Shown: one piece after another, positions 1 to 64,000 of the stretch | Numbering within the stretch: the first letter of the stretch is position 1 | Layout of the letters: each line of letters opens with the position of its first letter | Source: a virus | Lineage: Duplodnaviria; Caudoviricetes | IMG/VR virus record: IMGVR_UViG_3300049488_000018 | Location: 7,279-71,278 of that record | Length of the DNA: 64,000 bases | Reading direction: 5' to 3' (one strand) | Program-made: the position numbers and the translations under genes | The notes under the pieces: model-generated | What the model was told of the DNA's origin: nothing | The model's database searches: none | The model's input: the letters and a program-made list of their open reading frames with translations, nothing else

Positions 1-537
1 AACGTCAGCCATAACAGCTGAGTAATGCTCGGTCCAGTAATTGGAACCCTTGGTAACCTTGTCAACCATGGCGAAGTTATCAACTTCCCACTTAACAAGC
101 TCACCATAGAGCTCGTCATGGATCTGATAACCAGGGCCGGCGATGTCGCAGTGTGTAGGCCAAATGCAAAGCGGATAACGCTTGTTGTTCTCCAGGTGCT
201 CAACGTACTCAGTTGCACGCTTAAGCATACCAGGATGCCGGGTGATGAATTTGCCAGATTTCACATCAGCCGCGCTGATAATCGTGAAAGGCGAAGGGGA
301 CTTGCCGGTAGCTGCTTCAACCCAAAAGATTGGGTGAGCAATGTCGATCTGATGATGGCTGTCAAGTGTGATATGGATATCGTCGATCTTACCGCCAAGA
401 CGGTTGATCATCAGAGCCAGTCGCTTCATGTCGTTGTCTGCGCCTTCTACATACAGCGCACCGGTCGGTTTGCAGAAATCTACCTGCGGATCAATAATCA
501 GAAGTTGAAGATTTGTTTTGCCCAATTGAGCCTCCAT
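1..537 (-). CDS. pncA: Nicotinamidase / isochorismatase-family cysteine hydrolase (PncA-like), 3'-truncated by the window edge
   Basis: Not in the ORF track; translated by hand. ATG at 537 overlaps the kinase TAA (alternative TTG at 525 after GGAGG). Reads GKTNLQLLIIDPQVDFCKPTGALYVEGA..ITLDSH..AHPIFW..IWPTHC..KGSNYWTEHYSA, containing the DxQxDF, DxH, WPxHC and KG motifs. The catalytic Cys would lie beyond position 1. Confidence 0.85.
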   Translation of the reverse strand, partial: MEAQLGKTNLQLLIIDPQVDFCKPTGALYVEGADNDMKRLALMINRLGGKIDDIHITLDSHHQIDIAHPIFWVEAATGKSPSPFTIISAADVKSGKFITRHPGMLKRATEYVEHLENNKRYPLCIWPTHCDIAGPGYQIHDELYGELVKWEVDNFAMVDKVTKGSNYWTEHYSAVMADV

Positions 538-2219
538 TATTTTTTCATTGAGAATTTATAAAGCTTTGAACCTTGTCTTACCATTATTGTTGATGCACTC
601 CGAGTTAGCTTCATATCGTGCGTAACTGCTGGATCTTTCACAACTTTTATATCCGGCCTGTCAATTCTGTTAGAGAAGATATGAACCTCATCTTCATTAG
701 TGATACGAACACATATCCCATTCTCCATAACAACAAAGTTAGGTACATGTAGCCCTGTATCTTCTTCCAGAGTTAGCTTATAGCTAGATAAATCAGGAGC
801 AAACTTGAACATGAATGTATCAAATTTACCACCTTTAGCAGCTACAACTGAAGCAACACAATTCTCATACTTAGCTTCGAGAACCTGATACCCTTGTAAT
901 TCTTTTACTTGGAACTGAGAGCAGGCAGTCTTACCACTTGCTGTTCTGTAGAACAACATGAAATAAGGCACACCAAGAATGTTCTGATACACTAGCCCAT
1001 TAAAGAGCTTAGTAGCATTTGATAGAACACTCCATGTCATCTTAATAGACGGGAATACTTTATCTCCCATCTCATCAAGCTCAACAACAGAGAGCTTATC
1101 ATCATTCTTGATGTATATTGAGTTACCAATAACCATCTTCTCTTCAGCTGCCATATTGAACCAATTGCCAACAGAACTTTCCAAATGTAACATTCCGTCT
1201 TTTACATATGCAGCAACTGGTACACTTGATATCGGAGACTCAACAATCTCCATTCCATCATGCAAGGAAATACTATGCCTTCCCTTAGTGGCAAACTGCG
1301 TTGAGTAGGTCCATCCATTAACGAAGCCTTTTATAGGATATAGAGAATCCACAATTAGCTCCAGTACGAACTGATTACTTGCAATGATAGGTATGATTCT
1401 TGGTGCACTCTGAATGATAGTGCCGGCACTATTAGGAGGAGCAATACGCTCACCTTTCTCAAGGACGCGCATTAACCATTCTTTATATGCCTGTGGCACT
1501 TCATCTACCGATCTTACCGCAGAAGGAAGACGTACATCCTTATTGAAGATAGACACGTTAGCCTTCATTCGGCCTTCCATATCAGACTTCTTATAGTCAG
1601 GATGTGTGCCTTTATATGGATGTATACCCATAAAGAGCTGAGTCGCTATTACAGCAAAAGAGAACCAATCAGTCATCTCATTAAACTTAAGAGAATGATG
1701 ATCACGTATCGAGGCCATTATAGCCGTAGCTGGGAAACTAGGAGTCTGCCAGCTATCTACATCAATGAAGTATGGAACAGTAAATGACTTCATATCCACC
1801 AGATAGTTCATCTCATTGCCATCAACAATAAGACATCCATTCTTATGTATATACGATGTATCTACAACCATACGTTCTACTAGTGTAGATGTAACTTTAT
1901 TGTCAATATTGAACCGGTTACGAAAGTCATTAGTGAACAGCTTACAAAGCGCCACTGTATCCTTCTGCCAGTCCATTGTAAAGCCAATAGGTTGTTTGTT
2001 TGTATCAAGAATCACATTCTTAGGATTCAGAATGTTATCCTGAGTTAGCTTCTGAAGTTCATCTATCTTCGAAAGAGGAATCATCTTTCTAGGCTCAGAG
2101 TAGATCTTATAGATCACATTCCCTTTACCGTAGATCTTACCTTCACCACCTTCGGCAATAAACTCCTTATCTGTAAGGTTTGCCTCGTTTGGCTTTCCAT
2201 CTCTTATAAATACTTTCAA
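537..2219 (-). CDS. Atypical Ser/Thr protein kinase (YegI/TerY-triad type) with ~290-aa C-terminal extension
   Basis: Gly-rich loop AEGGEGKIY, IYKIY lysine, catalytic loop IVDGNEMNYLV, FIDVDSWQ in place of DFG, TDWFSFAV, GIHPYKG. TTG start at 2219 after GGAGG. Confidence 0.9.
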   Translation of the reverse strand: MKVFIRDGKPNEANLTDKEFIAEGGEGKIYGKGNVIYKIYSEPRKMIPLSKIDELQKLTQDNILNPKNVILDTNKQPIGFTMDWQKDTVALCKLFTNDFRNRFNIDNKVTSTLVERMVVDTSYIHKNGCLIVDGNEMNYLVDMKSFTVPYFIDVDSWQTPSFPATAIMASIRDHHSLKFNEMTDWFSFAVIATQLFMGIHPYKGTHPDYKKSDMEGRMKANVSIFNKDVRLPSAVRSVDEVPQAYKEWLMRVLEKGERIAPPNSAGTIIQSAPRIIPIIASNQFVLELIVDSLYPIKGFVNGWTYSTQFATKGRHSISLHDGMEIVESPISSVPVAAYVKDGMLHLESSVGNWFNMAAEEKMVIGNSIYIKNDDKLSVVELDEMGDKVFPSIKMTWSVLSNATKLFNGLVYQNILGVPYFMLFYRTASGKTACSQFQVKELQGYQVLEAKYENCVASVVAAKGGKFDTFMFKFAPDLSSYKLTLEEDTGLHVPNFVVMENGICVRITNEDEVHIFSNRIDRPDIKVVKDPAVTHDMKLTRSASTIMVRQGSKLYKFSMKK

Positions 2220-2355
2220 TAGAACCTCCAAACACAATGATGAGATAGATTACGAAGATTGTTACAGGAATCCACCAGATACGGAAGAGAATCTCCCAAT
2301 TAACTTGGCGTTCCAACACCCACAACTGCCACAGTGTCATATTGCTCAAGTCCAT
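2167..2355 (-). CDS. Small single-pass membrane protein
   Basis: GGAG then ATG; hydrophobic stretch IWWIPVTIFVIYLIIVFGG followed by a basic tail; overlaps the kinase start. Confidence 0.5.
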   Translation of the reverse strand: MDLSNMTLWQLWVLERQVNWEILFRIWWIPVTIFVIYLIIVFGGSIESIYKRWKAKRGKPYR

Positions 2356-2587
2356 AAGGTTCTCCTCTGTCATCTAAGATAGATTGGATTATGCGAACAT
2401 AATCCGATTTAATATGATGTTGTGTTCTGAGTATTGCCTGAAGGTGATCAGTTTTAAGGTTCTTAAGTTTCTTAATCTTAAGTGGACCTTTACCTTTTGG
2501 GCCATATGTACCCCAGGTAGCAACCTTTTTTGCATCATTCAGCGTGCATTGGATATGAACAAGATCATTGATAATATCAATACTCAA
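2300..2587 (-). CDS. Hypothetical phage protein
   Basis: ORF with a WGTYGPKG..L..L..DHL.AIL pattern; TTG start after GGAGG. Confidence 0.7.
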   Translation of the reverse strand: MSIDIINDLVHIQCTLNDAKKVATWGTYGPKGKGPLKIKKLKNLKTDHLQAILRTQHHIKSDYVRIIQSILDDRGEPYGLEQYDTVAVVGVGTPS

Positions 2588-2811
2588 GACATCCTCCGCA
2601 TGCAACGATCAATTGTTTCTTTATCAGCTTTGCCTATTACAGCGAGCCGAGCAATTTGTTCATCATCAAGACATGACCATTTCATATCACTTGATTCAGA
2701 TACAAGGATAAGTGGCTCAACTTGCATAACGACTGCATGTGGATATATACCAGAACCACAATGTAATGGATATCTTGAGTCTGTAGTTGCTACGAGATCT
2801 CCTCGTTTCAT
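2584..2811 (-). CDS. Hypothetical protein (75 aa)
   Basis: Fits the tightly packed minus-strand operon; GGAG upstream. Confidence 0.7.
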   Translation of the reverse strand: MKRGDLVATTDSRYPLHCGSGIYPHAVVMQVEPLILVSESSDMKWSCLDDEQIARLAVIGKADKETIDRCMRRMS

Positions 2812-2821
2812 ACATTCTCCC

Positions 2822-3304
2822 TTACTTTGGATTGGACATGGCCTTAGGTGCCTTCATAGGGCCACCGACTTTCTTTTCTTTAGCCGGTTCAGCCACTTTC
2901 TGAACTTCAATTACTTCAAGCTCTTGGCATGGGAGCCAAGTATCTTCAAGCATGGAGCCCTTGATTAACTCAGGTGACTGAACACCAATACGCACACAGC
3001 CATTGATCCATGTATTAACACCGACCACAAGGCCTTTAAACCCTGTGTTCACATGTTTAACATTATCACCATTACGGATAGTATTACAAACCGGAGAAGT
3101 AATAGGTACATCAGTACCTTCTACGAATTCAAGATGTGTTACATCAAACCAGAACCCCTCTTTAGGTGTTCCGTCATCTTTGAGTTCACGAGGTGTGAGA
3201 ATAGCACGGTCACAGTTACTGAGATGAACCGCATATGCAGTTACGAGCCCAGTAAATCCAGTTACAAGATCTTTGGCAATTACGCCTAATTTTACAACGC
3301 TCAT
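2822..3304 (-). CDS. Hypothetical protein made of two tandem copies of a ~65-aa SH3-like domain
   Basis: KLGVIAKDLVTGFTGLVTAYAVHLSNCDR versus RNGDNVKHVNTGFKGLVVGVNTWINGCVR. Confidence 0.75.
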   Translation of the reverse strand: MSVVKLGVIAKDLVTGFTGLVTAYAVHLSNCDRAILTPRELKDDGTPKEGFWFDVTHLEFVEGTDVPITSPVCNTIRNGDNVKHVNTGFKGLVVGVNTWINGCVRIGVQSPELIKGSMLEDTWLPCQELEVIEVQKVAEPAKEKKVGGPMKAPKAMSNPK

Positions 3305-4098
3305 ACATTCTCCTTGAATAAGATGCAGGACATACCAAGGTCGTCCTGATGAAATACTTTATGCTCTTTCTCGAGTAGCTCACAATGCTTAACTGCGCGC
3401 CTTTTAAGGAATTCACCAGCTGTCCCCTTAAACGCTATAAACGCCCTGTAGACGTCAACAGCCTTAAGGTATGGGCCTTGGGCACCATGAAAGGTATCAA
3501 GGCCATCAGAGGTCAATATGATAGCTCCTGGAGCTACTTTATGTGCGATATCAAGCGGCCAGTTATAATTGTAGTCATGATTGGCTATTAAATCACCATC
3601 TTTCCACAATTTGATAGTTAAACCACCATCACCGAACTGTTGCTTGTATGCTTTCTCTCTGTCTTTATTAAGCCAGTAAGAGAGATAGTATGGAGCACCA
3701 CTTGGGAATGAATGTTCAGCTAAGAATACACTGTCACCAAAGTCCTCAATGATATAGCCATCACCATAGCAATAGCTATAACATTTAGATCCATGAACAG
3801 CAGTAACCATCAATGTAGCGTCAAGGCAAGAGATATCAAGTCCAAGATTCTGCCTTGTCATATCAGCATACTGTATAACTGTTCTGCCAAAGGCTTCACG
3901 GCCAAGCTCCATGAAAGATAAAAACCTCCTCGCTGTAATAGCGAGGATACGAGCGCCTATGTCTGTGTCTTTGGATGATGAACAACCATCACATACAATA
4001 GCGAAATGAATGCCATCCTGTACACCAGCGAGTGTATAGTCCTGACATACCTTATGACTCTTCCCAATCAGAAAGAGATTGTCTGTTTGTATATCCAC
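3301..4098 (-). CDS. PP2C-like protein phosphatase (YegK/TerY-triad type)
   Basis: GKSH..CQDY, AIVCDGCSS, ILTSDGL and DDL motifs; GTG start at 4098 after AAGGAG. Confidence 0.9.
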   Translation of the reverse strand: MDIQTDNLFLIGKSHKVCQDYTLAGVQDGIHFAIVCDGCSSSKDTDIGARILAITARRFLSFMELGREAFGRTVIQYADMTRQNLGLDISCLDATLMVTAVHGSKCYSYCYGDGYIIEDFGDSVFLAEHSFPSGAPYYLSYWLNKDREKAYKQQFGDGGLTIKLWKDGDLIANHDYNYNWPLDIAHKVAPGAIILTSDGLDTFHGAQGPYLKAVDVYRAFIAFKGTAGEFLKRRAVKHCELLEKEHKVFHQDDLGMSCILFKENV

Positions 4099-4111
4099 GT
4101 TAGCTCCTTCT

Positions 4112-4651
4112 TTATAATTGGTATAAGAAAATTTCCCTACCATGCGCGACTGAAGCGTTCTCAATGATTCCCTCCACCATCTTCCATTCACCATTAGCTA
4201 AACCACAGCCAATACCATATGGAAGGCCAATCTTAAAAAGTGTACCTTCTCGTAGTTTCTTCCAGGCAGTATGCAATCTTGGTGGTCCACCAGCAGCATT
4301 ATAAATTGCCTTTTCACGTTCTTTCACGTTAAGTAACATACGATTGATAGCGGCACCTAAGGCATGATAGTCAGTATAAAGCACATTGAATCTTCCAAAG
4401 TGTAACTGGCCATAGAGATTATAACAAAAGATAGCACGATCAAGATTGCAACTAGTGTTATATCCTCTTGTGAACGTACCAAGTTTTTCTCTTGGAGTTC
4501 TATCATCATCCTTAAATGCTTGATATGCTTCAGGAAATTGTAAACGGATTTGTTTAGCGATACCACTGCCCATTACGCCTTGGCAATTACACTGATGAGC
4601 AATGATATCACAATCGCTTTTAAGCAAATCACCTTTGACTATAGTGAGCAT
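4112..4651 (-). CDS. Macrodomain protein (ADP-ribose binding/hydrolase, Poa1p/DarG-like class)
   Basis: KGDLL..IAHQCNCQGVMGSGIAKQIR..FP and IGLPYGIGCGLANGEW motifs. Confidence 0.9.
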   Translation of the reverse strand: MLTIVKGDLLKSDCDIIAHQCNCQGVMGSGIAKQIRLQFPEAYQAFKDDDRTPREKLGTFTRGYNTSCNLDRAIFCYNLYGQLHFGRFNVLYTDYHALGAAINRMLLNVKEREKAIYNAAGGPPRLHTAWKKLREGTLFKIGLPYGIGCGLANGEWKMVEGIIENASVAHGREIFLYQL

Positions 4652-4920
4652 TAGTTTTCTCCTGAGTTAGCCTTAAATGTACTACGGGCAGCATCAAGAC
4701 GTGTTAGCTGGCCAGGGACAAGTATCCTTATCGTTTTAAGAAATTCTCTTAATCCTGCTTCATGAGGTTTCATATATGCAGTACCAAGCTTCTCATAAAA
4801 TGCTTTGATAAATGCATCATCCCCATATCCAGCAAGTGCATCTAAAGCACGCGTTTCAGCTTCTGATAACTTAACAGTAAGCTCAAAGTGAATTTGTGGT
4901 TCTGCACTTATTTTAGCCAT
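4651..4920 (-). CDS. Hypothetical phage protein (89 aa)
   Basis: ATG at 4920 after GAGGGG; overlaps both neighbours. Confidence 0.7.
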   Translation of the reverse strand: MAKISAEPQIHFELTVKLSEAETRALDALAGYGDDAFIKAFYEKLGTAYMKPHEAGLREFLKTIRILVPGQLTRLDAARSTFKANSGEN

Positions 4921-5440
4921 GGCTAAATATCCCCTCAACTTTCTTATGAACTGGATGTCTGTTGCAGAAGGCCTCATACATCTTTTCTTCTACCCACCGG
5001 TTAGGTTGGATATTAGGATTGTCGGCCTGAAACATATAGCCATTGACATCACAAAAGTGTTGAGCAAAAGATGCAATAGCACCACTACGACAAACACCAG
5101 CATGACAATGTACAATGAGAAGATTATTCTTTTCATCTTTATGCCAATCCTCGAGAAACTCAAAGATATCATCAGCTTGTCTCGAGTCCATAAATTTATC
5201 TGCGAGCAGATGAGATAGGTTACGAGTAGCTTTAGGAGTTGTATCATCAAAATGCAATGACAACAATCTACCATTGTCCTTAAGTTCTTCTTCCTTAAAC
5301 AAAGGAGCAAAGTCAGAATTTTGAATACTGATCATTAGGATATTATCCCAATCACCATATTGTGAAAATGTGTTATTGAGTACTTCTTTCTTGATAAGAG
5401 TAGCCAATGAAAGAGGTACAGCTTTTATTTTCTTTATCAA
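4913..5440 (-). CDS. Tyrosine / dual-specificity protein phosphatase (Cys-based PTP family)
   Basis: P-loop LIVHCHAGVCRSGAIA (HCx5R), upstream LHFDD acid loop, downstream PN motif; TTG start after GGAGG. Confidence 0.9.
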   Translation of the reverse strand: MIKKIKAVPLSLATLIKKEVLNNTFSQYGDWDNILMISIQNSDFAPLFKEEELKDNGRLLSLHFDDTTPKATRNLSHLLADKFMDSRQADDIFEFLEDWHKDEKNNLLIVHCHAGVCRSGAIASFAQHFCDVNGYMFQADNPNIQPNRWVEEKMYEAFCNRHPVHKKVEGIFSHG

Positions 5441-5518
5441 GGAGTCCTCCTATAAAAAGTAATGTAACTGTTTGTAATGCGCACATCAGTAAAACAAAAC
5501 CAATAAACTTTAATTCGC

Positions 5519-5905
5519 TCATGGATAATGCTCCCTTGGTGGATTGCGGTCATACATCATACGCCACATATCATGTGATTCTGTAATATTATACAGTATC
5601 TCAGCATGTGAATGGATGAACTCAACCATACTTTCAAGTTGCGCCATAGTAATTCCGTTCAAGCGAATATACACAGTGCCATGATTATATGATTTATACA
5701 TACCATCAATTCGTTCATATTTATGTTTTGTATTATATCGAGTGCTGTAGCCACGTGACTCAGCTACATTCATAGCTGCTTTCATATAGCAATTAACCAG
5801 CTCACTATTACCAGGATCAGGCATCAATATTCTGCCTGGATCATACGGCTTAGTTGCTGTCTTACACTCAATCTTAATTCTTTGAAACGGTGCTTTCTCT
5901 GCCAT
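5519..5905 (-). CDS. Hypothetical protein, member 1 of a local paralogue family
   Basis: CYMKAAMNV ... MVEFIHSHAEILY. Confidence 0.75.
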   Translation of the reverse strand: MAEKAPFQRIKIECKTATKPYDPGRILMPDPGNSELVNCYMKAAMNVAESRGYSTRYNTKHKYERIDGMYKSYNHGTVYIRLNGITMAQLESMVEFIHSHAEILYNITESHDMWRMMYDRNPPREHYP

Positions 5906-6303
5906 TACCGGAGTCTCCAGTCATATTGCAAGATACTCGAGCTTAGCTGTCTACCTTGACATTGACAAAATTCAAATAGTCTTTCAGCACCAGCATGTAT
6001 CTCTTCAACATGTTTTAATAATGTAGTAGCACTTGGTGCTCTGAGGTGATCCTCAGTATCAAATACTACATATGGAAGTTTTTCAGCTTCTCTGTCTTTT
6101 TTGCCACGAGCGGGGAAGCGTTCATGCCTACCAGTGCCAACATAAAACAATAGCACTTCTTTGCATACACGAAGATAGCATAAAGCTATAGGATCATGTT
6201 CGATACTTCTACCTTTAAAATCAATTACATAGCAGCTTTTCTTAAACTCTTCTATGTATTCGATCTCAAGCTTCCGCCTCCTTCTGAATGGTATTAGTGC
6301 CAT
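5905..6303 (-). CDS. Hypothetical protein, member 2 of the paralogue family
   Basis: CYLRVCKEV ... HVEEIHAGAERLF. Confidence 0.75.
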   Translation of the reverse strand: MALIPFRRRRKLEIEYIEEFKKSCYVIDFKGRSIEHDPIALCYLRVCKEVLLFYVGTGRHERFPARGKKDREAEKLPYVVFDTEDHLRAPSATTLLKHVEEIHAGAERLFEFCQCQGRQLSSSILQYDWRLR

Positions 6304-6634
6304 TTTTGAATTCCTCTGCTTCTGTAAGATAAGCTTCTACGAAATTATGTAAGCAGTCTAGAATTGTACGAACTCTAGTCTCTGTTATGTCCAAGTCAAA
6401 GTTAATACGAATGCCTCTTGGGCTAGCTCCCATGGCACAATGTAGACCATGCTCATTAACAAGCCAGCTATTCCAATATTCATTTTCAAAATGCGTACAA
6501 CACATTACTTTATATATCATAGGCATATCTGTCTCAATGATCATGTATGCTCTATGACTTATCTTTTTTTGTTGACCAGGTTTAACAAACCAGTCTTCTT
6601 CCTCTTCAGTTGCTACTAGTGTTCTTGGTCGCAT
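6266..6634 (-). CDS. Hypothetical protein (possible distant paralogue)
   Basis: GAGGT then ATG; C-terminal ILDCLHNFVEAYL. Confidence 0.7.
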   Translation of the reverse strand: MRPRTLVATEEEEDWFVKPGQQKKISHRAYMIIETDMPMIYKVMCCTHFENEYWNSWLVNEHGLHCAMGASPRGIRINFDLDITETRVRTILDCLHNFVEAYLTEAEEFKNGTNTIQKEAEA

Positions 6635-6645
6635 AAATACCTCGA

Positions 6646-6664
6646 GGGGCCCATTATAGGCCCC
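6646..6664 (-). promoter_or_regulatory. GC-rich intergenic hairpin with TATAATG loop
   Basis: Minus strand GGGGCC-TATAATG-GGCCCC, immediately before the RBS of 6266..6634. Confidence 0.4.
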
Positions 6665-6679
6665 CCCTATCAGGTTGTA

Positions 6680-7051
6680 TTAAGCTTCTTTGGGCAGAGG
6701 AACAGGTGGTTTACCTTTTATCCATGCCCCATCGGCTTTCTTTTGTACGGGTAATGACTTCTTGATAGAAGCCAAAGTGTGCTCTGAGCAATCGGGACAA
6801 ACGCACGTACGTGAATGAACCCATTTGGTTCTCCACTCAGGCTTCATCTCTTTGCCATCACCGATCATCAGTGAGTCAAGGAAGCCACCAGCTTTAACCA
6901 TTGAGGTATTAACTGGTGCTCCCATCGTCCAGACCTGAACCTTTTTAATAGGATCAACTTGGACGCCGCCGGACTTCAGACAGAGAATTGCTTTCTCGAT
7001 CTTAGTCATGTTCTTAGAATCGTTAGGGAAAAGTCCCTTTCGTTCAGCCAT
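6680..7051 (-). CDS. Hypothetical protein with CxCxxC motif
   Basis: HSRTCVCPDC. Confidence 0.75.
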   Translation of the reverse strand: MAERKGLFPNDSKNMTKIEKAILCLKSGGVQVDPIKKVQVWTMGAPVNTSMVKAGGFLDSLMIGDGKEMKPEWRTKWVHSRTCVCPDCSEHTLASIKKSLPVQKKADGAWIKGKPPVPLPKEA

Positions 7052-7580
7052 TTGTTATTGCCTCGACAGCCAGATTGACCGCTTTCTTTTCTGCAAGTTT
7101 TTTGAAGAACACTTCCACCAGTTCCTGATGGTCAGCGTAGTACAATGTTGCCCATTCAGGCAGCTTATACTCTTTGAAGAACCGCTCAGCACGGCCAATG
7201 AACACAGCCAGGTCAGTAGCAATTGAATCAGGGAATAGATTCTTTACTACTTCAACACTTGTCTGTGAAATAGGACGCATACGAATGCCTTTCACGTCAA
7301 CATATTGACGCAGTTCATCAATACCATTCGTGGTATCAATAACCTTGCGGAAATATGGATCACGCTCGACATAAGCGAGTGACCGGTTAAATGCGATATC
7401 TTCTGCTGTAATAGCGTCAAAGACATCAGTCTTAGAGCACAGTGAGTAACCGATACCGATTCCTCCCATACCACCTGGCATTGCCTGAGCATACATTACG
7501 CCTACGCGTACCATTTGTCCGGCTCGCCGCCTCTTGATGAACTGTTTCAGTTCAAACGGTTTTGTTTTCGTGTCACCCAT
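7044..7580 (-). CDS. Phage protein, possibly N4 gp49/Sf6 gp66-like
   Basis: IGYSLCSKTDVFD...IAFNR resembles the G.S.C...D.F.....IA..R motif. Confidence 0.55.
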   Translation of the reverse strand: MGDTKTKPFELKQFIKRRRAGQMVRVGVMYAQAMPGGMGGIGIGYSLCSKTDVFDAITAEDIAFNRSLAYVERDPYFRKVIDTTNGIDELRQYVDVKGIRMRPISQTSVEVVKNLFPDSIATDLAVFIGRAERFFKEYKLPEWATLYYADHQELVEVFFKKLAEKKAVNLAVEAITNG

Positions 7581-7776
7581 CAGGTAACTCCTTTCTTTCT
7601 GCGCGCAATCTGCGTCGCTCTGTTTCTTGCTTACCTGAATAAGCTTTCATACCAGCGTACTTATTACCTTTTCTTACGCCGATCTTACGTTCAGGTATCA
7701 TGGACATAGGCCCTACAACTGAGTCCATTGCCGCTGCCATTGCAAGTAATGTTGCTGCTGTCATGTTTCTGCTCAA
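7573..7776 (-). CDS. Hypothetical protein (67 aa)
   Basis: GGAGG then TTG start. Confidence 0.65.
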   Translation of the reverse strand: MSRNMTAATLLAMAAAMDSVVGPMSMIPERKIGVRKGNKYAGMKAYSGKQETERRRLRAERKELPDG

Positions 7777-7791
7777 GGTTAGCCTCCCTTC

Positions 7792-8538
7792 TTATGTGAA
7801 CCGGATCTTATCATCAGGCTGAGCTTTGAAGTTATAAACTTCTTCCAAAGCCTGCAAATAAGTTTTCTTGTGAACCTGCTGTTTTACTTTCCCTGATTGG
7901 TAAGCAATCTTGGAAATCATACGCTTTGGCTTATAAGCCGCATTATTCATGATATCCATGATAGCGTATATAAATTCACGATGCTTATAGAATGATGGAA
8001 AATAGTCACTAAATTCAAAAACATGATTAGCAACTCTTGTGGCAAACTTTAGATCTTTGATCTTGAATGTGCCAAGCTTGAACATGGAAAGAAGTATATT
8101 AGCTCGCTCGCCATTTGACATCAACGCGATACACGTAGATACTGGGAACTTATATTCTTCCATAAATTTCCTGAAAACTATATAGTCAGCATATTCTGCA
8201 TCAGCATATGCATTCATAAAGTTCTCAAGAGTCCATGCCTTTTGAAGAGAGTTAATTGCAATTTCCTCAAGGAATGAGGTTGTAGAGTTAACGAGATAGT
8301 GAAATTCTGCATCACACTCTAATGCCGCAAAGTATCTATGATGGCCATCGAGTATTACTCTTTGAGCATCAACGATTATTGCTTTAGTAGGAATAAAACC
8401 ATAATCATGTATGCTTTTTACAATATGAGCATATTGTTCACGATCATCTTGCTTTATCCGGTTGATGGCATTTGGAAAGATAACTCCTTCACCTTTGCCT
8501 TTACATAATACATGTCTTCGTTCTTGTGCCATTGGCAT
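7792..8538 (-). CDS. ParB/Srx N-terminal-domain protein
   Basis: IVKSIHDYGFIPTKAIIVD..RVILDGHHRYFAA. Confidence 0.8.
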   Translation of the reverse strand: MPMAQERRHVLCKGKGEGVIFPNAINRIKQDDREQYAHIVKSIHDYGFIPTKAIIVDAQRVILDGHHRYFAALECDAEFHYLVNSTTSFLEEIAINSLQKAWTLENFMNAYADAEYADYIVFRKFMEEYKFPVSTCIALMSNGERANILLSMFKLGTFKIKDLKFATRVANHVFEFSDYFPSFYKHREFIYAIMDIMNNAAYKPKRMISKIAYQSGKVKQQVHKKTYLQALEEVYNFKAQPDDKIRFT

Positions 8539-8558
8539 CCTTTCTTTTCTGTTTTATA

Positions 8559-8741
8559 TTAGGTGCAAACACCTATTTCCTGTAAAAGTTCATCAATCAT
8601 GATTTCATCGCGTCTACTTTCACGAAGGAATTCCTGATGATCAATCATACGGTCAAGATGTTTTTCCCTACACGGGTCACACATCTCATCAACGTCAGAG
8701 TGATCAAGATAACACTGACACATACTCTTCCTGGATCCCAT
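8559..8741 (-). CDS. Small Cys-rich hypothetical protein
   Basis: CQC...CDPC; GGAGG upstream. Confidence 0.65.
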   Translation of the reverse strand: MGSRKSMCQCYLDHSDVDEMCDPCREKHLDRMIDHQEFLRESRRDEIMIDELLQEIGVCT

Positions 8742-8755
8742 CTTTCCTCCTTAGC

Positions 8756-9346
8756 TTAAGTAGTTGAAAACCTTACATTGTTCACTGTTACATTTGTAGC
8801 TGTACCATAAGTCATAGTCCAAAGTGTATCTGTTGGCATACCAGCAGGAGACCAATAGATAGCACTACCTCTACGGCTGTTATGATACGCACGTTCATCT
8901 CGACGATTGCGCTCAAAGTCAGCCAAGACTTCTTTGAATCTATGTTCTGATACTTTATGAAAGAATGGTATACGCTGCATTAAAGCAGACATAGTCATCC
9001 TATCAGGGTCAAATGCGAAACAATGGAGAGCATGACATGGTGTTTCAGATCTATTTGTGATTTGCATCTCATCTAGAATCTTTATGTTATCAACATGCCA
9101 CGCATATCCATGTATATTCCTTCTTATTCCATCATAATATGCATGTAGCACCTCATCAAATCGCTCATGAGGGCTCATTACAATTAAGCATGGAACATTG
9201 TCAATCGTATGCCAATCTAATACCATCGGCAATATGACAAATTCTTTCTTTGGATCAACAGAATTAACAGTTACAAGCATAGGTTTCTTAGGCTTGACTA
9301 TACGTTTCTCTTTTTCCAGATTAGCTTGCTTACGCTCCCAATTCAT
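8756..9346 (-). CDS. Hypothetical protein (196 aa)
   Basis: Operon-consistent ORF. Confidence 0.75.
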   Translation of the reverse strand: MNWERKQANLEKEKRIVKPKKPMLVTVNSVDPKKEFVILPMVLDWHTIDNVPCLIVMSPHERFDEVLHAYYDGIRRNIHGYAWHVDNIKILDEMQITNRSETPCHALHCFAFDPDRMTMSALMQRIPFFHKVSEHRFKEVLADFERNRRDERAYHNSRRGSAIYWSPAGMPTDTLWTMTYGTATNVTVNNVRFSTT

Positions 9347-9349
9347 AAA

Positions 9350-9598
9350 TCACCGTATTATGCCCAGTGACAAGGCTATCAGGGATGCATCATGTGAGCT
9401 ACTTTTAAGATTAAGAGATTCTGAATGACCGAATGCATTAACTTTAATTTCTTCACCATGTGCACCTCTTACAATCTCCAACTTAAAGAAGCCGGCAGAT
9501 GTAGGTACCTTGCCCTTACATGTTAAATCAGTATGTTTTATACCTCCACAGAAGCACACAGCCATACTGTGATCATATACAATATACTTATATTGCAT
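9350..9598 (-). CDS. Hypothetical phage protein (82 aa)
   Basis: KYIV..H...SAGF..GHSESLNL.S pattern. Confidence 0.7.
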   Translation of the reverse strand: MQYKYIVYDHSMAVCFCGGIKHTDLTCKGKVPTSAGFFKLEIVRGAHGEEIKVNAFGHSESLNLKSSSHDASLIALSLGIIR

Positions 9599-9600
9599 GA

Positions 9601-10155
9601 TTAGCCCTCAATATTAGGGCGCATCATTCTTTTGATATCCTCATACTCATAGCCATCAGCTTTGAGTGCACCGATAAGATTACTCATATCAGTAGCAAGA
9701 GTATCAAGATCAAGATCATTCTTGAATGTCTCAATCTGTGTACGACGCTCAAACTGAAGAAGGTCATCAATTGTACGTTTGAGATCATCGCGCTCACGCA
9801 CAAGACGAAGAGTCATATCACTCGAGTCTTTGAGCAATCTAGATACCAAACCGAGATCACCCATTGTTGCATCAAGCTGATTGTTAACACGAGCAACATG
9901 TTCACGCAATACACTGAGTTTCTTATCAGACTGAAAACAACCTTCACGCAGCATCTCACGCTCATTGACGAGCAATTCGATCTGATCTTTGAGTCCGCCG
10001 ATAATACGCTCTTGACGGGCATTAGCAGCCTGCTCACCAGCGATCTCTTTGTTCTTGTTAACAAGGATCTTACAAAGATCATCAGTATACATGTAGTTAC
10101 CAGACTCATGCATCTCCATATTCCCCGAGGCCAATATCATTCTTTTGATTACCAA
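9601..10155 (-). CDS. Coiled-coil hypothetical protein
   Basis: Heptad-like L/E/K/R-rich core; AAGGAG then TTG. Confidence 0.75.
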   Translation of the reverse strand: MVIKRMILASGNMEMHESGNYMYTDDLCKILVNKNKEIAGEQAANARQERIIGGLKDQIELLVNEREMLREGCFQSDKKLSVLREHVARVNNQLDATMGDLGLVSRLLKDSSDMTLRLVRERDDLKRTIDDLLQFERRTQIETFKNDLDLDTLATDMSNLIGALKADGYEYEDIKRMMRPNIEG

Positions 10156-10165
10156 GGCAATCTCC

Positions 10166-10363
10166 TTATACGCTAGCGATACTCATATCACCAGCTCTGT
10201 GTTTGATAGTTGCTTCATTGCCATCAGGCAACACTACTTTTGCGAATGCACAAGAACGAACAACATGATGCTGAAGGATAGACTCAACGCTCTTAACAAC
10301 GAGAGCTACCTCTTTGCGCTGCATTGTACTATAAGACAAGATAATCATACACAATCCTTTCAA
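10166..10363 (-). CDS. Hypothetical protein (start uncertain)
   Basis: Fills the operon gap. Confidence 0.5.
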   Translation of the reverse strand: MKGLCMIILSYSTMQRKEVALVVKSVESILQHHVVRSCAFAKVVLPDGNEATIKHRAGDMSIASV

Positions 10364-10605
10364 TCGAGTTGTTTTCTACAATGTTTGCAATGTCCAAAGA
10401 ACATGCCACCATCATCTTCACACTTATGTTCAGGTATGTGCTTAATATCGCACGCAGGACAAACAACAATCAACGCAGGCAATGTCGGTATGAACTCAAC
10501 ATTAGCTCTTGAATGTATATTGTAATCGAACTGACAGCCACAAGCATTGCATTTGAGTATGCCTTCGCCATGGCTAATCTCTTGTATAATTGTAAATACT
10601 TCCAA
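10360..10605 (-). CDS. Double zinc-ribbon protein
   Basis: CNAC, CPAC, HKC, CKHC; GGAGG then TTG at 10605. Confidence 0.7.
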   Translation of the reverse strand: MEVFTIIQEISHGEGILKCNACGCQFDYNIHSRANVEFIPTLPALIVVCPACDIKHIPEHKCEDDGGMFFGHCKHCRKQLD

Positions 10606-10606
10606 A

Positions 10607-10759
10607 TTAGCCTCCCTCATACTCAGCAATCTGTGTTTGAAGTTCTTCTACTTCTTTCTCATTTGCAATAGAGCGCTCATATTCACACTTGACACATCTT
10701 CCACGAGGTGACAATTGCATACCAGGCTTCAAGCAAACATAACAGTTACTTACTACCAT
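10607..10759 (-). CDS. Micro zinc-finger protein (50 aa)
   Basis: Hand-translated MVVSNCYVCLKPGMQLSPRGRCVKCEYERS...; GGAGGTG RBS. Confidence 0.65.
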   Translation of the reverse strand: MVVSNCYVCLKPGMQLSPRGRCVKCEYERSIANEKEVEELQTQIAEYEGG

Positions 10760-10780
10760 GCTGCCACCTCCAGTTAGATA

Positions 10781-10861
10781 TTAATCATAACAATTACAAT
10801 GGTTTCTTTCTGTATTATCACGACCACAACGTCTACATCTCCATGAATGGAATCGTTTCAT
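10781..10861 (-). CDS. Micro Cys-rich peptide (26 aa)
   Basis: MKRFHSWRCRRCGRDNTERNHCNCYD; GAGGTG RBS. Confidence 0.5.
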   Translation of the reverse strand: MKRFHSWRCRRCGRDNTERNHCNCYD

Positions 10862-10868
10862 GATCACC

Positions 10869-11258
10869 TCACCAGTCGATATCAATCATGTATTCACCAG
10901 CAGGCAATAAGCCTTTAGCGTGAAGATCATTAGCAATCATCTGCACATTAGGATAGAAGTTTCTCTCCCACCATAAAGATAGGCCATAAGCTCTATTCCA
11001 TTCATCTTCTGAAGCTAATTTTTCTTCAGGATCGCGCTCAAGCCATGCTTTAAAGCTCACACCCATCTCAGGGTGGTTAACTTCTTCTGGCACAGTATCA
11101 TTTTTATAGTCATCTGCATGATCAGGGACAGTAAGATACTCATGACCACGAGGCTTACAATCATCCTGTTGCTGGAATGAATACATTCTATTGTAAGTAT
11201 CAACAACTAGCCTATCCCATTCTTGAACAGTAATAACTTTTACATCTTTAGTTTTCAT
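10869..11258 (-). CDS. Hypothetical phage protein (129 aa)
   Basis: GAGGAG RBS; Trp-rich, ends NDLHAKGLLPAGEYMIDIDW. Confidence 0.8.
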   Translation of the reverse strand: MKTKDVKVITVQEWDRLVVDTYNRMYSFQQQDDCKPRGHEYLTVPDHADDYKNDTVPEEVNHPEMGVSFKAWLERDPEEKLASEDEWNRAYGLSLWWERNFYPNVQMIANDLHAKGLLPAGEYMIDIDW

Positions 11259-11340
11259 TAGGCTCCTCTCTATTAGGACAACCTATTTCTTCACAATCGA
11301 AACAGATATTGTCACAGTTGATTGTAACACTGCTCCTCAT
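11248..11340 (-). CDS. Micro Cys-rich peptide (30 aa)
   Basis: MRSSVTINCDNICFDCEEIGCPNREEPNEN; GGAGGT RBS. Confidence 0.45.
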   Translation of the reverse strand: MRSSVTINCDNICFDCEEIGCPNREEPNEN

Positions 11341-11713
11341 TAGCTACCTCCGTAACTCTTATAGCATTATCAACAATACGTTGTAATTCACAACGAGTTA
11401 TTAAAGAAGCATCAACAAATAATACGGCACCAACTTCACCATATTCTGGACAATAGCCATGCTTATCAAGCTTACGCCCTAATTGTTTAAGAGCATGAGA
11501 CCAATAGCCTTCACATCCCTCATAACCAAGTTTATCATTGATCATATCAGATACAATATCATGAAACTTACATTCAGCTGGTGTAAAACCAGAAGTAGCT
11601 ATTTCACTTCTACCATAGATATAAGCCTCAACAACAACGCAGTTGAAATGTGAATCAGGTTGATCAGCATCACCTTTTACAAGGCACTCATCAACTGCTA
11701 CGTACAGTTTCAT
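11312..11713 (-). CDS. Hypothetical protein (133 aa)
   Basis: Start re-assigned to the ATG at 11713 after GAGG. Confidence 0.7.
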   Translation of the reverse strand: MKLYVAVDECLVKGDADQPDSHFNCVVVEAYIYGRSEIATSGFTPAECKFHDIVSDMINDKLGYEGCEGYWSHALKQLGRKLDKHGYCPEYGEVGAVLFVDASLITRCELQRIVDNAIRVTEVANEEQCYNQL

Positions 11714-11816
11714 CAGGAACCTCTTTAACATCCCAAGTAATACCATGCTCAGGACAGAAGAATTTACCAGGGTACATACATGTAACATGTTTACCACATT
11801 TACGACAGACCATCAT
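11691..11816 (-). CDS. Micro zinc-finger protein (41 aa)
   Basis: MMVCRKCGKHVTCMYPGKFFCPEHGITW..; GGAGG RBS. Confidence 0.6.
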   Translation of the reverse strand: MMVCRKCGKHVTCMYPGKFFCPEHGITWDVKEVPDETVRSS

Positions 11817-12241
11817 ACTGTCTCCTCCCAATAGCGATCAAGACTACGTGAGATATACTCCTCACCTAATACTCCAAGAGGCTCAGCTCTCTTCATAATA
11901 GCAGTAATATGAACCTCACAATCAGCCGCAACGATAGCTCTAAGATCCTCAACAAGCCTAATAGCGGCTCCTCGAGTTAGCTTCTCAGCAGGTACAAAGT
12001 ACATGTTACCTTTCTCAGTAAGAAAACCATACGAACGGTTCTTCATCTTATACCGCTTACTGATACCAGGATCAATCCACTGTTCACACCAGTCATAACC
12101 ACGCTTATCAAGTAACTGTATAAGCTCGCAATGATAACGATAAGATATACCAGTAGAGTTATCCTCATCATTGTTATAAGGGAGAATAATAACAGTCTCA
12201 TCATCTACCGGATAGTAGTCAACATAGATCTCTCTTCTCAT
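11813..12241 (-). CDS. Hypothetical protein (142 aa)
   Basis: Operon-consistent ORF. Confidence 0.7.
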   Translation of the reverse strand: MRREIYVDYYPVDDETVIILPYNNDEDNSTGISYRYHCELIQLLDKRGYDWCEQWIDPGISKRYKMKNRSYGFLTEKGNMYFVPAEKLTRGAAIRLVEDLRAIVAADCEVHITAIMKRAEPLGVLGEEYISRSLDRYWEETV

Positions 12242-12705
12242 AACGGACGAGAGTTATCAATGTTATAATAGTTCCAGTAACCATCACGCTTGCTATATAC
12301 TCTGAACAAAGCCTCAGCCTGTGTATGAATGAATTCAAGATTCCTCAACACAACAGAAGGTGGAAGAGGCTTAACATGATTATACACAGCTTGATACTTA
12401 TGCTTCAGTTCAGCAGGCTCCTGAAAGCAATCAACAAGAGGACTCTCACCAAGCCGATATTTTCGAAACATCATTATAACAGCAGCAAGATAACATTGAT
12501 GCAATCTTGAATTAGAAGATCTCTGTACAAGCACAGCAAATCGTAACTTACCATGCTTACTCTCCGCTGTACGAACATCACCCATAGTGACATCTAAACG
12601 AACAAAGCCAGGCGTACCAGTAGACAGTATACTGTTCAACGTAATAGGCTGGACAATAACCAAGCCTTTCTTATTTATTTTTGCCACGAGCTCGCCTCCA
12701 GTCAT
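12238..12705 (-). CDS. Hypothetical protein, member 3 of the paralogue family
   Basis: CYLAAVIMM ... NLEFIHTQAEALF. Confidence 0.75.
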   Translation of the reverse strand: MTGGELVAKINKKGLVIVQPITLNSILSTGTPGFVRLDVTMGDVRTAESKHGKLRFAVLVQRSSNSRLHQCYLAAVIMMFRKYRLGESPLVDCFQEPAELKHKYQAVYNHVKPLPPSVVLRNLEFIHTQAEALFRVYSKRDGYWNYYNIDNSRPL

Positions 12706-13081
12706 ATAGAATAAAGCAACCTATCGCACAACTAATCAAGGATCCGATCAATGCCCCAAAGCACGACAAAAAACTAAATAGCTCTCTCCACCCATTAGGA
12801 TGAAGCTCACCATCAGATCTCTGTATAACCATACGATCACCAATAGACCATTGACTATATTGCGCAACAGATAATTCCACATCAAATAGAGTACCATCAT
12901 CCATACGGACACCAACAATAGGTCTCGTAAGAACATGAGACTTATATGTATGTTCAACTTCCATCTTAGCTATAACCGTAACTGTAACAGGATACCTTCT
13001 CATGTAGTCATCGTTGAATGCATAAACATAACACAACAGAGTAACAACAAGGATCAATTGAAACCAATGCTTCTCCTTCAT
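12671..13081 (-). CDS. Membrane protein with two TM segments flanking a beta-rich domain
   Basis: N-terminal and C-terminal hydrophobic stretches. Confidence 0.75.
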   Translation of the reverse strand: MKEKHWFQLILVVTLLCYVYAFNDDYMRRYPVTVTVIAKMEVEHTYKSHVLTRPIVGVRMDDGTLFDVELSVAQYSQWSIGDRMVIQRSDGELHPNGWRELFSFLSCFGALIGSLISCAIGCFILYDWRRARGKNK

Positions 13082-13221
13082 ACATAGACTCCTATTAAAC
13101 CACCAACAACAATTAGAATAAAAAAACCCGCTATACCAAAGAAGGTAATAGCAGTAAAGTAATAAAGCAATAAAGCAAACTCCCGATAGGGATAAGACAA
13201 CTGATCAAGATAATCTGACAT
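13078..13221 (-). CDS. Small membrane protein (47 aa)
   Basis: Hand-translated MSDYLDQLSYPYREFALLLYYFTAITFFGIAGFFILIVVGGLIGVYV; GGAG RBS; ATGA overlap with the next gene. Confidence 0.6.
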   Translation of the reverse strand: MSDYLDQLSYPYREFALLLYYFTAITFFGIAGFFILIVVGGLIGVYV

Positions 13222-13361
13222 GATAACATACTCCAAGTGGGTTAGCAAGGGGGAAGCAAAATATATAGTAAAGTAAGGGGCTTAGAGAGACATGAGATTA
13301 GGCTCTCCAGGTTAGCTCACGAATATGCAATGATTACAGGGTGTTAGTAAAAATGTGGGGT

Positions 13362-13484
13362 GTTCCAGTGTAACAAAAAGAGGACTATAGAGAAAGAATA
13401 GGAAGTTCCTGTAAAAAGTTCCAGCAAGTTCCTGATAAATATAGAGAAAGTTCCTGTAATAACAAGAACAAAAATATGTTCCAG
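13362..13484. repeat. Cluster of GTTCCWG direct repeats (iteron-like)
   Basis: Copies at 13362, 13405, 13418, 13428, 13450, 13478 (a 7th at 13709); TATAGAGAAAG twice; an AT-rich tract follows. Confidence 0.75.
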
Positions 13485-13599
13485 TTATAATAAATAAAAA
13501 AGAATTATGCGCTTTAAAGCTATGGAAATGGGGAAAATATCCTAGCGAAGCATACTATCTTTTCCTCTCTTACCTATCTACCTATCATCATTGAGTTTT

Positions 13600-14080
13600 T
13601 CTACGGACTACGATATGGCTCAAAGAACCTATTATAAACTACATGTCCAGCATTTCGTCCAAGGGATGGACTAAGAGTGATGGGGGATATTAAAGCTTAC
13701 AGCAACAAGTTCCAGAGTTAGCTTCAGTAATAAACTATGCCTATTACTATGGCAATTATATTACTGGACTGCCACACATGATTAGTAATAACCTTGTGCG
13801 TGTAGAGTTATCCGTAACCGATGTGTGGGACTTAACCCATTCAGACTATCATTACGCGATAGAGCTCTAAGCTATCCTACTATGAGGTGGTGTAATCTTC
13901 TCATGTATGACAGTCCGAGTAATCTTTAAGCTAGTAGTAGTGACTCCCAAGGTCAAGGCCTTTGTCCAGAACAAGCTGGATCGTAATCCAAGGTGTGGGA
14001 TGTGTCTAAGGAGTGCCCTAAGGCTAGCGTTCTCATCTAACTCTCAGGGTTAGCTTCCGCAACTCTCCTACTACTAGCTA
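13600..14080 (-). ncRNA. Candidate large structured non-coding RNA (family unassigned; strand inferred from the flanking genes)
   Basis: No ORF of 60 aa or more. 12-bp inverted repeat 13929-13940/14068-14079 enclosing several hairpins; 8-bp helices 13725-13732/13759-13766 and 13772-13779/13821-13828. Confidence 0.5.
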
Positions 14081-14083
14081 CTG

Positions 14084-14281
14084 TTAGGACTCAAGCTCAC
14101 GTTTAAGAGCTTCGTCGTCCTTTAATTTGTCCAGCGGTATTACTTGACCCATAGGGGTGTGTTTGAGTAATAAACGAAATCCACAGTTTGTGCACGTGAA
14201 TGTATGCATAATGACGCAAGTAGCTCGTTTGTCTTCGCACACTTCACATAGCAAAGGTCCTTTTGTAAACGGTCCTGGCAT
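14084..14281 (-). CDS. Small zinc-ribbon protein
   Basis: CEVC...CTNC; AGGAGG RBS. Confidence 0.7.
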   Translation of the reverse strand: MPGPFTKGPLLCEVCEDKRATCVIMHTFTCTNCGFRLLLKHTPMGQVIPLDKLKDDEALKRELES

Positions 14282-14298
14282 ATGATCCTCCTGGATGC

Positions 14299-14329
14299 AA
14301 AAAGTGGGGCACCTCAGGCGAGGCACCCC
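14299..14329 (-). terminator. Rho-independent terminator
   Basis: GGGGTGCCTC-GCCT-GAGGTGCCCC-ACTTTTT; G-U pairs favour the minus strand. Confidence 0.6.
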
Positions 14330-14335
14330 GATGTT

Positions 14336-14665
14336 CTACGCTCCACACGCTTTGTGAAGTTTTTCTTTAACGGCTTTCATCTGGTCTTCAACCTGACGGT
14401 CGATTTCCTTGGACTGAATACGGATCTCACCAGCTTTCTTGGTGGTCTCATAGGCGTCCTTGACATTCTGGCCGATGTTGCTGAAGAAGCTACCGGTTCT
14501 GGCTATTACACCAGAGGCAACTACTTTAGCGCCATTGATAATGGTTTCAGGTTCAGGCTCACACCCTCCTGCGATAAGCAGCTTGTTTATCTCTTCGAGA
14601 CAACCTTTGTGCATTGCTGCTGTATTCCTCAACATCTGTTCTGCTTGCGGTGTTATTTTGGACAT
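14336..14665 (-). CDS. Hypothetical coiled-coil protein (109 aa)
   Basis: AAGGAGG RBS. Confidence 0.75.
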   Translation of the reverse strand: MSKITPQAEQMLRNTAAMHKGCLEEINKLLIAGGCEPEPETIINGAKVVASGVIARTGSFFSNIGQNVKDAYETTKKAGEIRIQSKEIDRQVEDQMKAVKEKLHKACGA

Positions 14666-14840
14666 GATAGTCCTCCTTATTATGATTTCGAAGTTAGCTT
14701 AATAACTCCAATGATGATACAGAGTAGGCCCACACCCATACAGAGTAAGAATATAGGTTGAGTTAGTAATTCAGGAACCCAACGGAATATGTTATACCAG
14801 GTGTAAGCAGTAAAGAAAAGGATGAATAGTACTCTCCAGT

Positions 14841-15044
14841 TCATATTGACCTCGTGAATAGTTTTTTAGCTTTAGGTTTAGGTGAAAACCAATTGCCTAT
14901 CGCTTTGAGTCTACGTACAGCCCATATAACAAAGGCAATGGCCAACACGAAAGATATGTTGATAAAGAATGAGAACATGGCTTGATACACCACGTACCAT
15001 AGGACAAAGATGAACAGGAAGATTAATACCGTGCGGAAGTGCAT
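14841..15044 (-). CDS. Small membrane protein
   Basis: Two hydrophobic stretches and a basic C-terminus. Confidence 0.65.
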   Translation of the reverse strand: MHFRTVLIFLFIFVLWYVVYQAMFSFFINISFVLAIAFVIWAVRRLKAIGNWFSPKPKAKKLFTRSI

Positions 15045-15331
15045 AAGAGCTCACCTCCAAACTTTTTTGCTTTCTTAGCTCCTACCTTTGTACAAATATA
15101 CACAATAGATAGAAAGCCGAATGTAATTGAAGCACCTAACGCTATTGTGCCATCAGCGATTGCCAGTGTGCGTGCTGCTAGTGCACCAAGAGCAAAGTCG
15201 GTTAACAAGAGTGTCAGGTTGTTATAGTTGATTGTCCTCTTGATCCAACGTGGGAGGAAGAGAATAATTACGAACTTGGAAATGAATAACATTGTCCCAA
15301 GGATAATGCCAACCCATAACACTTGCATCAT
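15023..15331 (-). CDS. Membrane protein (about 3 TM)
   Basis: Hydrophobic segments; GGAGG RBS. Confidence 0.7.
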   Translation of the reverse strand: MMQVLWVGIILGTMLFISKFVIILFLPRWIKRTINYNNLTLLLTDFALGALAARTLAIADGTIALGASITFGFLSIVYICTKVGAKKAKKFGGELLCTSARY

Positions 15332-15552
15332 AAGAAGTCTCCTCCTTTCTTGAGATAGCGTCTGAACAATAGTTTTGTTAACCAGTCAGACTCATGTGTT
15401 TCTCTTGCTATTTGATAAGCAAGAGCTCTGCGTTGATTCTCGAGGTCTTTCAAGCGTTTATATTTACCTGGTGAGAAGTTACAAACCACCCAAGCAATGG
15501 GTAGAAGAACAATACAGGTTAATACTGTAGCTAGTATGGCTAGTATTGCCAT
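15328..15552 (-). CDS. Small membrane protein (74 aa)
   Basis: AAGGAGGT RBS; N-terminal TM. Confidence 0.7.
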   Translation of the reverse strand: MAILAILATVLTCIVLLPIAWVVCNFSPGKYKRLKDLENQRRALAYQIARETHESDWLTKLLFRRYLKKGGDFL

Positions 15553-15559
15553 TACAGAC

Positions 15560-15775
15560 CTCCTTCCGAGAAATTGGTGGAGAGCTTTGATTCGGACACC
15601 GCTGCGCATAACACGGTGCTGCTCCCCTTACCTTCTGCCTATAGCCTGACATCAATATGTGTCGGGGCCACTATGCCCATTATAGGTGTCGCATGGGCTA
15701 GACGGGGTCAGGGATCTACTGTACACTCGGCAGTGCCAGGTCGCGCTGTAGTCTTTACCCCGTAGCTCTTCAAAG
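15560..15775 (-). other. Structured intergenic segment (candidate cis-regulatory or small RNA)
   Basis: Helices 15703-15708/15757-15762 and 15675-15680/15693-15698; CACT-GCCG-AGTG hairpin. Confidence 0.4.
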
Positions 15776-16222
15776 TTAGCTCTTGTTGATACCCAGTCCA
15801 GCGAGGGCAGCAGCAATCCCTTCTTTGATTTGTGTGGCGACATCCTTAGAGACAACAGCTTCAGGTGCTGGAGCTTCTTCGGTGGTAGGAGTCTTGGCAG
15901 CAACTTCAGCAGCCATGATACCGTCGATCTTTGTTTTGGTTTCTACGCCGTAGTCAATGAAGGCTGTGATCTCTTCACGGATAACTTTGCAGATGGAGCT
16001 GATGTTTTTGATATTCTGAATAGCTTCTTCAGCTGTGAGTTCAACTTCATACTCAAAGCCACCGATCTTAACCAGGACACCGTCGATGTTAACCTGTTCG
16101 TTGTGAACCAGGACTTTTGTGGCTTCATCTGCACCTTCGAAACGCTGCTTAAACGCTAGTGGTGCATCTGCCTTTTTAAGCAACTCGAGGGTAATGCCCT
16201 CCCATTTATTCCTCATCTTCAT
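15776..16222 (-). CDS. Hypothetical protein (148 aa, acidic)
   Basis: AAGGAG RBS; strong codon bias. Confidence 0.75.
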   Translation of the reverse strand: MKMRNKWEGITLELLKKADAPLAFKQRFEGADEATKVLVHNEQVNIDGVLVKIGGFEYEVELTAEEAIQNIKNISSICKVIREEITAFIDYGVETKTKIDGIMAAEVAAKTPTTEEAPAPEAVVSKDVATQIKEGIAAALAGLGINKS

Positions 16223-16234
16223 GGTAATGCTCCT

Positions 16235-16495
16235 TTATCCGTGAAATGTGTAATCTTGATAGCGTTTTGCACCAACAAGAAGTCGAAATCGTAAACGTAC
16301 TAATGGCTTTGCATCTTTAAGCAGTGCCTTTATTAGGCGGTAGTTAGCAGATGCCAACTTTTCTGAAGCATCCATAAGCCTCAGTGTTGCTATGGTACCG
16401 ATGATAGAGTTACGCTTTAGTCCAATAAGGCTGAAGAATAACAATGCAACTAGACCACCAATGCCAATTATGAGAATGTTACCACTCATAATCAT
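16235..16495 (-). CDS. Small membrane protein
   Basis: N-terminal TM; GGAGG RBS. Confidence 0.7.
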   Translation of the reverse strand: MIMSGNILIIGIGGLVALLFFSLIGLKRNSIIGTIATLRLMDASEKLASANYRLIKALLKDAKPLVRLRFRLLVGAKRYQDYTFHG

Positions 16496-16653
16496 ATTCG
16501 TCTCCTCCCTTTAGTGTGATGGTAAGAGCGCCTTAACTTGGCTTTCTTTTCACAGCTAGCTTTGTACTTCTCTCGCCAACTGAACACAAAGTTTGGGAAC
16601 ACAAGATCCATGAGTGTTGCACATGCTACAGATAAACTAACTGTACCTATCAT
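16492..16653 (-). CDS. Small hydrophobic/basic protein
   Basis: Coupled to its neighbours. Confidence 0.5.
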   Translation of the reverse strand: MIGTVSLSVACATLMDLVFPNFVFSWREKYKASCEKKAKLRRSYHHTKGRRRI

Positions 16654-16835
16654 GGCTCTTTCCTTCCGATGTGGTACCCTGCGCAATAAGTGCAGAAGTA
16701 ACCATGTATTTCATGACCAGCTGCCTTGCTACGATTACCAGCGATCTTATCTGCTTCTTCTTGTGAGCCGTATCTGTTCTTACGTCCGCAAGAATTCCAT
16801 ACGGCATCGAGTTTACGAATTTTATCACCCACCAT
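16650..16835 (-). CDS. Small C3H-type zinc-finger protein
   Basis: CGRKNRY..QEEA...YFCTYCAGYHIG. Confidence 0.65.
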   Translation of the reverse strand: MVGDKIRKLDAVWNSCGRKNRYGSQEEADKIAGNRSKAAGHEIHGYFCTYCAGYHIGRKEP

Positions 16836-16839
16836 GATG

Positions 16840-17067
16840 CTATCCATAGTAATGGCCAACACCTTTGTGTGTGAGCTTGAACCAATAACGTCTGAACTTA
16901 GAGGTATTGATACCCTCATAGACAACATCATCAGCAGCCTTTTGTGAATGGTAGAGCTCAGAGAGTTTTTTGTACTGAGCAGGGGAATACAACATAGAGA
17001 ATAGTAGTATGATCAGTACGACCAGTAGTATTATTCCTATGACCAACAACTTGTTTTCATACATCAT
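16840..17067 (-). CDS. Small membrane protein
   Basis: N-terminal TM; GGAGG RBS. Confidence 0.7.
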   Translation of the reverse strand: MMYENKLLVIGIILLVVLIILLFSMLYSPAQYKKLSELYHSQKAADDVVYEGINTSKFRRYWFKLTHKGVGHYYG

Positions 17068-17077
17068 ATGGAGCCTC

Positions 17078-17215
17078 CTACACTAGTGAGATAGATACGC
17101 CCACAAACTTGAGCACGCTATCAACTATAAGGTACTCAATGAGTATGTGAATCGTATAGGTGATGAGGCCTACTATGGCAGCCACGAGCCAGTTCCTTCT
17201 GATCCATTGAAACAT
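17078..17215 (-). CDS. Small membrane protein (45 aa)
   Basis: Hand-translated MFQWIRRNWLVAAIVGLITYTIHILIEYLIVDSVLKFVGVSISLV; GGAGGTG RBS. Confidence 0.6.
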   Translation of the reverse strand: MFQWIRRNWLVAAIVGLITYTIHILIEYLIVDSVLKFVGVSISLV

Positions 17216-17276
17216 GTTACCACCTCCCAAGAAGAGGGTGTTTGCGTGCTGGTTGTAAATATTATGGCTGATAAGA

Positions 17277-17314
17277 TAAAAGGAAGGGACTCCGGTTCAT
17301 AACTCCGGAGCCCC
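17277..17314 (-). terminator. Rho-independent terminator
   Basis: GGGGCTCCGG-loop-CCGGAGTCCC-TTCCTTTT right after the 17323 stop. Confidence 0.7.
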
Positions 17315-17322
17315 AACAGGTT

Positions 17323-17805
17323 TTAAATCTCGACAGCCCCAGCAACAGGGGTTTCACCGGCAACACCAGAGATGGCGGCGTCAGCAGTGAATGCGGCATT
17401 ACCACCGATAGGGGCAGCAGTGTCGCGGGGAACACGGACTTTGAACATATCCGCAGCAGCAGCCTGACGGCCAACCAGACCCTCGATAGGGTTCTCGGAC
17501 CATGCGCCCTGCTCAACAACGATTTCGGTCAAACCGGACAGCGTGGTGGTGGTACGATTGGCGCCTTCGCCATCAACCCACGGACGCTGTGACTGCTTCT
17601 CTGCTACGAACGACATTACATCGCCCTGCTGCAAGAACTGACCGACGGAATGAAACGTGGCCTCGTTCTCATAGAAGTTCACCTTGTCACCATTACCGAG
17701 CGTAACACTGATGGCCTTCTGCTGCTCCTGCGTCCACTTGTTCGTGATAATGGACCGGTCCAGTTTTCCAATCACTTCTGCCGTTACTACAATTTTCTTG
17801 GCCAT
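17323..17805 (-). CDS. Putative OB-fold single-stranded DNA-binding protein
   Basis: Beta-rich N-terminus; QRPWVDGEGANRTTT resembles the SSB L45 loop; flexible Ala/Pro tail with acidic end; own terminator; strong codon bias. Confidence 0.5.
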   Translation of the reverse strand: MAKKIVVTAEVIGKLDRSIITNKWTQEQQKAISVTLGNGDKVNFYENEATFHSVGQFLQQGDVMSFVAEKQSQRPWVDGEGANRTTTTLSGLTEIVVEQGAWSENPIEGLVGRQAAAADMFKVRVPRDTAAPIGGNAAFTADAAISGVAGETPVAGAVEI

Positions 17806-17854
17806 GATATGACCCCCTTTCAAAATGACCTGCATAAATACAGGCCTTACTGCT

Positions 17855-18192
17855 TTCAAGATTAGCTTCGGTACAAAATAGGAAGTTATTTATCCTATTC
17901 AAAGTTAGCCGGTTTTAAACAACATTACCGTACTAACTATCTTTTCAAAATTAGCTCACTCTACACTAATTTCATAGATAGCATGGTTCACCAAACACCA
18001 ACACTAAAACAAACACCGCCCACGCCTACCCCTTCATAATTAAACGTCCGTCATAATTAAATTTGCGTGGAGCAAAATGTGTTAAAGTACTACAATACAC
18101 AGTACTATGCCCTATGCACGGCGGTGATGCAATCATGTTACTATGCCACATGGAGGCGGTGAAGCGGTGTTACAATAGTGCACTACTATGCC
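17855..18192 (-). promoter_or_regulatory. Repeat-rich regulatory interval
   Basis: TTCAA(G/A)(A/G)TTAGC x3 (17855, 17898, 17944), TACTATGCC x3 (18103, 18139, 18184), TCATAATTAAA x2, GGCGGTGA x2. Confidence 0.6.
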
Positions 18193-18206
18193 ATGCACAA
18201 GGGCAA

Positions 18207-18237
18207 TAAAAAAAGGCCACCCCGAAGGGCAGCCTTT
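18207..18237 (-). terminator. Rho-independent terminator
   Basis: AAAGGCTGCCC-TTCG-GGGTGGCC-TTTTTTT; UUCG loop. Confidence 0.8.
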
Positions 18238-18241
18238 AATG

Positions 18242-18748
18242 TTATCGCTTGACTATATTGTACATAACACCAGCCATGTTTACTGTCCCAAGTATCTTAG
18301 GAGGCAGTGGAACAAGTTCTTTCTTGATATATACTACTCCGTTAAGATTGATCTCATCCATAACCTCAGGCACTCTCACGGGCATAGGTGCGGGCTCTAT
18401 TATTGTACACTGTTGCTGCACTGGTACGTGTATAACTGGCGGAGGCCTGAATGCCTCTACCATTGTTGGGGGAGTAAATGGTGCACCAAAATGGAAACAA
18501 CCAGGCGATGTTCTGCACTCATATGGTATCTTCCTATTGGTAGCTCCAATAAGTTTGAATGTGGCATTATATGCATCTGCCGCTCTTTGTGCTTCTGGAA
18601 TATCCCTGTAGACAACCTTGCCACATGTCAGACACTTGCAGTTAGTTGCACCGTTCTCACGAATCTCCTGTTCAACAACTAGATTAAGAAGTGATTTGTC
18701 TATGGCAACATGCTTAGTCCTACCTGGTTTATTGTATCTCTTTGTCAT
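18242..18748 (-). CDS. Zinc-finger protein with Pro-rich linker
   Basis: CKCLTCGKVVY..IPEA...YECRTSPGCFHF. Confidence 0.75.
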   Translation of the reverse strand: MTKRYNKPGRTKHVAIDKSLLNLVVEQEIRENGATNCKCLTCGKVVYRDIPEAQRAADAYNATFKLIGATNRKIPYECRTSPGCFHFGAPFTPPTMVEAFRPPPVIHVPVQQQCTIIEPAPMPVRVPEVMDEINLNGVVYIKKELVPLPPKILGTVNMAGVMYNIVKR

Positions 18749-18796
18749 TTACTATATCCTTTCGGGCAGTTTAACGACATGCCCAGGTCATTAGTG

Positions 18797-21772
18797 TTAG
18801 TCCATCTGGGACAGAGCAATAGCAGCCTTGATGGCTTCCTTATCAGCAGCCTTCTGACGGTTGAGCTGGAGAGCAGCCTTGATCTCCTCCATATGAGGAT
18901 TCACGCAAGGGAACTCACCACGTGCCACAGCGCGCTTGTTGATGAGCTCAGCCAGGTACAGAGTGGCTTCCTCAAGCACGTTCCAGATAGCCCCACCAGT
19001 CTTAGCGTAAGGCTGTGTGGTTTCCTCACCAGCATCGTTCAGCATCGGCTTAGTACCACGACCAAAGCCCTTAACACCGAGAGCAACAGCCAACTGACGC
19101 TGGTACTGGATAGATGCAGGGCACTCAGCATCCGTGAACATATTAACCATCTTCTGGTTGATGAGTGAACGATGAGTTTCCTTGAGCAGACCAAAGGCCT
19201 CTTTACGCTCATCTTCTGGGTAGGAGAGATACTTGATACTCTCAGCCTTGTGATTGTTAGCCATCCAAACAGCCATCTCGTTAACAGATGCCCAGTTGAA
19301 TGCATACACACCACCCTTGGCATGATTGGCCTGAATCTCCTTCTGCAGGTTGTTGCACTGCAGGAACAGCCACTCAGAGTCATTGATATCGGAGTTCTTC
19401 TCGATACCCTTGATACCCTTCATAGCCACGAAGAAATCATGGTAAGGATGATCAGCGTGTGGCTTGGCATCATTGATGAGCTTGATGCGCTCCAAGAAGC
19501 GACCAGTATCCTTGAGGTAAGGCTTACCAGCATCCTTACGCAGCAGGCGGTAAGTGAGAGGAGCATTCTTAAGCTCAGCCATCTTACCATTGACACCGTA
19601 GGTCTTAACGATCTCAGCCTTGGCATCATCAGCGACACCAGCATCAGTATGCTTGAGTCCATCAATAGCATCCTGGCGCAACTGAGAAAGAACCATGAGT
19701 TCAAGCACAGTCATGGGATTACCCATGTACATACGCTCCTCAATGATCTGGCGAGTAGTGAGGTCGAGGCTACCAGTATCGGCAGCAGACTTCAGTACGG
19801 ACAGTCCAACAGACATATGCTCATTGAGATATGCCTCCATGGTTGGCAGCTTAGCAGGGAACTGCTTAGCGGTCTTAGCCTCAGGCACAGGACGGCGGAG
19901 GCACTGGAACATACGATCACTCGTATTAGCGATGAGTGTCTCGTACTTAATGGTATCGCCATCCACATCCCCATACATGGAGTAGATAGCCTGCCACGAC
20001 ATGAGTATCGCATCGTGAGAGTCATTGAAGCCAGCAACAATGAAGGTCATGAGATTGGAAGGCCCAACGTTCGGGTCACGTCCAAGGTCAATCTTGTCAC
20101 CAATAGCAATCTTGCCCACAAACTTTGCAGTCTTAGGCAGAGTGCAGTAGTACTGGAGTTTGCCAGTCTCAGCTTCGAGAGCATTCTCCTTGGCATCGAG
20201 AGTATCGCAGCCCTGGATATAGTAACCATCCTTGTCAATCTGGACCTTGATACCGTTGTCCTTGTAGTAGGACTCGAGGCGAGAGTACAGGGAATCGCGG
20301 AACATGCGAGGTGCTTTCCATCCACCATTGATGTAGCGACTGAACATGAGCTTAACAGGCACGCCAAGAGCATCTTCCCAACGTGCATCCTCATCAGCAG
20401 TGAGAACCTTGAGGATGGCTTCCAACTCCAACTCAGCAGCATGCTTGATGGTCTCAGCCTTGTCCAAGATACCGTGGCCGTTGAGAACCTCGCGAGTCCT
20501 CTGCATATCACTGTTAGCAACACACTGTGCACCCATGGACGAAGACCAGGACTTCATCTTGGTCTTGACATTGCGGATGTTGGTGATAGGGATCTCCAGA
20601 ATATCCCCATGCTTGTAATTCCAAGCGAGAGTCTTGAGGTTATCCTTCGTGATGAAGGCATCCTGGGTTTCAGGGGCATAGCCATGACGTTCACACTTGC
20701 GCATGTACTCATTGTCATCGGCATACACCTTAGCCTTGATGGCAGGCATAACCTTACCAGCCACATCGAAACCAGAGGCACGCATCTGCCAGTTACGGTT
20801 AATCTTCTTAACCTTGGCATTAGGCTTAGGCAGACCAGTGCTGTGGTCGATGTCAGCATGACGCCAGAACTCCATCCACACCTTAGTGATGATGTCACCA
20901 TCATTCTCAGGGTAGCCACCAATGGTGAGCTGTGCATCCAGTACACGGAACTTCATGGTCTGGATGTTGGAGTACTCAGGCTTGATCTCAATGCCAGTAG
21001 GAGTCATGATCGGCAGGATCACTTTCCAGAGGTTGAGCGCACGGACATCGCACCCAAAGAAGGCATCCCAATCACGCTTAGGCAGTACGCCCATCACGCA
21101 ATCCTCCTTCTTGATATTCCCAACTGCTATACGAATGTCGTCACCAGTCTTACCATTGGCAACGTCATTCTTTGTGAGCTCACGCAGATAGCGCTGGAGA
21201 CACGCAGCCTTATCACCGGCATCCTTGGATGCAATGGTGACAAACTTGATGCCAGGGATATTGCGGAAAGCAGAGGCCTTAGCAACCTCGATGTCACCAT
21301 TCTTGGCTACAATGGTGTCCACTACACGTACCTTGCGACCATCCTGGATAATGTGCTTGTAGATTGGCCAAATGACCAGTCCTCTTACCTTCTCGGTCTG
21401 AGGCTGGAGCTGTACGCCACCAATGGTGGGACGGAACTGCTTGGACTTCATGTGTTTGTTCTTCATGGTGCGTGCCTCCTTAGGGCGTGTTGGTACCACA
21501 ACAGCGGGTGTGGTGTTCCCGTTAGGCAACTCGAGCGCATCGAGATTGGCCATCATCTGGTTAACATCATCTATAGTGATAGAGCCCTTAGGATCTGTTC
21601 CAAGAGCTACAACTGTGGCCATGAGCTCATGCTCTTTGGCCAGTTTGAAGAGCCTGTCCTGGATCCACTCAGGAAGGGCAAGGACCTCATCATCAGATGC
21701 AGATGTGAGGAATTCGTGTGCTGCTGCCGGTGACAAGACGGCTGTTGTTGAGTCGGGACGTGTGGATGACAT
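18797..21772 (-). CDS. Single-subunit two-barrel (DPBB) RNA polymerase, YonO/RdRP-like
   Basis: Catalytic GDVDGD at about aa 601-606 (nt 19955-19972), RxP motif GRDPN ~37 aa upstream, WQMR..IKAK at about aa 328-347, and ITKDNLK ~25 aa further; spacing matches two-barrel polymerases. Confidence 0.85.
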   Translation of the reverse strand: MSSTRPDSTTAVLSPAAAHEFLTSASDDEVLALPEWIQDRLFKLAKEHELMATVVALGTDPKGSITIDDVNQMMANLDALELPNGNTTPAVVVPTRPKEARTMKNKHMKSKQFRPTIGGVQLQPQTEKVRGLVIWPIYKHIIQDGRKVRVVDTIVAKNGDIEVAKASAFRNIPGIKFVTIASKDAGDKAACLQRYLRELTKNDVANGKTGDDIRIAVGNIKKEDCVMGVLPKRDWDAFFGCDVRALNLWKVILPIMTPTGIEIKPEYSNIQTMKFRVLDAQLTIGGYPENDGDIITKVWMEFWRHADIDHSTGLPKPNAKVKKINRNWQMRASGFDVAGKVMPAIKAKVYADDNEYMRKCERHGYAPETQDAFITKDNLKTLAWNYKHGDILEIPITNIRNVKTKMKSWSSSMGAQCVANSDMQRTREVLNGHGILDKAETIKHAAELELEAILKVLTADEDARWEDALGVPVKLMFSRYINGGWKAPRMFRDSLYSRLESYYKDNGIKVQIDKDGYYIQGCDTLDAKENALEAETGKLQYYCTLPKTAKFVGKIAIGDKIDLGRDPNVGPSNLMTFIVAGFNDSHDAILMSWQAIYSMYGDVDGDTIKYETLIANTSDRMFQCLRRPVPEAKTAKQFPAKLPTMEAYLNEHMSVGLSVLKSAADTGSLDLTTRQIIEERMYMGNPMTVLELMVLSQLRQDAIDGLKHTDAGVADDAKAEIVKTYGVNGKMAELKNAPLTYRLLRKDAGKPYLKDTGRFLERIKLINDAKPHADHPYHDFFVAMKGIKGIEKNSDINDSEWLFLQCNNLQKEIQANHAKGGVYAFNWASVNEMAVWMANNHKAESIKYLSYPEDERKEAFGLLKETHRSLINQKMVNMFTDAECPASIQYQRQLAVALGVKGFGRGTKPMLNDAGEETTQPYAKTGGAIWNVLEEATLYLAELINKRAVARGEFPCVNPHMEEIKAALQLNRQKAADKEAIKAAIALSQMD

Positions 21773-21821
21773 AAGTCACCTCCTGTGCGTACTATGCTCG
21801 CCAGCTATTGGTACTGCTAAT

Positions 21822-21851
21822 AAAAAAAGGGCTCTGTACGAGCAGCCCTTT
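21822..21851 (-). terminator. Terminator-like hairpin 50 nt upstream of the RNAP gene
   Basis: AAAGGGCT-GCTCGTACAG-AGCCCTTTTTTT-ATTAG. Confidence 0.75.
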
Positions 21852-21855
21852 ATTG

Positions 21856-22008
21856 TTATCCACATACCCTACAAGTGCCTTCATATATTTCGATCATTGC
21901 AGTCTTGATTAGTCCCTTGCCATCACGGCCAAGTTCTGTAGCCATAAGCTCTTTGACACAGTCTTCGCAAATACACTGATAATGGTGTGGCCAATAGTAC
22001 AATCTCAT
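21856..22008 (-). CDS. Micro zinc-ribbon protein (50 aa)
   Basis: Hand-translated MRLYYWPHHYQCICEDC...GTCRVCG; ends just before the terminator. Confidence 0.6.
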   Translation of the reverse strand: MRLYYWPHHYQCICEDCVKELMATELGRDGKGLIKTAMIEIYEGTCRVCG

Positions 22009-22286
22009 GAGCTGCCACCCCTCTTCCAGTAGTTACCATCACCGAGGCACGTACCATATCCACATGGCCCACGATATAGGCCCTGCTGATGGAATACGCT
22101 GACATCTACGCTAACCATAGCACTCTTTATTGTGAGCTCAATGTCACCAGTATTAGCTAGCTGTCTGTCTATAAGCCCCATCCTTTGTGACAACTTGCGC
22201 CTAGCAGTATTGTCGGATGTCTCTTTGCGCTGTTTGTCGAGCTCGAAATACTCAGTCCTTAGTTTCTCTCTGTCTGTTACGAACAT
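22005..22286 (-). CDS. Hypothetical protein (93 aa)
   Basis: GGAGG RBS. Confidence 0.7.
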   Translation of the reverse strand: MFVTDREKLRTEYFELDKQRKETSDNTARRKLSQRMGLIDRQLANTGDIELTIKSAMVSVDVSVFHQQGLYRGPCGYGTCLGDGNYWKRGGSS

Positions 22287-22978
22287 TTGACGCCTCCATG
22301 TTTAGTGTTTATTCTCTCTATGAGAGCTTGCTTAGTATATACCTTGCCCCATCCATGCAGGCGGCCAGTGTTCTTATTTCTTTCATATGTTTCTTGAGGA
22401 TGGTAGAATAGGTCATCATTTAGCTTAACCAGTATTCTACTAGTGAGCCTTGCCATGCACTCAGCACTCTGCTCGAACATATGGACCCAGTGCCCGCGCT
22501 TATTCTTCTGTACCTTCATTGGATACTCACCAATAGAGTAGTCAATGATGAATGCGGTGCTAGGCTTAATCTGGACTAGTGCTACTTGCTCACGTGTATC
22601 AATGCGCTCAAACACAAGCCCATCTTTACATACAAGCGGTGGGCGTTGTACTATTACTGGTGGTAGTTTGTATTCTCTATCTACCGGTGCATCCCAGTAC
22701 AGCTTATTCCCCATACGGTCAACCCTAGGCGCCACTACTGCCTTAGGCACTTCTATTACAGGCTTGTTAAGCAGGATAACTGCAATGATAACTGGGAGCA
22801 GTCTATTGAGCTCTCTCAGCTCACATATCTCTCCTTTGCCTCTGCCATGCTTGAAGTGGCTTGTAACTGGAGCGAAGCACATCCATGCGCCAACCTCCTC
22901 GCCACACCAAGGGCATATTCCAATGTCACCCTTCTCTGGGGCTTTTAGCTCCCCTTTACTATTCAGTGCGTAGAACAT
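22277..22978 (-). CDS. CoiA-like protein (N-terminal Zn motif)
   Basis: GICPWCGEEV...SHFKH..GEIC; GAGGAG RBS before the ATG at 22978. Confidence 0.55.
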   Translation of the reverse strand: MFYALNSKGELKAPEKGDIGICPWCGEEVGAWMCFAPVTSHFKHGRGKGEICELRELNRLLPVIIAVILLNKPVIEVPKAVVAPRVDRMGNKLYWDAPVDREYKLPPVIVQRPPLVCKDGLVFERIDTREQVALVQIKPSTAFIIDYSIGEYPMKVQKNKRGHWVHMFEQSAECMARLTSRILVKLNDDLFYHPQETYERNKNTGRLHGWGKVYTKQALIERINTKHGGVKCS

Positions 22979-23084
22979 ATGCCATCTCCTCTCTTGTGAG
23001 TACATCCCAGTCACCATTCCACCATACCCGATGCTCGCCATTAGGGAAACGTACTACTGTGCCCTGCGTTAGTGTGTTTTCCAT
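22959..23084 (-). CDS. Micro protein (41 aa)
   Basis: MENTLTQGTVVRFPNGEHRVWWNGDWDVLTREEMAYVLRTE; GGAGG RBS. Confidence 0.55.
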   Translation of the reverse strand: MENTLTQGTVVRFPNGEHRVWWNGDWDVLTREEMAYVLRTE

Positions 23085-23086
23085 GG

Positions 23087-23557
23087 TTACTTCCTCCCTT
23101 TAGCATATTCCTGTATTGCCGCTTCTACATCAGCGACTGATCCTGTGAACGTCACAGTAACCGTAGCCCTTGTTTTAGGCTTGTGCATCATGTCATCCAG
23201 GGACTTTACTGTACCATTCTTGACCTTCTCCTGCATGGGCACCTTGAGCTGCTTACCACCGCCTGCTTTGAACTTCCACAGGTCAAGTGTGTTATAGAGC
23301 AGGTTCGCCATAGCAGACGTCCCTACTTCCTTCATGACTGCATGATTCCAGCCATGGCCCTTGTGTCCCATTTTCTCACCATTGGGGAATCTCCACTGGC
23401 GCATGTTATCAGGGCCTCCCATATCCCTGAAGCCGACCATGACGATCTCTGGAGGGGTCATAGACATCCTATCCATGATGTCCTTCACTGTCAGTGCCGG
23501 GTCACAGATCACTGCGATGTGCTTCTTTTCTGTTACGATGATAACGCGCTTTTCCAT
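23087..23557 (-). CDS. Hypothetical protein (156 aa)
   Basis: GGAGG RBS. Confidence 0.75.
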   Translation of the reverse strand: MEKRVIIVTEKKHIAVICDPALTVKDIMDRMSMTPPEIVMVGFRDMGGPDNMRQWRFPNGEKMGHKGHGWNHAVMKEVGTSAMANLLYNTLDLWKFKAGGGKQLKVPMQEKVKNGTVKSLDDMMHKPKTRATVTVTFTGSVADVEAAIQEYAKGRK

Positions 23558-23601
23558 TGTTGCCTCCTATAGCCCTAAGGCCCTTTCTAGTACTGCCTAA
23601 T

Positions 23602-23630
23602 AAAAAAGGGGCTCTATACAAGCAGCCCCT
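23602..23630 (-). terminator. Terminator-like hairpin
   Basis: AGGGGCT-GCTTGTATAG-AGCCCCTTTTTT-ATTAG; near copy of 21822-21851. Confidence 0.75.
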
Positions 23631-23756
23631 CTATACGCCCCCTTATGCTACATAGTCCAATGGTACACTGTGTGCTTGATCTCTGCCCTACGTAGCTTGC
23701 TTACACTGCTAGCTGACAGAGTACGGACCTTCCTACCTACCTTGAGTACGCACATG

Positions 23757-23936
23757 TTATGCCCCCTTTCTGGTACTATGCCGCTTCTGCAGTAGTACCT
23801 GCTGTATGATGCCCTCTGTGCTACGCAGTAGGTTAGCCCTACGCTGTGCCTCACGCCTGGCTGCCCTACGCTCCATTGCCCACATGCATGCCCCGCCTAC
23901 TAGTGCTACTATGCCTATCCAATGTGCTACCTGCAT
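23757..23936 (-). CDS. Small membrane protein (59 aa)
   Basis: MQVAHWIGIVALVGGACMWAMERRAARRE..; AAGGAGG RBS. Confidence 0.6.
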   Translation of the reverse strand: MQVAHWIGIVALVGGACMWAMERRAARREAQRRANLLRSTEGIIQQVLLQKRHSTRKGA

Positions 23937-23979
23937 ATGCTGCCTCCTTGCCCTATTGGGCCCATCTGATACCTCTAAT

Positions 23980-24002
23980 AAAAAAGGGGCTTATTAGGCC
24001 CC
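23980..24002 (-). terminator. Terminator-like hairpin
   Basis: GGGGC-CTAATAA-GCCCC-TTTTTT-ATTAG. Confidence 0.7.
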
Positions 24003-24010
24003 TTAGTGTG

Positions 24011-24199
24011 CTAGTAGATGTTATTGATATGTGCCTTATGTGGCGCTACTACCTTGCTGTGCTTGCCTACCTTGTAGATACGTGCTGCCTTGCGCTTGTT
24101 ATCTGAGATGTTCTCCTCGCATACACGGGAGAAGCCTGCATACCCACCTGTCTCATATGCTACTGTCTTACGGATAGCTACGTGTCCGATGTTGCTCAT
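24011..24199 (-). CDS. Small basic protein (62 aa)
   Basis: GGAGGG RBS. Confidence 0.6.
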   Translation of the reverse strand: MSNIGHVAIRKTVAYETGGYAGFSRVCEENISDNKRKAARIYKVGKHSKVVAPHKAHINNIY

Positions 24200-24231
24200 G
24201 ATACCCTCCATTGTGTGCTGGGCTATTAACC

Positions 24232-24411
24232 CTATATGATACCCTCATCCTTAGCTTCTGCCTCATCCATACGCGCATAGTAGTTAGCTACCTTAGCACT
24301 CTCTACCCCTGATGTATCCTCAGGCTTAGTGAGGTTTACATAGGTACATTTGTTATTAGACATAGCTGCTATCTGCTCTGCCCATGCCTCATCACTCATT
24401 AGGAAACTCAT
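24232..24411 (-). CDS. First gene of the leftward block (59 aa)
   Basis: AAAGGAG RBS. Confidence 0.6.
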   Translation of the reverse strand: MSFLMSDEAWAEQIAAMSNNKCTYVNLTKPEDTSGVESAKVANYYARMDEAEAKDEGII

Positions 24412-24893
24412 GGTTATTCTCCTTTCTATATTTATTGACACATATTATTCTGAAGCCGGGGTTGCAAATAGTCTCCATTCCTACCCTCCCACACCCTACA
24501 TAGTCTATTCCCTACTCTCCAACTTTCCAACTCCCATCCATATAAATATATAAACTCAAAATATATAAAAACCAATTCCGAATCTCCCCACAACCTTGCC
24601 CTAAAATACAAAAATATCAAAAACAAACTCAACTCAACCTTTTCAACTACTTACAGCTGATCTTTTCCAGTTATGAAGGGTACCACTTTAACCTTGTACC
24701 TTTCCAAACTGCTTCTCATTCTGTACAATGATAATTATTCTTTACAAAAACCCCTTACTTTGCATATTCTACTTTACATTATATTCTTTCCATAGTACCT
24801 TATAATAAGGAACACGGCATGTACCCGTTATTAACAACGTGAAGCGAAAGCTTTAACAACCGTAAGTCATTACTTGCGCGGAGGAATCTACTA

Positions 24894-25295
24894 TTGTTAA
24901 CCTCAATTCTCTATGGCTTCGTAATCTGGTTTAATGTAGGATTAGCGTCTCAAGTGATTTTAACGACGTTTGACGGCCTTTTAAACAGAAGGTGGCCCTA
25001 CCATTGGGCCGATGCTTATAATTACTTCCTAGCGGCTATGTTTGGCTTTATCAGTGCATTTAACTGTTACTTATTCATGGTTCAGTTTGCTATTGACCCA
25101 GACTCCTTCGTAGTAGATGACGAAGAGGGTAATTATGAAGGCGAAGAGCTTACGGAAGAAATGAAGAATGCTTCAGAAGAAGAGATAATTGTAATAGCCG
25201 GACTAACCAAAGAAGAACAGAACGGCGTAATGGAATATGTAAATGATCTTTTACAGTCCAGACCACGACCAACGGAGAAAGAAGATGGTGAATGA
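24894..25295 (+). CDS. Membrane protein with acidic C-terminus
   Basis: GGAGG then TTG; two hydrophobic segments followed by an E/D-rich tail. Confidence 0.7.
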   Translation: MLTSILYGFVIWFNVGLASQVILTTFDGLLNRRWPYHWADAYNYFLAAMFGFISAFNCYLFMVQFAIDPDSFVVDDEEGNYEGEELTEEMKNASEEEIIVIAGLTKEEQNGVMEYVNDLLQSRPRPTEKEDGE

Positions 25296-25315
25296 CATAA
25301 TCGTTAGCCTGTACC

Positions 25316-25344
25316 TTGCCTATTTAATGTTAGGTGACTATACT
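25316..25344 (+). promoter_or_regulatory. Sigma70/sigmaA-type promoter
   Basis: TTGCCT-17 nt-TATACT, 22 nt before the next ATG. Confidence 0.6.
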
Positions 25345-25366
25345 ATTGCCTACTGGAGACACGTTC

Positions 25367-25513
25367 ATGGCCGATAAGAAGTTGATTAAGAAAACTCTGG
25401 ACATTCCAGAGGACATATTTGAGCTTATAATGGACTTTGCCCATAGAGAGAAGCTCTATAAGTTTACCCCTGCTGTACTAATGCTACTTAAGAAAGGACT
25501 AGAGACGGAATAA
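25367..25513 (+). CDS. Putative ribbon-helix-helix DNA-binding protein (48 aa)
   Basis: MADKKLIKKTLDIPEDIFELIMDFAHREKLYKFTPAVLMLLKKGLETE: beta strand (KTLDIP) plus two helices, CopG/Arc-like pattern. Confidence 0.6.
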   Translation: MADKKLIKKTLDIPEDIFELIMDFAHREKLYKFTPAVLMLLKKGLETE

Positions 25514-25908
25514 TGGAAACTATAAGTTGGAATGCAATGGGCGAAGGTGCTTACGAAATCATAGATTACGTTACTATCAATGGATTCGCTTTTAATCTGG
25601 ACCTAATTAAGGGAGTTTCTTTCACTAAAGAAAGAATCGACATATCCTTTAGTGTGAAACATGGCTTTAATAGCTTTCTTGGTCTGTTACATAACATCGC
25701 TAGTAAGGAAGAGATCATTACGGCAAGATGTTCTAATTACCATGGTGGTTATCTGTTAGCTTCTGGCGTGGTTTTGTTTGAAGGTGATACATTATTTACT
25801 GTACCGGATACGATGATTGTATCTTTCCGAGCTACAAATGTTGCACTAGATACCTTTTCTGAGTTTGACGAGAATGTCTATATGACAGAAGTAAAGAAAA
25901 AAGACTAG
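25513..25908 (+). CDS. Hypothetical protein (131 aa)
   Basis: TAATG coupling to the upstream gene. Confidence 0.7.
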   Translation: METISWNAMGEGAYEIIDYVTINGFAFNLDLIKGVSFTKERIDISFSVKHGFNSFLGLLHNIASKEEIITARCSNYHGGYLLASGVVLFEGDTLFTVPDTMIVSFRATNVALDTFSEFDENVYMTEVKKKD

Positions 25909-25946
25909 ATAGCTCTATTCCATGAGACTATCTCTGGGAGGGTCTG

Positions 25947-26321
25947 ATGGAAGAATGTTTCTTCGAGGTTGTGCTCTATGACGCTAAGCACTGGTGGTCT
26001 ATTATTGATATGTTTGATCCTTTGCCTCGTCAGGGGCTTGGAATTAGGTATGACATGGATTATTATGTTGTATGGACGCATGATAAGCTACATAAGGTTA
26101 AAGTTAAGACGCTTTCTGAACGTATTGTTTGGAGTGAAAAGAAACCTATAAGCTGTAAGGGTAACCTGGTTGGCAAGGTATATTTAGATAACTGCCTAAG
26201 ATATGGAGAGAAATTCCATGACGGCAAAGAGTTTCTTAAAAGATTCGTAGGTGTAGTATCGGGAGTTAAGGATGGCAAACGAGATCAAGGACATAGAGGC
26301 GCCGAGTGGTACTTTGGGTGA
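25947..26321 (+). CDS. Hypothetical protein (124 aa)
   Basis: GGAGG RBS. Confidence 0.65.
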   Translation: MEECFFEVVLYDAKHWWSIIDMFDPLPRQGLGIRYDMDYYVVWTHDKLHKVKVKTLSERIVWSEKKPISCKGNLVGKVYLDNCLRYGEKFHDGKEFLKRFVGVVSGVKDGKRDQGHRGAEWYFG

Positions 26322-27048
26322 TGTAATGCTCAGGTTGAATGAGCAAAGCTTGCCTCCTGCTGGATTAGACAGGATTGGGGCTATTTTAGCACTCAAGATG
26401 AACCAATATAATAATATTCCCTTAGATAAAAATGACGTCAGAAGGATCGCTCGCTCCTTTATGGACATTGAAGTTGGGTCTGCTACCAACCTTGTCATGC
26501 GATGTTCTAAGAAGAAGTGTCTTTATAGAAACAGATGCGCCTTATATAAAGCAGACAAAGCTCCTGAGGGTCGCGAATGTCTGCATGAAAACAAGGTATT
26601 GTCACATTCTTTAGGGCAGTACATTACGTCTATGGATATTGATACTGAGAACTATCCTGAGATGGTTATGGTTAACCAGCTCGTAGAATACGAACTTATC
26701 GAGTACAGATGTAATACTATCCTTGCTTATGACCATACAGACTTGAAAATGACTGTTGTAGTTGGTGTTGATGCCGAGGGACAGATAGTTACAAAAGAAG
26801 ATATCTCTTATGCAATTACGCTTAAAGAGAAGATATTTAAGATGAAAATGCAAATTCTAGACTCACTTACCGCTACCAGATCCCAGAAATGGAAGAAGCA
26901 AGCTGCATTAAAGCTTGCATCTGATGGCCCTTCTAAGGTAATATCAGGTATGAAGAGAGAATTGAAAGCTCTTAAAGATAAGACAGTAGAAACACATGAT
27001 GTCCACGAAGAATTAAGCTCACTGAGCGATGAAGACATGGAGATATAA
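26272..27048 (+). CDS. Cys-motif helical protein; candidate terminase small subunit
   Basis: CSKKKC..RC..PEGRECLHE plus a long helical C-terminus; position upstream of TerL. The function is inferred from position only. Confidence 0.45.
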   Translation: MANEIKDIEAPSGTLGDVMLRLNEQSLPPAGLDRIGAILALKMNQYNNIPLDKNDVRRIARSFMDIEVGSATNLVMRCSKKKCLYRNRCALYKADKAPEGRECLHENKVLSHSLGQYITSMDIDTENYPEMVMVNQLVEYELIEYRCNTILAYDHTDLKMTVVVGVDAEGQIVTKEDISYAITLKEKIFKMKMQILDSLTATRSQKWKKQAALKLASDGPSKVISGMKRELKALKDKTVETHDVHEELSSLSDEDMEI

Positions 27049-28115
27049 TGAGATTCACACAAGATGAACTAACTAATATTTGGAACAAATTGGCCGATAA
27101 TATCGCAGTTGACAGACTAGACCCCGAGTATCAGGAAGATGATGAAGTAAGAGATCTAATGGCACAAGATAAGATTACAGAGAATGATATTTACGCATTC
27201 ATGGCAGCATTTGCAGAGTCAGAAGCAGAAGGCAAGATAGCACTAGAAGAAGACCTTGAAGTTGACCCATGGGATGATATCGAAGGCGTAGTTGCTAAAT
27301 ACGATGCAGAGGCAGCTAGAAAGTCTTTAACTGAGCCTAAGATCAAAACTACACGTAAACCAATCTATAAGAGTACAGAAGCAGTAGAGAAGTATCTGCA
27401 TCTATCTGATTTACATATTCCTTTCCAGATTGATGAGATTTCAGAAGTGATTGCTCAATATGCTAACAAAGATTTTAACCTTATTATCAATGGAGACTTC
27501 TTAGATTGTCATGACATCTCAACCTTCCCTAAAAGTAAGGCTGTAGGTCTGAACAATGAAGTTAAGATGGCAGCTGATTTGCTAAGTGATTGGTCTACTA
27601 AGTTCAAGAAAATCTACCTCGTATCTGGTAACCATGAAAAGCGTATGGCATCTTACATCAGAAAGAGAATTTCGCCTGAAGTTGTGCAGCTTGTAGAGGA
27701 TGATATCTTAGCTTATATCGTAAATAGCCTCAAGCTTCCAAATTTGATCTATAACCCAGGTGATACTACTAACTGGTACGTACAGATAGACAATGTAGTT
27801 TGTTGCCATCCTGACGATTATAAGGGCTCTACAACGGGTATGCTTCAAACAGCTACTCATGCTTTAGGATATTTCGAGACTTATAACAAGAATGTTGATG
27901 TTGTTATCCTTGGGCATACCCATCATTTAGGTATAGGCGTGTTTAAGAATAAGGTAGTAGCAGAATCAGGTTGTTTATGCCAGCCTCAAGACTATGCAGC
28001 TTCTGGCAGACTTAATTATAAGCCACAGGCTAACGGATACATTGAATTTACATCCAGAAATGGGAAGGTGAGTTTCAACGATGTTAAACTACGATTTATT
28101 GACGAAAGCGATTAA
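27048..28115 (+). CDS. Calcineurin-like metallophosphoesterase with acidic N-terminal extension
   Basis: SDLH, NGDFLD, GNHE, CHPD and GHTH motifs. Confidence 0.9.
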   Translation: MRFTQDELTNIWNKLADNIAVDRLDPEYQEDDEVRDLMAQDKITENDIYAFMAAFAESEAEGKIALEEDLEVDPWDDIEGVVAKYDAEAARKSLTEPKIKTTRKPIYKSTEAVEKYLHLSDLHIPFQIDEISEVIAQYANKDFNLIINGDFLDCHDISTFPKSKAVGLNNEVKMAADLLSDWSTKFKKIYLVSGNHEKRMASYIRKRISPEVVQLVEDDILAYIVNSLKLPNLIYNPGDTTNWYVQIDNVVCCHPDDYKGSTTGMLQTATHALGYFETYNKNVDVVILGHTHHLGIGVFKNKVVAESGCLCQPQDYAASGRLNYKPQANGYIEFTSRNGKVSFNDVKLRFIDESD

Positions 28116-28326
28116 TAAAGTAGGTAAAGCAAAGCCGCAAGTGAAACCTAAGGTTGATGCGGCCGCCTTTATTGATGAAGTTAGTTCTAACTACAATACA
28201 ATAGATAAGTACTTTATTGCAGACCCCACATCCTTATTGGATAGTGGGGCAGCAATGTTTGATAGCCTTGCACTAGCAGAGCTTGATTACCCTATTTCTG
28301 TCACGGAAATGATCGAGGTACTATAA
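28081..28326 (+). CDS. Hypothetical protein (81 aa)
   Basis: Coupled ORF. Confidence 0.65.
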   Translation: MLNYDLLTKAINKVGKAKPQVKPKVDAAAFIDEVSSNYNTIDKYFIADPTSLLDSGAAMFDSLALAELDYPISVTEMIEVL

Positions 28327-29045
28327 TGTCAGTTTACGAACCAGCCAATTTACACTTAGGTGGCGTCCCTATACAAGGACTAAATAGATTCTTTGTAGGC
28401 ACATCAGGCGTAGGTATGATGACCGGCGCTATGAATGGCACTAGAAACTTCATGCAGGGAGCCTGGGATGACGATCCTAATAAGTTTAAGCAGTTAGGCA
28501 ATGATGCTGGAGACGTTGCGGCAGAAGGCGCTGCTGTTATGGGTGGTCTCGCGTTTATGGGGTCTCATGCCAGATCTATAGGTGCTATGGAAGGTGCGCA
28601 TATCGCAGGCGGAGAGACATACAGAAGAGTGGCTAAAGGTGGCTGGGAAGCCTTAAGTGGCAATCACTCTATACCAGCAGGCAAAATGAAAGACCTTATG
28701 AGCAACAAAGAGGCCTTTAAGGTTAATGTTAAGGGCGGACAGGCGTATAAGGGTGGAATGAAGTCAGTATTCGGAACCTATAAGCCAATGGGCTGGAAAG
28801 GGAACGTAGGCATCATGGCTGCTCAGATGGCCATAGGAATTGGTGCTAAAATGGCACTTGGATTCGCTGGCAAGGTTCTTGATGAGGCATATAGCGAAAG
28901 TAAGCACTTTAGAAAGCCACATTATGACCAGAGATTTTTTAATACACAAAGAGAAGATCAGTCTTCATATCAACAGTTAGGGCAGGCCATGGATAGTTAC
29001 GAGAATAAAATGATGTCTGTGGCGCGTATTTATCACGCCAGATAA
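28326..29045 (+). CDS. Gly/Ala/Met-rich putative virion protein
   Basis: Composition; amphipathic/hydrophobic segments. Confidence 0.65.
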   Translation: MSVYEPANLHLGGVPIQGLNRFFVGTSGVGMMTGAMNGTRNFMQGAWDDDPNKFKQLGNDAGDVAAEGAAVMGGLAFMGSHARSIGAMEGAHIAGGETYRRVAKGGWEALSGNHSIPAGKMKDLMSNKEAFKVNVKGGQAYKGGMKSVFGTYKPMGWKGNVGIMAAQMAIGIGAKMALGFAGKVLDEAYSESKHFRKPHYDQRFFNTQREDQSSYQQLGQAMDSYENKMMSVARIYHAR

Positions 29046-29055
29046 GGAGTAGGTC

Positions 29056-29970
29056 ATGAGTATATCGGTAGCTGGACAAAAGTTACTTAATAAGTCATCT
29101 GGTGTAATTGAAAGAGCCTTAGGTATGAGTGAAGGCGCTGCTCATGGCGATCTTATCTCTGGAGTTAAAAGCGCACTTGGAATTGAGCAGAAGACAAACC
29201 TAACAGTCCCTCACTTAAAGAAGTTCTTAAACGGGGAAATGGGCGCAGGCACTGCAGGCAGAGGAAATTTACCGGCAGTAATACCAGGTAGCAGCGCAGA
29301 AGGATTCGCAGGTACAGGCCCTGGATATATGTCTCCAGTGCGACCAGGAACTATGCCAGCTACTACTCCAAGAACGGTTAGAACTGGTGGAGTAAATGAC
29401 CTAGGAGGAGGCGGAGCACCAATAGCCGATCCATCTCATGCTGGCGGATGGAGCAATGCTTCTAGGAATGCTGATGGAAGTCTTACTAATGCTCCTGCTC
29501 TGATAAACAAGACAAAACCTGTCACTGCCGCAGCACAGAGTGGATGGAAAGGTGGACTTAAATCATTTGGCGAAGGCCTTAATAAACATCTACTCAACGC
29601 TGATGAGGGTGGAACTACCGGAATAGGTCATATCGGCAGATTCATGGGATTCGGAGCAGCTGGTGGACTAGTTGGCGGTGTATCTACAGGTGTAGGATCT
29701 ATTATAGACCCTGAGACAGTACAGTCTAATGGAATACTCAAGCCTATGATGCAAGGTGCCTGGAAAGGCGCTATTGCAGGTGCAGTACATGCAGGCGCGG
29801 GCGGAATGACAAAAGCTGCATCTGCACAAGGCTGGTCCAACGCTGGCAGGTATGCAAAGATGACCACGAGCGTTATGAATCACGCGGGGACTAAAGCAGC
29901 ACTAATGGCTGCTGGAGTTGGTGGTGGCGGAAATATAAGCCTTACAAAACCGGTCAACACAATAAAATAA
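29056..29970 (+). CDS. Gly/Ala-rich putative virion protein
   Basis: Gly-zipper-like segments, e.g. GFGAAGGLVGGVSTGVG. Confidence 0.65.
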   Translation: MSISVAGQKLLNKSSGVIERALGMSEGAAHGDLISGVKSALGIEQKTNLTVPHLKKFLNGEMGAGTAGRGNLPAVIPGSSAEGFAGTGPGYMSPVRPGTMPATTPRTVRTGGVNDLGGGGAPIADPSHAGGWSNASRNADGSLTNAPALINKTKPVTAAAQSGWKGGLKSFGEGLNKHLLNADEGGTTGIGHIGRFMGFGAAGGLVGGVSTGVGSIIDPETVQSNGILKPMMQGAWKGAIAGAVHAGAGGMTKAASAQGWSNAGRYAKMTTSVMNHAGTKAALMAAGVGGGGNISLTKPVNTIK

Positions 29971-29979
29971 GAGGTTTCT

Positions 29980-31791
29980 GTGAACTTTAGATCCAGAAGA
30001 TTTGATAATGATATATGTAAAGCTTGCATTGCCAAGAACACGTCTAAATATGGAACATTCGATATTAAATGTGATGGTATAACAGTTGAAGATGACGTAA
30101 AGTTCGCTATTAAGCAAGGATATACGGAAGAGGATGCCAGATGGGCATTCGATCCAGTATTCTTCTTTGATACCGTATATGGATCACCAGCTAGAACATA
30201 TCAGAAACCACAATTACTTTGTACGGCGAGAAGGATAGTGGGTAGACAGTGCCGCCAGAGCGGTAAGTCGCTTGCTTATATTTACAAGGTTTTGCACTAT
30301 CTGATCACCAATGAGAATAAAACAGTCCTAGTTATCGCTCCTTTTGAGAAACTGCTTAAGAAGCTCTGGGATGAATACGTTTTACGTGACTGCTTACATA
30401 AGAACGAGAAAACTAAGGCATCTATTGTAAGTAAGGCTATGAGCCCTTCTTATAACATCTTATTCGACAATGGTTCGCGTCTGATCATGATGATAGCCGG
30501 CGAGGGTGCTCGTGGGCAGACTGCTGACTGGATCTACATTGATGAAGCTGCAATTATACCACCTGAGACGCTTAACTCTATTGTCTTTACAATAGCTTCT
30601 CGTGGTGATGATGCGGCTATGCTTTTAACCTCGACCCCTAAAGGTCGTGGTAATATGTTCTATAAGGCCTGTAAAGAAGAGTCTACTTATAACGAATACC
30701 ATGTTTCTATCTACGATATACCAGAAATGGCAAATCAGATACCTGAGTTTAAGAAAGTATCAGGAGAGGCAGGATTCGAGCAGGAGTGCGTTGCCGAATT
30801 CCCAGATGGAGCCGGCGGACCATTCAGCTACAAGGGTATCGACTTGGCTAAACAGACTTACCTATATGAGAATTGTTACAAAGAACCTAACTATATTTAC
30901 TTCGGAGGAGTTGACTGGAATGGCCCTGGTGTTGGTACCTATTTCTATATTATTGGCTTCGATCCTAATAGCTCTAATGTCAAGGTGGTCGACAAGTCCG
31001 TAGTCGCATCTAACACATGGAACAGTACGGTAGCTAAGAATGAGTTCATAAGACTCAATCGTAAGTGGGGCCCTAAGCACTGGATGTGTGATGCTGGCTA
31101 TGGTCACTCTATTATGGAAGACTTAAGACTCTACTCTACACAGATTAGACAGAATAACACGCCTGATGCGCAAATTAAGTATGCATTAGAGCCTGTAGCC
31201 TTTGGTGAGTGGATTATGCTTAACGATCCTTTCACTAAGGAAGAGATTAAGAAAACAACTAAGTCATTTGTTGTATCGCAGGTAGCTAGACTGTTCGAAC
31301 CGGCCCCCGATGGGAATGGAGTAAGGATAGCCTACTCGTCCGATGACAATGAGCTTACACAAAGCCTTGAGATGTATAAGCTTCTTAACACCACATCAAA
31401 GGGTGTCGAGCAGTATGGACTTGACAAAAAGGACGGGATAGAAGACCATTGTATAGATGCATTGATGTTAGCAATATACGGCATCGTAAAATACTACGGG
31501 GAACTCTTTAAGCGCATTATATACCAATCAGTAGGATTTAACGCACGTGACGTGTTAACTCCGCCAACTCAGCCTGGTGAAAAAATGCTAGTTGGAAGTA
31601 TTATTTTATTAACAGATAATAGTCCAGAACCAATTTACTTGGATGAGAAGTCTATTTCAAGGTATGACCCTGAAGAGCAAAGAAGCATCGTTGTTTCCAG
31701 AGGCTTTGATGGAAATAACGGTAGGAGATCTGGTACACTGTCTGGTATAATGGCTAGAAGAGGAACAACCGTAAGAAGAAATTTCGACTAG
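29980..31791 (+). CDS. terL: Terminase large subunit
   Basis: Walker A-type CRQSGKS, Walker B YIDEAA, motif C LTSTP, nuclease FGGVDW and C-terminal DHCIDAL. Confidence 0.92.
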   Translation: MNFRSRRFDNDICKACIAKNTSKYGTFDIKCDGITVEDDVKFAIKQGYTEEDARWAFDPVFFFDTVYGSPARTYQKPQLLCTARRIVGRQCRQSGKSLAYIYKVLHYLITNENKTVLVIAPFEKLLKKLWDEYVLRDCLHKNEKTKASIVSKAMSPSYNILFDNGSRLIMMIAGEGARGQTADWIYIDEAAIIPPETLNSIVFTIASRGDDAAMLLTSTPKGRGNMFYKACKEESTYNEYHVSIYDIPEMANQIPEFKKVSGEAGFEQECVAEFPDGAGGPFSYKGIDLAKQTYLYENCYKEPNYIYFGGVDWNGPGVGTYFYIIGFDPNSSNVKVVDKSVVASNTWNSTVAKNEFIRLNRKWGPKHWMCDAGYGHSIMEDLRLYSTQIRQNNTPDAQIKYALEPVAFGEWIMLNDPFTKEEIKKTTKSFVVSQVARLFEPAPDGNGVRIAYSSDDNELTQSLEMYKLLNTTSKGVEQYGLDKKDGIEDHCIDALMLAIYGIVKYYGELFKRIIYQSVGFNARDVLTPPTQPGEKMLVGSIILLTDNSPEPIYLDEKSISRYDPEEQRSIVVSRGFDGNNGRRSGTLSGIMARRGTTVRRNFD

Positions 31792-31801
31792 TGGAGAGAC
31801 T

Positions 31802-32485
31802 ATGCTTAACTTATTTCAAGAATTAGTGCCATTTTCAAACAAGAGACTCGACAAAGCAGTAAGCTCTGATGGCGCTTATTCAAACCCTGTCATCATGTCA
31901 TTTGCATTCGACTTCACTGTGTGCTCTAACATACTGGAAACAGTGCTATATATTAGAAATGATATACAGTCTGACTGTTATTCCAATATAGTTGTGTCTC
32001 TCATGAAAGAGGATAAGGCAATCACTCCGATAGCAAGCAGCGGCTCATTAGAGCATCGCCTATCTGACAATATGCCTATGTTCGTAGTCAATGGCTTCGC
32101 ATTGCCAATTGGGTCCTCTAAGGAAGATCCTCTTGTATTCGCTACTGGAGTTCCACTGCCAGGTAGGTTTATGTCTAATTATGTACCTGTACAGAGCAAT
32201 CTGGACCCAGACACAGGTAATTCTATTGAATCAGACAATAAGCTGTCAGTTAAGTTCTCATATGGCTATGACGAGCTGTCTAATATAGACTGGGCCACTA
32301 AGCATTCTGCCTTATGTATCCCGAACATAGGATATAAGAGTCAGCCAAATACAAACCCATTCGGCACAGCTGATACCTCTTATCACCCTGTTAGAATGAG
32401 AATGACATGGAAGTCGCAATCTACTCTTCTGACTATTCGAGATTACTTTATTGATGTGTCTTATGAAAAGAAAGAGGTAATTTAA
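31802..32485 (+). CDS. Hypothetical virion protein (227 aa)
   Basis: Position in the morphogenesis operon. Confidence 0.7.
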   Translation: MLNLFQELVPFSNKRLDKAVSSDGAYSNPVIMSFAFDFTVCSNILETVLYIRNDIQSDCYSNIVVSLMKEDKAITPIASSGSLEHRLSDNMPMFVVNGFALPIGSSKEDPLVFATGVPLPGRFMSNYVPVQSNLDPDTGNSIESDNKLSVKFSYGYDELSNIDWATKHSALCIPNIGYKSQPNTNPFGTADTSYHPVRMRMTWKSQSTLLTIRDYFIDVSYEKKEVI

Positions 32486-32853
32486 TGTCATTCGATAGAG
32501 TAGACCTTCAATATATCCCAAAAGAGATAGGTATAGAGGAATTCTTAAAAGAAAGCTCTATAGATCTTGCTGTGCTATCTACCAGCGAAGCTATGGACAA
32601 GCTCTTATTGCATGCTAGGGTTATTAAAGAGTGGAGAGATAGAATTGACGCAATTAAATATCTGCAAGACAATGCAGCAAAGCTTGCAGGTAACCCAGTG
32701 TACATATCGGCAGAACAGGATATTTGTCGTGCAGTAGAAGTACTAGGTGGATCTAATGGCACTATTAATTTCAAGATGTTCCAGGAAGCTTGTGATATCG
32801 TTCTAGAGGGATATAAACAGATGGCGCTAGTTGCTATCACTGGAGCCCTGTAA
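32485..32853 (+). CDS. Hypothetical protein (122 aa)
   Basis: TAATG coupling. Confidence 0.7.
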   Translation: MSFDRVDLQYIPKEIGIEEFLKESSIDLAVLSTSEAMDKLLLHARVIKEWRDRIDAIKYLQDNAAKLAGNPVYISAEQDICRAVEVLGGSNGTINFKMFQEACDIVLEGYKQMALVAITGAL

Positions 32854-33278
32854 TGTCATTCGATCTTTATGGCGCAGGCCGCGCAGCCTCTACATTAGTG
32901 TCAGTAGACGGCGTTAACCAATGCATGCTTCCGATGGATGCATCTAAGTCAGTATGGAACACGCAAGTACAAGGTGTCTATAGCCTAGTCTATCCTTATC
33001 TGCATACTAATTATGGTAACAGAGATGAGACGAATATGGCCATTAAGCTTGCATTTAAGATACACGACACAACTAATATGCACTTTGGAGCTTACTCTAC
33101 TCCTGGCAATACAGTAGTAAGCGATATACCTCTTATACCGAGAGAGAAGATATTCTCCACAGGAGCTACGCCATCTAAGGCGCCTAGCCTAGAGGTTCAA
33201 ACCGCAGCCTCAATGGAGTCAGTTAATAGGACTATTTTAGTTAAAGCAGATAGCACAGTTATTTCATACGGAGTTTAA
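32853..33278 (+). CDS. Hypothetical protein (141 aa)
   Basis: TAATG coupling. Confidence 0.7.
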   Translation: MSFDLYGAGRAASTLVSVDGVNQCMLPMDASKSVWNTQVQGVYSLVYPYLHTNYGNRDETNMAIKLAFKIHDTTNMHFGAYSTPGNTVVSDIPLIPREKIFSTGATPSKAPSLEVQTAASMESVNRTILVKADSTVISYGV

Positions 33279-33458
33279 ATGTCAGACAATAAATTTATAT
33301 CTGCTAAGAAGGTAATGGACTTTTACATGAAGAAACTAGAGGGTGAAGAGTCACAAGGCGCGCAATTCGCTCAACAGTGGGCTAACCTTAAGATGATGGA
33401 GTACAGAGCTAACTGCATGCTAGACGTGGCTTATACATTTGACCTCAAGGTGGAATAA
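33279..33458 (+). CDS. Hypothetical protein (59 aa)
   Basis: Hand-translated MSDNKFISAKKVMDFYMKKLEGE...; exactly fills the gap. Confidence 0.6.
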   Translation: MSDNKFISAKKVMDFYMKKLEGEESQGAQFAQQWANLKMMEYRANCMLDVAYTFDLKVE

Positions 33459-34963
33459 TGGCAACTTCAACTGGCATAACAGATTTCTTACAAGATAAGC
33501 CAACATGGAATACTCTGGTAGATAAAATCTACTCTGGTGATACCTCACTCATAAAAATGAACAATGAGGCGTTCGCAGTCCGTGATGGCGAGACAATTAA
33601 CTCCAATACTGTAATAAACCCAACAAACACTAGTGTAAGTGATGCAATAGGTAACTTTAAAGACAGTTCTTTACAATCTTTAGACGGGGCAATAGGGTCT
33701 GGCGTTACTACCATTAAGACTTATATGGCTCCTACCATGCTGGCACTTGAGAGTTTAGATAATATTGGAAGAGAGTTTGATGAACTTATTAAGGGATCAT
33801 TCCTCGACCAGATGTTCCATATTAAAGGAACAGATATATTATGTACTGCATTTTGTATCCTTGTAAGCTTCTTACCATGCGCTACACGCGCCTCGTTATA
33901 TAAGGCCATACAAGATATTAAAGCGGCAGCAAATGCCGTAGCAGACGCTGCCAGAGCTGCTAACGATCTTATACAGACATTCAATGCGACTATGTCCAGT
34001 GCAGAGACTATTGCTCTATCGGCTGAGGGTCTTTTCCAGGGCAATCAGAATCCTGTTCAATCACTATTTGGCACACAGAGAACTGGACAAAATGCTGTAC
34101 ACGCAGGATCTACCATAGTGGCTAGCATATCACAGGTTAAGCAAACCATTGACATGATCTCTAAGCTGCTAAAGGTAGTTGCTGGCGCAAAAATCACTAT
34201 ACCAACAGCAGTTAATGGCAATATATGGAGCTTAGCCAATGCTGTGCTATTCGCACTACAGGGAATGGCAGTAGCGTTTGCTGATAAGGCATTATCTACA
34301 ATTTTCAACCCTATTGAGGAAGCTATACGCAAAATGCAGCCACAGAACTGTATTGGTAATCTAGCAGCTGCCTTCTTCAATAAACTGATAGATGGTATAA
34401 AAAGATTTAAGCAATGGCTATTATTACTCATATCGGAGCTATTTACATCTAATAATAACTGGGGCCTAGTCTGGAAGACTTTTGGGTTCCAGATGAAGAG
34501 TATGTTAGAGCTAATAGCCTTCCTAGATGCACTTAAGCTAATCCTAGTACATTTTGGTGACTTAGCTATTGCATGTGGCGTAGAGTTATGCGATGATAAG
34601 ACAAGTCCAATGATTGATGCAATCAGGGCTGGACAGCTTTTAGACCCCGTAATGAACAATGTGCCCGCAATAAGGATTATTGGTGAAGTGCCAAATTTCC
34701 CTACTGATAATATTGATGAAATAGCTAACGCTTTAGTGCCAATCTTAGGAGTTCCACTTAATAACATATATGTTGGACCAACTCAGATACAAGTTTCTAA
34801 GCCGTTAGTAGTTAATGCTCCTAAGCAAATTAGAGATCTGCTGAACGATCCTGACATAGCACGCGAACTAGGACCTGGGTATAAGCTTTATACTGCGCCT
34901 GATAACAGTAATGCTACTGTTGTCTATTCATTTGATAGAAAATGTGGCATTATTAAGGAGTAA
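33458..34963 (+). CDS. Helical/hydrophobic virion protein (501 aa)
   Basis: Long helical segments with hydrophobic stretches; lies just upstream of the portal. Confidence 0.7.
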   Translation: MATSTGITDFLQDKPTWNTLVDKIYSGDTSLIKMNNEAFAVRDGETINSNTVINPTNTSVSDAIGNFKDSSLQSLDGAIGSGVTTIKTYMAPTMLALESLDNIGREFDELIKGSFLDQMFHIKGTDILCTAFCILVSFLPCATRASLYKAIQDIKAAANAVADAARAANDLIQTFNATMSSAETIALSAEGLFQGNQNPVQSLFGTQRTGQNAVHAGSTIVASISQVKQTIDMISKLLKVVAGAKITIPTAVNGNIWSLANAVLFALQGMAVAFADKALSTIFNPIEEAIRKMQPQNCIGNLAAAFFNKLIDGIKRFKQWLLLLISELFTSNNNWGLVWKTFGFQMKSMLELIAFLDALKLILVHFGDLAIACGVELCDDKTSPMIDAIRAGQLLDPVMNNVPAIRIIGEVPNFPTDNIDEIANALVPILGVPLNNIYVGPTQIQVSKPLVVNAPKQIRDLLNDPDIARELGPGYKLYTAPDNSNATVVYSFDRKCGIIKE

Positions 34964-34966
34964 TGA

Positions 34967-37156
34967 ATGGAATTATACATCAAGCCGTCTGGTGACAGCT
35001 TTAAGAAAGCAAATACAGCTATCAGACTACTAGACGCGACTTCTGGGCCTATGTCAGCTCCTAAGCCTAACTTACCAGTCATGAAAGAGCCAGAGACGCC
35101 CACAACGGCTCCTATGGTGTCTAAGCTCACTAAGAACATAAGAACTATTGATACACCTATCCCTAGGTACTTTGAGGCTCCTAATCAGATCAATTCATGG
35201 TATGCTGAAGGTGAATATGACCTTGTAGCTATCTTTAAGATGTTAAAGCACGAAGCTTACTTCTTAAAAGCAACACAGAAGAAATTAGCTCTGCTTACAA
35301 AGTCTGGGTTCTCTATTACTTCTGATGATGATGAAATCACAGAGTACATGAATAATAGATGGACTATGATGTTCCTGCAGACGGGTATCTCTTTTGAGAG
35401 AATCATAAGACAGTTATCTTATTATCTGATAGCATGTTCAAATGCTTTCGTCATTAAGGTTCGTGACGATGATTGTCAGTTTGCGAGCTCGTTCACTAAA
35501 GATGGCAAGGAAGTTAAGCCTATTGTAGGCCTATTCATGCCACACCCAACCACTATGAAGGCGAAACTTAAGGTTGTTAAAGACCCTAAGTTTAAAGCTT
35601 ACAAGATGATTATCGACAAGTGGATCCACACTAACAGACGTGGAGTAATGCGTTTATTCGAGCCAGAGGATGTATCACACTTTACCCTATTTAAAGAAGA
35701 TGGAATGATCTTAGGTTGCCCTGAGGTTATACCTGTCATTGATGATATACGCACATTGCGTAAGATAGAAGAAGATATACAATTACTGATCTATAGAGAC
35801 CTTTTCCCTGTTATCCATTATAAGGTATAGAATCCTACTGTCATAGACCACGTAAGTGGCCAAACAGAGCTCGACAGAGCTAAGTATGACCTTGAGAGAC
35901 TAGTACAGGATGGCGGCATAGCGACAGACGCTAGACACGAGATTGAGTACATTGGCAACCAAGGTAAGTCGCTAGATGTTAAACCGTACCTGGAGTACTT
36001 CCAGCAACGTGTGTTTACAGGCCTTGGTGTGACTTCTACGGACATGGGAATCGGGAATGATATCTCAGGCACCACTGCTAGTACAATGAGCTCTCAGATC
36101 GTCGATGCTGTTAAGTTTATACAAAGAGAGATCGTTAACCAGTTTAACGAGAAGATCCTAGTAGAAATGGCGATGCAGTCACCTTTCCTTGATCGTGTAT
36201 TCGCTCCAGGCATGATGCCACAGTTAAGCTTTAATGAAGTAGATATCGAATGGCAGATCAGAAAAGAAAACCATGCAGCTGACTTATTTACTAAAGGTGT
36301 TAAGACTGTTGACGAAGTACGTAATGGTATGGGACATAAGGACTTAACAGAAGAGCATCTAGGTAGAACTTATCACGGACTATATGAGAAGCCACAGATG
36401 GACGCTGATCATCAGTTAGCTAAAGAATCACTAGAGCAGCAGGGTGAACTTGGTGAGAAAGGCCTTAAGGTCCAGGCAGCAACCAAGGCTACTCAGTTAA
36501 AAGCCAAGGCGAATAAGACTACATCAGGAAAGACAAAGCAGAAGTCATCTGGCGTGAAGAAAGACACAGTTAAGTCATCTAAGTCTAACAGCAATATAAC
36601 TAAGTCACACAGAGACTCAATGGAGAATATATCTATTCAGGATGTATTCAGAGGCGCGTTAGAAGGTATTTCAGATGAGGACAAATCGAGAAAGAAGCTT
36701 GATATTATATTTGCGACTAAATGCACATATGATGTAATCAAGGCGAATATGCGCGACTCTGTCCTAAGGGGGATGGAGGATGCCGCTAGAGATCTTGGTA
36801 TTGAAGATTATAGCACTGACATTGTACACGATTTATTTGCTCCTGTAGATAAACTTAGAGACAGTGTTGTAGATATGGTATATAATGATTCTAATGCAAT
36901 AAACAGAGCTGCAGCAAGAGTGTCGATAACTAACCGGACTGAACAAAGTAGAGCTTATAATTATGGTTATGCTATCACTTGCGTTAATAACAACGTAGAT
37001 ACACTATTGATATACTCTGATGCAGAAGATGTTAGTTCGGACAGCTCACAATATTTAGGTCAAGAAATAGTGGTTAATAGGACAAACATATTGTCTGTTA
37101 TCCCGCCGTATAGACCTAACTCAAAGCTGAAAATTAAACTTAAAGAGGGAAATTAA
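34967..37156 (+). CDS. Portal protein (729 codons) with in-frame TAG at 35828-35830 and C-terminal MuF-like domain
   Basis: Track ORFs 34967..35830 and 36011..37156 are in the same frame, and the 60 codons between them contain no stop. Portal-like segments GCPEVIPVIDDIRTLRKIEEDI, YLEYFQQRVFTGLGV, LSFNEVD..KTVDEVRNGMG. Lies between TerL and the protease. Confidence 0.8.
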
Positions 37157-37157
37157 G

Positions 37158-37529
37158 ATGGCGAAACCAGGCAAGAAAGCTTATGTAGCACCAAAAGAAG
37201 ACGCTCCAGTTTCTACGGAAGTAGAAGCAATTGTTAACGCTAAAGAAGAAGCACCAATCGAGGAAGCTCCTGTGGTCACAACTAATGTAATAGCGACTCC
37301 AATTGACGCAGAAGCTTTACCAGGTCCTGAAGTGAAACTTGAACTTCCTCCTACCCTTGCAGAAGTAGCGACAGCTATTGAGCAGAATGATGATGTTGAA
37401 ATAGTCGGTATCAGAGGATTCGAAGGTATCTCTGGTAAGGTTGCAGAGATCCGCCCTGATGGCTATATCGTAATCAGAGCTACTACTGGCACCTTTGCCG
37501 CTCCTAAAGCTAACGTAAAGAAAGTGTAA
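37158..37529 (+). CDS. Protein with Pro/Glu-rich N-terminus and C-terminal KOW/SH3-like domain
   Basis: DVEIVGIRGFEGISGKVAEIRPDGYIVI. Confidence 0.65.
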   Translation: MAKPGKKAYVAPKEDAPVSTEVEAIVNAKEEAPIEEAPVVTTNVIATPIDAEALPGPEVKLELPPTLAEVATAIEQNDDVEIVGIRGFEGISGKVAEIRPDGYIVIRATTGTFAAPKANVKKV

Positions 37530-37530
37530 T

Positions 37531-39540
37531 ATGGTATTCAATAGGGATTCTATAAAATTTTATGAGACCTTCGACATCAAGCTCTCTGATAGCGTCCTAG
37601 TTAAACTTGAAGACTCTATTAGAAACAAGAAAGAGATGCTTATTACTATTGATGCTAGCCATTACGGCTTTCGAAATGGTAACGGCACCGTTTATCGTCA
37701 TGATACTGTACAAAATGACATTCACTCTTTTGTGTCTCCTAAGCCGAGACCTATAATCCAGCAACACAGACCAGATACTTCTGAGAAGTTTGGTAGGATT
37801 ATAGCAGCTGACTACAAGCTAACTGATTTCTATGATATCCTAGCTAAGGATCATCAATTAGAAGGCCTAAGTACAGAAGAGTATATCGGACTATGCAAAG
37901 ATGTATTACTTCCCTTCCAGAGGAAAACTCCTGGCTTTAATGGACTAGGATATGTTCAGGTAGTTGGTAAGCTAGATAGCCCTAGAGCTATACAGAAAGT
38001 ACTTGATGGAGAGTTCTTAACCGTCTCCATAGGCGCTAAGCCTATTAAGCTAGTATGTTCTGAGTGTCTTACAGATCAGATGGACAATATATGTAAACAT
38101 TTCGCGAATAAGACAAATGATATCTTTATGCTATCAGAGTCATTGCAGTATGAAGAACTTTCATTCGTGCAAAAACCAGCAGACCCATATGGCAAGATAA
38201 CTATGATCCATGATGGGCTTGTTGAGGAATATAAAGTAGAGCGTGAAGATTCATGTTTAAACGCTAACGTAGATGTTATAGACATACAAGACTTCTTCTC
38301 ACAGATAAATGGTGGAAAGAAAATAGTATGTGTTGACAATATCTGCACAATTATTAACCAGGAGGAAAAAGTAATGAGAGGTAAGAAAAAAGAAGATGTT
38401 GCTGTTACTACAGTAGCTCTATGTGATGAATTTTCTGCCGATCAGCTATCGTCTATTAAGCTTACCTCTGGTGAGACCCTTACTGCTGACGCACTTAAGT
38501 TAAGTGATTCTGAAGCTATTGCAGACCGTTCTTTCGCTGTTGTTCAAAAGACAGCAGAAGGACTTAAGCGTAGATTCCCACTAACTGACGCGCTACAGGT
38601 AGAAGCTTCTCTCAGACTGATTGACCAAGCTGTTGACCTTACTGATTCAGAAAAGGAAAAGGCTGTAGCTAGCCTTGAGAAAGCTGCTAAGAAGTTTGCT
38701 GTAGTGATCGAAGATGCACAAGAAGACGCCGATCCGGCTATAACTGACGAAGTTGTAACTGATGAAGTCGTTGACCCTGCTCTAGCTGACGCTGATCCAG
38801 AAGTGACTGACACTGCAGTTGAAGATGCTCCTAAAACGATTGAAGCACTATGCGATGAGCTTAAGGCTATGATTGAGGCGTTCGAAATGCCAGTAGCACT
38901 GACTGATGAGGAAGAAGCTGCTCTAACAGATGCTGAGAAGGCTGCTAAAGTAGAAAGACCTAACCCTGTTGCTATTCTATTCTCCATGGTTGCATCACTT
39001 GGAAGAGACCTTAAATGGGCTGGAGATATGCTTGAGGGATCAATTATTTCTTATTTAACAGAATTAGGAAAAGAAACAGTTGCAAAAGGTACTAAAGATG
39101 AGTTAGAATCTAAAGTACAAGCTATCACTGACGAGCTTACAGAAGCTACTGAAGAGATTGAGTTGCTTGACGAGCAGAATAGAGATCTTAACTTCCAACT
39201 CAGAACAGATCGTATTGATGAGCTAGTTGCTGCTAAAACCGCACTAGGACTAGTTGATGCGACTACTGAAGAGGCTGAGAGAGCTAAGCTAATTAAGCTT
39301 CCGTACAACGTTCTATGTGACCAAGTAACTGATTATCGTAAACTTAAAAACACAATTAAGGATAGCTCAGTTAATAACACACTAGATATCAAGAGTATTC
39401 CAGACCCCACACTGACCGATGCCGATTCTGACATCGACAATCAGGGTGATTTGAAAGACGTAATCAACCTTTCAGACGCTGAGAAAGTCGTAATGTCATT
39501 TGAAGATAAGGTTATGTTGTTCAAGAGCCTGTTTAAATAA
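37531..39540 (+). CDS. Prohead protease / scaffold fusion
   Basis: N-terminal ITIDASHYG, FLTVSIGA, CSEC..CKH, EELSFVQKPAD; acidic coiled-coil C-terminal half. Confidence 0.8.
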   Translation: MVFNRDSIKFYETFDIKLSDSVLVKLEDSIRNKKEMLITIDASHYGFRNGNGTVYRHDTVQNDIHSFVSPKPRPIIQQHRPDTSEKFGRIIAADYKLTDFYDILAKDHQLEGLSTEEYIGLCKDVLLPFQRKTPGFNGLGYVQVVGKLDSPRAIQKVLDGEFLTVSIGAKPIKLVCSECLTDQMDNICKHFANKTNDIFMLSESLQYEELSFVQKPADPYGKITMIHDGLVEEYKVEREDSCLNANVDVIDIQDFFSQINGGKKIVCVDNICTIINQEEKVMRGKKKEDVAVTTVALCDEFSADQLSSIKLTSGETLTADALKLSDSEAIADRSFAVVQKTAEGLKRRFPLTDALQVEASLRLIDQAVDLTDSEKEKAVASLEKAAKKFAVVIEDAQEDADPAITDEVVTDEVVDPALADADPEVTDTAVEDAPKTIEALCDELKAMIEAFEMPVALTDEEEAALTDAEKAAKVERPNPVAILFSMVASLGRDLKWAGDMLEGSIISYLTELGKETVAKGTKDELESKVQAITDELTEATEEIELLDEQNRDLNFQLRTDRIDELVAAKTALGLVDATTEEAERAKLIKLPYNVLCDQVTDYRKLKNTIKDSSVNNTLDIKSIPDPTLTDADSDIDNQGDLKDVINLSDAEKVVMSFEDKVMLFKSLFK

Positions 39541-39590
39541 CTTAGACAGGTGCCACAATAAAGAAGTTATATTTTGGAGGTTAAAAGCTA

Positions 39591-40817
39591 ATGAAATTCA
39601 GCGGAACTAATTACTTCGGTAATCATCAGGGCGCACCCCAAATTCTACAGGGTACACCTAACTATAACGTAGAAATTGGTGAAGGCCAAACTCCTCCAGG
39701 TGAATTTTACCCAGCACATTATCTGCCAGTTGTACAAACTGAAAACAGACTAATGGGAAGCTGGTTCGTCCTTATGCCTGGAAAAGTCGTATCTCTCGAC
39801 TCTAACAAGAGACTCATCGGAGCTGGTCTTGCAGAAGACTATGCTGCATTCGAAGCTGCTTATGTTGCCGATCCAGGTAACGCTGCTGCTAAACTTGCTG
39901 CTGGTAACCTTGCAGCTCAAATCAAGTACACTGCTAACGACGAAGCTAACGGTACTGTAGATGCTCAAGGCATCGCAGCTGTTGCTGGTGACGCTGTTGC
40001 AGAATCAATGTACGATGGCGGATCTGCTAAGTCTATTGGTGTTACTGCACCAGTTGGTATCATGAGATACTCAGCACTTACTGCTCCTGGTACTGATCCT
40101 TCTAACCCTGCAACATTCTTCAAGCATGCTTATGATACTGGTGGAGCTCGTGCGTTCTCACGTTGGTGCTACATTCAGATCCCAGTTGTTGAAGTTAATG
40201 AGCGTAGAGAAGTAATCCCTACTGGCGTTTCTTCTTTCCGTGCGACTCTTTATCCAGGTGCTGGCGCTAATGGCATCAAGGTTAAAGCAAGTGCAGCAAA
40301 CGGAGCAGCTACTGTTGCTCTCACAATGTACGCTAACCCAGTTCTTATGCCAGCTCCTGCTGGTAATGCAACTACAGCTGATGCTTTTGTTATGATCGGC
40401 CGCACACTTCAGTTCAACGGCCTTACAGCTGCTGGATGGACAGTATGCTACACACCTAAGATTGATCTTCCTTTCACTTGCCTCAAGACTACTGATGCAG
40501 CTGGCAAGGCACTCGATATGGGGCAGTCAGCAGTTGACGTTAAAGCTCTGCTTGGCGAAGAAGTTGGCTACAACCTAGGTTCAGACTTCCAGCTTATCGG
40601 ATCTCCTGGATGCTACACAAAGAAAGTTGGTCGTATTCTCGACGTGAAAAACGGTACAAACGAGGATCTCAAACTTGTACTTTCATACTTTAGAGACGCA
40701 GGTTTATGGCAAGAACAACCTGGTTATGCTACAGACGGACGTAACACAATGCTCAGCATTGCTAATGCTCCTAAGTACATTGCTAGAATCGCTGTAAACT
40801 TCAATCTCTTCTATTAA
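39591..40817 (+). CDS. Putative capsid-associated / decoration protein
   Basis: Between the scaffold and MCP genes; high-expression codon bias like the MCP. Confidence 0.6.
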   Translation: MKFSGTNYFGNHQGAPQILQGTPNYNVEIGEGQTPPGEFYPAHYLPVVQTENRLMGSWFVLMPGKVVSLDSNKRLIGAGLAEDYAAFEAAYVADPGNAAAKLAAGNLAAQIKYTANDEANGTVDAQGIAAVAGDAVAESMYDGGSAKSIGVTAPVGIMRYSALTAPGTDPSNPATFFKHAYDTGGARAFSRWCYIQIPVVEVNERREVIPTGVSSFRATLYPGAGANGIKVKASAANGAATVALTMYANPVLMPAPAGNATTADAFVMIGRTLQFNGLTAAGWTVCYTPKIDLPFTCLKTTDAAGKALDMGQSAVDVKALLGEEVGYNLGSDFQLIGSPGCYTKKVGRILDVKNGTNEDLKLVLSYFRDAGLWQEQPGYATDGRNTMLSIANAPKYIARIAVNFNLFY

Positions 40818-40843
40818 TACAAGGCAACGGAGGATAAATTACG

Positions 40844-42070
40844 ATGTTTGATTTAGAACAAAAGCTAATCGCTTTCATGCAGAAGACAGGGGCATTAACT
40901 GACTCTGTTGACAAAAGCGAAGTTAAGCTAAAAGATATCCTGGTAAATACCGACCTTTCAAGACTGATCCCAGTTGCTATTTCTGAGATCGTTCGTGAAG
41001 CGGCAGAGCCAGAGCTTCTAGCTACAAAACTCTTCACCACAATCAACCAGAAAGACGGAATCTTTATTCAGCTTCCTGCAGTTGGTGCGATGGATACAAT
41101 TGAAGAAGTGGCCCCAGGCGCAGAATACGGTACAGAAGAAATCACCCTCGGTGGTGGTACTTCAATCCGTGTTGACATCCGTAAATACGGTGTTAAGCTT
41201 GCACTCACAGAAGAAATGATTGAGCAGTCCCAGTGGGACGTAATCGGTCAGTGGCTTAAAGCAGCTGGTAAAGCTTTCGCAAGAAAGAAAAACCGTATCT
41301 GCTTCAACCTCTTTGAGAAGCAAGCACTCACTCTGGTCGATAACAAAAACCCAGCTCGTTCAGTTCTTGGACGCGCACTATCAGGAAAAGATGCAAACGG
41401 AAAGTTCAACTTCAGTTTCTCTGCAGAAGACTTCTTCGACATCTATGCAACCATGCTGCAAGAAGGCTTTGCTCCTAAAGTCATCATCATGCATCCACTT
41501 ATGTGGGGTATCTGGGTGAAAGACCCTATCCTCCGTGTCTGGGCATGGCAGAATGGTTCTGGTCCTCTCTTCAACGGCTACGATCTTCAAGGCGTAAAGC
41601 GTGATGAGTTCTTCTCTGGACTTGGTATGTCTAAGGGTGGTACAAGACCAGGCGAGACTGTTCCTCCTGACTTCAAAGGGAAGCCAATTCTCCCGAACTA
41701 CCTGAATGTTCCATTCACAGTAATGGTTTCTCCTCAGGTTCCTTTTGACCCAATCACCAAGACCTCTAACATCTATTTCATAGATCCAGAGAACTGCGGT
41801 GCACTTGTCCAGTCTGAGCAGATCAACCACCACCAGTGGGCAGATCCAGAGCGTGACATCCAGGTCATCAAGCTCCGTGAGAAGTACGGTGTTGCAATGC
41901 TGAACGAAGGACGTGGAGTTGGTGTAGTTAAGAACGTTCCTCTTACAGTTAACAGATTCCCTGAGTTCGGTATCACTAACGTTCAGACAACTATCGCTTC
42001 TGCGGTTGCTGCTAACGGTGGTAACGGTATCAATGCAGAGGATATGACTGCTGCAATCAAAATGCCTTAA
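40844..42070 (+). CDS. Major capsid protein (HK97 fold)
   Basis: EEVAPGAEY, KYGVKLALTEEMIEQSQWDVI, AAGKAFARKKN, IIMHP; followed by a strong terminator. Confidence 0.88.
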   Translation: MFDLEQKLIAFMQKTGALTDSVDKSEVKLKDILVNTDLSRLIPVAISEIVREAAEPELLATKLFTTINQKDGIFIQLPAVGAMDTIEEVAPGAEYGTEEITLGGGTSIRVDIRKYGVKLALTEEMIEQSQWDVIGQWLKAAGKAFARKKNRICFNLFEKQALTLVDNKNPARSVLGRALSGKDANGKFNFSFSAEDFFDIYATMLQEGFAPKVIIMHPLMWGIWVKDPILRVWAWQNGSGPLFNGYDLQGVKRDEFFSGLGMSKGGTRPGETVPPDFKGKPILPNYLNVPFTVMVSPQVPFDPITKTSNIYFIDPENCGALVQSEQINHHQWADPERDIQVIKLREKYGVAMLNEGRGVGVVKNVPLTVNRFPEFGITNVQTTIASAVAANGGNGINAEDMTAAIKMP

Positions 42071-42098
42071 TAGTTAAGGTATCTGGTAAGACAAAAGA

Positions 42099-42135
42099 GG
42101 GGAAGTGAGAAATCACTTCCCTTTTCTTGTTTTTT
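42099..42135 (+). terminator. Rho-independent terminator after MCP
   Basis: GGGAAGTGA-GAAA-TCACTTCCC-TTTTCTTGTTTTT. Confidence 0.85.
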
Positions 42136-42160
42136 ACGTTAATAACAGTTATACTATAAT
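42132..42160 (+). promoter_or_regulatory. Possible sigma70-type promoter
   Basis: TATAAT at 42155-42160 with TTTTAC/TTTACG 16-17 nt upstream. Confidence 0.45.
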
Positions 42161-42186
42161 TGTAGTTTATAACTGAGAGGTGAAAT

Positions 42187-42531
42187 ATGGTTTACACAAT
42201 CAATTTAAAATGGTGTTCATACAAACAAGATATCTCTAGCGTAGACAAGATGGTTGGCGATCAGCCAGCTACATATGCTATTTTGCGTTATGCGCAAGAT
42301 ATTCCAGAGTCGATTTACAGAAGAGCAATGAACCTATTGCTAGCTTGCACAGATCAAATTACAAATAAAAAATTAAATAAACTTCTAAAGTCGTATGCCA
42401 ATGTTTCTAAAGTCGGCATTGTCATGGACGAAGAGTTCGTAGAAACACTAGATATACCAGCTCAGCAAGGCTTCATTGTAGAAGGTGGCATGCGCGGTTA
42501 TAGTATAATGATAGAAGACGACGAGGACTAA
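42187..42531 (+). CDS. Hypothetical protein (114 aa)
   Basis: GAGGTG RBS. Confidence 0.7.
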   Translation: MVYTINLKWCSYKQDISSVDKMVGDQPATYAILRYAQDIPESIYRRAMNLLLACTDQITNKKLNKLLKSYANVSKVGIVMDEEFVETLDIPAQQGFIVEGGMRGYSIMIEDDED

Positions 42532-42534
42532 CTA

Positions 42535-43569
42535 ATGGCACTTACAGTTACAGCGATAACTCCATCTGATGCAGATAACAATGTCGCTATTGATAGGAAG
42601 ATAATCATAGAGTTTAATGGGCCTGTTGACCCATTCACTGTAGCTAAAGGGATTAGTGTATATTGCGACGTAGAGAATCTATGGTCTGGACCGGACCTAG
42701 CTTCTTTAGACTCGAAATATCGTGATGTCTTAGAAATAGGAAAGGACTATGCTTACTACCCTTACAGTTATACAATTGTTGGCAATATCGTCACATTAAG
42801 CCTAGGCGTAAGTATGCTGCCAGATAAGCAGCACTATGTTTCAGTCCTCCCAGGCAATGATGCCTCGCGCTATATATCAGAGCCTACTACTGGCGTACCT
42901 GTCTATAATAAAGCGAATCCTCTTGATGATGGAGCTATTGAGATCTTATCTCCTTACAATGGCACAATTGACGGTGTTTATACTGTAGCATTTAATGCAG
43001 CAGACAAAATAGACGTTGTATTCGAAGGTAACTACCTTGGTGAGTTTATTTATACTCCTAACGAGGAAGTTAATCTGGGAGACATATCTATCTCTATAAG
43101 TGGTGCCTGGGCGCTATTAGACGAGGCTACCATACCGGTATTTAAGGCAACTGGTGTAGACGCTATATACAAGAGCGTATTTACTACGACTAAGTATGAA
43201 ACGCTAACTCCCACATCTGTCCGCATTGAAGAGAAGCTTAAGGCGCAGTCTGTGCTTAACTCGCTTAAGATAGTAGGTACAATCCCACAAGGGCTCTCAG
43301 TAAATAACGATAAGTGCAATCCTATAGTGCTAAAGTTCTCAGCGCCAGTTGATGAGCTACAGGACTTTGTTAACTCTATCAGAGTATCGAAAACATCACT
43401 CACTACGGGTCGCATAAAGGCCGTTAAGTATTACGTTAAGGCCGTTGGAGACACCGTTAAGATTTATCTGGTTGGGGTTGACAACTCTGGTACAGTTGAT
43501 CATGCCATTAACTTAGATGAAGTTGTACAGAGAGACCTGAGAGAAAGACTCAACATACTAGGAGGCTAA
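42535..43569 (+). CDS. Bacterial Ig-like (Big_5-type) domain virion protein
   Basis: LTVTAITPSDADNNVAIDRKIIIEFNGPVD, with a second copy KIVGTIP..NPIVLKFSAPVD. Confidence 0.75.
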   Translation: MALTVTAITPSDADNNVAIDRKIIIEFNGPVDPFTVAKGISVYCDVENLWSGPDLASLDSKYRDVLEIGKDYAYYPYSYTIVGNIVTLSLGVSMLPDKQHYVSVLPGNDASRYISEPTTGVPVYNKANPLDDGAIEILSPYNGTIDGVYTVAFNAADKIDVVFEGNYLGEFIYTPNEEVNLGDISISISGAWALLDEATIPVFKATGVDAIYKSVFTTTKYETLTPTSVRIEEKLKAQSVLNSLKIVGTIPQGLSVNNDKCNPIVLKFSAPVDELQDFVNSIRVSKTSLTTGRIKAVKYYVKAVGDTVKIYLVGVDNSGTVDHAINLDEVVQRDLRERLNILGG

Positions 43570-43570
43570 A

Positions 43571-43903
43571 ATGATATTGTTCCTTGCTATCATAAATACG
43601 ATTATATTTGCACCATTCTATATTGCTATCGTTGTCTTGCAAGGAATTATCTATACTCCTGTCATATTTCTCACGCATAATAAGACTATAAGACAGTATC
43701 TTATAAACAACCTTATTGGAACAGACCAGGCCACTAACGCAATGTGTGGCGGCGATCCTGACGAGACCATTAGTTCCAGACTAGAGAAAGACAGAAAAGA
43801 GAATAGCTTTGCTCTATTCATGTGCAAGTTCCTAGATATATTTCAGAAAGACCATACTAAGATATCTCTCGAGCCTGATAGGGGCGACAAGAAAGTATTA
43901 TGA
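43571..43903 (+). CDS. Small membrane-anchored phage protein
   Basis: N-terminal TM, then DQATNAMCGGDPDETISSR. Confidence 0.7.
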   Translation: MILFLAIINTIIFAPFYIAIVVLQGIIYTPVIFLTHNKTIRQYLINNLIGTDQATNAMCGGDPDETISSRLEKDRKENSFALFMCKFLDIFQKDHTKISLEPDRGDKKVL

Positions 43904-44232
43904 TAACGACGCTTCCTAGAAGAAAGAAAAAGAAAGCTAAGTCTGGGAAGTTTCCTAATAGGCCTCCTGAGCATGATAAATGGTCTTTAGCAGTACGCGT
44001 AAGAGACAAGTTCACATGTCAAGAATGCGGCAGTATGGTAAGAAAAGATTTACAGGCTCATCATATTAAGCCATGGACAACACACCCAAGATTGCGATTT
44101 AACTTAGATAACGGCAAAACGCTCTGCATAAAGTGTCATACTGCTTACCATCCAGAGATGAAGAACTTCATGCTAGGAAAGAAGCGCAAGAAAGCCAGAT
44201 CAATTAATAAATTACTCAAACTTCTAAAGTAG
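43900..44232 (+). CDS. HNH endonuclease
   Basis: VRVRDKFTCQECG..AHHIKPW..RFNLDNGKTLCIKCHTAYH. Confidence 0.9.
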   Translation: MITTLPRRKKKKAKSGKFPNRPPEHDKWSLAVRVRDKFTCQECGSMVRKDLQAHHIKPWTTHPRLRFNLDNGKTLCIKCHTAYHPEMKNFMLGKKRKKARSINKLLKLLK

Positions 44233-44238
44233 GGACTT

Positions 44239-47043
44239 ATGGAACTTATCGACCAAACTATAGTTGATGCTAACACACAGTCGGCTTTTAATATTGGACC
44301 TACTATAAGACACGTAACTGTGAGCACTGAAGTTGCTACCATACCTCTATTTGCATCAGATAGACAGATAAACCCAATAACACTCGCATGCACGGTAACT
44401 CAAGACGAGACTGGAGATATAGTCCCTAGCACTATAGTTTATCGCATAAACCAGCCTGATAGCGCTAAAGATAAGTATTATCCATTTGAGATTTGCGTTC
44501 AGTTTACTCCAGATAGATTTGATACTTATACTATCAACTTTATCCCTACTCCATATACAGATTATCAATATCGACTTAATTCTAACTTCGTACCTGATGG
44601 CCCTCCTCCAAATGGATTCTTCTACAGATGGGCACCGATGTCACCTGACGCAGTGCCAACCTGGACAAATGTAACTGGTGGTCAGTACTGGTATGCCTAT
44701 GGAGACAACTTCCAATATGGCTATGGTGGGGGCTATCATCAGGTAGGGTCTTGGGGCAACTGGACACAGGATATCTGGCAGTTAAATGGCTATAGAGAAA
44801 TGACAATGGAAGTCGACTCATCACTTCCTCCTGGATATACAAAGCTTAGAATTACCTTAGTAGAAGAGCCTGGATATGAGAGTGGAAATCCTGGCACCAC
44901 TGTATATGTGACTCCTAATGGTGATACAAACCTAACACAGACATTGGGATGGGATAGCAATAATGACGCTATCTGGTTGGTAGAGTTTGATATAACTCAG
45001 TTAGACTTCATAAACTTTCAAGAAGACGGAGACGGTACAGCCACTTTCATATTAGAGTTACTGTGCCCTCCTGATTATTTACAGTTACAATATTTCTATG
45101 AAAGGCCAGACAATATATCTGTAGGGTGGGATGAGTATGCGGATGTAATTGTCAATGGAGTGCTACATATAGCGCGAGCTAATGACCATGGCCTATATAA
45201 TAGTGCGGTAGAAGGATCTTATGGTGATGTAGGATGGCAGGGCCCTGCTGGGACCCTATGGGCGCTAGAGGGCTATCATGGCAATCCAGAAGGTACAGCC
45301 TTTAACCTAGACAATGTGCAAAACTTTTTCTTTACTAGCTGGGAAGAGTCTTCTAATGCACATCCACCTAGCATGGAAGGTAATACCCAAATAATATGGA
45401 TTGTAGAAAGTAACACATTCCTTTATTGTCATGGGGTTTCCTGGACACGCGAGGGTGGTGGTGGGTTCTCATATTGGAGATCGCCTACAGATGTAGATCC
45501 AGAAGCAGTATATATTCCGCCAAGAGACATACCTGCTGGGTGGATATTGTTTAATAAGCCTCCAGATGTGGATAATACAGAAGAATATAGGGATATGGTA
45601 TGCGACGAGCTGTACCTTGCAAGAGGCGATTCTCAAGGCCTTTATAATGACTCAGTAGAGAGTTTCTATAATGACGTAGGCAATAATGGCCCTGCAGATA
45701 CTTTATGGGCAGTACAAGGGTGTGGGAGCAACTCCGCATTAAGGCCAGATGAGTTAACTGTAGAGAATGCAGAATTTCTCTTCTGGGAAAGCTGGAAAGA
45801 TGCAAGCGGCGGACATCCTCCTGCTGCTCAAGGCATGCCAGCTATTTGTAGGATTTTAACTTTAGACGGTAAATATTTCCTCAATAAAATGATAAGATGG
45901 GATGCCGGTGAAGAGTTTAGCAGACCCGGTTTTAGTTTAATGCGTACTGGCCTACTAGATGGATTTGTATTTCCTCCACCACCTCCTCCATATGTAGACC
46001 CAACATCAGTGACATGGGAACTTACAAATCCTGGTGAGTGGATTGCAGGTGTGTTTGACAGGACAGTTAATGATTATATGATTGTATCCATTGATGAAAC
46101 ATTTAACCCTCGAGTTGTTAGAACATATGTTATTAATAAATCAGACTATTCAATAGCTTATCAGTGGGGCGCATATAGTACACAATCTGGCAAAAGTCTT
46201 GGTAGCAATTATGCATCAGGATGGAATGGCACTAAAGTCTTTGCTCAAATGGGCAATGGAACATTAAATTGGTGGGATCCGGTAAATCAGACAAGTAGTG
46301 AAGGCTCAACTGTTATGCTGCCTGGCAATTTCCCTAGTACTATGGCAGCTCTTAACGATTTTGTTTTTCTTGGTGACTATGAATGGGCACCTTGGGGCCA
46401 TTATGATCTTAATAAGTTCAATGCTAGTGGAACTAAAACCGCAGAGAGTTTATCATTAGGATTCACAATTTATGATATATTCGTAGCTAAATCAGGTGCT
46501 ATCTTTGCAGCTGGAAGCCAAGGGACACCGAACACTACAGTTACTGGCCCAAGTGTATGTAAACTTAATCCAGCATTAGCAATATCATGGACTTATACTT
46601 TTAACTCTGGCGGAGGATTTGGTGGAGAAATCCCAATGGCATATAATGAACTATCTGGTGCGGCAGGTATATTATACGTAGCAGACTTCTATAATGGGAA
46701 ACTCTATGTAATTAATACAAACACTGGAGTTGAAATAAGAATAACTAACATGACAGATATCGACACAGATACTAGTCAGGGAGTATTGAGAATCCAGAGA
46801 TTGGCGGCTGATGCAACTGGTGTGTATGCGCTATCTAGTAAATATAATGATGGTGCGCAGAAAGTATTCTTTATATCAGCAGATGGAGCAACAGTAACTA
46901 AGGTGGCTGAATTACGGGCTGGCAATGAATACAATTCAACTTATAAGTGGATATTTATAAATAATAATGATATAGTACTTACAACTAGCGGTGATACTGA
47001 AATGATGATTTACCCAAGAGTAGTCAAGGTGCCAAAAATATAA
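44239..47043 (+). CDS. Large virion surface protein (934 aa) with an internal duplicated domain and C-terminal beta-propeller-like region
   Basis: Two ~115-aa repeats (ARANDHGLYNS..GPAGTLWA / ARGDSQGLYND..GPADTLWA); Pro-rich linker; beta-rich C-terminus. Confidence 0.7.
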   Translation: MELIDQTIVDANTQSAFNIGPTIRHVTVSTEVATIPLFASDRQINPITLACTVTQDETGDIVPSTIVYRINQPDSAKDKYYPFEICVQFTPDRFDTYTINFIPTPYTDYQYRLNSNFVPDGPPPNGFFYRWAPMSPDAVPTWTNVTGGQYWYAYGDNFQYGYGGGYHQVGSWGNWTQDIWQLNGYREMTMEVDSSLPPGYTKLRITLVEEPGYESGNPGTTVYVTPNGDTNLTQTLGWDSNNDAIWLVEFDITQLDFINFQEDGDGTATFILELLCPPDYLQLQYFYERPDNISVGWDEYADVIVNGVLHIARANDHGLYNSAVEGSYGDVGWQGPAGTLWALEGYHGNPEGTAFNLDNVQNFFFTSWEESSNAHPPSMEGNTQIIWIVESNTFLYCHGVSWTREGGGGFSYWRSPTDVDPEAVYIPPRDIPAGWILFNKPPDVDNTEEYRDMVCDELYLARGDSQGLYNDSVESFYNDVGNNGPADTLWAVQGCGSNSALRPDELTVENAEFLFWESWKDASGGHPPAAQGMPAICRILTLDGKYFLNKMIRWDAGEEFSRPGFSLMRTGLLDGFVFPPPPPPYVDPTSVTWELTNPGEWIAGVFDRTVNDYMIVSIDETFNPRVVRTYVINKSDYSIAYQWGAYSTQSGKSLGSNYASGWNGTKVFAQMGNGTLNWWDPVNQTSSEGSTVMLPGNFPSTMAALNDFVFLGDYEWAPWGHYDLNKFNASGTKTAESLSLGFTIYDIFVAKSGAIFAAGSQGTPNTTVTGPSVCKLNPALAISWTYTFNSGGGFGGEIPMAYNELSGAAGILYVADFYNGKLYVINTNTGVEIRITNMTDIDTDTSQGVLRIQRLAADATGVYALSSKYNDGAQKVFFISADGATVTKVAELRAGNEYNSTYKWIFINNNDIVLTTSGDTEMMIYPRVVKVPKI

Positions 47044-47076
47044 CAACACCTTTATTAACAGGCAGGAGAGTTTCTT

Positions 47077-47262
47077 ATGGAAAATCTAGAAGATGGCAAG
47101 ATATATATTAAACCTGAGAACAGAGGCAAGTTCACAGCAACAAAGGCAAAGACTGGTAAGTCTACTGCCGAGTTGACACATAGTAAAAATCCAGTTACGA
47201 AGAAGCGTGCAATATTCGCTCAAAACGCCGCCTCGTGGAATCATGGCGGTAAAAAGAAATAG
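47077..47262 (+). CDS. Small basic phage protein (61 aa)
   Basis: IYIKPENRGKFTA..KKRAIFAQNAASW; GGAG RBS. Confidence 0.75.
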   Translation: MENLEDGKIYIKPENRGKFTATKAKTGKSTAELTHSKNPVTKKRAIFAQNAASWNHGGKKK

Positions 47263-47271
47263 GAGACTATC

Positions 47272-47412
47272 ATGGGAAAATTCGTACCATTCGGCAAGAA
47301 AGAGGAAAAAGGCAAAGAGAAGGCTCCAGCTAAAGGTGGTAAGCCTAATCCTTTCGAGAAAAAAGCAGGCGCTAAACCAGCACCAGCTAAAGACATGAAG
47401 AAAAAATGCTAG
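47272..47412 (+). CDS. Lys/Gly/Pro-rich micro-protein (46 aa)
   Basis: MGKFVPFGKKEEKGKEKAPAKGGKPNPFEKKAGAKPAPAKDMKKKC; AGGAG RBS. Confidence 0.7.
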   Translation: MGKFVPFGKKEEKGKEKAPAKGGKPNPFEKKAGAKPAPAKDMKKKC

Positions 47413-47435
47413 AAGCAGGGGGAATAGGTTACGGT

Positions 47436-47582
47436 ATGCCAAAAAGCAAAACAGCAGGTAAAGGCAAAACTGGAATGGGCGGGCCTGTTACTATTTCAAG
47501 TAAGGCTCCTAAGAAACCAGTCGAGATCAATAAGAAGCCAACAGCTTCTATAACTACACCGATGAAGAAGAAGGGGAAATAA
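47436..47582 (+). CDS. Lys/Gly/Pro-rich micro-protein (48 aa; alternative in-frame ATG at 47406)
   Basis: MPKSKTAGKGKTGMGGPVTISSKAPKKPVEINKKPTASITTPMKKKGK. Confidence 0.6.
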   Translation: MPKSKTAGKGKTGMGGPVTISSKAPKKPVEINKKPTASITTPMKKKGK

Positions 47583-47583
47583 G

Positions 47584-47763
47584 ATGGCAAAAGGAACAGC
47601 AGGTAAATTAGTTAGTGGAACAACCCAGCTTAAGTCTGGCGGGAAAATGAAAGCTGGTGGTGGAACTGCTACTGGTATCAATCATACTAAGTCTCCTGGG
47701 AACAAGAAAGAGACAGGTCTTGGTAATTCAATGAAGCAAGGTGCTGGCAAGGGAAAAAAGTAA
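47584..47763 (+). CDS. Lys/Gly-rich micro-protein (59 aa)
   Basis: MAKGTAGKLVSGTTQLKSGGKMKAGGG...KQGAGKGKK; AAGGGG upstream. Confidence 0.65.
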   Translation: MAKGTAGKLVSGTTQLKSGGKMKAGGGTATGINHTKSPGNKKETGLGNSMKQGAGKGKK

Positions 47764-47840
47764 AAGGCCCTTCTAAGAATATTGGGCAGATGCCTGTTAT
47801 GGGTCCGTTTGATAAATACAAGGGCAATGGATTTTAGGTT

Positions 47841-47870
47841 ATGTGGGGCTACTTAATTGTAGCCCCATAT
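47841..47870 (+). terminator. 12-bp hairpin after the basic micro-gene cluster
   Basis: ATGTGGGGCTAC-TTAATT-GTAGCCCCATAT; weak U tract. Confidence 0.5.
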
Positions 47871-47883
47871 TTAAGGAGCTTCA

Positions 47884-49974
47884 GTGATACAAACACTAGT
47901 TAGAAAATTTGGTGGCCTTGTTGATATACAGGGTTGGTTTCCTGGAGCTGTTCTGGCTAGAAAGGCTGACAACACTGGATTCGAATGGGTAGTTATGTCT
48001 AGTGGGGGTGGTGGCGTTAGCCAGGTATCTTCTGACTGGAACGCAACTTCTGGCTTTACAATGATCCTTAATAAGCCGACTATCCCCACAACTCCAAGCC
48101 AAATTGGTGCTGAACCAGCTAATGCTAATATCCAGACTCATGTAACTAGTCCTCACGCACCTGCGAACGCGCAACGCAACGTACAAGCAGATTGGAATGC
48201 CGTAGCTGGCGATTCCCTCATTTTAAATAAGCCTACTATCCCAACTCAATATACTGATACGCTAGCTGACCTAAGGGTTGTTGCAGGCATAACAAATAAA
48301 GTTGATAAGGTAACAGGCAAAGATCTTTCTACAAATGATTATACAACTGTTGAGAAAAACAAACTTGCAGGTATTGCCTCAGGAGCAGAGGTCAATGTAA
48401 ATGCTGACTGGAATGCTACTAATGGCGATGCGCAAATACTCAATAAACCGAGTATTCCCACTCAATATACTGACGCCATGGCGGATGCCAGAGTTGTCGC
48501 TGGTATTACTGGCAAGGTAGATAATACTGTTACAGTAAATGGCCAGGCGCTTTCTTCTAATGTCACATTGGCGGCTATTGATATTGGCTATACAGATCCA
48601 ACACTCACAAATGTTAAGCTAGCATTAGACCAGCACACCAGCTTATTAAGCTTACTCGCCCCAGCTAAGCCAGCCAACCTATCAGCGAATACAATGTCAG
48701 TGGCTGGAACTTATACTGCCAAAGAAAGTTCTACTGGCACAGTAAGATCTGGAATTATAAATAGCACTACACCTACTGTAACATGCAGTGCTGCATTTTA
48801 TGACGGAGACTCTGGAACACTAACAGCCTTAGTAGATTCACTTGCATCTGGCTCAAGAGTACTTACAACAGCAGACGATAGTGGAACCTACACCTGGCTT
48901 AGAATACTAACAGATACAGATCCATATGTTGGTCAGTTCGGGAAGCAGGGCTTCTATAAGCAGTTGACTGCTTCTATTGTGCCTGCCGCACAGACATTGA
49001 AGGTTGCGCATACTTTTGCTCTGTCTCACTCATCTACCGGAACTACTCCTGCCCTTACTATATATTGTGATAATCCTAGCACACCTAATATAACAGCACA
49101 GGCCGTAAGCGGCGTTTTACATACAAGCCTTAAGAGACTATCCGGGATACCATGCTTAGCTTCTGGAGACGTAATACAGGCTTCCTGTACCGGTAATTTG
49201 ACCACCCATTCATTCTATAACAGCACAAGAGTAATTGCATTCTCTGGCGCAAATATAACAACACTGAATTATACACCAGGTACTCCGCCAACTTCTGGTG
49301 CTGCAGTCGCTACTGGAACTCAAAACTTAACTGTGTCGGCCGGATCATCTACTGGAGCAGTTATAACATGTACGGCTTACAACTCTATAGGCACTACTGG
49401 GACTGCCAACATAAATTCCAGTGTAAGAGTAAGCGTAAGTGCCACTGAGACGATCAGAGTTAAGTCAGGAACGACTGATATGCCAGCGGGAGGGTATGGA
49501 GCTGCATATGATAGTTCAGAGCTTCTAACGGCCAATTCAGAGCTTCAGATGGAAGTAGACGGAAGATTCTTATATCCGCCTGCTACTAATTATACAGGGG
49601 TAATGCCAGCAGGGCCTAATTACTCAACTGGGCTAGGTGCCTCTGACAGATATGCGACCTTCAACCTAGGCGCATTTAACGGCACTTCTAGGACTATTAC
49701 TATAAATGGCGCAGTAAACTTTGGTGCATCAGCTCTTATAGCTGGACTAAAGATGTGGGCCAAGGTTGATAGCGTAACTGGATGGGTAGATTTAAATGCT
49801 GCTTATCCAGGTGTAGGTAATCCTTTTGGGAATGGAGACCCAGCATTGGTAGTGGCAAGTTCTACAGCTACTAGCAGAGCGCTAACCTTCGGATCGGCAG
49901 TTAGAGTAGGTACTTTATTTGTGAGGATAGCATTACCATCTGGTTCAACTAAGACTTTCACGAGCGTGTCCTAA
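47884..49974 (+). CDS. Fibre-like virion protein (696 aa)
   Basis: Three DWNA..G...ILNKP(T/S)IPT repeats; Thr/Gly/Ser-rich. Confidence 0.75.
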   Translation: MIQTLVRKFGGLVDIQGWFPGAVLARKADNTGFEWVVMSSGGGGVSQVSSDWNATSGFTMILNKPTIPTTPSQIGAEPANANIQTHVTSPHAPANAQRNVQADWNAVAGDSLILNKPTIPTQYTDTLADLRVVAGITNKVDKVTGKDLSTNDYTTVEKNKLAGIASGAEVNVNADWNATNGDAQILNKPSIPTQYTDAMADARVVAGITGKVDNTVTVNGQALSSNVTLAAIDIGYTDPTLTNVKLALDQHTSLLSLLAPAKPANLSANTMSVAGTYTAKESSTGTVRSGIINSTTPTVTCSAAFYDGDSGTLTALVDSLASGSRVLTTADDSGTYTWLRILTDTDPYVGQFGKQGFYKQLTASIVPAAQTLKVAHTFALSHSSTGTTPALTIYCDNPSTPNITAQAVSGVLHTSLKRLSGIPCLASGDVIQASCTGNLTTHSFYNSTRVIAFSGANITTLNYTPGTPPTSGAAVATGTQNLTVSAGSSTGAVITCTAYNSIGTTGTANINSSVRVSVSATETIRVKSGTTDMPAGGYGAAYDSSELLTANSELQMEVDGRFLYPPATNYTGVMPAGPNYSTGLGASDRYATFNLGAFNGTSRTITINGAVNFGASALIAGLKMWAKVDSVTGWVDLNAAYPGVGNPFGNGDPALVVASSTATSRALTFGSAVRVGTLFVRIALPSGSTKTFTSVS

Positions 49975-50708
49975 TGTCTATTACAACAGCACAGCAAGCA
50001 GATGCTCTTTTTAAGGCATCACTGGGAGTTTCGAACCCTAGACCAGCTAACCAGTTCTTCGAGCAGCCGGTTAAGGCAGCTCCTGTTGTTTTACCAAGTT
50101 CGATATGGGCAGATGAGTCTTTAATACCTAATACTGCTCCAGTTTTAACCGATCAGCAGACTTCTGGAGTTGTGAAAAAGTGGGTTGACCTGTCATTAAC
50201 ACTTGTGAGCGGATCCTCTCAGGCATATTCACATGCTAATTTAAATAATGTAATACCATTTAACTACGGTGATGGCACCTCATATAACTACACAGTTAAG
50301 GGCAATGATAATAGCGCTATACCTTTCGGAACAAATGATTGGGTTTTACAAAACAATGTGCTAGTATTCTATGCAGGGATAGCTGGGCTGTCAACTCCAC
50401 CTAAAATAACATTCTATCAGTATGTAGGCACAATAGGTATACCAGTCTCTACTGGTGGAACAGTTACCAAAGTAGTCGACGATAGATCTTCAGCAATAAT
50501 CTCTAATGGCCAGCTAACAGTAACCTCATCACAACAGTTTAAGCTTGGAACATTATCATTACATTTGAATGGGATAGGGCAGATAGTTGGAGTGACTAAC
50601 GACTATATAGTAACAGACAATGGTACCAATGGTACGGGAATAACGATGAACAGCGCCATGCCACTTGAGCCTGGAGATCATCTACTCCTAGAATACGAGT
50701 TACCTTAA
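49974..50708 (+). CDS. Virion structural protein (244 aa)
   Basis: TAATG coupling; beta-rich; C-terminal LHLNG..Q..DY..T..ITM..D.L..EY module. Confidence 0.7.
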   Translation: MSITTAQQADALFKASLGVSNPRPANQFFEQPVKAAPVVLPSSIWADESLIPNTAPVLTDQQTSGVVKKWVDLSLTLVSGSSQAYSHANLNNVIPFNYGDGTSYNYTVKGNDNSAIPFGTNDWVLQNNVLVFYAGIAGLSTPPKITFYQYVGTIGIPVSTGGTVTKVVDDRSSAIISNGQLTVTSSQQFKLGTLSLHLNGIGQIVGVTNDYIVTDNGTNGTGITMNSAMPLEPGDHLLLEYELP

Positions 50709-50718
50709 TGGAGAGAGT

Positions 50719-51075
50719 ATGCCAGTAACAAAGATAAAAGGAAAACAAATTGCGGATGCTACCGCGAATGACGGCATTGTAGATGCACAAATTAAAGATG
50801 GAGCAGCGATTGCGCCATCTAAGGTTAATGGCCTAGAAAGCTTTATGAATCAGGAGGTTGCATTCTACTATGACGGGACAGTTGGAAGTTCTTCACAGTG
50901 GAATATCACACACAATCTCAATCAGGACTTAGTAACAATTATGATTAAGGATACTGTACATCCACAGAATTCTTATATGGCTCAACAAATCGCAGATGTA
51001 ACCTACGTAAATGCTACAACGGTAAGATTAGATTTCCAAGCTCCGTTTAGCGGATATGCGTATATCTACAAATAA
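50719..51075 (+). CDS. Virion structural protein (118 aa)
   Basis: WNITHNLNQ..TVRLDFQAPFSGYAY module typical of fibre-associated proteins. Confidence 0.7.
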   Translation: MPVTKIKGKQIADATANDGIVDAQIKDGAAIAPSKVNGLESFMNQEVAFYYDGTVGSSSQWNITHNLNQDLVTIMIKDTVHPQNSYMAQQIADVTYVNATTVRLDFQAPFSGYAYIYK

Positions 51076-51091
51076 TATTAGTTAGGAGAGA

Positions 51092-53440
51092 ATGATGAAA
51101 TTTTTAAAAAACCTAGACCTAACCAATAATCAGCTCACAAATGCAGCGCTCCAGAACTTAGCATCTGACGGTACGCCTACCACTTATGGCCTGATTTGGT
51201 ACAACACAGCAACTAACCTGGTAAAGTATAACTCTGGAAACGGATCTACTATTATCAGATACCTGCTTCATGATGGTCTGCTTGGCGTAGCTAACGGGAT
51301 AGCAACCTTAGACGCATCAGTAAGACTAGTCCAGGATGCTAAAACCGCCTGGGACGGAGTAGGAAGTCGCTCCTTCTCTCAAACTCCAGGCAACAACACG
51401 GTAGTAGTTTCAGGTGCAACTGGCAAACTAGCATATGGCTGGTTCCCTACAATGGACCTCTTATTCGCAAATGCTCAGCCTACTGCCTCAGTAGCAATGA
51501 ACGGCCAGAGAATCACAGGAGTTCTATGTGATACTTCTTCTGCAGCTACTGATGTAGCTACACGTGGGTACGTAGACGGCATTGCACAAGGTCTTAAGAC
51601 CAAAGGCTCTGTAAGAGTAGCGACTATTGTAGACGCTGCAACATTTACAATTGCTGCAGGCGATGTAACATCTATCACAGGAACAACGATTGACGGTGTA
51701 GCTCTTATTGCTGGTGATCGCGTTCTTGTAAAAGATGCTCCAGTTTCTACTGGGATTGGCTCTGCTGGATCAACTCAACCCGCCAACGGTATTTATACCG
51801 TAGTTTCTGCTGCTGGCCCGATTACTCTTGCCCGCGCAGTTGACATGGACACATGGGCGGAAGTACCTGCCGCGTATGTATGGGTTGAAGAAGGAACTAC
51901 AAACGCAGATACTGGGTATGTTTGTACATCTAATACTGGTGGCACATTTAAGACAACCGGCATTACATTTACAAAGTTCGCTACATCTACTGGTCTTGCA
52001 AGTGGTGTTTCGGGTGGAACAACTAACTCAATCGTTTATCAGTCAGCTCCATCGACAACAAGCTTTATTGCCACTGTAAACAGCGCAATATTTACGACTA
52101 ACGGCTCTGGTGTCCCTTCATGGTCAACATCGGCAATCGCAGTTGCAAACGGCGGTACTGGCGCTCTTACATTTACAGCTGGATATCTCAAGGCTAACGG
52201 CACAACAGCATTCACCACTCTCGCAACTATTCCTAATACAGACGGTGGTACTGGATGGAACTCTTCTGGTGTTACTGGTATACCTTACATTGCCGCTGGA
52301 GTTTGGGGCTCTGCAACTGCAGCTAACATAGTAGGTGTCATCTCCACAACTGCAGTAACTAACGCTACAAACGCTACCAACCTTCTGATTGGAACACAGT
52401 ATCAGATTCCTTATCAGTCAGGTACAGGAACTACTACTTTCGCATCAGCAGCAGCTAACTCTGTCCTCGCAACAAACGGTTCAAATGTCCCGTCCCTAGT
52501 AAGAACACTCCCTGCTCTGCTTTCTGTTTCAACTGCTGCTACAGTATCAGCCGCTGGATCTACGCAGGGTACCGCAACCGTTCTAGGTGCTGACGTCAAT
52601 ATTGTAACAACAGTAGGCGCATCACAAGGTGTTCAGCTCCCAGTAGCAGTTGCCGGTATGAAAGTAACGGTAATCAATAAGGGTGCTAACATTCTTGCTG
52701 TGTACCCTGCGACTGGCGGAGCAATCGACGCTATTGCGACTAACACAGCGCAGAACCTTGCAGTTAACGGCATGCTTGAGTACACAGCTTCTTCAGCTAC
52801 TCAGTGGTACTCAACAACTAACACAGTTATCCCAGGCGTTGGGTCTGCTACAAACCTCACAGGTGGCGCCGCTAACCCGACAGTAGTTTACCAGTCAACA
52901 ACTGGTGTAACAGCTTATCTTGCGAACTCTGCTACTGCAGCCGTAATGATTCAAGCTGCCGCAGCTGCTGCTCCTTCATGGGTCCAATATCTGCCGACTT
53001 CTTATCTCGCACAGTTTACTGGCGGAGATGTAACATCTGCAGCAAATGGATCGGGCGTTCTGTCTATCGGAACAAACAAAGTAACCCTTACTCAGATGGC
53101 TCAGGTTGCCACGGCTACTATTTTAGGTAGATCTACCGCTGGTACTGGCAATGTGGAAGCTCTTACTGGCACACAAGCAAGAGCAATCATTGGATCGCCT
53201 AAGTCAGCAGTCTATACATGGACAAATGCTGATGGCGCAACAAAGACTATTGCTCACGGTCTTGGTGCAGTTGGAACCGTTGATGCGATTGTAAGAGTGT
53301 ACGACTCAGCAGTTTCTCCAGCTAATGAAGTTTACTGCGATGTAACACTAACAGATGCTGCTTCAGGGACAATTACACTTAGTGCATCAGCAGCTCCTGC
53401 AGTTTCTTACAGAGTTGTTGTATTATTCATCGGAGCGTAA
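51092..53440 (+). CDS. Fibre-like virion protein (782 aa)
   Basis: DVATRGYVD, DRVLVKD..NGIY, three YQS(A/G/T)..TT..P.W repeats; Thr/Ala/Gly-rich. Confidence 0.8.
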   Translation: MMKFLKNLDLTNNQLTNAALQNLASDGTPTTYGLIWYNTATNLVKYNSGNGSTIIRYLLHDGLLGVANGIATLDASVRLVQDAKTAWDGVGSRSFSQTPGNNTVVVSGATGKLAYGWFPTMDLLFANAQPTASVAMNGQRITGVLCDTSSAATDVATRGYVDGIAQGLKTKGSVRVATIVDAATFTIAAGDVTSITGTTIDGVALIAGDRVLVKDAPVSTGIGSAGSTQPANGIYTVVSAAGPITLARAVDMDTWAEVPAAYVWVEEGTTNADTGYVCTSNTGGTFKTTGITFTKFATSTGLASGVSGGTTNSIVYQSAPSTTSFIATVNSAIFTTNGSGVPSWSTSAIAVANGGTGALTFTAGYLKANGTTAFTTLATIPNTDGGTGWNSSGVTGIPYIAAGVWGSATAANIVGVISTTAVTNATNATNLLIGTQYQIPYQSGTGTTTFASAAANSVLATNGSNVPSLVRTLPALLSVSTAATVSAAGSTQGTATVLGADVNIVTTVGASQGVQLPVAVAGMKVTVINKGANILAVYPATGGAIDAIATNTAQNLAVNGMLEYTASSATQWYSTTNTVIPGVGSATNLTGGAANPTVVYQSTTGVTAYLANSATAAVMIQAAAAAAPSWVQYLPTSYLAQFTGGDVTSAANGSGVLSIGTNKVTLTQMAQVATATILGRSTAGTGNVEALTGTQARAIIGSPKSAVYTWTNADGATKTIAHGLGAVGTVDAIVRVYDSAVSPANEVYCDVTLTDAASGTITLSASAAPAVSYRVVVLFIGA

Positions 53441-53481
53441 TATAATACTAACTGTAGCTATCTTCCCTTAGAGGGTGAATA

Positions 53482-54057
53482 ATGGATTTTAAGAAAAGAC
53501 CTACTTATGTTAGTGGGAATTTAGAAATAGTTAGTGATAAGAATGCCAATAACGGATACTGCGGCCTGGATACAAACGCCAGAGTCGCGGTAGCCCGTCT
53601 TGCCTCAAATACACCTGCGGGCTTAGGCCTGCAGGTGCTTGCTGATAATCAAACCTTTGTCGAGTACATCCCAGCCATTAAGCTAAAGGCTACCACTACA
53701 GATGGCACCTCTACTGTTTTAACCACAGATGGTGGAGCTGCGGGTGCTAATCAGCTAATACTTGCTAATGATACAACTGTAACTTTCCGAGGGCAAATTG
53801 TCGCTCGTAATACCACATCCAATACAGACTCAATGGGGTTTGAATTTGCTGGTGTTATAAGACGGTCAACAAGTGCCTCAAACACATCTCTTATAGGAAC
53901 ACCATCTAAAACAACATTAGGTACAGATGGTAGTGCATGGACATTTGCTATAACTGCAGATACTACTAATGGTGGGCTCAAAGTGGCAGTAACTGGCGCA
54001 TCAGGCAAAACTATTGTTTGGGCTTGCTCAATTCAATACACAGGGGTAACTGGATAA
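53482..54057 (+). CDS. Fibre-associated protein (191 aa)
   Basis: KNANNGYCGLD motif; C-terminal beta-sandwich-like segment. Confidence 0.7.
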   Translation: MDFKKRPTYVSGNLEIVSDKNANNGYCGLDTNARVAVARLASNTPAGLGLQVLADNQTFVEYIPAIKLKATTTDGTSTVLTTDGGAAGANQLILANDTTVTFRGQIVARNTTSNTDSMGFEFAGVIRRSTSASNTSLIGTPSKTTLGTDGSAWTFAITADTTNGGLKVAVTGASGKTIVWACSIQYTGVTG

Positions 54058-57000
54058 TGCCTATTCATTTTGACCATACTGGCGACGGTATACTTACAAT
54101 TAAATCTCCTGCAAGCGGAGTAGTAAGCTTTGAGGGCGCAGCAGCAGGAGCAACTCCTCCATATGTGCTTGATCTGGCCACACTAACGTATGGGTGGGGA
54201 CTTACTGGCGTGACGCATGTCGCAGACTGGAGCAATGCTACACCCGTGGCGATTACGCCTAGCTGGTGGAGCTTCGATTCAAATACTACATTAGTTGGTG
54301 GATTCCCTAATACGTTCGGATATGCATTTTGGGATGGCCTTATATGGCGTAATGGCTTTATTGAATGCACACCAGGTCAGTTAGAAAAAGCTCCTTACCT
54401 AGTAGGCTCAAATGGTGAAAAGCAACTCATAGTTAAAAATGGGATTGATGCTCATCATTGGTTTAGTACCTCAGACAATACTGGCATGAACGTAATAGTA
54501 TTGCACATGGCGTCTACTGAAAATATGTCTAAGTATTCTACTGGGGATAAAGTAGAAATCTTAGCAGAGACATCAGTTAGATATCCACTCGTGATAATAG
54601 CTACTGGTCATCCTCTGCAGGGTAGTAACGGTAATCACACAAGACGTGCTCATTCAGACGACTTGGCAGAAATAAATCCTGCATTTTTTGGAATGTATGG
54701 ATATCCTTCATATAATAATTTCTCATGGGTATTCAGCTTTGTGGGACTTGATGATGAAGGCGCGCCAGAGCTTCCAGCGAGTTGGAGCTGGAGTCTAGAA
54801 TCTCCAAGCACTTACATGCCAGCAGAAAGCGATATATATGGCAGCTGGGGCAATCAGCCTGTCCCCAACAAGAAAGGCATTCATAAGAGATATACTCTTT
54901 CTGAGGCGCAATATAAAGACGTAGAGAAGATCTACTATTTAGATCCGTTGCAAACTGGACCTGGACTATTTTCCGTTGAGGGGACTTATGCCTCATACAT
55001 CGCTCTACAGGCCGCACGTCCGGCAAGAGGATGGTATGCATTAACAGACGACCCTACACGTCTAACTTATTGGAATGGACTTTATGGCTCTCCGGGAGTT
55101 CAGGGGATTACGGCCAGTAGACTAGCAACAGCCCCATACGTAGCTGGTACTAATGGTGAGAATAGAATAATTATCCTTGGTGATGATGACGGCAATGGCG
55201 AAATGGCTATCATCAAGATGCCAGGCATGACAGAGGCAGAGTTAGCAAATTCATTTGATGTGGACTACAGGATAGAGATTGATGGAGCATTATCAGATGG
55301 AGCAATGATAATCGCTGATGAGTGGCAATCTACTAGTACCAGAGTTCTTTGGACTAGTCCAATTGGTCCAAAAGACTGGGAAGGTGTTTGGCTCTCAGTT
55401 AGGCGCCATATGGTCCTTGAGTATTACGGACATCCCAGAAGTAATGTTGTTCCAAGGACATCGCATCCATGGTGCGCAGTGGGATTGCATGGTCTACTCC
55501 TGTCTACACAAAATCATGATGGGTGGGGCAACTATGCTGAGCAGAATTTAACTACAGGGTTCATGCAGCGATTCACTCTGAATGAACGTCAATATAGAAG
55601 TGTGTTGGCTGACGCTGGATTCCAAGATGTAAACATGGATGGAGCCTCACAGTCTAGTGTAGACATTTCAGTTAATACAAGTCCATTTACCTATATATGC
55701 GATCTGAATGATGTAAATATTATCCATAAATTTCATGGTATTGATGACCCTAGTCTTACGATTAAACTCCCAGATAGTGCGAATAACAATATGGAGAAGT
55801 GGAAGTTTCATTTCGCTCATCCTGTTACTCCTAAGTTTACGACAGTATCTGGAGCAGCACTGTTAGACGGCAATACAACTGTGACTCCACTATCAAGGTG
55901 TAAAAGTGGCGGAACATATATAGAGTTCCAGTCAGCTTCAGACGCTGGAAGCATGTGGTCTTCTATCAATAACTCTACCAAGGAAGAGAGAGTTTTTGAA
56001 CTTGATCCATATACAACAGGATGCTGGGCAAACGATAGAGGCTCTGTATCTAGCTGGACACTTGTGCCTTCTCCTGTTCCTGGAGACTCTTGTTATGATA
56101 CTGGACTAGGAGCTTACCATTACTTTAAAGGTGGTGTAGGATTTGAATCTTGGGGATCACAAAACCCAGCACTCGCTCCTTATGTTGCTATGTCAAGTGG
56201 CGAAAATAGAATAAGACTAGTGAATAAAGCAGCAGGGATACAGGCTGGCTACGGTATCGCATTTATTGTTCTGCCTAGTGTAGGCTCTGGAAACGCAACA
56301 ATAGAAACTATAGCACAGCATCTTACTTATGATGAGCCTTTACATATAGACACTGCATATGAACAAGAGTCTCGTGGAGCCTGTATATTAGCTGGGAGTT
56401 GGACCAATACAGAATATGCAGCACAGGGGAATGCCAAACAGTTACATAAAAAGTATCCATCTATTCCTGGGTTTTGGGCACATAGAGCTGGCGATGCATT
56501 TAATGGTGGCGGGTTTGAATTCAACGAGAATACGCATATATCATTCGAGCCATATCCAGATGACTCTACAGAACTTCCAGGCGCAAGAACAAGAATAAGA
56601 TGGTGTCCTACTGCAGGACTAGGCACACTATTTAAACGCCCTAATGAGGGTGTAACAGACGGATGGGGGAATAGAGTAGATATAGACAGAAATGGATATG
56701 CTACAAGATATACTCTTAGCGATAGAGAGTGGGAAGATTCTGCGAGTAAATTATATACAGAAATAAAAACTAGAGACTTTGCATTAACATCAGTAGCTCC
56801 GTATGTGATATCTTCAGAATGGGACCTATTGCGAGATGACTTATTCACGTATGAGGCTCAGGCTAATGGAAAGAAAACTCATCTTGTTATAGATCCATCA
56901 ACAACAGGCGATACGAACCTATACGTTGGCGATGCTCACTTTGAGATGCCAGACTGGTCTTGGGCGAATGTTGGCACTAAGATAACATTCTATAATTATA

Positions 57001-57743
57001 CTAATAATGGCGGTAGACGCTGTATTATACATGCTGCTTTGGGAAATAGCTTTGGTGGTCCATCTTATCTATTTCCAGATGATGGTGTGAGACAATATTA
57101 TGTACATCCGACTAACTCTGGAGTGGGAATAACATTTACCCAGACAGGTAGCGGATGGCAGGCACAGCCTATTAATATGGGCGGAATGGAAAAACGTGGA
57201 TGGGGCAATGGTCCTGACCTCTTAACTCTTGATGGCGAGCCAGCAAGATGGACACTGACACAGCAGGAATATAACTGGCTATCTGATCCATCAATACAGA
57301 TAATTGATTCTACTGCAGGCATAAACTGGACAACCTCATTTGACTTGCGTCCATATCTAGGGAAGGTTATCCACCTTGACTTAGACGTATCAAATAGAAC
57401 TATGTGGATAGACAATATTGGCAATGGCGGCTTTGTTCACATATACGCCCATGACTATAATGACCTAGGATATAAACTGACATTAGATCCCACAATGGGA
57501 GGAGTTTATCCTGGCAATAAGATCAATGGTGTTGGCACTTTAGAATTACCAGTAAACTGCTGGATAACACTCATGGTCAACAGTAGTACGAATAGGTTAT
57601 ACTATATTATTGCAGCCTCTCATGCAGATATGATTAACGGAGCCAATACGGCGGGTGGAGGTGGAGGCTCACGAAACATAGATGGCGGTTCGCCTGATTC
57701 AATTTATTTAGCTTCACAAGTTATAGACGGAGGAAATCCTTAA
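54057..57743 (+). CDS. Large repeat-containing virion protein (1228 aa)
   Basis: ATG overlaps the upstream TAA; repeated APY..G..GE(K/N) and GWGN..R(Y/F/W)TL modules; C-terminal IDGG motifs. Confidence 0.75.
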   Translation: MPIHFDHTGDGILTIKSPASGVVSFEGAAAGATPPYVLDLATLTYGWGLTGVTHVADWSNATPVAITPSWWSFDSNTTLVGGFPNTFGYAFWDGLIWRNGFIECTPGQLEKAPYLVGSNGEKQLIVKNGIDAHHWFSTSDNTGMNVIVLHMASTENMSKYSTGDKVEILAETSVRYPLVIIATGHPLQGSNGNHTRRAHSDDLAEINPAFFGMYGYPSYNNFSWVFSFVGLDDEGAPELPASWSWSLESPSTYMPAESDIYGSWGNQPVPNKKGIHKRYTLSEAQYKDVEKIYYLDPLQTGPGLFSVEGTYASYIALQAARPARGWYALTDDPTRLTYWNGLYGSPGVQGITASRLATAPYVAGTNGENRIIILGDDDGNGEMAIIKMPGMTEAELANSFDVDYRIEIDGALSDGAMIIADEWQSTSTRVLWTSPIGPKDWEGVWLSVRRHMVLEYYGHPRSNVVPRTSHPWCAVGLHGLLLSTQNHDGWGNYAEQNLTTGFMQRFTLNERQYRSVLADAGFQDVNMDGASQSSVDISVNTSPFTYICDLNDVNIIHKFHGIDDPSLTIKLPDSANNNMEKWKFHFAHPVTPKFTTVSGAALLDGNTTVTPLSRCKSGGTYIEFQSASDAGSMWSSINNSTKEERVFELDPYTTGCWANDRGSVSSWTLVPSPVPGDSCYDTGLGAYHYFKGGVGFESWGSQNPALAPYVAMSSGENRIRLVNKAAGIQAGYGIAFIVLPSVGSGNATIETIAQHLTYDEPLHIDTAYEQESRGACILAGSWTNTEYAAQGNAKQLHKKYPSIPGFWAHRAGDAFNGGGFEFNENTHISFEPYPDDSTELPGARTRIRWCPTAGLGTLFKRPNEGVTDGWGNRVDIDRNGYATRYTLSDREWEDSASKLYTEIKTRDFALTSVAPYVISSEWDLLRDDLFTYEAQANGKKTHLVIDPSTTGDTNLYVGDAHFEMPDWSWANVGTKITFYNYTNNGGRRCIIHAALGNSFGGPSYLFPDDGVRQYYVHPTNSGVGITFTQTGSGWQAQPINMGGMEKRGWGNGPDLLTLDGEPARWTLTQQEYNWLSDPSIQIIDSTAGINWTTSFDLRPYLGKVIHLDLDVSNRTMWIDNIGNGGFVHIYAHDYNDLGYKLTLDPTMGGVYPGNKINGVGTLELPVNCWITLMVNSSTNRLYYIIAASHADMINGANTAGGGGGSRNIDGGSPDSIYLASQVIDGGNP

Positions 57744-60485
57744 ATGGCAGATATTATTCAAATACGTGGTGGTACAGCTGCAGCATGGACCGCAGCCAAT
57801 CCTATTCTCGCTAATAAAGAACTTGGCGTAGAAACTGACACTAACTTTATGAAGATTGGCAATGGTGTAACTGCCTGGAACTCCAAAGCATATATCTCAT
57901 TTGGCATTGCCGAGGCTCCGTCAGATGGCAAGTTCTATAACAGAAGGAATGCAGCATGGGTAGAACACCCTGGTGACGGGATAGGGTTTAACTCGTACCT
58001 TGCGGATGTTACCTTAGTCACAGGATTCCTAACTATAGCTAACTCTCATATTGTTAAGTTCCCTACAGGGGGAGTTTTCGCAGACACAACGAGTGAGTAC
58101 ACATTAGCCGCATCATCTGGCACACTAACATTGACAGACGACAGTCTTAATATCCTATGTGCATATTACAATGGAGGTACTCCAATCTGGCAGGTAGTTA
58201 CAGATATGGACCTTATTGATATGCAAACAAGAATTCCTTATTGTAGAATGTTCAAAAGAACAGGATCTACATTCATGCATACTCAGGGGTTCTGTGAGCT
58301 TAATACGAATGTGGCAGACAGAATTGTAAATAGACTAGTAAGAACTAACGAGTATGCTCATGAGGCCGGCCTTACATTGTCAGCATCTGCTGGTAATTAC
58401 TTTATATCAGCAGGAGAGGTATGGGTTGGTATAAATGAAATCAATCTTGTAGCAATAGATGCTAATACGAATGATGGCTTCTTTGATTGTATGTATGCGC
58501 CTACTTCACTCGGGACATTCAATGCTGGAACCACATATGCGAAAGGTGCGAGAGTAACTCAGTCAGCAGTAGATTATATCTCCTTGCAAGATGGCAATGT
58601 CGGCAATACACCTCCTAATTCAACTTACTGGTCGACATCAATCTCTTCTACATGGGGAGTTCCAAAGGCTGCATCTGGAGCAGATCCATTACTTGACAAT
58701 GCTCATTATATGGATCCTATTGGCACAGGGCTAGTACCACTAACTGCTGGGTACTGGAATATAAACTGGATTTATCGTGGTGTAGAAGCAGAGACTCATA
58801 CTTACCGAGTTCTGGATACTGCTCAGTACCAATCTAGTGCTCTTGCACAAACAGCAAGTCCTCCTAACTCATTACCTGCATTAATTACATCACATGCTAT
58901 ACTAGTGGGTCGCGTGATAGTACAACAGGGACAAACTACTGGCTATGTCATAGAGGATTCCCTGACAACTAAATTCTCCTCTGGGGCAAATGTTACAAAC
59001 CATAATATCCTTGGTGGCATACAGGGCGGTACTACTAACCAGTATTATCATTTAACATCTGCACAGAATACTCTCGTCGCTGGAATGACAGGACTAGACA
59101 GAGGTGGATTTGCTTTTCCTTACTCTTATGATTTTTCACTGACTACGACTCCTGCTTCTGGAAAGATTAGTTTCAATACAAATACAATCACTGCTGTAAC
59201 TACAATGTATATGAATGAGACTAATACAGATGGAATCTTATGGGATGCGCTTATAGATACACTCCAGCAAGATAACTGGATTTATATTTATAGCAGGGTT
59301 AATCCAGCTAAGTATGCAGCATTCAAACTGTCAGCAGCATTCACATCTGGGGCTGGGGTAGATACAATACCAGTAGTCTATCAGTTTGGAGCCGGCGGAA
59401 ACTTTACTGACGCAGAGGCTCTTGGGCTTGCAGTTGAACTCCTTTCTCCACCATCGGCCATTAATCCCGCAACTGAGACCTTGGGGGTCGCAGCTGTAGT
59501 AGGAACGTCGATTAAATATTCGAGAGAAGACCATATTCACCCACTGACAACTCCTGGTGCAACTACTCAGATCCTTTATAATAATGCCGGAGTGGGGGCA
59601 GGAGATGCCAACCATATATGGGACTCTGCAAACAAGAGAGTAACTATAACAGGTGGATCTCTCGCTCAGACAGCTATAGCCAACCCAACAGCAGTAGCCT
59701 CAACATTGCTACAATATGTCGGTGATTTTGGCGGAAGGTTAATGCCTAAGTTTATGGGACCTTCTGGTATGGACTGGCCAGTCCAGCCTCACTTTGGGTT
59801 CCAAAGAATAGTAACACTAACTGCAACCGGCTCAGCAGCGGCAGTTTATGGAGCAGCAGCTTACGCATTGACCGGTGGGACAATAGCTTATGTAGCTCCC
59901 ACTACAGGGTCTGTGGCTAATCAATGTGCAAAAATATCCCTGCCTACTGGCACAACAGCTGGAACTGTGGCTTATTATCGTCCGCCTGCTGGAGACGCAC
60001 AGTGTTACTTAGGAAATGCCGCAGGTTCGGGCGGATTTACATTCATGGCGAGATTTGGAATGTCTGCACTTACTACTGGTAACCGTATCTTTATTGGGCT
60101 TGGGCCTCGTGTTACCTCTACAAACGTAGACCCTAATACAATACTTAATCAGGTGGGCTTATCAGTTATAGCATCTACTGGAAACTGGGCAATCACAATG
60201 AACAATGGTTCAGGCACAGCTACTGTCACCACACTCTCTTCCCCAGCTATCGCACTGAATGCAACTGACTTAATTGAGTTAGTTATGTTTGCTGCACCAA
60301 ACAGCTCTACAATAACTTACAGAGTTACTAACTGGTCTACTGGTCTCCAGGCCACAGGAACATTAACAACAAAAGTCCCAGCAGTGAATACTGTACTAGT
60401 CCCTCATGCATGGCTAACGAATAACGCACAGGCAGCCGCTTGCACAATGTGGATAAATCGTATGTATCTGGAAACAGATTACTAA
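57744..60485 (+). CDS. Fibre protein with major-tropism-determinant-like N-terminal domain (913 aa)
   Basis: MADIIQIRGGTAAAWTAANPILANKELGVETDT..KIGNG..W. Confidence 0.8.
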   Translation: MADIIQIRGGTAAAWTAANPILANKELGVETDTNFMKIGNGVTAWNSKAYISFGIAEAPSDGKFYNRRNAAWVEHPGDGIGFNSYLADVTLVTGFLTIANSHIVKFPTGGVFADTTSEYTLAASSGTLTLTDDSLNILCAYYNGGTPIWQVVTDMDLIDMQTRIPYCRMFKRTGSTFMHTQGFCELNTNVADRIVNRLVRTNEYAHEAGLTLSASAGNYFISAGEVWVGINEINLVAIDANTNDGFFDCMYAPTSLGTFNAGTTYAKGARVTQSAVDYISLQDGNVGNTPPNSTYWSTSISSTWGVPKAASGADPLLDNAHYMDPIGTGLVPLTAGYWNINWIYRGVEAETHTYRVLDTAQYQSSALAQTASPPNSLPALITSHAILVGRVIVQQGQTTGYVIEDSLTTKFSSGANVTNHNILGGIQGGTTNQYYHLTSAQNTLVAGMTGLDRGGFAFPYSYDFSLTTTPASGKISFNTNTITAVTTMYMNETNTDGILWDALIDTLQQDNWIYIYSRVNPAKYAAFKLSAAFTSGAGVDTIPVVYQFGAGGNFTDAEALGLAVELLSPPSAINPATETLGVAAVVGTSIKYSREDHIHPLTTPGATTQILYNNAGVGAGDANHIWDSANKRVTITGGSLAQTAIANPTAVASTLLQYVGDFGGRLMPKFMGPSGMDWPVQPHFGFQRIVTLTATGSAAAVYGAAAYALTGGTIAYVAPTTGSVANQCAKISLPTGTTAGTVAYYRPPAGDAQCYLGNAAGSGGFTFMARFGMSALTTGNRIFIGLGPRVTSTNVDPNTILNQVGLSVIASTGNWAITMNNGSGTATVTTLSSPAIALNATDLIELVMFAAPNSSTITYRVTNWSTGLQATGTLTTKVPAVNTVLVPHAWLTNNAQAAACTMWINRMYLETDY

Positions 60486-60497
60486 TAGGAGTAAATC

Positions 60498-61052
60498 ATG
60501 GGAAATTATAAACAAGAAAAAGTAACAGGGTGGCAACGCTCTAAGCAGGTTATTATTAAGAATGACTATAAGGTCGTTCCTACTATTGAATTCACAGAAG
60601 AAATGGTAGTCGAAGTTGATGGTGCGCTTATTAACAAGAAAGATGTTGGGACAGTAGGAACATCTCTTAAAGACCCTAGCATGTCATTCGATCTTCTTAA
60701 TCCTGAAAATGATCAGATTATCGGTAAAGGAAACTATGGACAGGCATATGTTTTGCTCTATAGCATTTATCGCCATCTTGCAGACAAGAGAGATATAAGA
60801 GATTTAAAATGGCCAATTTTAGTTAAGGCTAAGGAAGAATATGAAAAGGCCGTGAAGCTTGCCGCTGAGGCTACTGCTGCTTACGCAAAGGCGAAGACGT
60901 CATTTGATAAAGACCCAAGCAGTGGGACATTAAGCAATGCTCTTTCTGTTGCCTTAAATGAAAAGACATCAGCTGATAACATAGCACAAGATAAGAAGTT
61001 CATAATGGACTCAGCACAAGAAGCATTTGATACAGCTAGTGATTACCTGTAA
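60498..61052 (+). CDS. Fibre-associated protein with coiled-coil C-terminus
   Basis: WQRSKQVIIKN..PTIEF.EE; Ala/Lys-rich helical tail. Confidence 0.7.
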   Translation: MGNYKQEKVTGWQRSKQVIIKNDYKVVPTIEFTEEMVVEVDGALINKKDVGTVGTSLKDPSMSFDLLNPENDQIIGKGNYGQAYVLLYSIYRHLADKRDIRDLKWPILVKAKEEYEKAVKLAAEATAAYAKAKTSFDKDPSSGTLSNALSVALNEKTSADNIAQDKKFIMDSAQEAFDTASDYL

Positions 61053-61144
61053 TGAGAAAATATTGTGAACAGTGTGGATATAGCTGGGTGAGTAATGATG
61101 CTATTACTTGCCCGTCTTGTGGCTGCACGAGAATAACGGGATAG
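61052..61144 (+). CDS. Micro zinc-ribbon protein (30 aa)
   Basis: MRKYCEQCGYSWVSNDAITCPSCGCTRITG; TAATG coupling. Confidence 0.55.
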   Translation: MRKYCEQCGYSWVSNDAITCPSCGCTRITG

Positions 61145-61152
61145 GAGTTAAC

Positions 61153-61806
61153 ATGCTAGCAAGCGTAAGATATGAAAAGGGACATGGTAATACTTCTATA
61201 TTCGCTAGAGCTAGAAATCAATCTGGTCAGGTCTATAATTTTATTACAACTACATGGGTGGGAACTGAAGGATCTGCTACTAAAGTTTTCTTAACTGAGT
61301 ATGCAGACGGAGATCCAATAGACTCGCTTTACTCTGCCGATGTTGCTTTTCCAAATTTAGAAAGCATACAAGAAGTTGTAGACTCTTCAAGTTCACTCGT
61401 AATAGGATCTGGTGTTTATAGCCCTGTGTCAGCTTCTGGTCTCACACTCGCAGAAATAGAATCATCTCTCGTACTTGCGAAAGAGTCATCTGTAAATTTA
61501 GCAGTTAAGTCAAATGACACAAGACTGGATAACCTTGATGCTAAAATAAGCCTTACAGCCACTTACTCACAGGTAGATAGCATATTTATACCGCTGCTTG
61601 ATGCACTCGTTGCCATACAAGACAATACAGGTAACATTAATACTGACCTCACTGATATCGCAGATGCCCATTTAGGCAACTGGGAGATAGCTGGCACACA
61701 GATGATATTTTATCGGCGTAATGGTGTTGAACTTATGAGATTTAATCTCACAGATAAGTTCGGCAATCCATCTGACCACAATGTATTTAAGAGGGTGAAA
61801 GCATGA
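61153..61806 (+). CDS. Virion structural protein (217 aa)
   Basis: AGGAG RBS before the ATG at 61153; C-terminal GNWEI.GTQMIFY..NGVEL.RFNL.D module. Confidence 0.7.
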   Translation: MLASVRYEKGHGNTSIFARARNQSGQVYNFITTTWVGTEGSATKVFLTEYADGDPIDSLYSADVAFPNLESIQEVVDSSSSLVIGSGVYSPVSASGLTLAEIESSLVLAKESSVNLAVKSNDTRLDNLDAKISLTATYSQVDSIFIPLLDALVAIQDNTGNINTDLTDIADAHLGNWEIAGTQMIFYRRNGVELMRFNLTDKFGNPSDHNVFKRVKA

Positions 61807-61976
61807 GCTTAATAACACAAGGATTCGGCGCTGATATAGAATATGATGCCCCAAGCCCTAGTGGAGCTTTCCCTGTTGTAACAGACCCTAGAGAAGCTGC
61901 TCCGCCAATAGGAAACTTCCCAGAGCAAATATTACCACATGAGCCAGTAGCACCAGAGCACGGACAATTCGGGTAA
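61803..61976 (+). CDS. Pro-rich micro-protein (57 aa)
   Basis: MSLITQGFGADIEYDAPSPSGAF...; ATGA coupling. Confidence 0.55.
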   Translation: MSLITQGFGADIEYDAPSPSGAFPVVTDPREAAPPIGNFPEQILPHEPVAPEHGQFG

Positions 61977-61985
61977 GGAGATATC

Positions 61986-63299
61986 ATGGCAGAAACTATT
62001 GTATTTAATCTACCAGCACCAGGGCCATATGAGGATCCAGCTTTTGATATGCTGTGGTTCCAGTCTGTTGATGGTATAACATGGGATGCTGTCCCAATTG
62101 ATACTACTCTTGTATCTGCATTGCCAATCTCCCCGTTAGGACAATTTGTATGGGCCAGCTTGTTAGCAGATGCATCGAAGTATCATAGAATAAAATCTAG
62201 AACACAACTAGGGATTGAGAGCGCATCAGCTATAGTGCTCCCTCCTAGATCCCTAATAACAGCATCTCCTATTACAGGGATGTCTCTTACAAATGATGCC
62301 ATTTATGCACTTGGTGACACGGTCGAGTTTGTGTTAAATGTTGATGCAGATAAAGTAGCGTTACTGGGTCCGCAGTTATCGGTAGAGATAATCGACACAC
62401 ATAACAATACGATAGCTTCATTGATAGCGGATCAACTAGGGACTGTTTATATTGCATCATGGACTATACCTTTAGGTCTTGGGCAGTTCTACAACCCAAC
62501 TCATATAACTGAGACCGGTGAGCCTATTTATTTTTACCTCAGGGATAGATGGTTGCTTAACGGTAGCTCTATGGCATTTGACTTTAAGGTTGAACGTGCA
62601 CTAGAGAACCCAGCAGAGGATAACTCATTAATACAGGTAATGATAGAGGGAGTTAAGTCTGTTACAAATACTCTGTGTGAGAAAGCTGCCCTTATCTTTA
62701 TGACTAAGTGTAAGCCATTCTACTGCACTGTTACAGAGGTTAAAGATCTTTACAGAGAGTTTCTTGGTAATGTTGATAACTTCTCAGTTGCAAGACATAT
62801 ATATAATATATCAAAAGTAATTGATCTACATATGGCTCCTCAGCAGATTAATCGCCAAGAAGCCTATGACCTAGCTGTGAGAAACTATACTAAATTCCAG
62901 GCAGCTATCCAACTCCTTACTCCTATGATGCAAACATCAAGCGAGACTAAAGAGCTTGATACTTTTAAGATCTCAAGAATGATACTAGATCATTTAGAGG
63001 CAGAAGCAAAACGCTATGCATTATTTATCTGGGCTGGAGGGTTCGATACACCGTTCCTTACCAGACGCTTTGAGAAGGGTCTGTGGGATCCATCTCGCTT
63101 AGTTATAGGCAGAGCCAAGCTCGACACATCAGATCGCTTCCCATGGGTTAACAAGACCTCTGGTAACACATTGATGAGAGTAGATGGAGAAGATATCGAA
63201 GTACGTGGAGAAAGAACTATTTCTCTTAACTCTAACCCAAGATTCGACTATAGCAACTTGATCGGTCTAGAGAATCCAGAGGGCTTATGGTTAATCTAA
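61986..63299 (+). CDS. Putative head-tail adaptor/neck protein (437 aa)
   Basis: AAGGAG RBS; C-terminal helical domain with KELDTFKIS; lies before a head-closure-like gene. Confidence 0.55.
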   Translation: MAETIVFNLPAPGPYEDPAFDMLWFQSVDGITWDAVPIDTTLVSALPISPLGQFVWASLLADASKYHRIKSRTQLGIESASAIVLPPRSLITASPITGMSLTNDAIYALGDTVEFVLNVDADKVALLGPQLSVEIIDTHNNTIASLIADQLGTVYIASWTIPLGLGQFYNPTHITETGEPIYFYLRDRWLLNGSSMAFDFKVERALENPAEDNSLIQVMIEGVKSVTNTLCEKAALIFMTKCKPFYCTVTEVKDLYREFLGNVDNFSVARHIYNISKVIDLHMAPQQINRQEAYDLAVRNYTKFQAAIQLLTPMMQTSSETKELDTFKISRMILDHLEAEAKRYALFIWAGGFDTPFLTRRFEKGLWDPSRLVIGRAKLDTSDRFPWVNKTSGNTLMRVDGEDIEVRGERTISLNSNPRFDYSNLIGLENPEGLWLI

Positions 63300-63748
63300 A
63301 AAAGGAAATGGAAATACTCCTCAGACACACCTATGATCTATTTGTCGTAAGGCACATAGGACAGACTAAGTGTAACTGCTGGAGAGCACCAGCTAACGTG
63401 CCAGATCCTGAGTGCCCTAACTGTGAAGGTATGGGTTGGTTATGGGAAGAGTTTCTAGTTAAGGGTAAGCTATTCTGGATCCCAGCAATGGTTGCTCACG
63501 GACAAGACTTCACATATGGTATGTCATATTCTAACCTCGTAACTATTTATTTTAAAACAGATGAATTAAGCTTGGACAATCTCAGGATCAGTGATAGAAT
63601 ATTCTTAGTAAGAGCAGACGAGTATGGTGAGGTACTTGAACCGATTCAGAGAACCCGTAAGTGGCAGGTTACAGACGTTTATGACTTCCATGAGCAGGAC
63701 AATAAGTTTGAATTTTTCAAAGTATATGCCAAACCAGAAGTAGTGTAG
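63287..63748 (+). CDS. Putative head-closure/neck protein
   Basis: KCNCW..PDPECPNCEGMGW motif seen in neck proteins of large myophages. Confidence 0.6.
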   Translation: MVNLKKEMEILLRHTYDLFVVRHIGQTKCNCWRAPANVPDPECPNCEGMGWLWEEFLVKGKLFWIPAMVAHGQDFTYGMSYSNLVTIYFKTDELSLDNLRISDRIFLVRADEYGEVLEPIQRTRKWQVTDVYDFHEQDNKFEFFKVYAKPEVV

Positions 63749-63778
63749 TTATTAACACTTGACGCACCAGGAATATAT

Positions 63779-64000
63779 ATGACTAATGATAAAACATTTG
63801 CTAAAAAGATCTTTATAAACATACAAGAAACATTAGCACTTCCTGGTCCAGACGAGTTCCCTCCGAGCGAGGGAGATGTAACAAGCGTTAATGATTTCAT
63901 GAAACTGCTAGTAGAAGCAAATGATATATATGCAAAGACTTTTGCTATACCAGATACTCACAAGTTGGTAATAGCCGAAGAAGTCCCCAGAGAAATAGTC
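63779..64000 (+). CDS. Morphogenesis gene, truncated by the window end
   Basis: ATG at 63779; frame open to 64000. Confidence 0.55.
   Translation, partial: MTNDKTFAKKIFINIQETLALPGPDEFPPSEGDVTSVNDFMKLLVEANDIYAKTFAIPDTHKLVIAEEVPREIV

Follow-up and report, generated by a model that had tools for sequence, protein, structure and literature searches.

The window analyzed here is a 64,000-nucleotide stretch of a phage genome, and a single run of open reading frames (ORFs) on its minus strand spans positions 1 to 5440. From upstream to downstream, the run encodes a tyrosine-phosphatase-like protein (PTP), a 108-aa ORF, a macrodomain, a PP2C phosphatase, four further small ORFs, a kinase, and a nicotinamidase. 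All ORFs listed in a preliminary description of this DNA were present in their places, and its five domain identities (PTP, macrodomain, PP2C, YegI-like kinase, and nicotinamidase) were each verified by profile, fold, or motif matches. That description had also called the run coupled, with mostly overlapping stop and start codons, and the ORF coordinates agree. Overlaps of 1 nt join the stop of the 108-aa ORF to the start of the macrodomain gene and the kinase stop to the nicotinamidase start, and an ATGA-type overlap of 4 nt joins the PP2C stop to the 160-aa ORF. The 160- and 75-aa ORFs are 10 nt apart, and the remaining junctions are longer nominal overlaps whose length varies with the choice of start codon.

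Kinase, phosphatase, nicotinamidase, and vWA genes

The YegI-like Ser/Thr protein kinase (537..2237, minus strand; 566 aa) is a core member of the module described below and carries a C-terminal beta-propeller. Its motifs G30-G31-E32-G33, K44, H131, D139, and D159 were invariant in 41 homologues, and E60 and N144 were nearly so. The kinase matched Escherichia coli YegI (hhalign, 96.7%, E = 4e-10), and its AF2 model (pLDDT 90.2) comprised a kinase fold at residues 1 to 275 and an all-beta region at residues 290 to 566. The best Foldseek matches of this model were LRRK2 kinase-WD40 and CDK/BRAF/ASK1; like LRRK2, the model pairs a kinase domain with a propeller.

The second core member is a PP2C-type Ser/Thr phosphatase (3301..4194, minus strand), the true start of which is probably an internal ATG, giving a product of 280 aa. 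It exceeded the cutoff for Pfam PP2C_2 (8.2e-9; 35.7 bits versus 24), and the metal-binding Asp motifs D35, D52-G53, D128-G129, D213-G214, and D267-D268 were invariant in 39 homologues. Its similarity to E. coli PphC was weak (hhalign, 72% probability, E = 3e-5).

Positions 1..537 (minus strand) encode the N-terminal 179 of the 274 residues of a PncA-type nicotinamidase, also a core member, whose gene runs off the window (complete gene, L002:6991-7815). The Asp-Lys-Cys catalytic triad (D16, K163, and C213) and the metal site (D59, H61, H68, and H129) were invariant in 41 homologues. The profile matched solved nicotinamidases (2h0r, 5.9e-15), and the first 14 distinct PDB entries retrieved by Foldseek with the AF2 model (pLDDT 93.5) were all nicotinamidases or pyrazinamidases. 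The family is a long subfamily with a conserved insert of ~55 aa, and the protein scored under the Pfam and NCBIfam cutoffs; it may therefore act on an amide other than nicotinamide.

A TerY-like vWA protein is encoded ~1.7 kb beyond the window edge (L002:4777-5538, minus strand), and a tmRNA gene (L002:6457-6867, minus strand) lies outside the window between the nicotinamidase and vWA genes. The window edge cuts the former of these two genes and hides the latter, the third TerY-P member. The MIDAS motif of the vWA protein is complete (D50/S54/T118/D154), and its C-terminal tail is conserved and Ser-rich, with S232, S234, and S239 invariant. Pfam VWA was matched by 9 of 41 family members (best, 7e-9), and the similarity to YegL was weak (hhalign, 38.8% probability). 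In E. coli, a TerY-P-type triad is formed by yegL-pphC-yegI. The kinase and PP2C had been proposed as two members of such a triad; the YegI and PphC matches and the third member beyond the window agree with this proposal. The vWA gene completes a TerY-P-like triad and, with the nicotinamidase, a tetrad.

Conservation of the tetrad and its accessory genes

We found more than 1258 kinase homologues, with 157 IMG/VR contigs and 134 GTDB contigs represented. In INPHARED, only three records carried the kinase, all from uncultured huge phages. The comparison set comprised 85 related viral loci with the kinase and 80 genome loci (165 related loci). PP2C was present in 84 of the 85 viral loci, and the nicotinamidase and the TerY-like vWA protein were each present in 80, with the tetrad genes all on one strand. 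All four genes were found in 27 of the 34 fully flanked genome loci, and at least one was missing in the other 7; the tetrad occurs in huge phages and some bacteria. The order PncA*-vWA-PP2C-kinase, where PncA* denotes the module nicotinamidase, was seen in 61 viral loci, and the order in the window, PP2C-kinase-PncA*-vWA, is a rotation of it seen in ~6. PncA* and vWA are usually adjacent in relatives (median gap, 20 nt), as are PP2C and kinase (median gap, 4 nt). In this phage the module is loosened, with four small ORFs between PP2C and kinase and ~1.45 kb, including the tmRNA gene, between nicotinamidase and vWA.

The other genes of the run had a different distribution. The PTP (4913..5440, minus strand; 175 aa) is a dual-specificity/tyrosine-phosphatase-like (DSP/PTP) protein with the motif HCHAGVCRS, that is, HCX5R(S), and a TTG start preceded by a good ribosome binding site, TAGGAGG. 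It passed the cutoff for Pfam Y_phosphatase (E = 1.2e-4; 22.2 bits versus 20.9), and its best solved relatives were poxvirus VH1-type DSPs (E = 1e-3). The stand-alone macrodomain of the Poa1p/DarG type (4112..4651, minus strand; 179 aa) matched phrog_335 (1.8e-41) and, over residues 2 to 167, the yeast ADP-ribose 1''-phosphate phosphatase Poa1p (6lfu, 3.8e-8), whereas its match to Pfam Macro reached only E = 0.024. The 108-aa ORF (4651..4977, minus strand) had no Pfam or PHROG match and no homologue in the 165 related loci. The 160-aa ORF (2822..3304, minus strand), an insertion between PP2C and kinase, contains a ~60-aa phage domain in duplicate (phrog_16275, 2.3e-23, two stretches) and was likewise found in none of these loci. 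The same was true of the 75-aa ORF (2584..2811), the 101-aa ORF (2300..2605), and the hydrophobic 68-aa transmembrane ORF (2167..2373), all on the minus strand; the only PHROG match among these three was that of the 75-aa ORF (phrog_17597, 2e-10). The three are lineage-specific fillers. The PTP, the macrodomain, and the five small ORFs are co-oriented and probably cotranscribed with the module.

The preliminary description had taken kinase, PP2C, PTP, macrodomain, and nicotinamidase as one unit, an integrated operon for posttranslational modification and NAD counter-defense or host rewiring in which a writer, two erasers, and an ADP-ribose reader act together. The five genes do share one strand and are separated by tight or overlapping junctions, and L003, the closest relative, also has a PTP gene directly upstream of PP2C. 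ADP-ribose erasers recur near the module (NADAR in 23 loci, macrodomains in 3 or 4), and the macrodomain could fill the same thematic slot. However, dense gene packing is the norm throughout the early region of this phage and is therefore not specific evidence for a five-enzyme operon. Of the 85 viral loci, just 3 or 4 had a macrodomain and just 1, L003, had a PTP gene at a distance of up to 10 kb from the kinase; none of the 80 genome loci had either. The macrodomain family is common in phages as a lone gene, with 1873 phage records that have it but lack the module, as opposed to three INPHARED records with the kinase. In LR745208, the only other INPHARED record with a PTP, the PTP homologue is ~100 kb from the kinase. 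Joint action of the two proteins with the module would therefore be argued from local adjacency only, and an integrated five-enzyme operon seems quite improbable. Thus, the ORFs, junctions, and domain calls of the earlier account stood, as did the co-occurrence of kinase, PP2C, and nicotinamidase, but the inclusion of the PTP and macrodomain in the unit did not; by this comparison they are local passengers rather than conserved partners. We judge, with somewhat better than even confidence, that the region is two distinct things, a conserved four-gene module and a set of lineage-specific accessory early genes.

NAD+ salvage genes around the module

Neighborhood clustering combined with Pfam searches identified NrtR in 44 loci, PncB in 38, NadE in 27, NADAR in 23, NadD-like proteins in 19, NadV-like proteins in 11, and an NAD-dependent ligase in 10. 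The NAD genes are often interleaved inside the module, as in L057 (PncA*-vWA-PncB-NadE-PP2C-NadD-kinase). The tetrad also adjoins PncB on Armatimonadota chromosomes; in L103, on a Capsulimonadaceae chromosome, PncB directly follows the kinase, with ordinary cellular genes around. With the nicotinamidase beside the kinase in nearly all viral loci, these neighbors uphold the proposed link between phospho-signaling and NAD metabolism, which is strongly conserved. The 71-kb contig of this phage (~44% of the genome) contains no PncB, NadD, NadE, or NrtR, and the NAD context is here therefore inherited only by homology.

The neighbors also bear on whether the tetrad is a TerY-P-type conflict system (defense, superinfection exclusion, or abortive infection), with the nicotinamidase as an effector or sensor that, for example, drains or senses nicotinamide. 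TerY-P triads consist of a TerY-like vWA protein, a PP2C, and a Ser/Thr kinase (Anantharaman, Iyer and Aravind 2012, as summarized in PMC11090510). TerY-P-like triads in which the kinase is joined to an OB fold work by themselves against phages, and TerY-P is also found alongside CoCoNuT restriction systems (PMC11090510). The module moves between phages and bacteria, with at least 11 label changes required by its kinase tree, and anti-defense genes are close by in some phages, such as Apyc1 and NADAR in L005. Gao et al. 2020 reportedly described anti-phage TerY-P-like modules. The module resembles the triads in combining the same three protein types in one operon, with a YegI-like kinase and with the PP2C metal motifs and vWA MIDAS intact. 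However, its kinase bears a beta-propeller rather than a zinc ribbon or OB fold, and the nicotinamidase is a fourth fixed member. No PADLOC model, whether for TerY-P or for another defense system, matched the kinase, PP2C, vWA protein, or nicotinamidase. The genes that recur beside the module encode biosynthetic enzymes (PncB, NadD, and NadE) and the NAD regulator NrtR rather than restriction or tellurite functions, nucleases, or other effectors, and the Armatimonadota locus sits among ordinary cellular genes. A conflict system is thus unlikely, though it keeps a small share of our belief.

A predicted phospho-switch on NAD+ salvage

We consider it on balance probable that the tetrad is a TerY-P-like phospho-switch on nicotinamidase, the enzyme with which deamidating (Preiss-Handler) NAD+ salvage begins, with the PTP, macrodomain, and small ORFs as accessories. 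The propeller-kinase and PP2C would determine whether a module protein, most likely the vWA tail or the nicotinamidase, is phosphorylated, and this state, via the vWA adaptor, would gate the conversion of nicotinamide to nicotinate. Consumption or cleavage of NAD+ during infection would in this way turn on its rebuilding. Since PncB, NadD, and NadE are missing from this phage fragment, nicotinate would go to host enzymes. The kinase-substrate pairing and the regulation of the nicotinamidase are features that we infer, as is any counter-defense role of the module, plausible though it is.

Kinase and PP2C might instead act on a small molecule, in a pathway that makes or recycles a phosphorylated pyridine or ribosyl compound, with the vWA protein as a metal-dependent accessory. 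Some kinases with a protein-kinase-like fold act on small molecules, metabolic genes surround the module, and its nicotinamidase has the conserved insert. However, by fold and profile the module kinase is closest to true protein kinases (YegI, LRRK2, CDK, and BRAF), PP2C enzymes are protein phosphatases, and the conserved Ser-rich vWA tail suits a phospho-acceptor role. Moreover, the TerY-P triad, a protein-phosphorylation system, is defined by its combination of vWA, PP2C, and kinase (PMC11090510), and we regard a small-molecule pathway as very improbable.

Comparison with phage NAD+ and ADP-ribose systems

We found no published description of a kinase/PP2C/vWA/nicotinamidase module in the literature. 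The proposed switch on salvage has its closest metabolic counterparts in the PncA/PncB Preiss-Handler route, with which it shares the nicotinamidase fold, triad, and metal site, and in the pncB-nadD-nadE clusters of jumbo phages (PMC11662467), since in relatives PncA* stands with PncB, NadD, and NadE. It differs in the long nicotinamidase subfamily, in the consistent pairing of this enzyme with a vWA protein and kinase/phosphatase, and in the absence of the other pathway genes from the contig of this phage; the word "kinase" has 0 occurrences in PMC11662467.

The phage NAD+ reconstitution pathways NARP1, NARP2, and NARP3 use ADPR-PP/Namat, Nampt/Nmnat, or PnuC/NadR (bioRxiv 10.1101/2024.02.11.579819; PMC13464706). 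There, too, phage-encoded enzymes rebuild NAD+ from its breakdown products, a plausible selective reason for carrying the module in phages. None of the three uses a nicotinamidase, a word with 0 occurrences in each of the papers searched for it, and the abstracts of the NARP papers name no kinase, phosphatase, or vWA switch. Counter-defense by the module is putative.

Phages also encode orphan ADP-ribose erasers, such as the AdfN NADARs that act against DarTG1 (PMC11825919) and the DarG2-like macrodomain antitoxin of chimalliviruses (PMC13309987). The macrodomain of the window differs from DarG, judged by sequence, in having no DarT-binding C-terminal domain, in matching it significantly over residues 1 to 51 only (PADLOC DarG, 3e-14; NCBIfam DarG, 7e-12), and in having Poa1p as its best full-length match. 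It resembles the DarG N-terminal macrodomain and, like the orphan erasers, stands alone, and it probably removes ADP-ribose as an orphan antitoxin would.

Gene organization of the operon

The 71,278-base IMG/VR contig, whose bases 7279 to 71278 form the window, is about 44% complete according to the CheckV estimate. Genes for a large terminase and for tail-fibre-like proteins are present on it. Cultured phages are very distant, and a megablast search of window positions 1-8000 against cultured and deposited phages returned no match. Positions prefixed L002 refer to the same contig including the 7.3 kb ahead of the window (window position = L002 position - 7278).

ORFs follow each other without interruption on the minus strand of window 1-5440. 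From the upper end of this run, they encode a PTP-like protein (4913-5440), a 108-aa protein (4651-4977), a macrodomain (4112-4651), a PP2C phosphatase (3301-4194), four proteins of 160, 75, 101, and 68 aa (2167-3304), and a YegI-like kinase (537-2237). The last ORF, nicotinamidase-like, leaves the window at base 1; the full gene (L002:6991-7815, minus strand) encodes 274 aa. The overlap was 1 nt at the junction of the 108-aa ORF with the macrodomain and again at that of the kinase with the nicotinamidase, and 4 nt between PP2C and the 160-aa ORF, which is followed by a 10-nt gap with a ribosome-binding site before the 75-aa ORF. The other, longer nominal overlaps vary with the start codon chosen. 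Since all the minus-strand ORFs were found and their junctions are tight, the operon anatomy given in the preliminary description is real. Promoter-like sites were not in excess (16 versus 21.3 in shuffled sequences). Terminator-like sites were (14 versus 5.7), and none of them marks an operon boundary.

A four-gene unit recurs across viral and cellular loci

To survey the neighborhoods of the kinase, 80 IMG/VR loci and 80 GTDB genome loci were sampled, each with 10-kb flanks, and every protein of the window operon was used as a jackhmmer query against their six-frame ORFs. Among the viral loci that contain the kinase, PP2C was present in 84 out of 85, and the nicotinamidase and a TerY-like vWA protein were each present in 80. 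The macrodomain was found in only 3 to 4 of the 85 loci and the PTP in a single one, L003, the closest relative, whose kinase is 68% identical. Each of the small ORFs was absent from all 85 loci at the sensitivity of jackhmmer. The same division was seen around four kinase homologues on large phage-like contigs: the genes for PP2C, kinase, nicotinamidase, and vWA (the tetrad) occurred in each neighborhood and the macrodomain in none, and a PTP-sized ORF, later identified as the PTP, adjoined PP2C only in L003. All four tetrad genes were also found in 27 of the 34 genome loci with full flanks.

Because the tetrad members recur across loci and the macrodomain, PTP, and small ORFs do so rarely or never, the conserved unit, as judged from gene content, is the tetrad, and the remaining genes are lineage-specific additions. 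The preliminary description had read PTP, macrodomain, PP2C, kinase, and nicotinamidase as one phage unit. This observation is borne out in part, and so is its interpretation: the grouping of PP2C, kinase, and nicotinamidase stands, and the two rare genes fall outside the conserved unit. The five-enzyme combination is mostly a chance of local gene packing.

The dominant gene order, nicotinamidase-vWA-PP2C-kinase, was observed in 61 of 85 viral and 36 of 80 genome loci. It is built of two adjacent pairs, nicotinamidase-vWA and PP2C-kinase, with median gaps of 20 nt and 4 nt, respectively. The order in the window is a rotation of the dominant one that is shared by about six loci. In the window phage, the tetrad is rotated and also loosened by insertions, and no other NAD genes accompany it on the 71-kb contig. 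In L003, a LAGLIDADG-type homing-endonuclease-like gene lies on the opposite strand between the kinase and the nicotinamidase (L003:11772-12596). In the lineage of the window phage, the junctions of the module seem prone to insertion, as hot spots.

In a phylogenetic tree of the kinases, the window kinase groups with viral sequences, and the topology requires no fewer than 11 changes between the viral and the genome label. The tetrad was further found on three contigs, L006, L093, and L098, binned as Thorarchaeota, Thermoplasmatales, and Promethearchaeota metagenome-assembled genomes (MAGs). The neighborhood of L006, the one read among the three, also contains gyrase/topoisomerase, DNA methylase, and Mre11/Rad50-like genes; as these are typical of huge phages, at least L006 is probably mis-binned viral DNA. 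A single open frame in a Chthonomonadaceae MAG (L132:8053-9945) matches both vWA and PP2C, a possible fusion or frameshifted pair.

Proteins of the tetrad

The kinase was barely detected by Pfam (E = 0.01), and a phmmer search against PDB sequences gave no match. A 41-sequence alignment of its family revealed an invariant glycine loop and invariant K44, H131, D139, and D159, with E60 and N144 nearly invariant. Comparison with Escherichia coli YegI by hhalign returned a probability of 96.7% (E = 4e-10) over 242 columns. The AlphaFold2 model (pLDDT 90.2) predicts a protein-kinase domain at residues 1-275 followed by an all-beta propeller at 290-566. The best whole-chain matches of this model are LRRK2 kinase-WD40 structures, and its kinase domain alone matches CDK, BRAF, and ASK1. 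A close-relative scan of IMG/VR starting from the single kinase sequence found nothing; the IMG/VR relatives were obtained by an alignment-based scan. The kinase family is large, with more than 1258 matches at about 40% identity over the full length.

PP2C was recognized by Pfam PP2C_2 with 35.7 bits against a cutoff of 24 (E = 8e-9), and its metal-binding Asp motifs are all invariant in 39 homologues.

The nicotinamidase falls below the curated cutoffs of both Pfam Isochorismatase (19.2 versus 27 bits) and NCBIfam PncA (25.5 versus 174 bits). Its catalytic triad (D16, K163, and C213) and metal ligands (D59, H61, H68, and H129) are nevertheless invariant in 41 homologues, and its profile matches solved nicotinamidases, including 2h0r at 5.9e-15. 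In a Foldseek search with the AlphaFold2 model (pLDDT 93.5), the first 14 distinct PDB entries listed were nicotinamidases or pyrazinamidases throughout, with target-normalized TM scores of the predicted structure between 0.73 and 0.82, and 0.51 for a longer Drosophila chain. By homology, the 274-aa protein is assigned to a divergent subfamily of long nicotinamidases. It is predicted to hydrolyze nicotinamide to nicotinate, given that PncB, NadD, and NadE adjoin its homologues.

The vWA gene lies outside the window (L002:4777-5538, minus strand) and encodes a 253-aa protein with a complete MIDAS motif (DxSxS...T...D), whose residues D50, S54, T118, and D154 do not vary among 41 homologues. Pfam VWA_2 matched the protein of the window phage with an E value of 1.7e-4; Pfam VWA was matched by 9 of the 41 family members, with a best value of 7e-9. 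The hhalign probability against YegL was only 38.8% (E = 3e-4), and the family profile had no match among PDB sequences. The tail of the protein, FVSxSISSQSQ..., contains three invariant serines, S232, S234, and S239.

Relation to the TerY-P triad

In the classical TerY-P triad, a TerY-like vWA protein and a PP2C accompany a kinase that carries a zinc ribbon at its C terminus, and versions with an OB fold work as anti-phage systems (PMC11090510). All three protein types are present here, and the kinase is kin to YegI. The preliminary description had recognized two members of such a triad; the vWA protein is the missing third, located beyond the window. The set differs from known triads in that the C terminus of the kinase is a propeller rather than a zinc ribbon or an OB fold, that a nicotinamidase is its fixed fourth member, and that the PADLOC models do not match: neither TerY-P nor any other defence model was found for the kinase, PP2C, or vWA protein (E <= 0.1) or for the nicotinamidase. 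What was found is a triad of TerY-P-like kind to which a nicotinamidase is firmly linked. This four-gene unit is present on more than 150 huge-phage contigs and also on bacterial chromosomes. TerY-P-type triads thereby gain a concrete, assayable metabolic partner.

NAD genes around the tetrad

Neighboring ORFs were grouped into families by all-against-all clustering, and representatives were searched with Pfam. The recurrent neighbors of the tetrad are NAD genes: NrtR (Nudix plus winged helix; 44 loci), PncB (38 loci), NadE (27 loci), NADAR (23 loci), a NadD-like adenylyltransferase (19 loci), a NadV-like protein (11 loci), and NAD-dependent DNA ligase (10 loci). At least one NAD-type neighbor was found in 56 of 85 viral loci. 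Many times, such neighbors share the strand of the tetrad and alternate with its members, as in nicotinamidase-vWA-PncB-NadE-PP2C-NadD-kinase or NadV-NadE-nicotinamidase-vWA-PP2C-kinase-NrtR-NadD. The four enzyme or adaptor genes, all intact, are co-inherited, and their setting is that of Preiss-Handler salvage. On the 71-kb contig, about 44% of the genome, the profiles built from relatives detected no PncB, NadE, NadD, NadV, NrtR, NADAR, or LigA.

In a 6.2-Mb Capsulimonadaceae chromosome (L103), PncB directly follows the tetrad, and the flanks are ordinary cellular genes for a BlaR1-type peptidase, a sigma factor, and a GGDEF protein. Since this chromosomal copy has such flanks, the tetrad is not exclusively a phage feature. 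A location in a defence island, considered for the bacterial loci, was rejected for this chromosome, where only the ordinary cellular genes and PncB surround the unit. A phage contig of 306 kb has two genes at a distance of 2-3 kb upstream from the tetrad (L005:3042-4225), one for NADAR and one for a metallo-beta-lactamase of the Anti-Pycsar Apyc1 type; the surroundings of the tetrad there are an anti-defence neighborhood.

A possible regulatory role

NAD+ depletion is a major anti-phage strategy of bacteria, and three phage pathways of NAD+ reconstitution are known. None of these pathways begins with a nicotinamidase, the word "nicotinamidase" is absent from the papers retrieved on NARP1-3, and the abstracts on these pathways name no dedicated signaling switch. 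None of the NARP1, 2, or 3 gene pairs (Adps plus Namat, Nampt plus Nmnat, or PnuC plus NadR) was recognized on the 71-kb contig, about 44% of the genome, in a search confined to NAPRTase/Nampt-like, NadD-like, NadE, NrtR, and NADAR genes. The published description of pncB-nadD-nadE clusters in jumbo phages includes no kinase (PMC11662467). Two surveys by the Aravind lab, on jumbo phages and on viral NAD/ADP-ribose systems, mention neither PP2C nor TerY nor isochorismatase, and we found no description in the searchable literature in which a kinase, PP2C, and vWA are linked to pncA, NrtR, or jumbo phages.

In a working model, the kinase would write and PP2C erase phosphate on some protein of the module, the most attractive acceptor being the vWA tail with S232, S234, and S239. 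The vWA protein, a neighbor of the nicotinamidase, would couple the phosphorylation state to the activity or assembly of the enzyme, and the propeller would receive the input of the switch. In a phage, such a switch would activate the recycling of nicotinamide in the course of infection, plausibly to counter defences that cleave NAD+. That the PP2C, propeller-kinase, and vWA trio senses NAD+ cleavage or the state of infection and activates the deamidating rebuilding of NAD+ initiated by the nicotinamidase is a speculative proposal, which we consider rather unlikely. If true, it would bring to four the phage strategies that counter immunity based on NAD+ depletion, this one being the first to include its own phospho-regulation, and it would add a general control layer of NAD salvage common to Armatimonadota, Acidobacteriota, and other bacteria. 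For tests, the part of interest is the tetrad, whose vWA gene lies outside the window.

Macrodomain, PTP-like protein, and other features

The macrodomain match in Pfam was marginal (Macro; E = 0.024, 15 bits against a cutoff of 22). The protein matched phrog_335 at 1.8e-41 and aligned over its full length with yeast Poa1p, an ADP-ribose 1''-phosphate phosphatase (3.8e-8); its sequence contains candidate ADP-ribose-binding loops, NCQGVMGSGIA and IGCGLANG. In PADLOC, its 51 N-terminal residues matched DarG at 3e-14. Unlike DarG, which carries a C-terminal DarT-binding domain after the macrodomain and is encoded next to darT, the window protein is 179 aa long and its match to the 329-position DarG model is limited to positions 1-51. 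DarT was not matched by any of the 10 proteins scanned against PADLOC, a set that did not include the 108-aa ORF adjoining the macrodomain. The family is common in phages as a gene on its own (1873 phage records), and the window protein may be likened, by resemblance only, to known phage orphan ADP-ribose erasers (PMC11825919 and PMC13309987).

The PTP has a P-loop of the HCX5R(S/T) type (H111-C112-HAGVC-R118-S119) and scored 22.2 bits with Pfam Y_phosphatase, just over the cutoff of 20.9. Its best PDB matches and nearest solved relatives are poxvirus VH1-type DSPs. In the sole deposited phage with a homologue, the PTP gene is about 100 kb away from the kinase gene of that phage. The 160-aa protein encoded between PP2C and the kinase (window 2822-3304, minus strand) contains an approximately 60-aa domain twice, matching phrog_16275 in two stretches.

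Elsewhere in the window, a 991-aa ORF (18797-21772, minus strand), described preliminarily as a possible single-subunit RNA polymerase, had no PHROG match at E <= 1e-5. Upstream of the vWA gene, an ORF of 121 aa (L002:5465-5830, minus strand) is rich in Gly, Arg, and Ser, is mirrored by a plus-strand ORF, and has a homologue in no related locus; it is probably not a gene. An ORF-free stretch of about 380 nt right after a tmRNA gene (L002:6073-6456, minus strand) is 71% identical to L003:15290-15726; it had no Rfam match, and its predicted fold was no better than that of shuffled sequences (z = 0.57). The tmRNA gene itself (L002:6457-6867, minus strand) lies between the nicotinamidase and vWA genes, some 0.4-0.8 kb ahead of the first base of the window. 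It matched Rfam RF00023 with 131.5 bits, and the tag peptide predicted by ARAGORN is AKNTVVKAVKAVASFGVADTFVAVRMAA. L003 has a tmRNA gene (14863-15289) and a tRNA gene at the same place.

Follow-up and report, generated by a model that had tools for sequence, protein, structure and literature searches.

A large, modular structured RNA element of unassigned family upstream of a DNA repeat array in a clade of uncultivated freshwater phages

The stretch of DNA analyzed here, a window of 64 kb, is contained in a 71-kb IMG/VR virus record with an estimated completeness of 44% that belongs to a tailed phage with recognizable genes for a terminase, a portal and a major head protein, and the same DNA is present in a freshwater-sediment metagenome. 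Between position 1 and about 24 kb, the genes of the window lie on the minus strand, and within this block 835 nt separate the stop codon of a 65-aa ORF (14084-14281) from the next ORF (13078-13248). The features in and around this gap, ordered from 5' to 3' on the minus strand with positions in the window, are the following:

14306-14329, minus strand: intrinsic-terminator-like hairpin with U-run after the gene of a conserved 109-aa protein (10-bp stem with seven G-C pairs, then a T-run); upstream edge of the unit
14084-14281, minus strand: 65-aa ORF of zinc-ribbon type (CxxC-14-CxxC, C-terminal DE..RR.LE) with four invariant cysteines in seven lineages
13930-14078, minus strand: domain 1 (149 nt), closed by helix P1 and holding six further helices, including hairpin P1a at 14037-14053
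13766-13916, minus strand: domain 2 (about 150 nt), with a long-range helix of 15 bp (13902-13916/13766-13780) as its closing stem
13725-13766, minus strand: domain 3 hairpin, an 8-bp stem CAGUAAUA/UAUUACUG with an inner GCC/GGC stem
13695-13714, minus strand: invariant core word UGGAACUUGUUGCUGUA..GC, near-identical in ten of ten lineages
13657-13671, minus strand: core hairpin B, GUCCA-loop-UGGAC in the window and GCUCA-NNN-UGAGC/U in most relatives
13617-13629, minus strand: core hairpin C, a 5-bp stem with an invariant C-G closing pair and a 3-nt U-rich loop
13555-13582, minus strand: purine-rich tail (24 of 28 purines), likely the functional 3' edge of the conserved block
13489-13504, minus strand: T-run after a weak AT-rich hairpin, read from the sequence as a possible transcript end if the RNA passes the purine tract
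13359-13486, minus strand: AT-rich array of six same-orientation GGAAC(T/A) repeats with the consensus TWACAGGAACTT; a neighbor of the RNA, not demonstrated to be part of it
13438-13465, minus strand: sigma-70-like promoter candidate TTGTTA-16-TATATT within the array, facing the downstream genes (weak consensus hit, 9 of 12 matches)

An initial annotation had proposed a structured non-coding RNA of about 480 nt at 13600-14080, devoid of ORFs and impossible to assign to a family. We indeed found no ORF in the gap (13249-14083), where all three kinds of stop codon interrupt each of the six frames so that recoding would rescue no gene, and a translated comparison detected no reading frame that is kept among the relatives described below. 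The translated similarities that do occur among these relatives fall into several frames on both strands, are restricted to close pairs and span no more than 39 aa, a pattern that nucleotide conservation alone gives.

The region, an RNA polymerase (RNAP)-like protein and a 501-aa ORF had no BLAST match among 50,697 phage records, and no relatives emerged when IMG/VR was scanned with three proteins singly and with one protein alignment. The 991-aa RNAP-like protein encoded 5 kb from the gap has eight relatives of 48-86% identity, and their contigs show a syntenic gene-free gap. Using the conserved 109-aa protein encoded two genes upstream of the RNA as an anchor, we recovered homologous stretches from about ten lineages within one clade of uncultivated freshwater phages, always downstream of the 109-aa gene and in every lineage on the gene strand. 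Four of these lineages are complete (the window, L023, L002 and L032), six are cut near the 3' tail (L006, L038, L037, L035, L029 and L008) and L003 contributes an extra fragment. Scans of IMG/VR and GTDB genomes with DNA patterns returned 8, 1 and 6 matches, with none in a fourth scan, and we regard these as chance since none fits the domain-1 model introduced below; the GTDB matches also fail the core model at E values up to 1, and those in IMG/VR are weak and do not extend beyond the word used for the search.

The minus strand of 13600-14083 is predicted to fold with -145 kcal/mol (z -3.18), a value not reached by any of 100 dinucleotide shuffles, compared to a z of only -1.50 for the plus strand. 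A thermodynamic signal on the gene strand (z -3.2 to -4.2) was seen in four of five lineages tested, including L023 (-3.15), L032 (-3.88) and L038 (-4.20), and was lacking in L002 (z +0.4). Folding energies are lower on the gene strand than on its complement in four of the five, the two strands being equal in L032. The region is also more conserved than its surroundings, as the window and L023 share 79% identity across domain 2 and 85% across domain 3 and the core word, but only 67% across the 109-aa gene and 57% across the 65-aa gene.

Compensatory changes support the helices of domain 1. Its closing helix P1, described before as a 12-bp pairing of 13929-13940 with 14068-14079, is present with 11 bp in the window (14068-14078 with 13930-13940) and is paired in seven of seven lineages in a plain MAFFT alignment, with both sides changed at five of nine pairs. 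The 5' strand of P1 reads GCUAGUAGUAG in the window, CUGAUAGUAG in L006, CCAGUACUAG in L032, CUAGUGGUAG in L037 and CUGAUAAUAG in L002, each time with a matching 3' strand. Across P1 and P1a together, this unfitted alignment has 100% of its cells paired and double changes at 7 of 14 pairs, compared to 0-1 when the partners are slid. A covariance model of domain 1 (R1), built from four lineages only, recovers the domain in the window (53.7 bits, E 3e-10), L035, L002 and L029, and in the fitted alignment 94% of cells are paired with double changes at 23 of 37 pairs in seven helices, compared to 1-5 in slid controls. Among the smaller hairpins listed for this domain, CTAAC/GTTAG is present and covaries with CTCAC/GTGAG and CTGTC/GACAG, while TCCAG/CTGGA and GGAT/ATCC both exist and are common to L035 but overlap each other and cannot form together. 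A K-turn in the conserved internal loop of domain 1 was considered and dismissed upon inspection since the tandem G.A pairs are absent. In the fragment of L003, a hairpin resembling P1a/P2 stands alone directly after the terminator (L003:14217-14252) with compensatory changes CUGUG/CACAG and UAUC/GAUA; L003 is a close relative with a 109-aa protein of 91% identity, and its contig ends 140 nt past this hairpin.

The domain-1 helices contain 16 G.U and 5 A.C combinations, and this tolerance of G.U is confined to the gene strand. Together with the folding energies, these G.U pairs point to the gene (minus) strand as the one that encodes the RNA element. It has to be considered that the pairing might instead be used by the DNA in its single-stranded form, be it as a signal for primosome assembly or as a single-strand initiation signal next to an origin, because Watson-Crick covariation alone cannot separate DNA from RNA and the element does lie next to an origin-like array. 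We nevertheless consider this very improbable: G.U (in DNA G.T) is tolerated far above A.C and on the gene strand only, the gene strand folds more stably, and helices of 11-15 bp closing domains of 150 nt are unlike known single-strand initiation signals of 60-150 nt.

Domain 2 is common to the window, L023 and L035, and its closing helix has 13-15 bp in all three. This helix had been noted as a possible long-range pair GGACTG/CAGTCC, which turned out to be real and to extend to the full 15 bp, with covariation in L023 and L035. RNAalifold on the three sequences predicts 62 pairs of which 16 are compensatory. Two other helices proposed for this part fared less well: 13772-13779/13821-13828 does exist in the sequence but competes with the 15-bp long helix and has no counterpart in L035, and the CTATC/GATAG hairpin at 13846-13862 is lost in L023. 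Domain 2 also holds invariant single-stranded words such as CUACACGCAC and a hairpin GGGUUAAGUCCC (13827-13838, minus strand) that is kept in L023 and altered in L035; this hairpin would seem to be the same as one that is universally conserved in 16S rRNA (around E. coli position 1090). The domain 3 stem (13725-13732/13759-13766) was correctly identified before and is kept in L023 with a single A-U to G.U change, while the other lineages have a different hairpin at its place. More generally, the 5' domains are modular: L008 has none, domain 1 measures only 58 nt in L023 and 260 nt in L029, and the middle domain is a different one in L006 and L038.

The part common to all ten lineages is a 3' core of about 160 nt (13555-13714) that comprises, in this order, an 18-nt word, hairpin B, an AU-rich linker, hairpin C, a conserved A-rich stretch and the purine-rich tail. 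The extent proposed in the initial annotation was too short, as the element reaches at least 13555. The element lies on the minus strand, and the helices listed in that annotation leave this most conserved part mostly at their edge or outside. We see the T-run at 13489-13504 as perhaps the outer limit; L037 has a clearer hairpin and U-run at this place, and a terminator scan did not detect the T-run of the window.

The nearly invariant 18-nt core word (UGGAACUUGUUGCUGUAGC) is found just once in the window, and also just once in the full 71-kb record, and opens with GGAACTT, the same word as in the downstream repeats, and we did not find a conserved pairing partner for it. Within the core, hairpin C is paired in ten of ten lineages in the plain MAFFT alignment with double changes at three of five pairs, and an exhaustive helix scan identified it as the sole fully aligned covarying helix, without any further long-range core helices. 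Hairpin B is 87% paired in the unfitted alignment, in which three rows are misaligned, and by eye it forms in the window and in L023. Given that the core offers only these two small hairpins, the invariant word could be a DNA rather than an RNA signal. A sigma-54 or sigma-70 promoter in this word was rejected upon inspection since its GG-to-GC spacing is two bases short and no -10 element exists, and the word cannot be a general promoter of a phage RNAP since it is single-copy. The 15-mer AAGCTAACTCTGGAA occurs twice on the minus strand, at 13708-13722 just before the invariant word and at 763-777 within a coding ORF (537-2237).

The purine-rich tail measures 20-28 nt across lineages and keeps its composition but not its sequence, with a pure purine run of 12-22 nt at the aligned position in ten of ten lineages. 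A role as CsrA/Rsm-type sponge was discarded because GGA is missing from the purine tails of L038 and L002 and because the phasing of the repeats, which are words of 12 nt, is DNA-like. In the window and L023, the Shine-Dalgarno-like tail is followed by a three-codon frame, AUG CUU CGC UAG (13542-13553, minus strand), and the word GCUUCGC appears once or twice in other lineages without an AUG; we rejected a mini-ORF after the tail or a hidden protein gene because neither is conserved.

Taken together, we conclude with high confidence that the minus strand from 14078 to about 13555 encodes a conserved, modular and highly structured RNA element whose family is absent from Rfam, and its architecture of variable 5' domains (domain 1, domain 2 and the domain 3 hairpin) followed by a universal 3' core of about 160 nt is hardly in doubt either. 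The element has about 525-590 bases and, judged from the alignments, is kept by real compensating base-pair changes in about ten lineages. It satisfies the generic expectation for a structured non-coding RNA, which is compensatory changes above controls without a conserved ORF, and the earlier proposal is therefore borne out by the minus-strand fold signal, by covariation in fitted and unfitted alignments (domain 1, domain 2 and hairpin C) and by conservation above that of the flanking genes. These conclusions are limited to about ten lineages of one clade, the covariation count rests largely on the model-fitted alignment, and covariation was counted against slid-partner controls without R-scape statistics. 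The start and end of the RNA as well as its transcription are inferred in the absence of transcript data, no RNA run being listed for this DNA, and its function is inferred from anatomy only.

Rfam 15 has no match at gathering thresholds in the window, yields mere noise at E values up to 10 for the region 13100-14400 and has no match in seven relatives at E values up to 5. The element is therefore not GOLLD, ROOL or a packaging RNA (pRNA), and the inability to name a family persists. This status rests on Rfam 15, and a prior listing among the unnamed candidates of a catalogue of structured RNAs from phages (PMC10690425) is not excluded. GOLLD and ROOL are large "ornate" RNAs often found in phages and prophages (PMC12286853, PMC5737381). 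Our element resembles them in being phage-borne and several hundred nucleotides long, in its many covarying helices within closed domains, in its variable peripheral domains and in that its biochemical function is not known. A close rival to the reading that we favor below, which we consider possible without regarding it as probable, is that the element is such a free-standing, trans-acting ornate RNA like GOLLD, ROOL or OLE and a mere neighbor of the repeat array. It would then be a stable folded RNA that perhaps forms a particle with the zinc-ribbon protein or with itself and has a host or phage target. Its size, multi-domain architecture and covariation are typical of ornate RNAs, domains are gained or lost between lineages in modular fashion, the conserved hairpin and internal loops resemble docking or protein sites, and the gene of a small Cys4 protein adjoins in seven of ten lineages. 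Conversely, GOLLD and ROOL often adjoin tRNA genes, while ARAGORN found no tRNA or tmRNA gene in the 64-kb window, and the element matches neither of their Rfam models in the window and seven relatives. What is shared by all lineages is, different from GOLLD and ROOL, a short and weakly paired core that ends in a purine tract and is tied to DNA repeats, and the ornate domains are dispensable in L008 and L023. A trans-acting RNA would also leave the fixed partnership with the array, the shared GGAACTT and the purine tail conserved in composition only unexplained.

Upstream, the element directly follows the 65-aa zinc-ribbon-type ORF in seven of ten lineages, and its first helix begins 1-10 nt after the stop codon of this ORF, as had been noticed before for the window. 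The ORF matches no Pfam or PHROG family and is missing from L029 and L032, two lineages that retain the RNA. In L032, about 260 nt without ORF (L032:2700-2956) replace the zinc-ribbon gene between terminator and P1 and may be a further RNA domain. The encoded protein is a possible partner of the RNA. Further upstream, a GC-rich hairpin and T-run equivalent to the terminator of the window lie at the same place in L002, L006, L023, L029, L032 and L008.

This arrangement brings up another close rival, namely that the RNA is a cis-regulatory untranslated region (UTR), which would belong to the zinc-ribbon gene as its 3' UTR or to the downstream operon as a long leader. It could control transcript stability, read-through of the many intrinsic terminators by nut-/put-like antitermination or translation, with the repeats as operators for the promoter at 13438-13465. 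The tight distance between stop codon and first helix is in line with this, as is the terminator just upstream, which leaves no room for a promoter. Hairpins of 5 bp with short loops next to a conserved single-stranded word are reminiscent of boxB/boxA logic, the purine tail is Shine-Dalgarno-like with an AUG after it in four lineages, and the promoter-like site overlaps the repeats. Yet more than 500 nt are far above the size of known antitermination or leader elements, the RNA persists without the upstream ORF in L029 and L032, and about 300 nt and a probable promoter lie between the RNA and the next gene. The AUG after the tail merely opens the three-codon frame in the window and L023 and is absent in L032 and L037, with nothing conserved encoded. 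We find it rather unlikely that the element is such a UTR.

Downstream, an array of four to six TWACAGGAACTT repeats follows about 70-100 nt after the RNA in each of the four lineages with sufficient sequence (the window, L023, L002 and L032). Most repeats are spaced by 21-24 or 42-43 bp, which is close to two or four turns of the helix. The window contains 20 matches to the repeat; five of them are clustered on the minus strand within 81 nt, and nowhere else in the 64 kb does such a cluster occur. The array is 78% identical between the window and L023, which also conserves the promoter-candidate stretch at 13438-13465, and the G+C content is as low as 0.32-0.34 across 13300-13600. The promoter-like hits listed on the plus strand, from which an antisense RNA like RNA I of ColE1 would have to be read across the 5' part, fall outside of the element (13242-13269 and 14659-14686). 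The repeats could be iterons, operators or terminase sites. Like the iteron origins of lambda (ori), P1 (oriR) and P4 (ori/crr), the array consists of four to six repeats of about 12 bp that share one orientation, lie in AT-rich DNA and are mostly about two or four helical turns apart, so that what is expected of iterons in terms of orientation, roughly helical spacing and an adjacent AT-rich tract is satisfied. Unlike at our array, no large structured RNA is known at these origins, and their initiator gene overlaps or adjoins the iterons, while none is identifiable at the element. No replication gene is recognizable beside it, as the neighboring genes match no family or only families of unknown function, and the cumulative GC-skew minimum lies elsewhere, at 24.9 kb. 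This minimum coincides with the switch to divergent transcription, and we therefore discarded GC skew as an origin marker.

Another peculiarity of the locus is where assemblies stop: in five lineages, and with different assemblers, contigs or unitigs break off no more than about 10 aligned nt from the point at which the purine tract ends on its 3' side. These ends fall at about 13545-13560 of the window and comprise the L023 group (L021 and L026-L028; four runs), L029 and L030 (two assemblers), L035 and L008, and the perfect-match unitig of a second sample ends at 13555. The end of the tract is crossed by four contigs, among them the 71-kb record and one of 69 kb. The cluster of ends could reflect a strain-level conservation edge, poor coverage of AT-rich DNA or a real DNA end or discontinuity. 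If the latter, the RNA might be linked to packaging or a genome end, with the array as terminase-binding (cos/pac) site and a DNA end 3' of the purine tract towards which the RNA would be transcribed as in case of the phi29 pRNA. Besides the clustered ends, same-orientation phased repeats in AT-rich DNA would also fit cosB- or pac-type sites, and genes on the far side of the site are directed away from it, as would be early genes that enter first. Our element and the phi29 pRNA are both structured phage-encoded RNAs of an early region transcribed towards a possible DNA end, but the pRNA has only 120-174 nt with two interlocking loops, and the element is three to four times longer and without a match to the pRNA model of Rfam. 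Moreover, its genome-end reading rests on contig ends only: four contigs cross the site, in other lineages the ends are spread over 100 nt, a conservation edge or low coverage of AT-rich DNA breaks de Bruijn assemblies likewise, and the terminase gene is 16 kb away. A function in packaging thus appears improbable to us.

The interpretation that we tentatively favor, without transcript data and without considering it established or even probable, is that the element works in cis as an RNA of an origin or control site and that its purine tail hybridizes to the DNA beside the repeats. We prefer it because of the constant partnership with the repeats, the word shared between core and array, the single copy and the conservation of the tail in composition only. 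The RNA unit would be transcribed together with, or just after, the small zinc-ribbon gene, and the folded 5' domains would shape or stabilize the transcript. Its purine-rich 3' tail may then form an unusually stable RNA-DNA hybrid on the pyrimidine-rich template adjoining the AT-rich GGAACTT repeats, and this hybrid would open the AT-rich stretch or prime DNA synthesis there. Purine-rich RNA on a pyrimidine-rich DNA strand is known to form very stable hybrids, as in case of the retroviral polypurine tract, ColE1 RNA II and mitochondrial CSB II. The RNA would thus be a preprimer or origin-activating RNA comparable to ColE1 RNA II or the origin transcripts of T4 and T7, with the repeats as putative binding sites for a phage initiator or regulator.

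The analogy with ColE1 RNA II and the transcripts of T4 oriF/oriG and the T7 origin builds on three points: an inferred structured transcript, about 550 nt in length, precedes DNA that melts easily, it has a segment rich in purines or G that is suited for a persistent RNA-DNA hybrid, and it is a single-copy cis element. The hybrid of ColE1 is processed to a primer by RNase H; for the element, the purine tract conserved in composition is the sole feature that bears on such a hybrid. By contrast, there is no sequence relation to any of these, ColE1-type origins are not known to carry iterons while the element adjoins a repeat array, and the absence of recognizable replication genes nearby speaks against an origin or control RNA. 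The same is true for the cumulative GC-skew minimum at 24.9 kb and the lack of a folding signal in L002 (z +0.4), and the overlap of the repeats with a sigma-70-like promoter means that they may be no more than operators.

Structured RNAs of large size and with several domains are rare, and new classes have each led to new biology or to unexpected structures, with the GOLLD, ROOL and OLE assemblies seen by cryo-EM as recent examples (PMC12286853). The anatomy found here is unusual in its dispensable ornate domains, short universal core, purine tract conserved only in composition and coupling to a DNA repeat array, which makes the element a concrete and testable candidate for an RNA that acts at a phage origin or control region, and the covariance models R1 and R2 are now available for collecting more members. 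The most specific version of this idea, which we consider unlikely and offer as speculation, is that a folded preprimer RNA of about 525 nt starts the replication of a double-stranded DNA phage and that its polypurine 3' end sets the start point beside iterons. That this end would work like a retroviral polypurine tract is a similarly doubtful suggestion that rests on analogy. If the preprimer reading were true, these phages would have merged ColE1-type RNA priming with iteron-type origin control, and where assemblies break sharply after the purine tract, the DNA would have a real discontinuity or start site.
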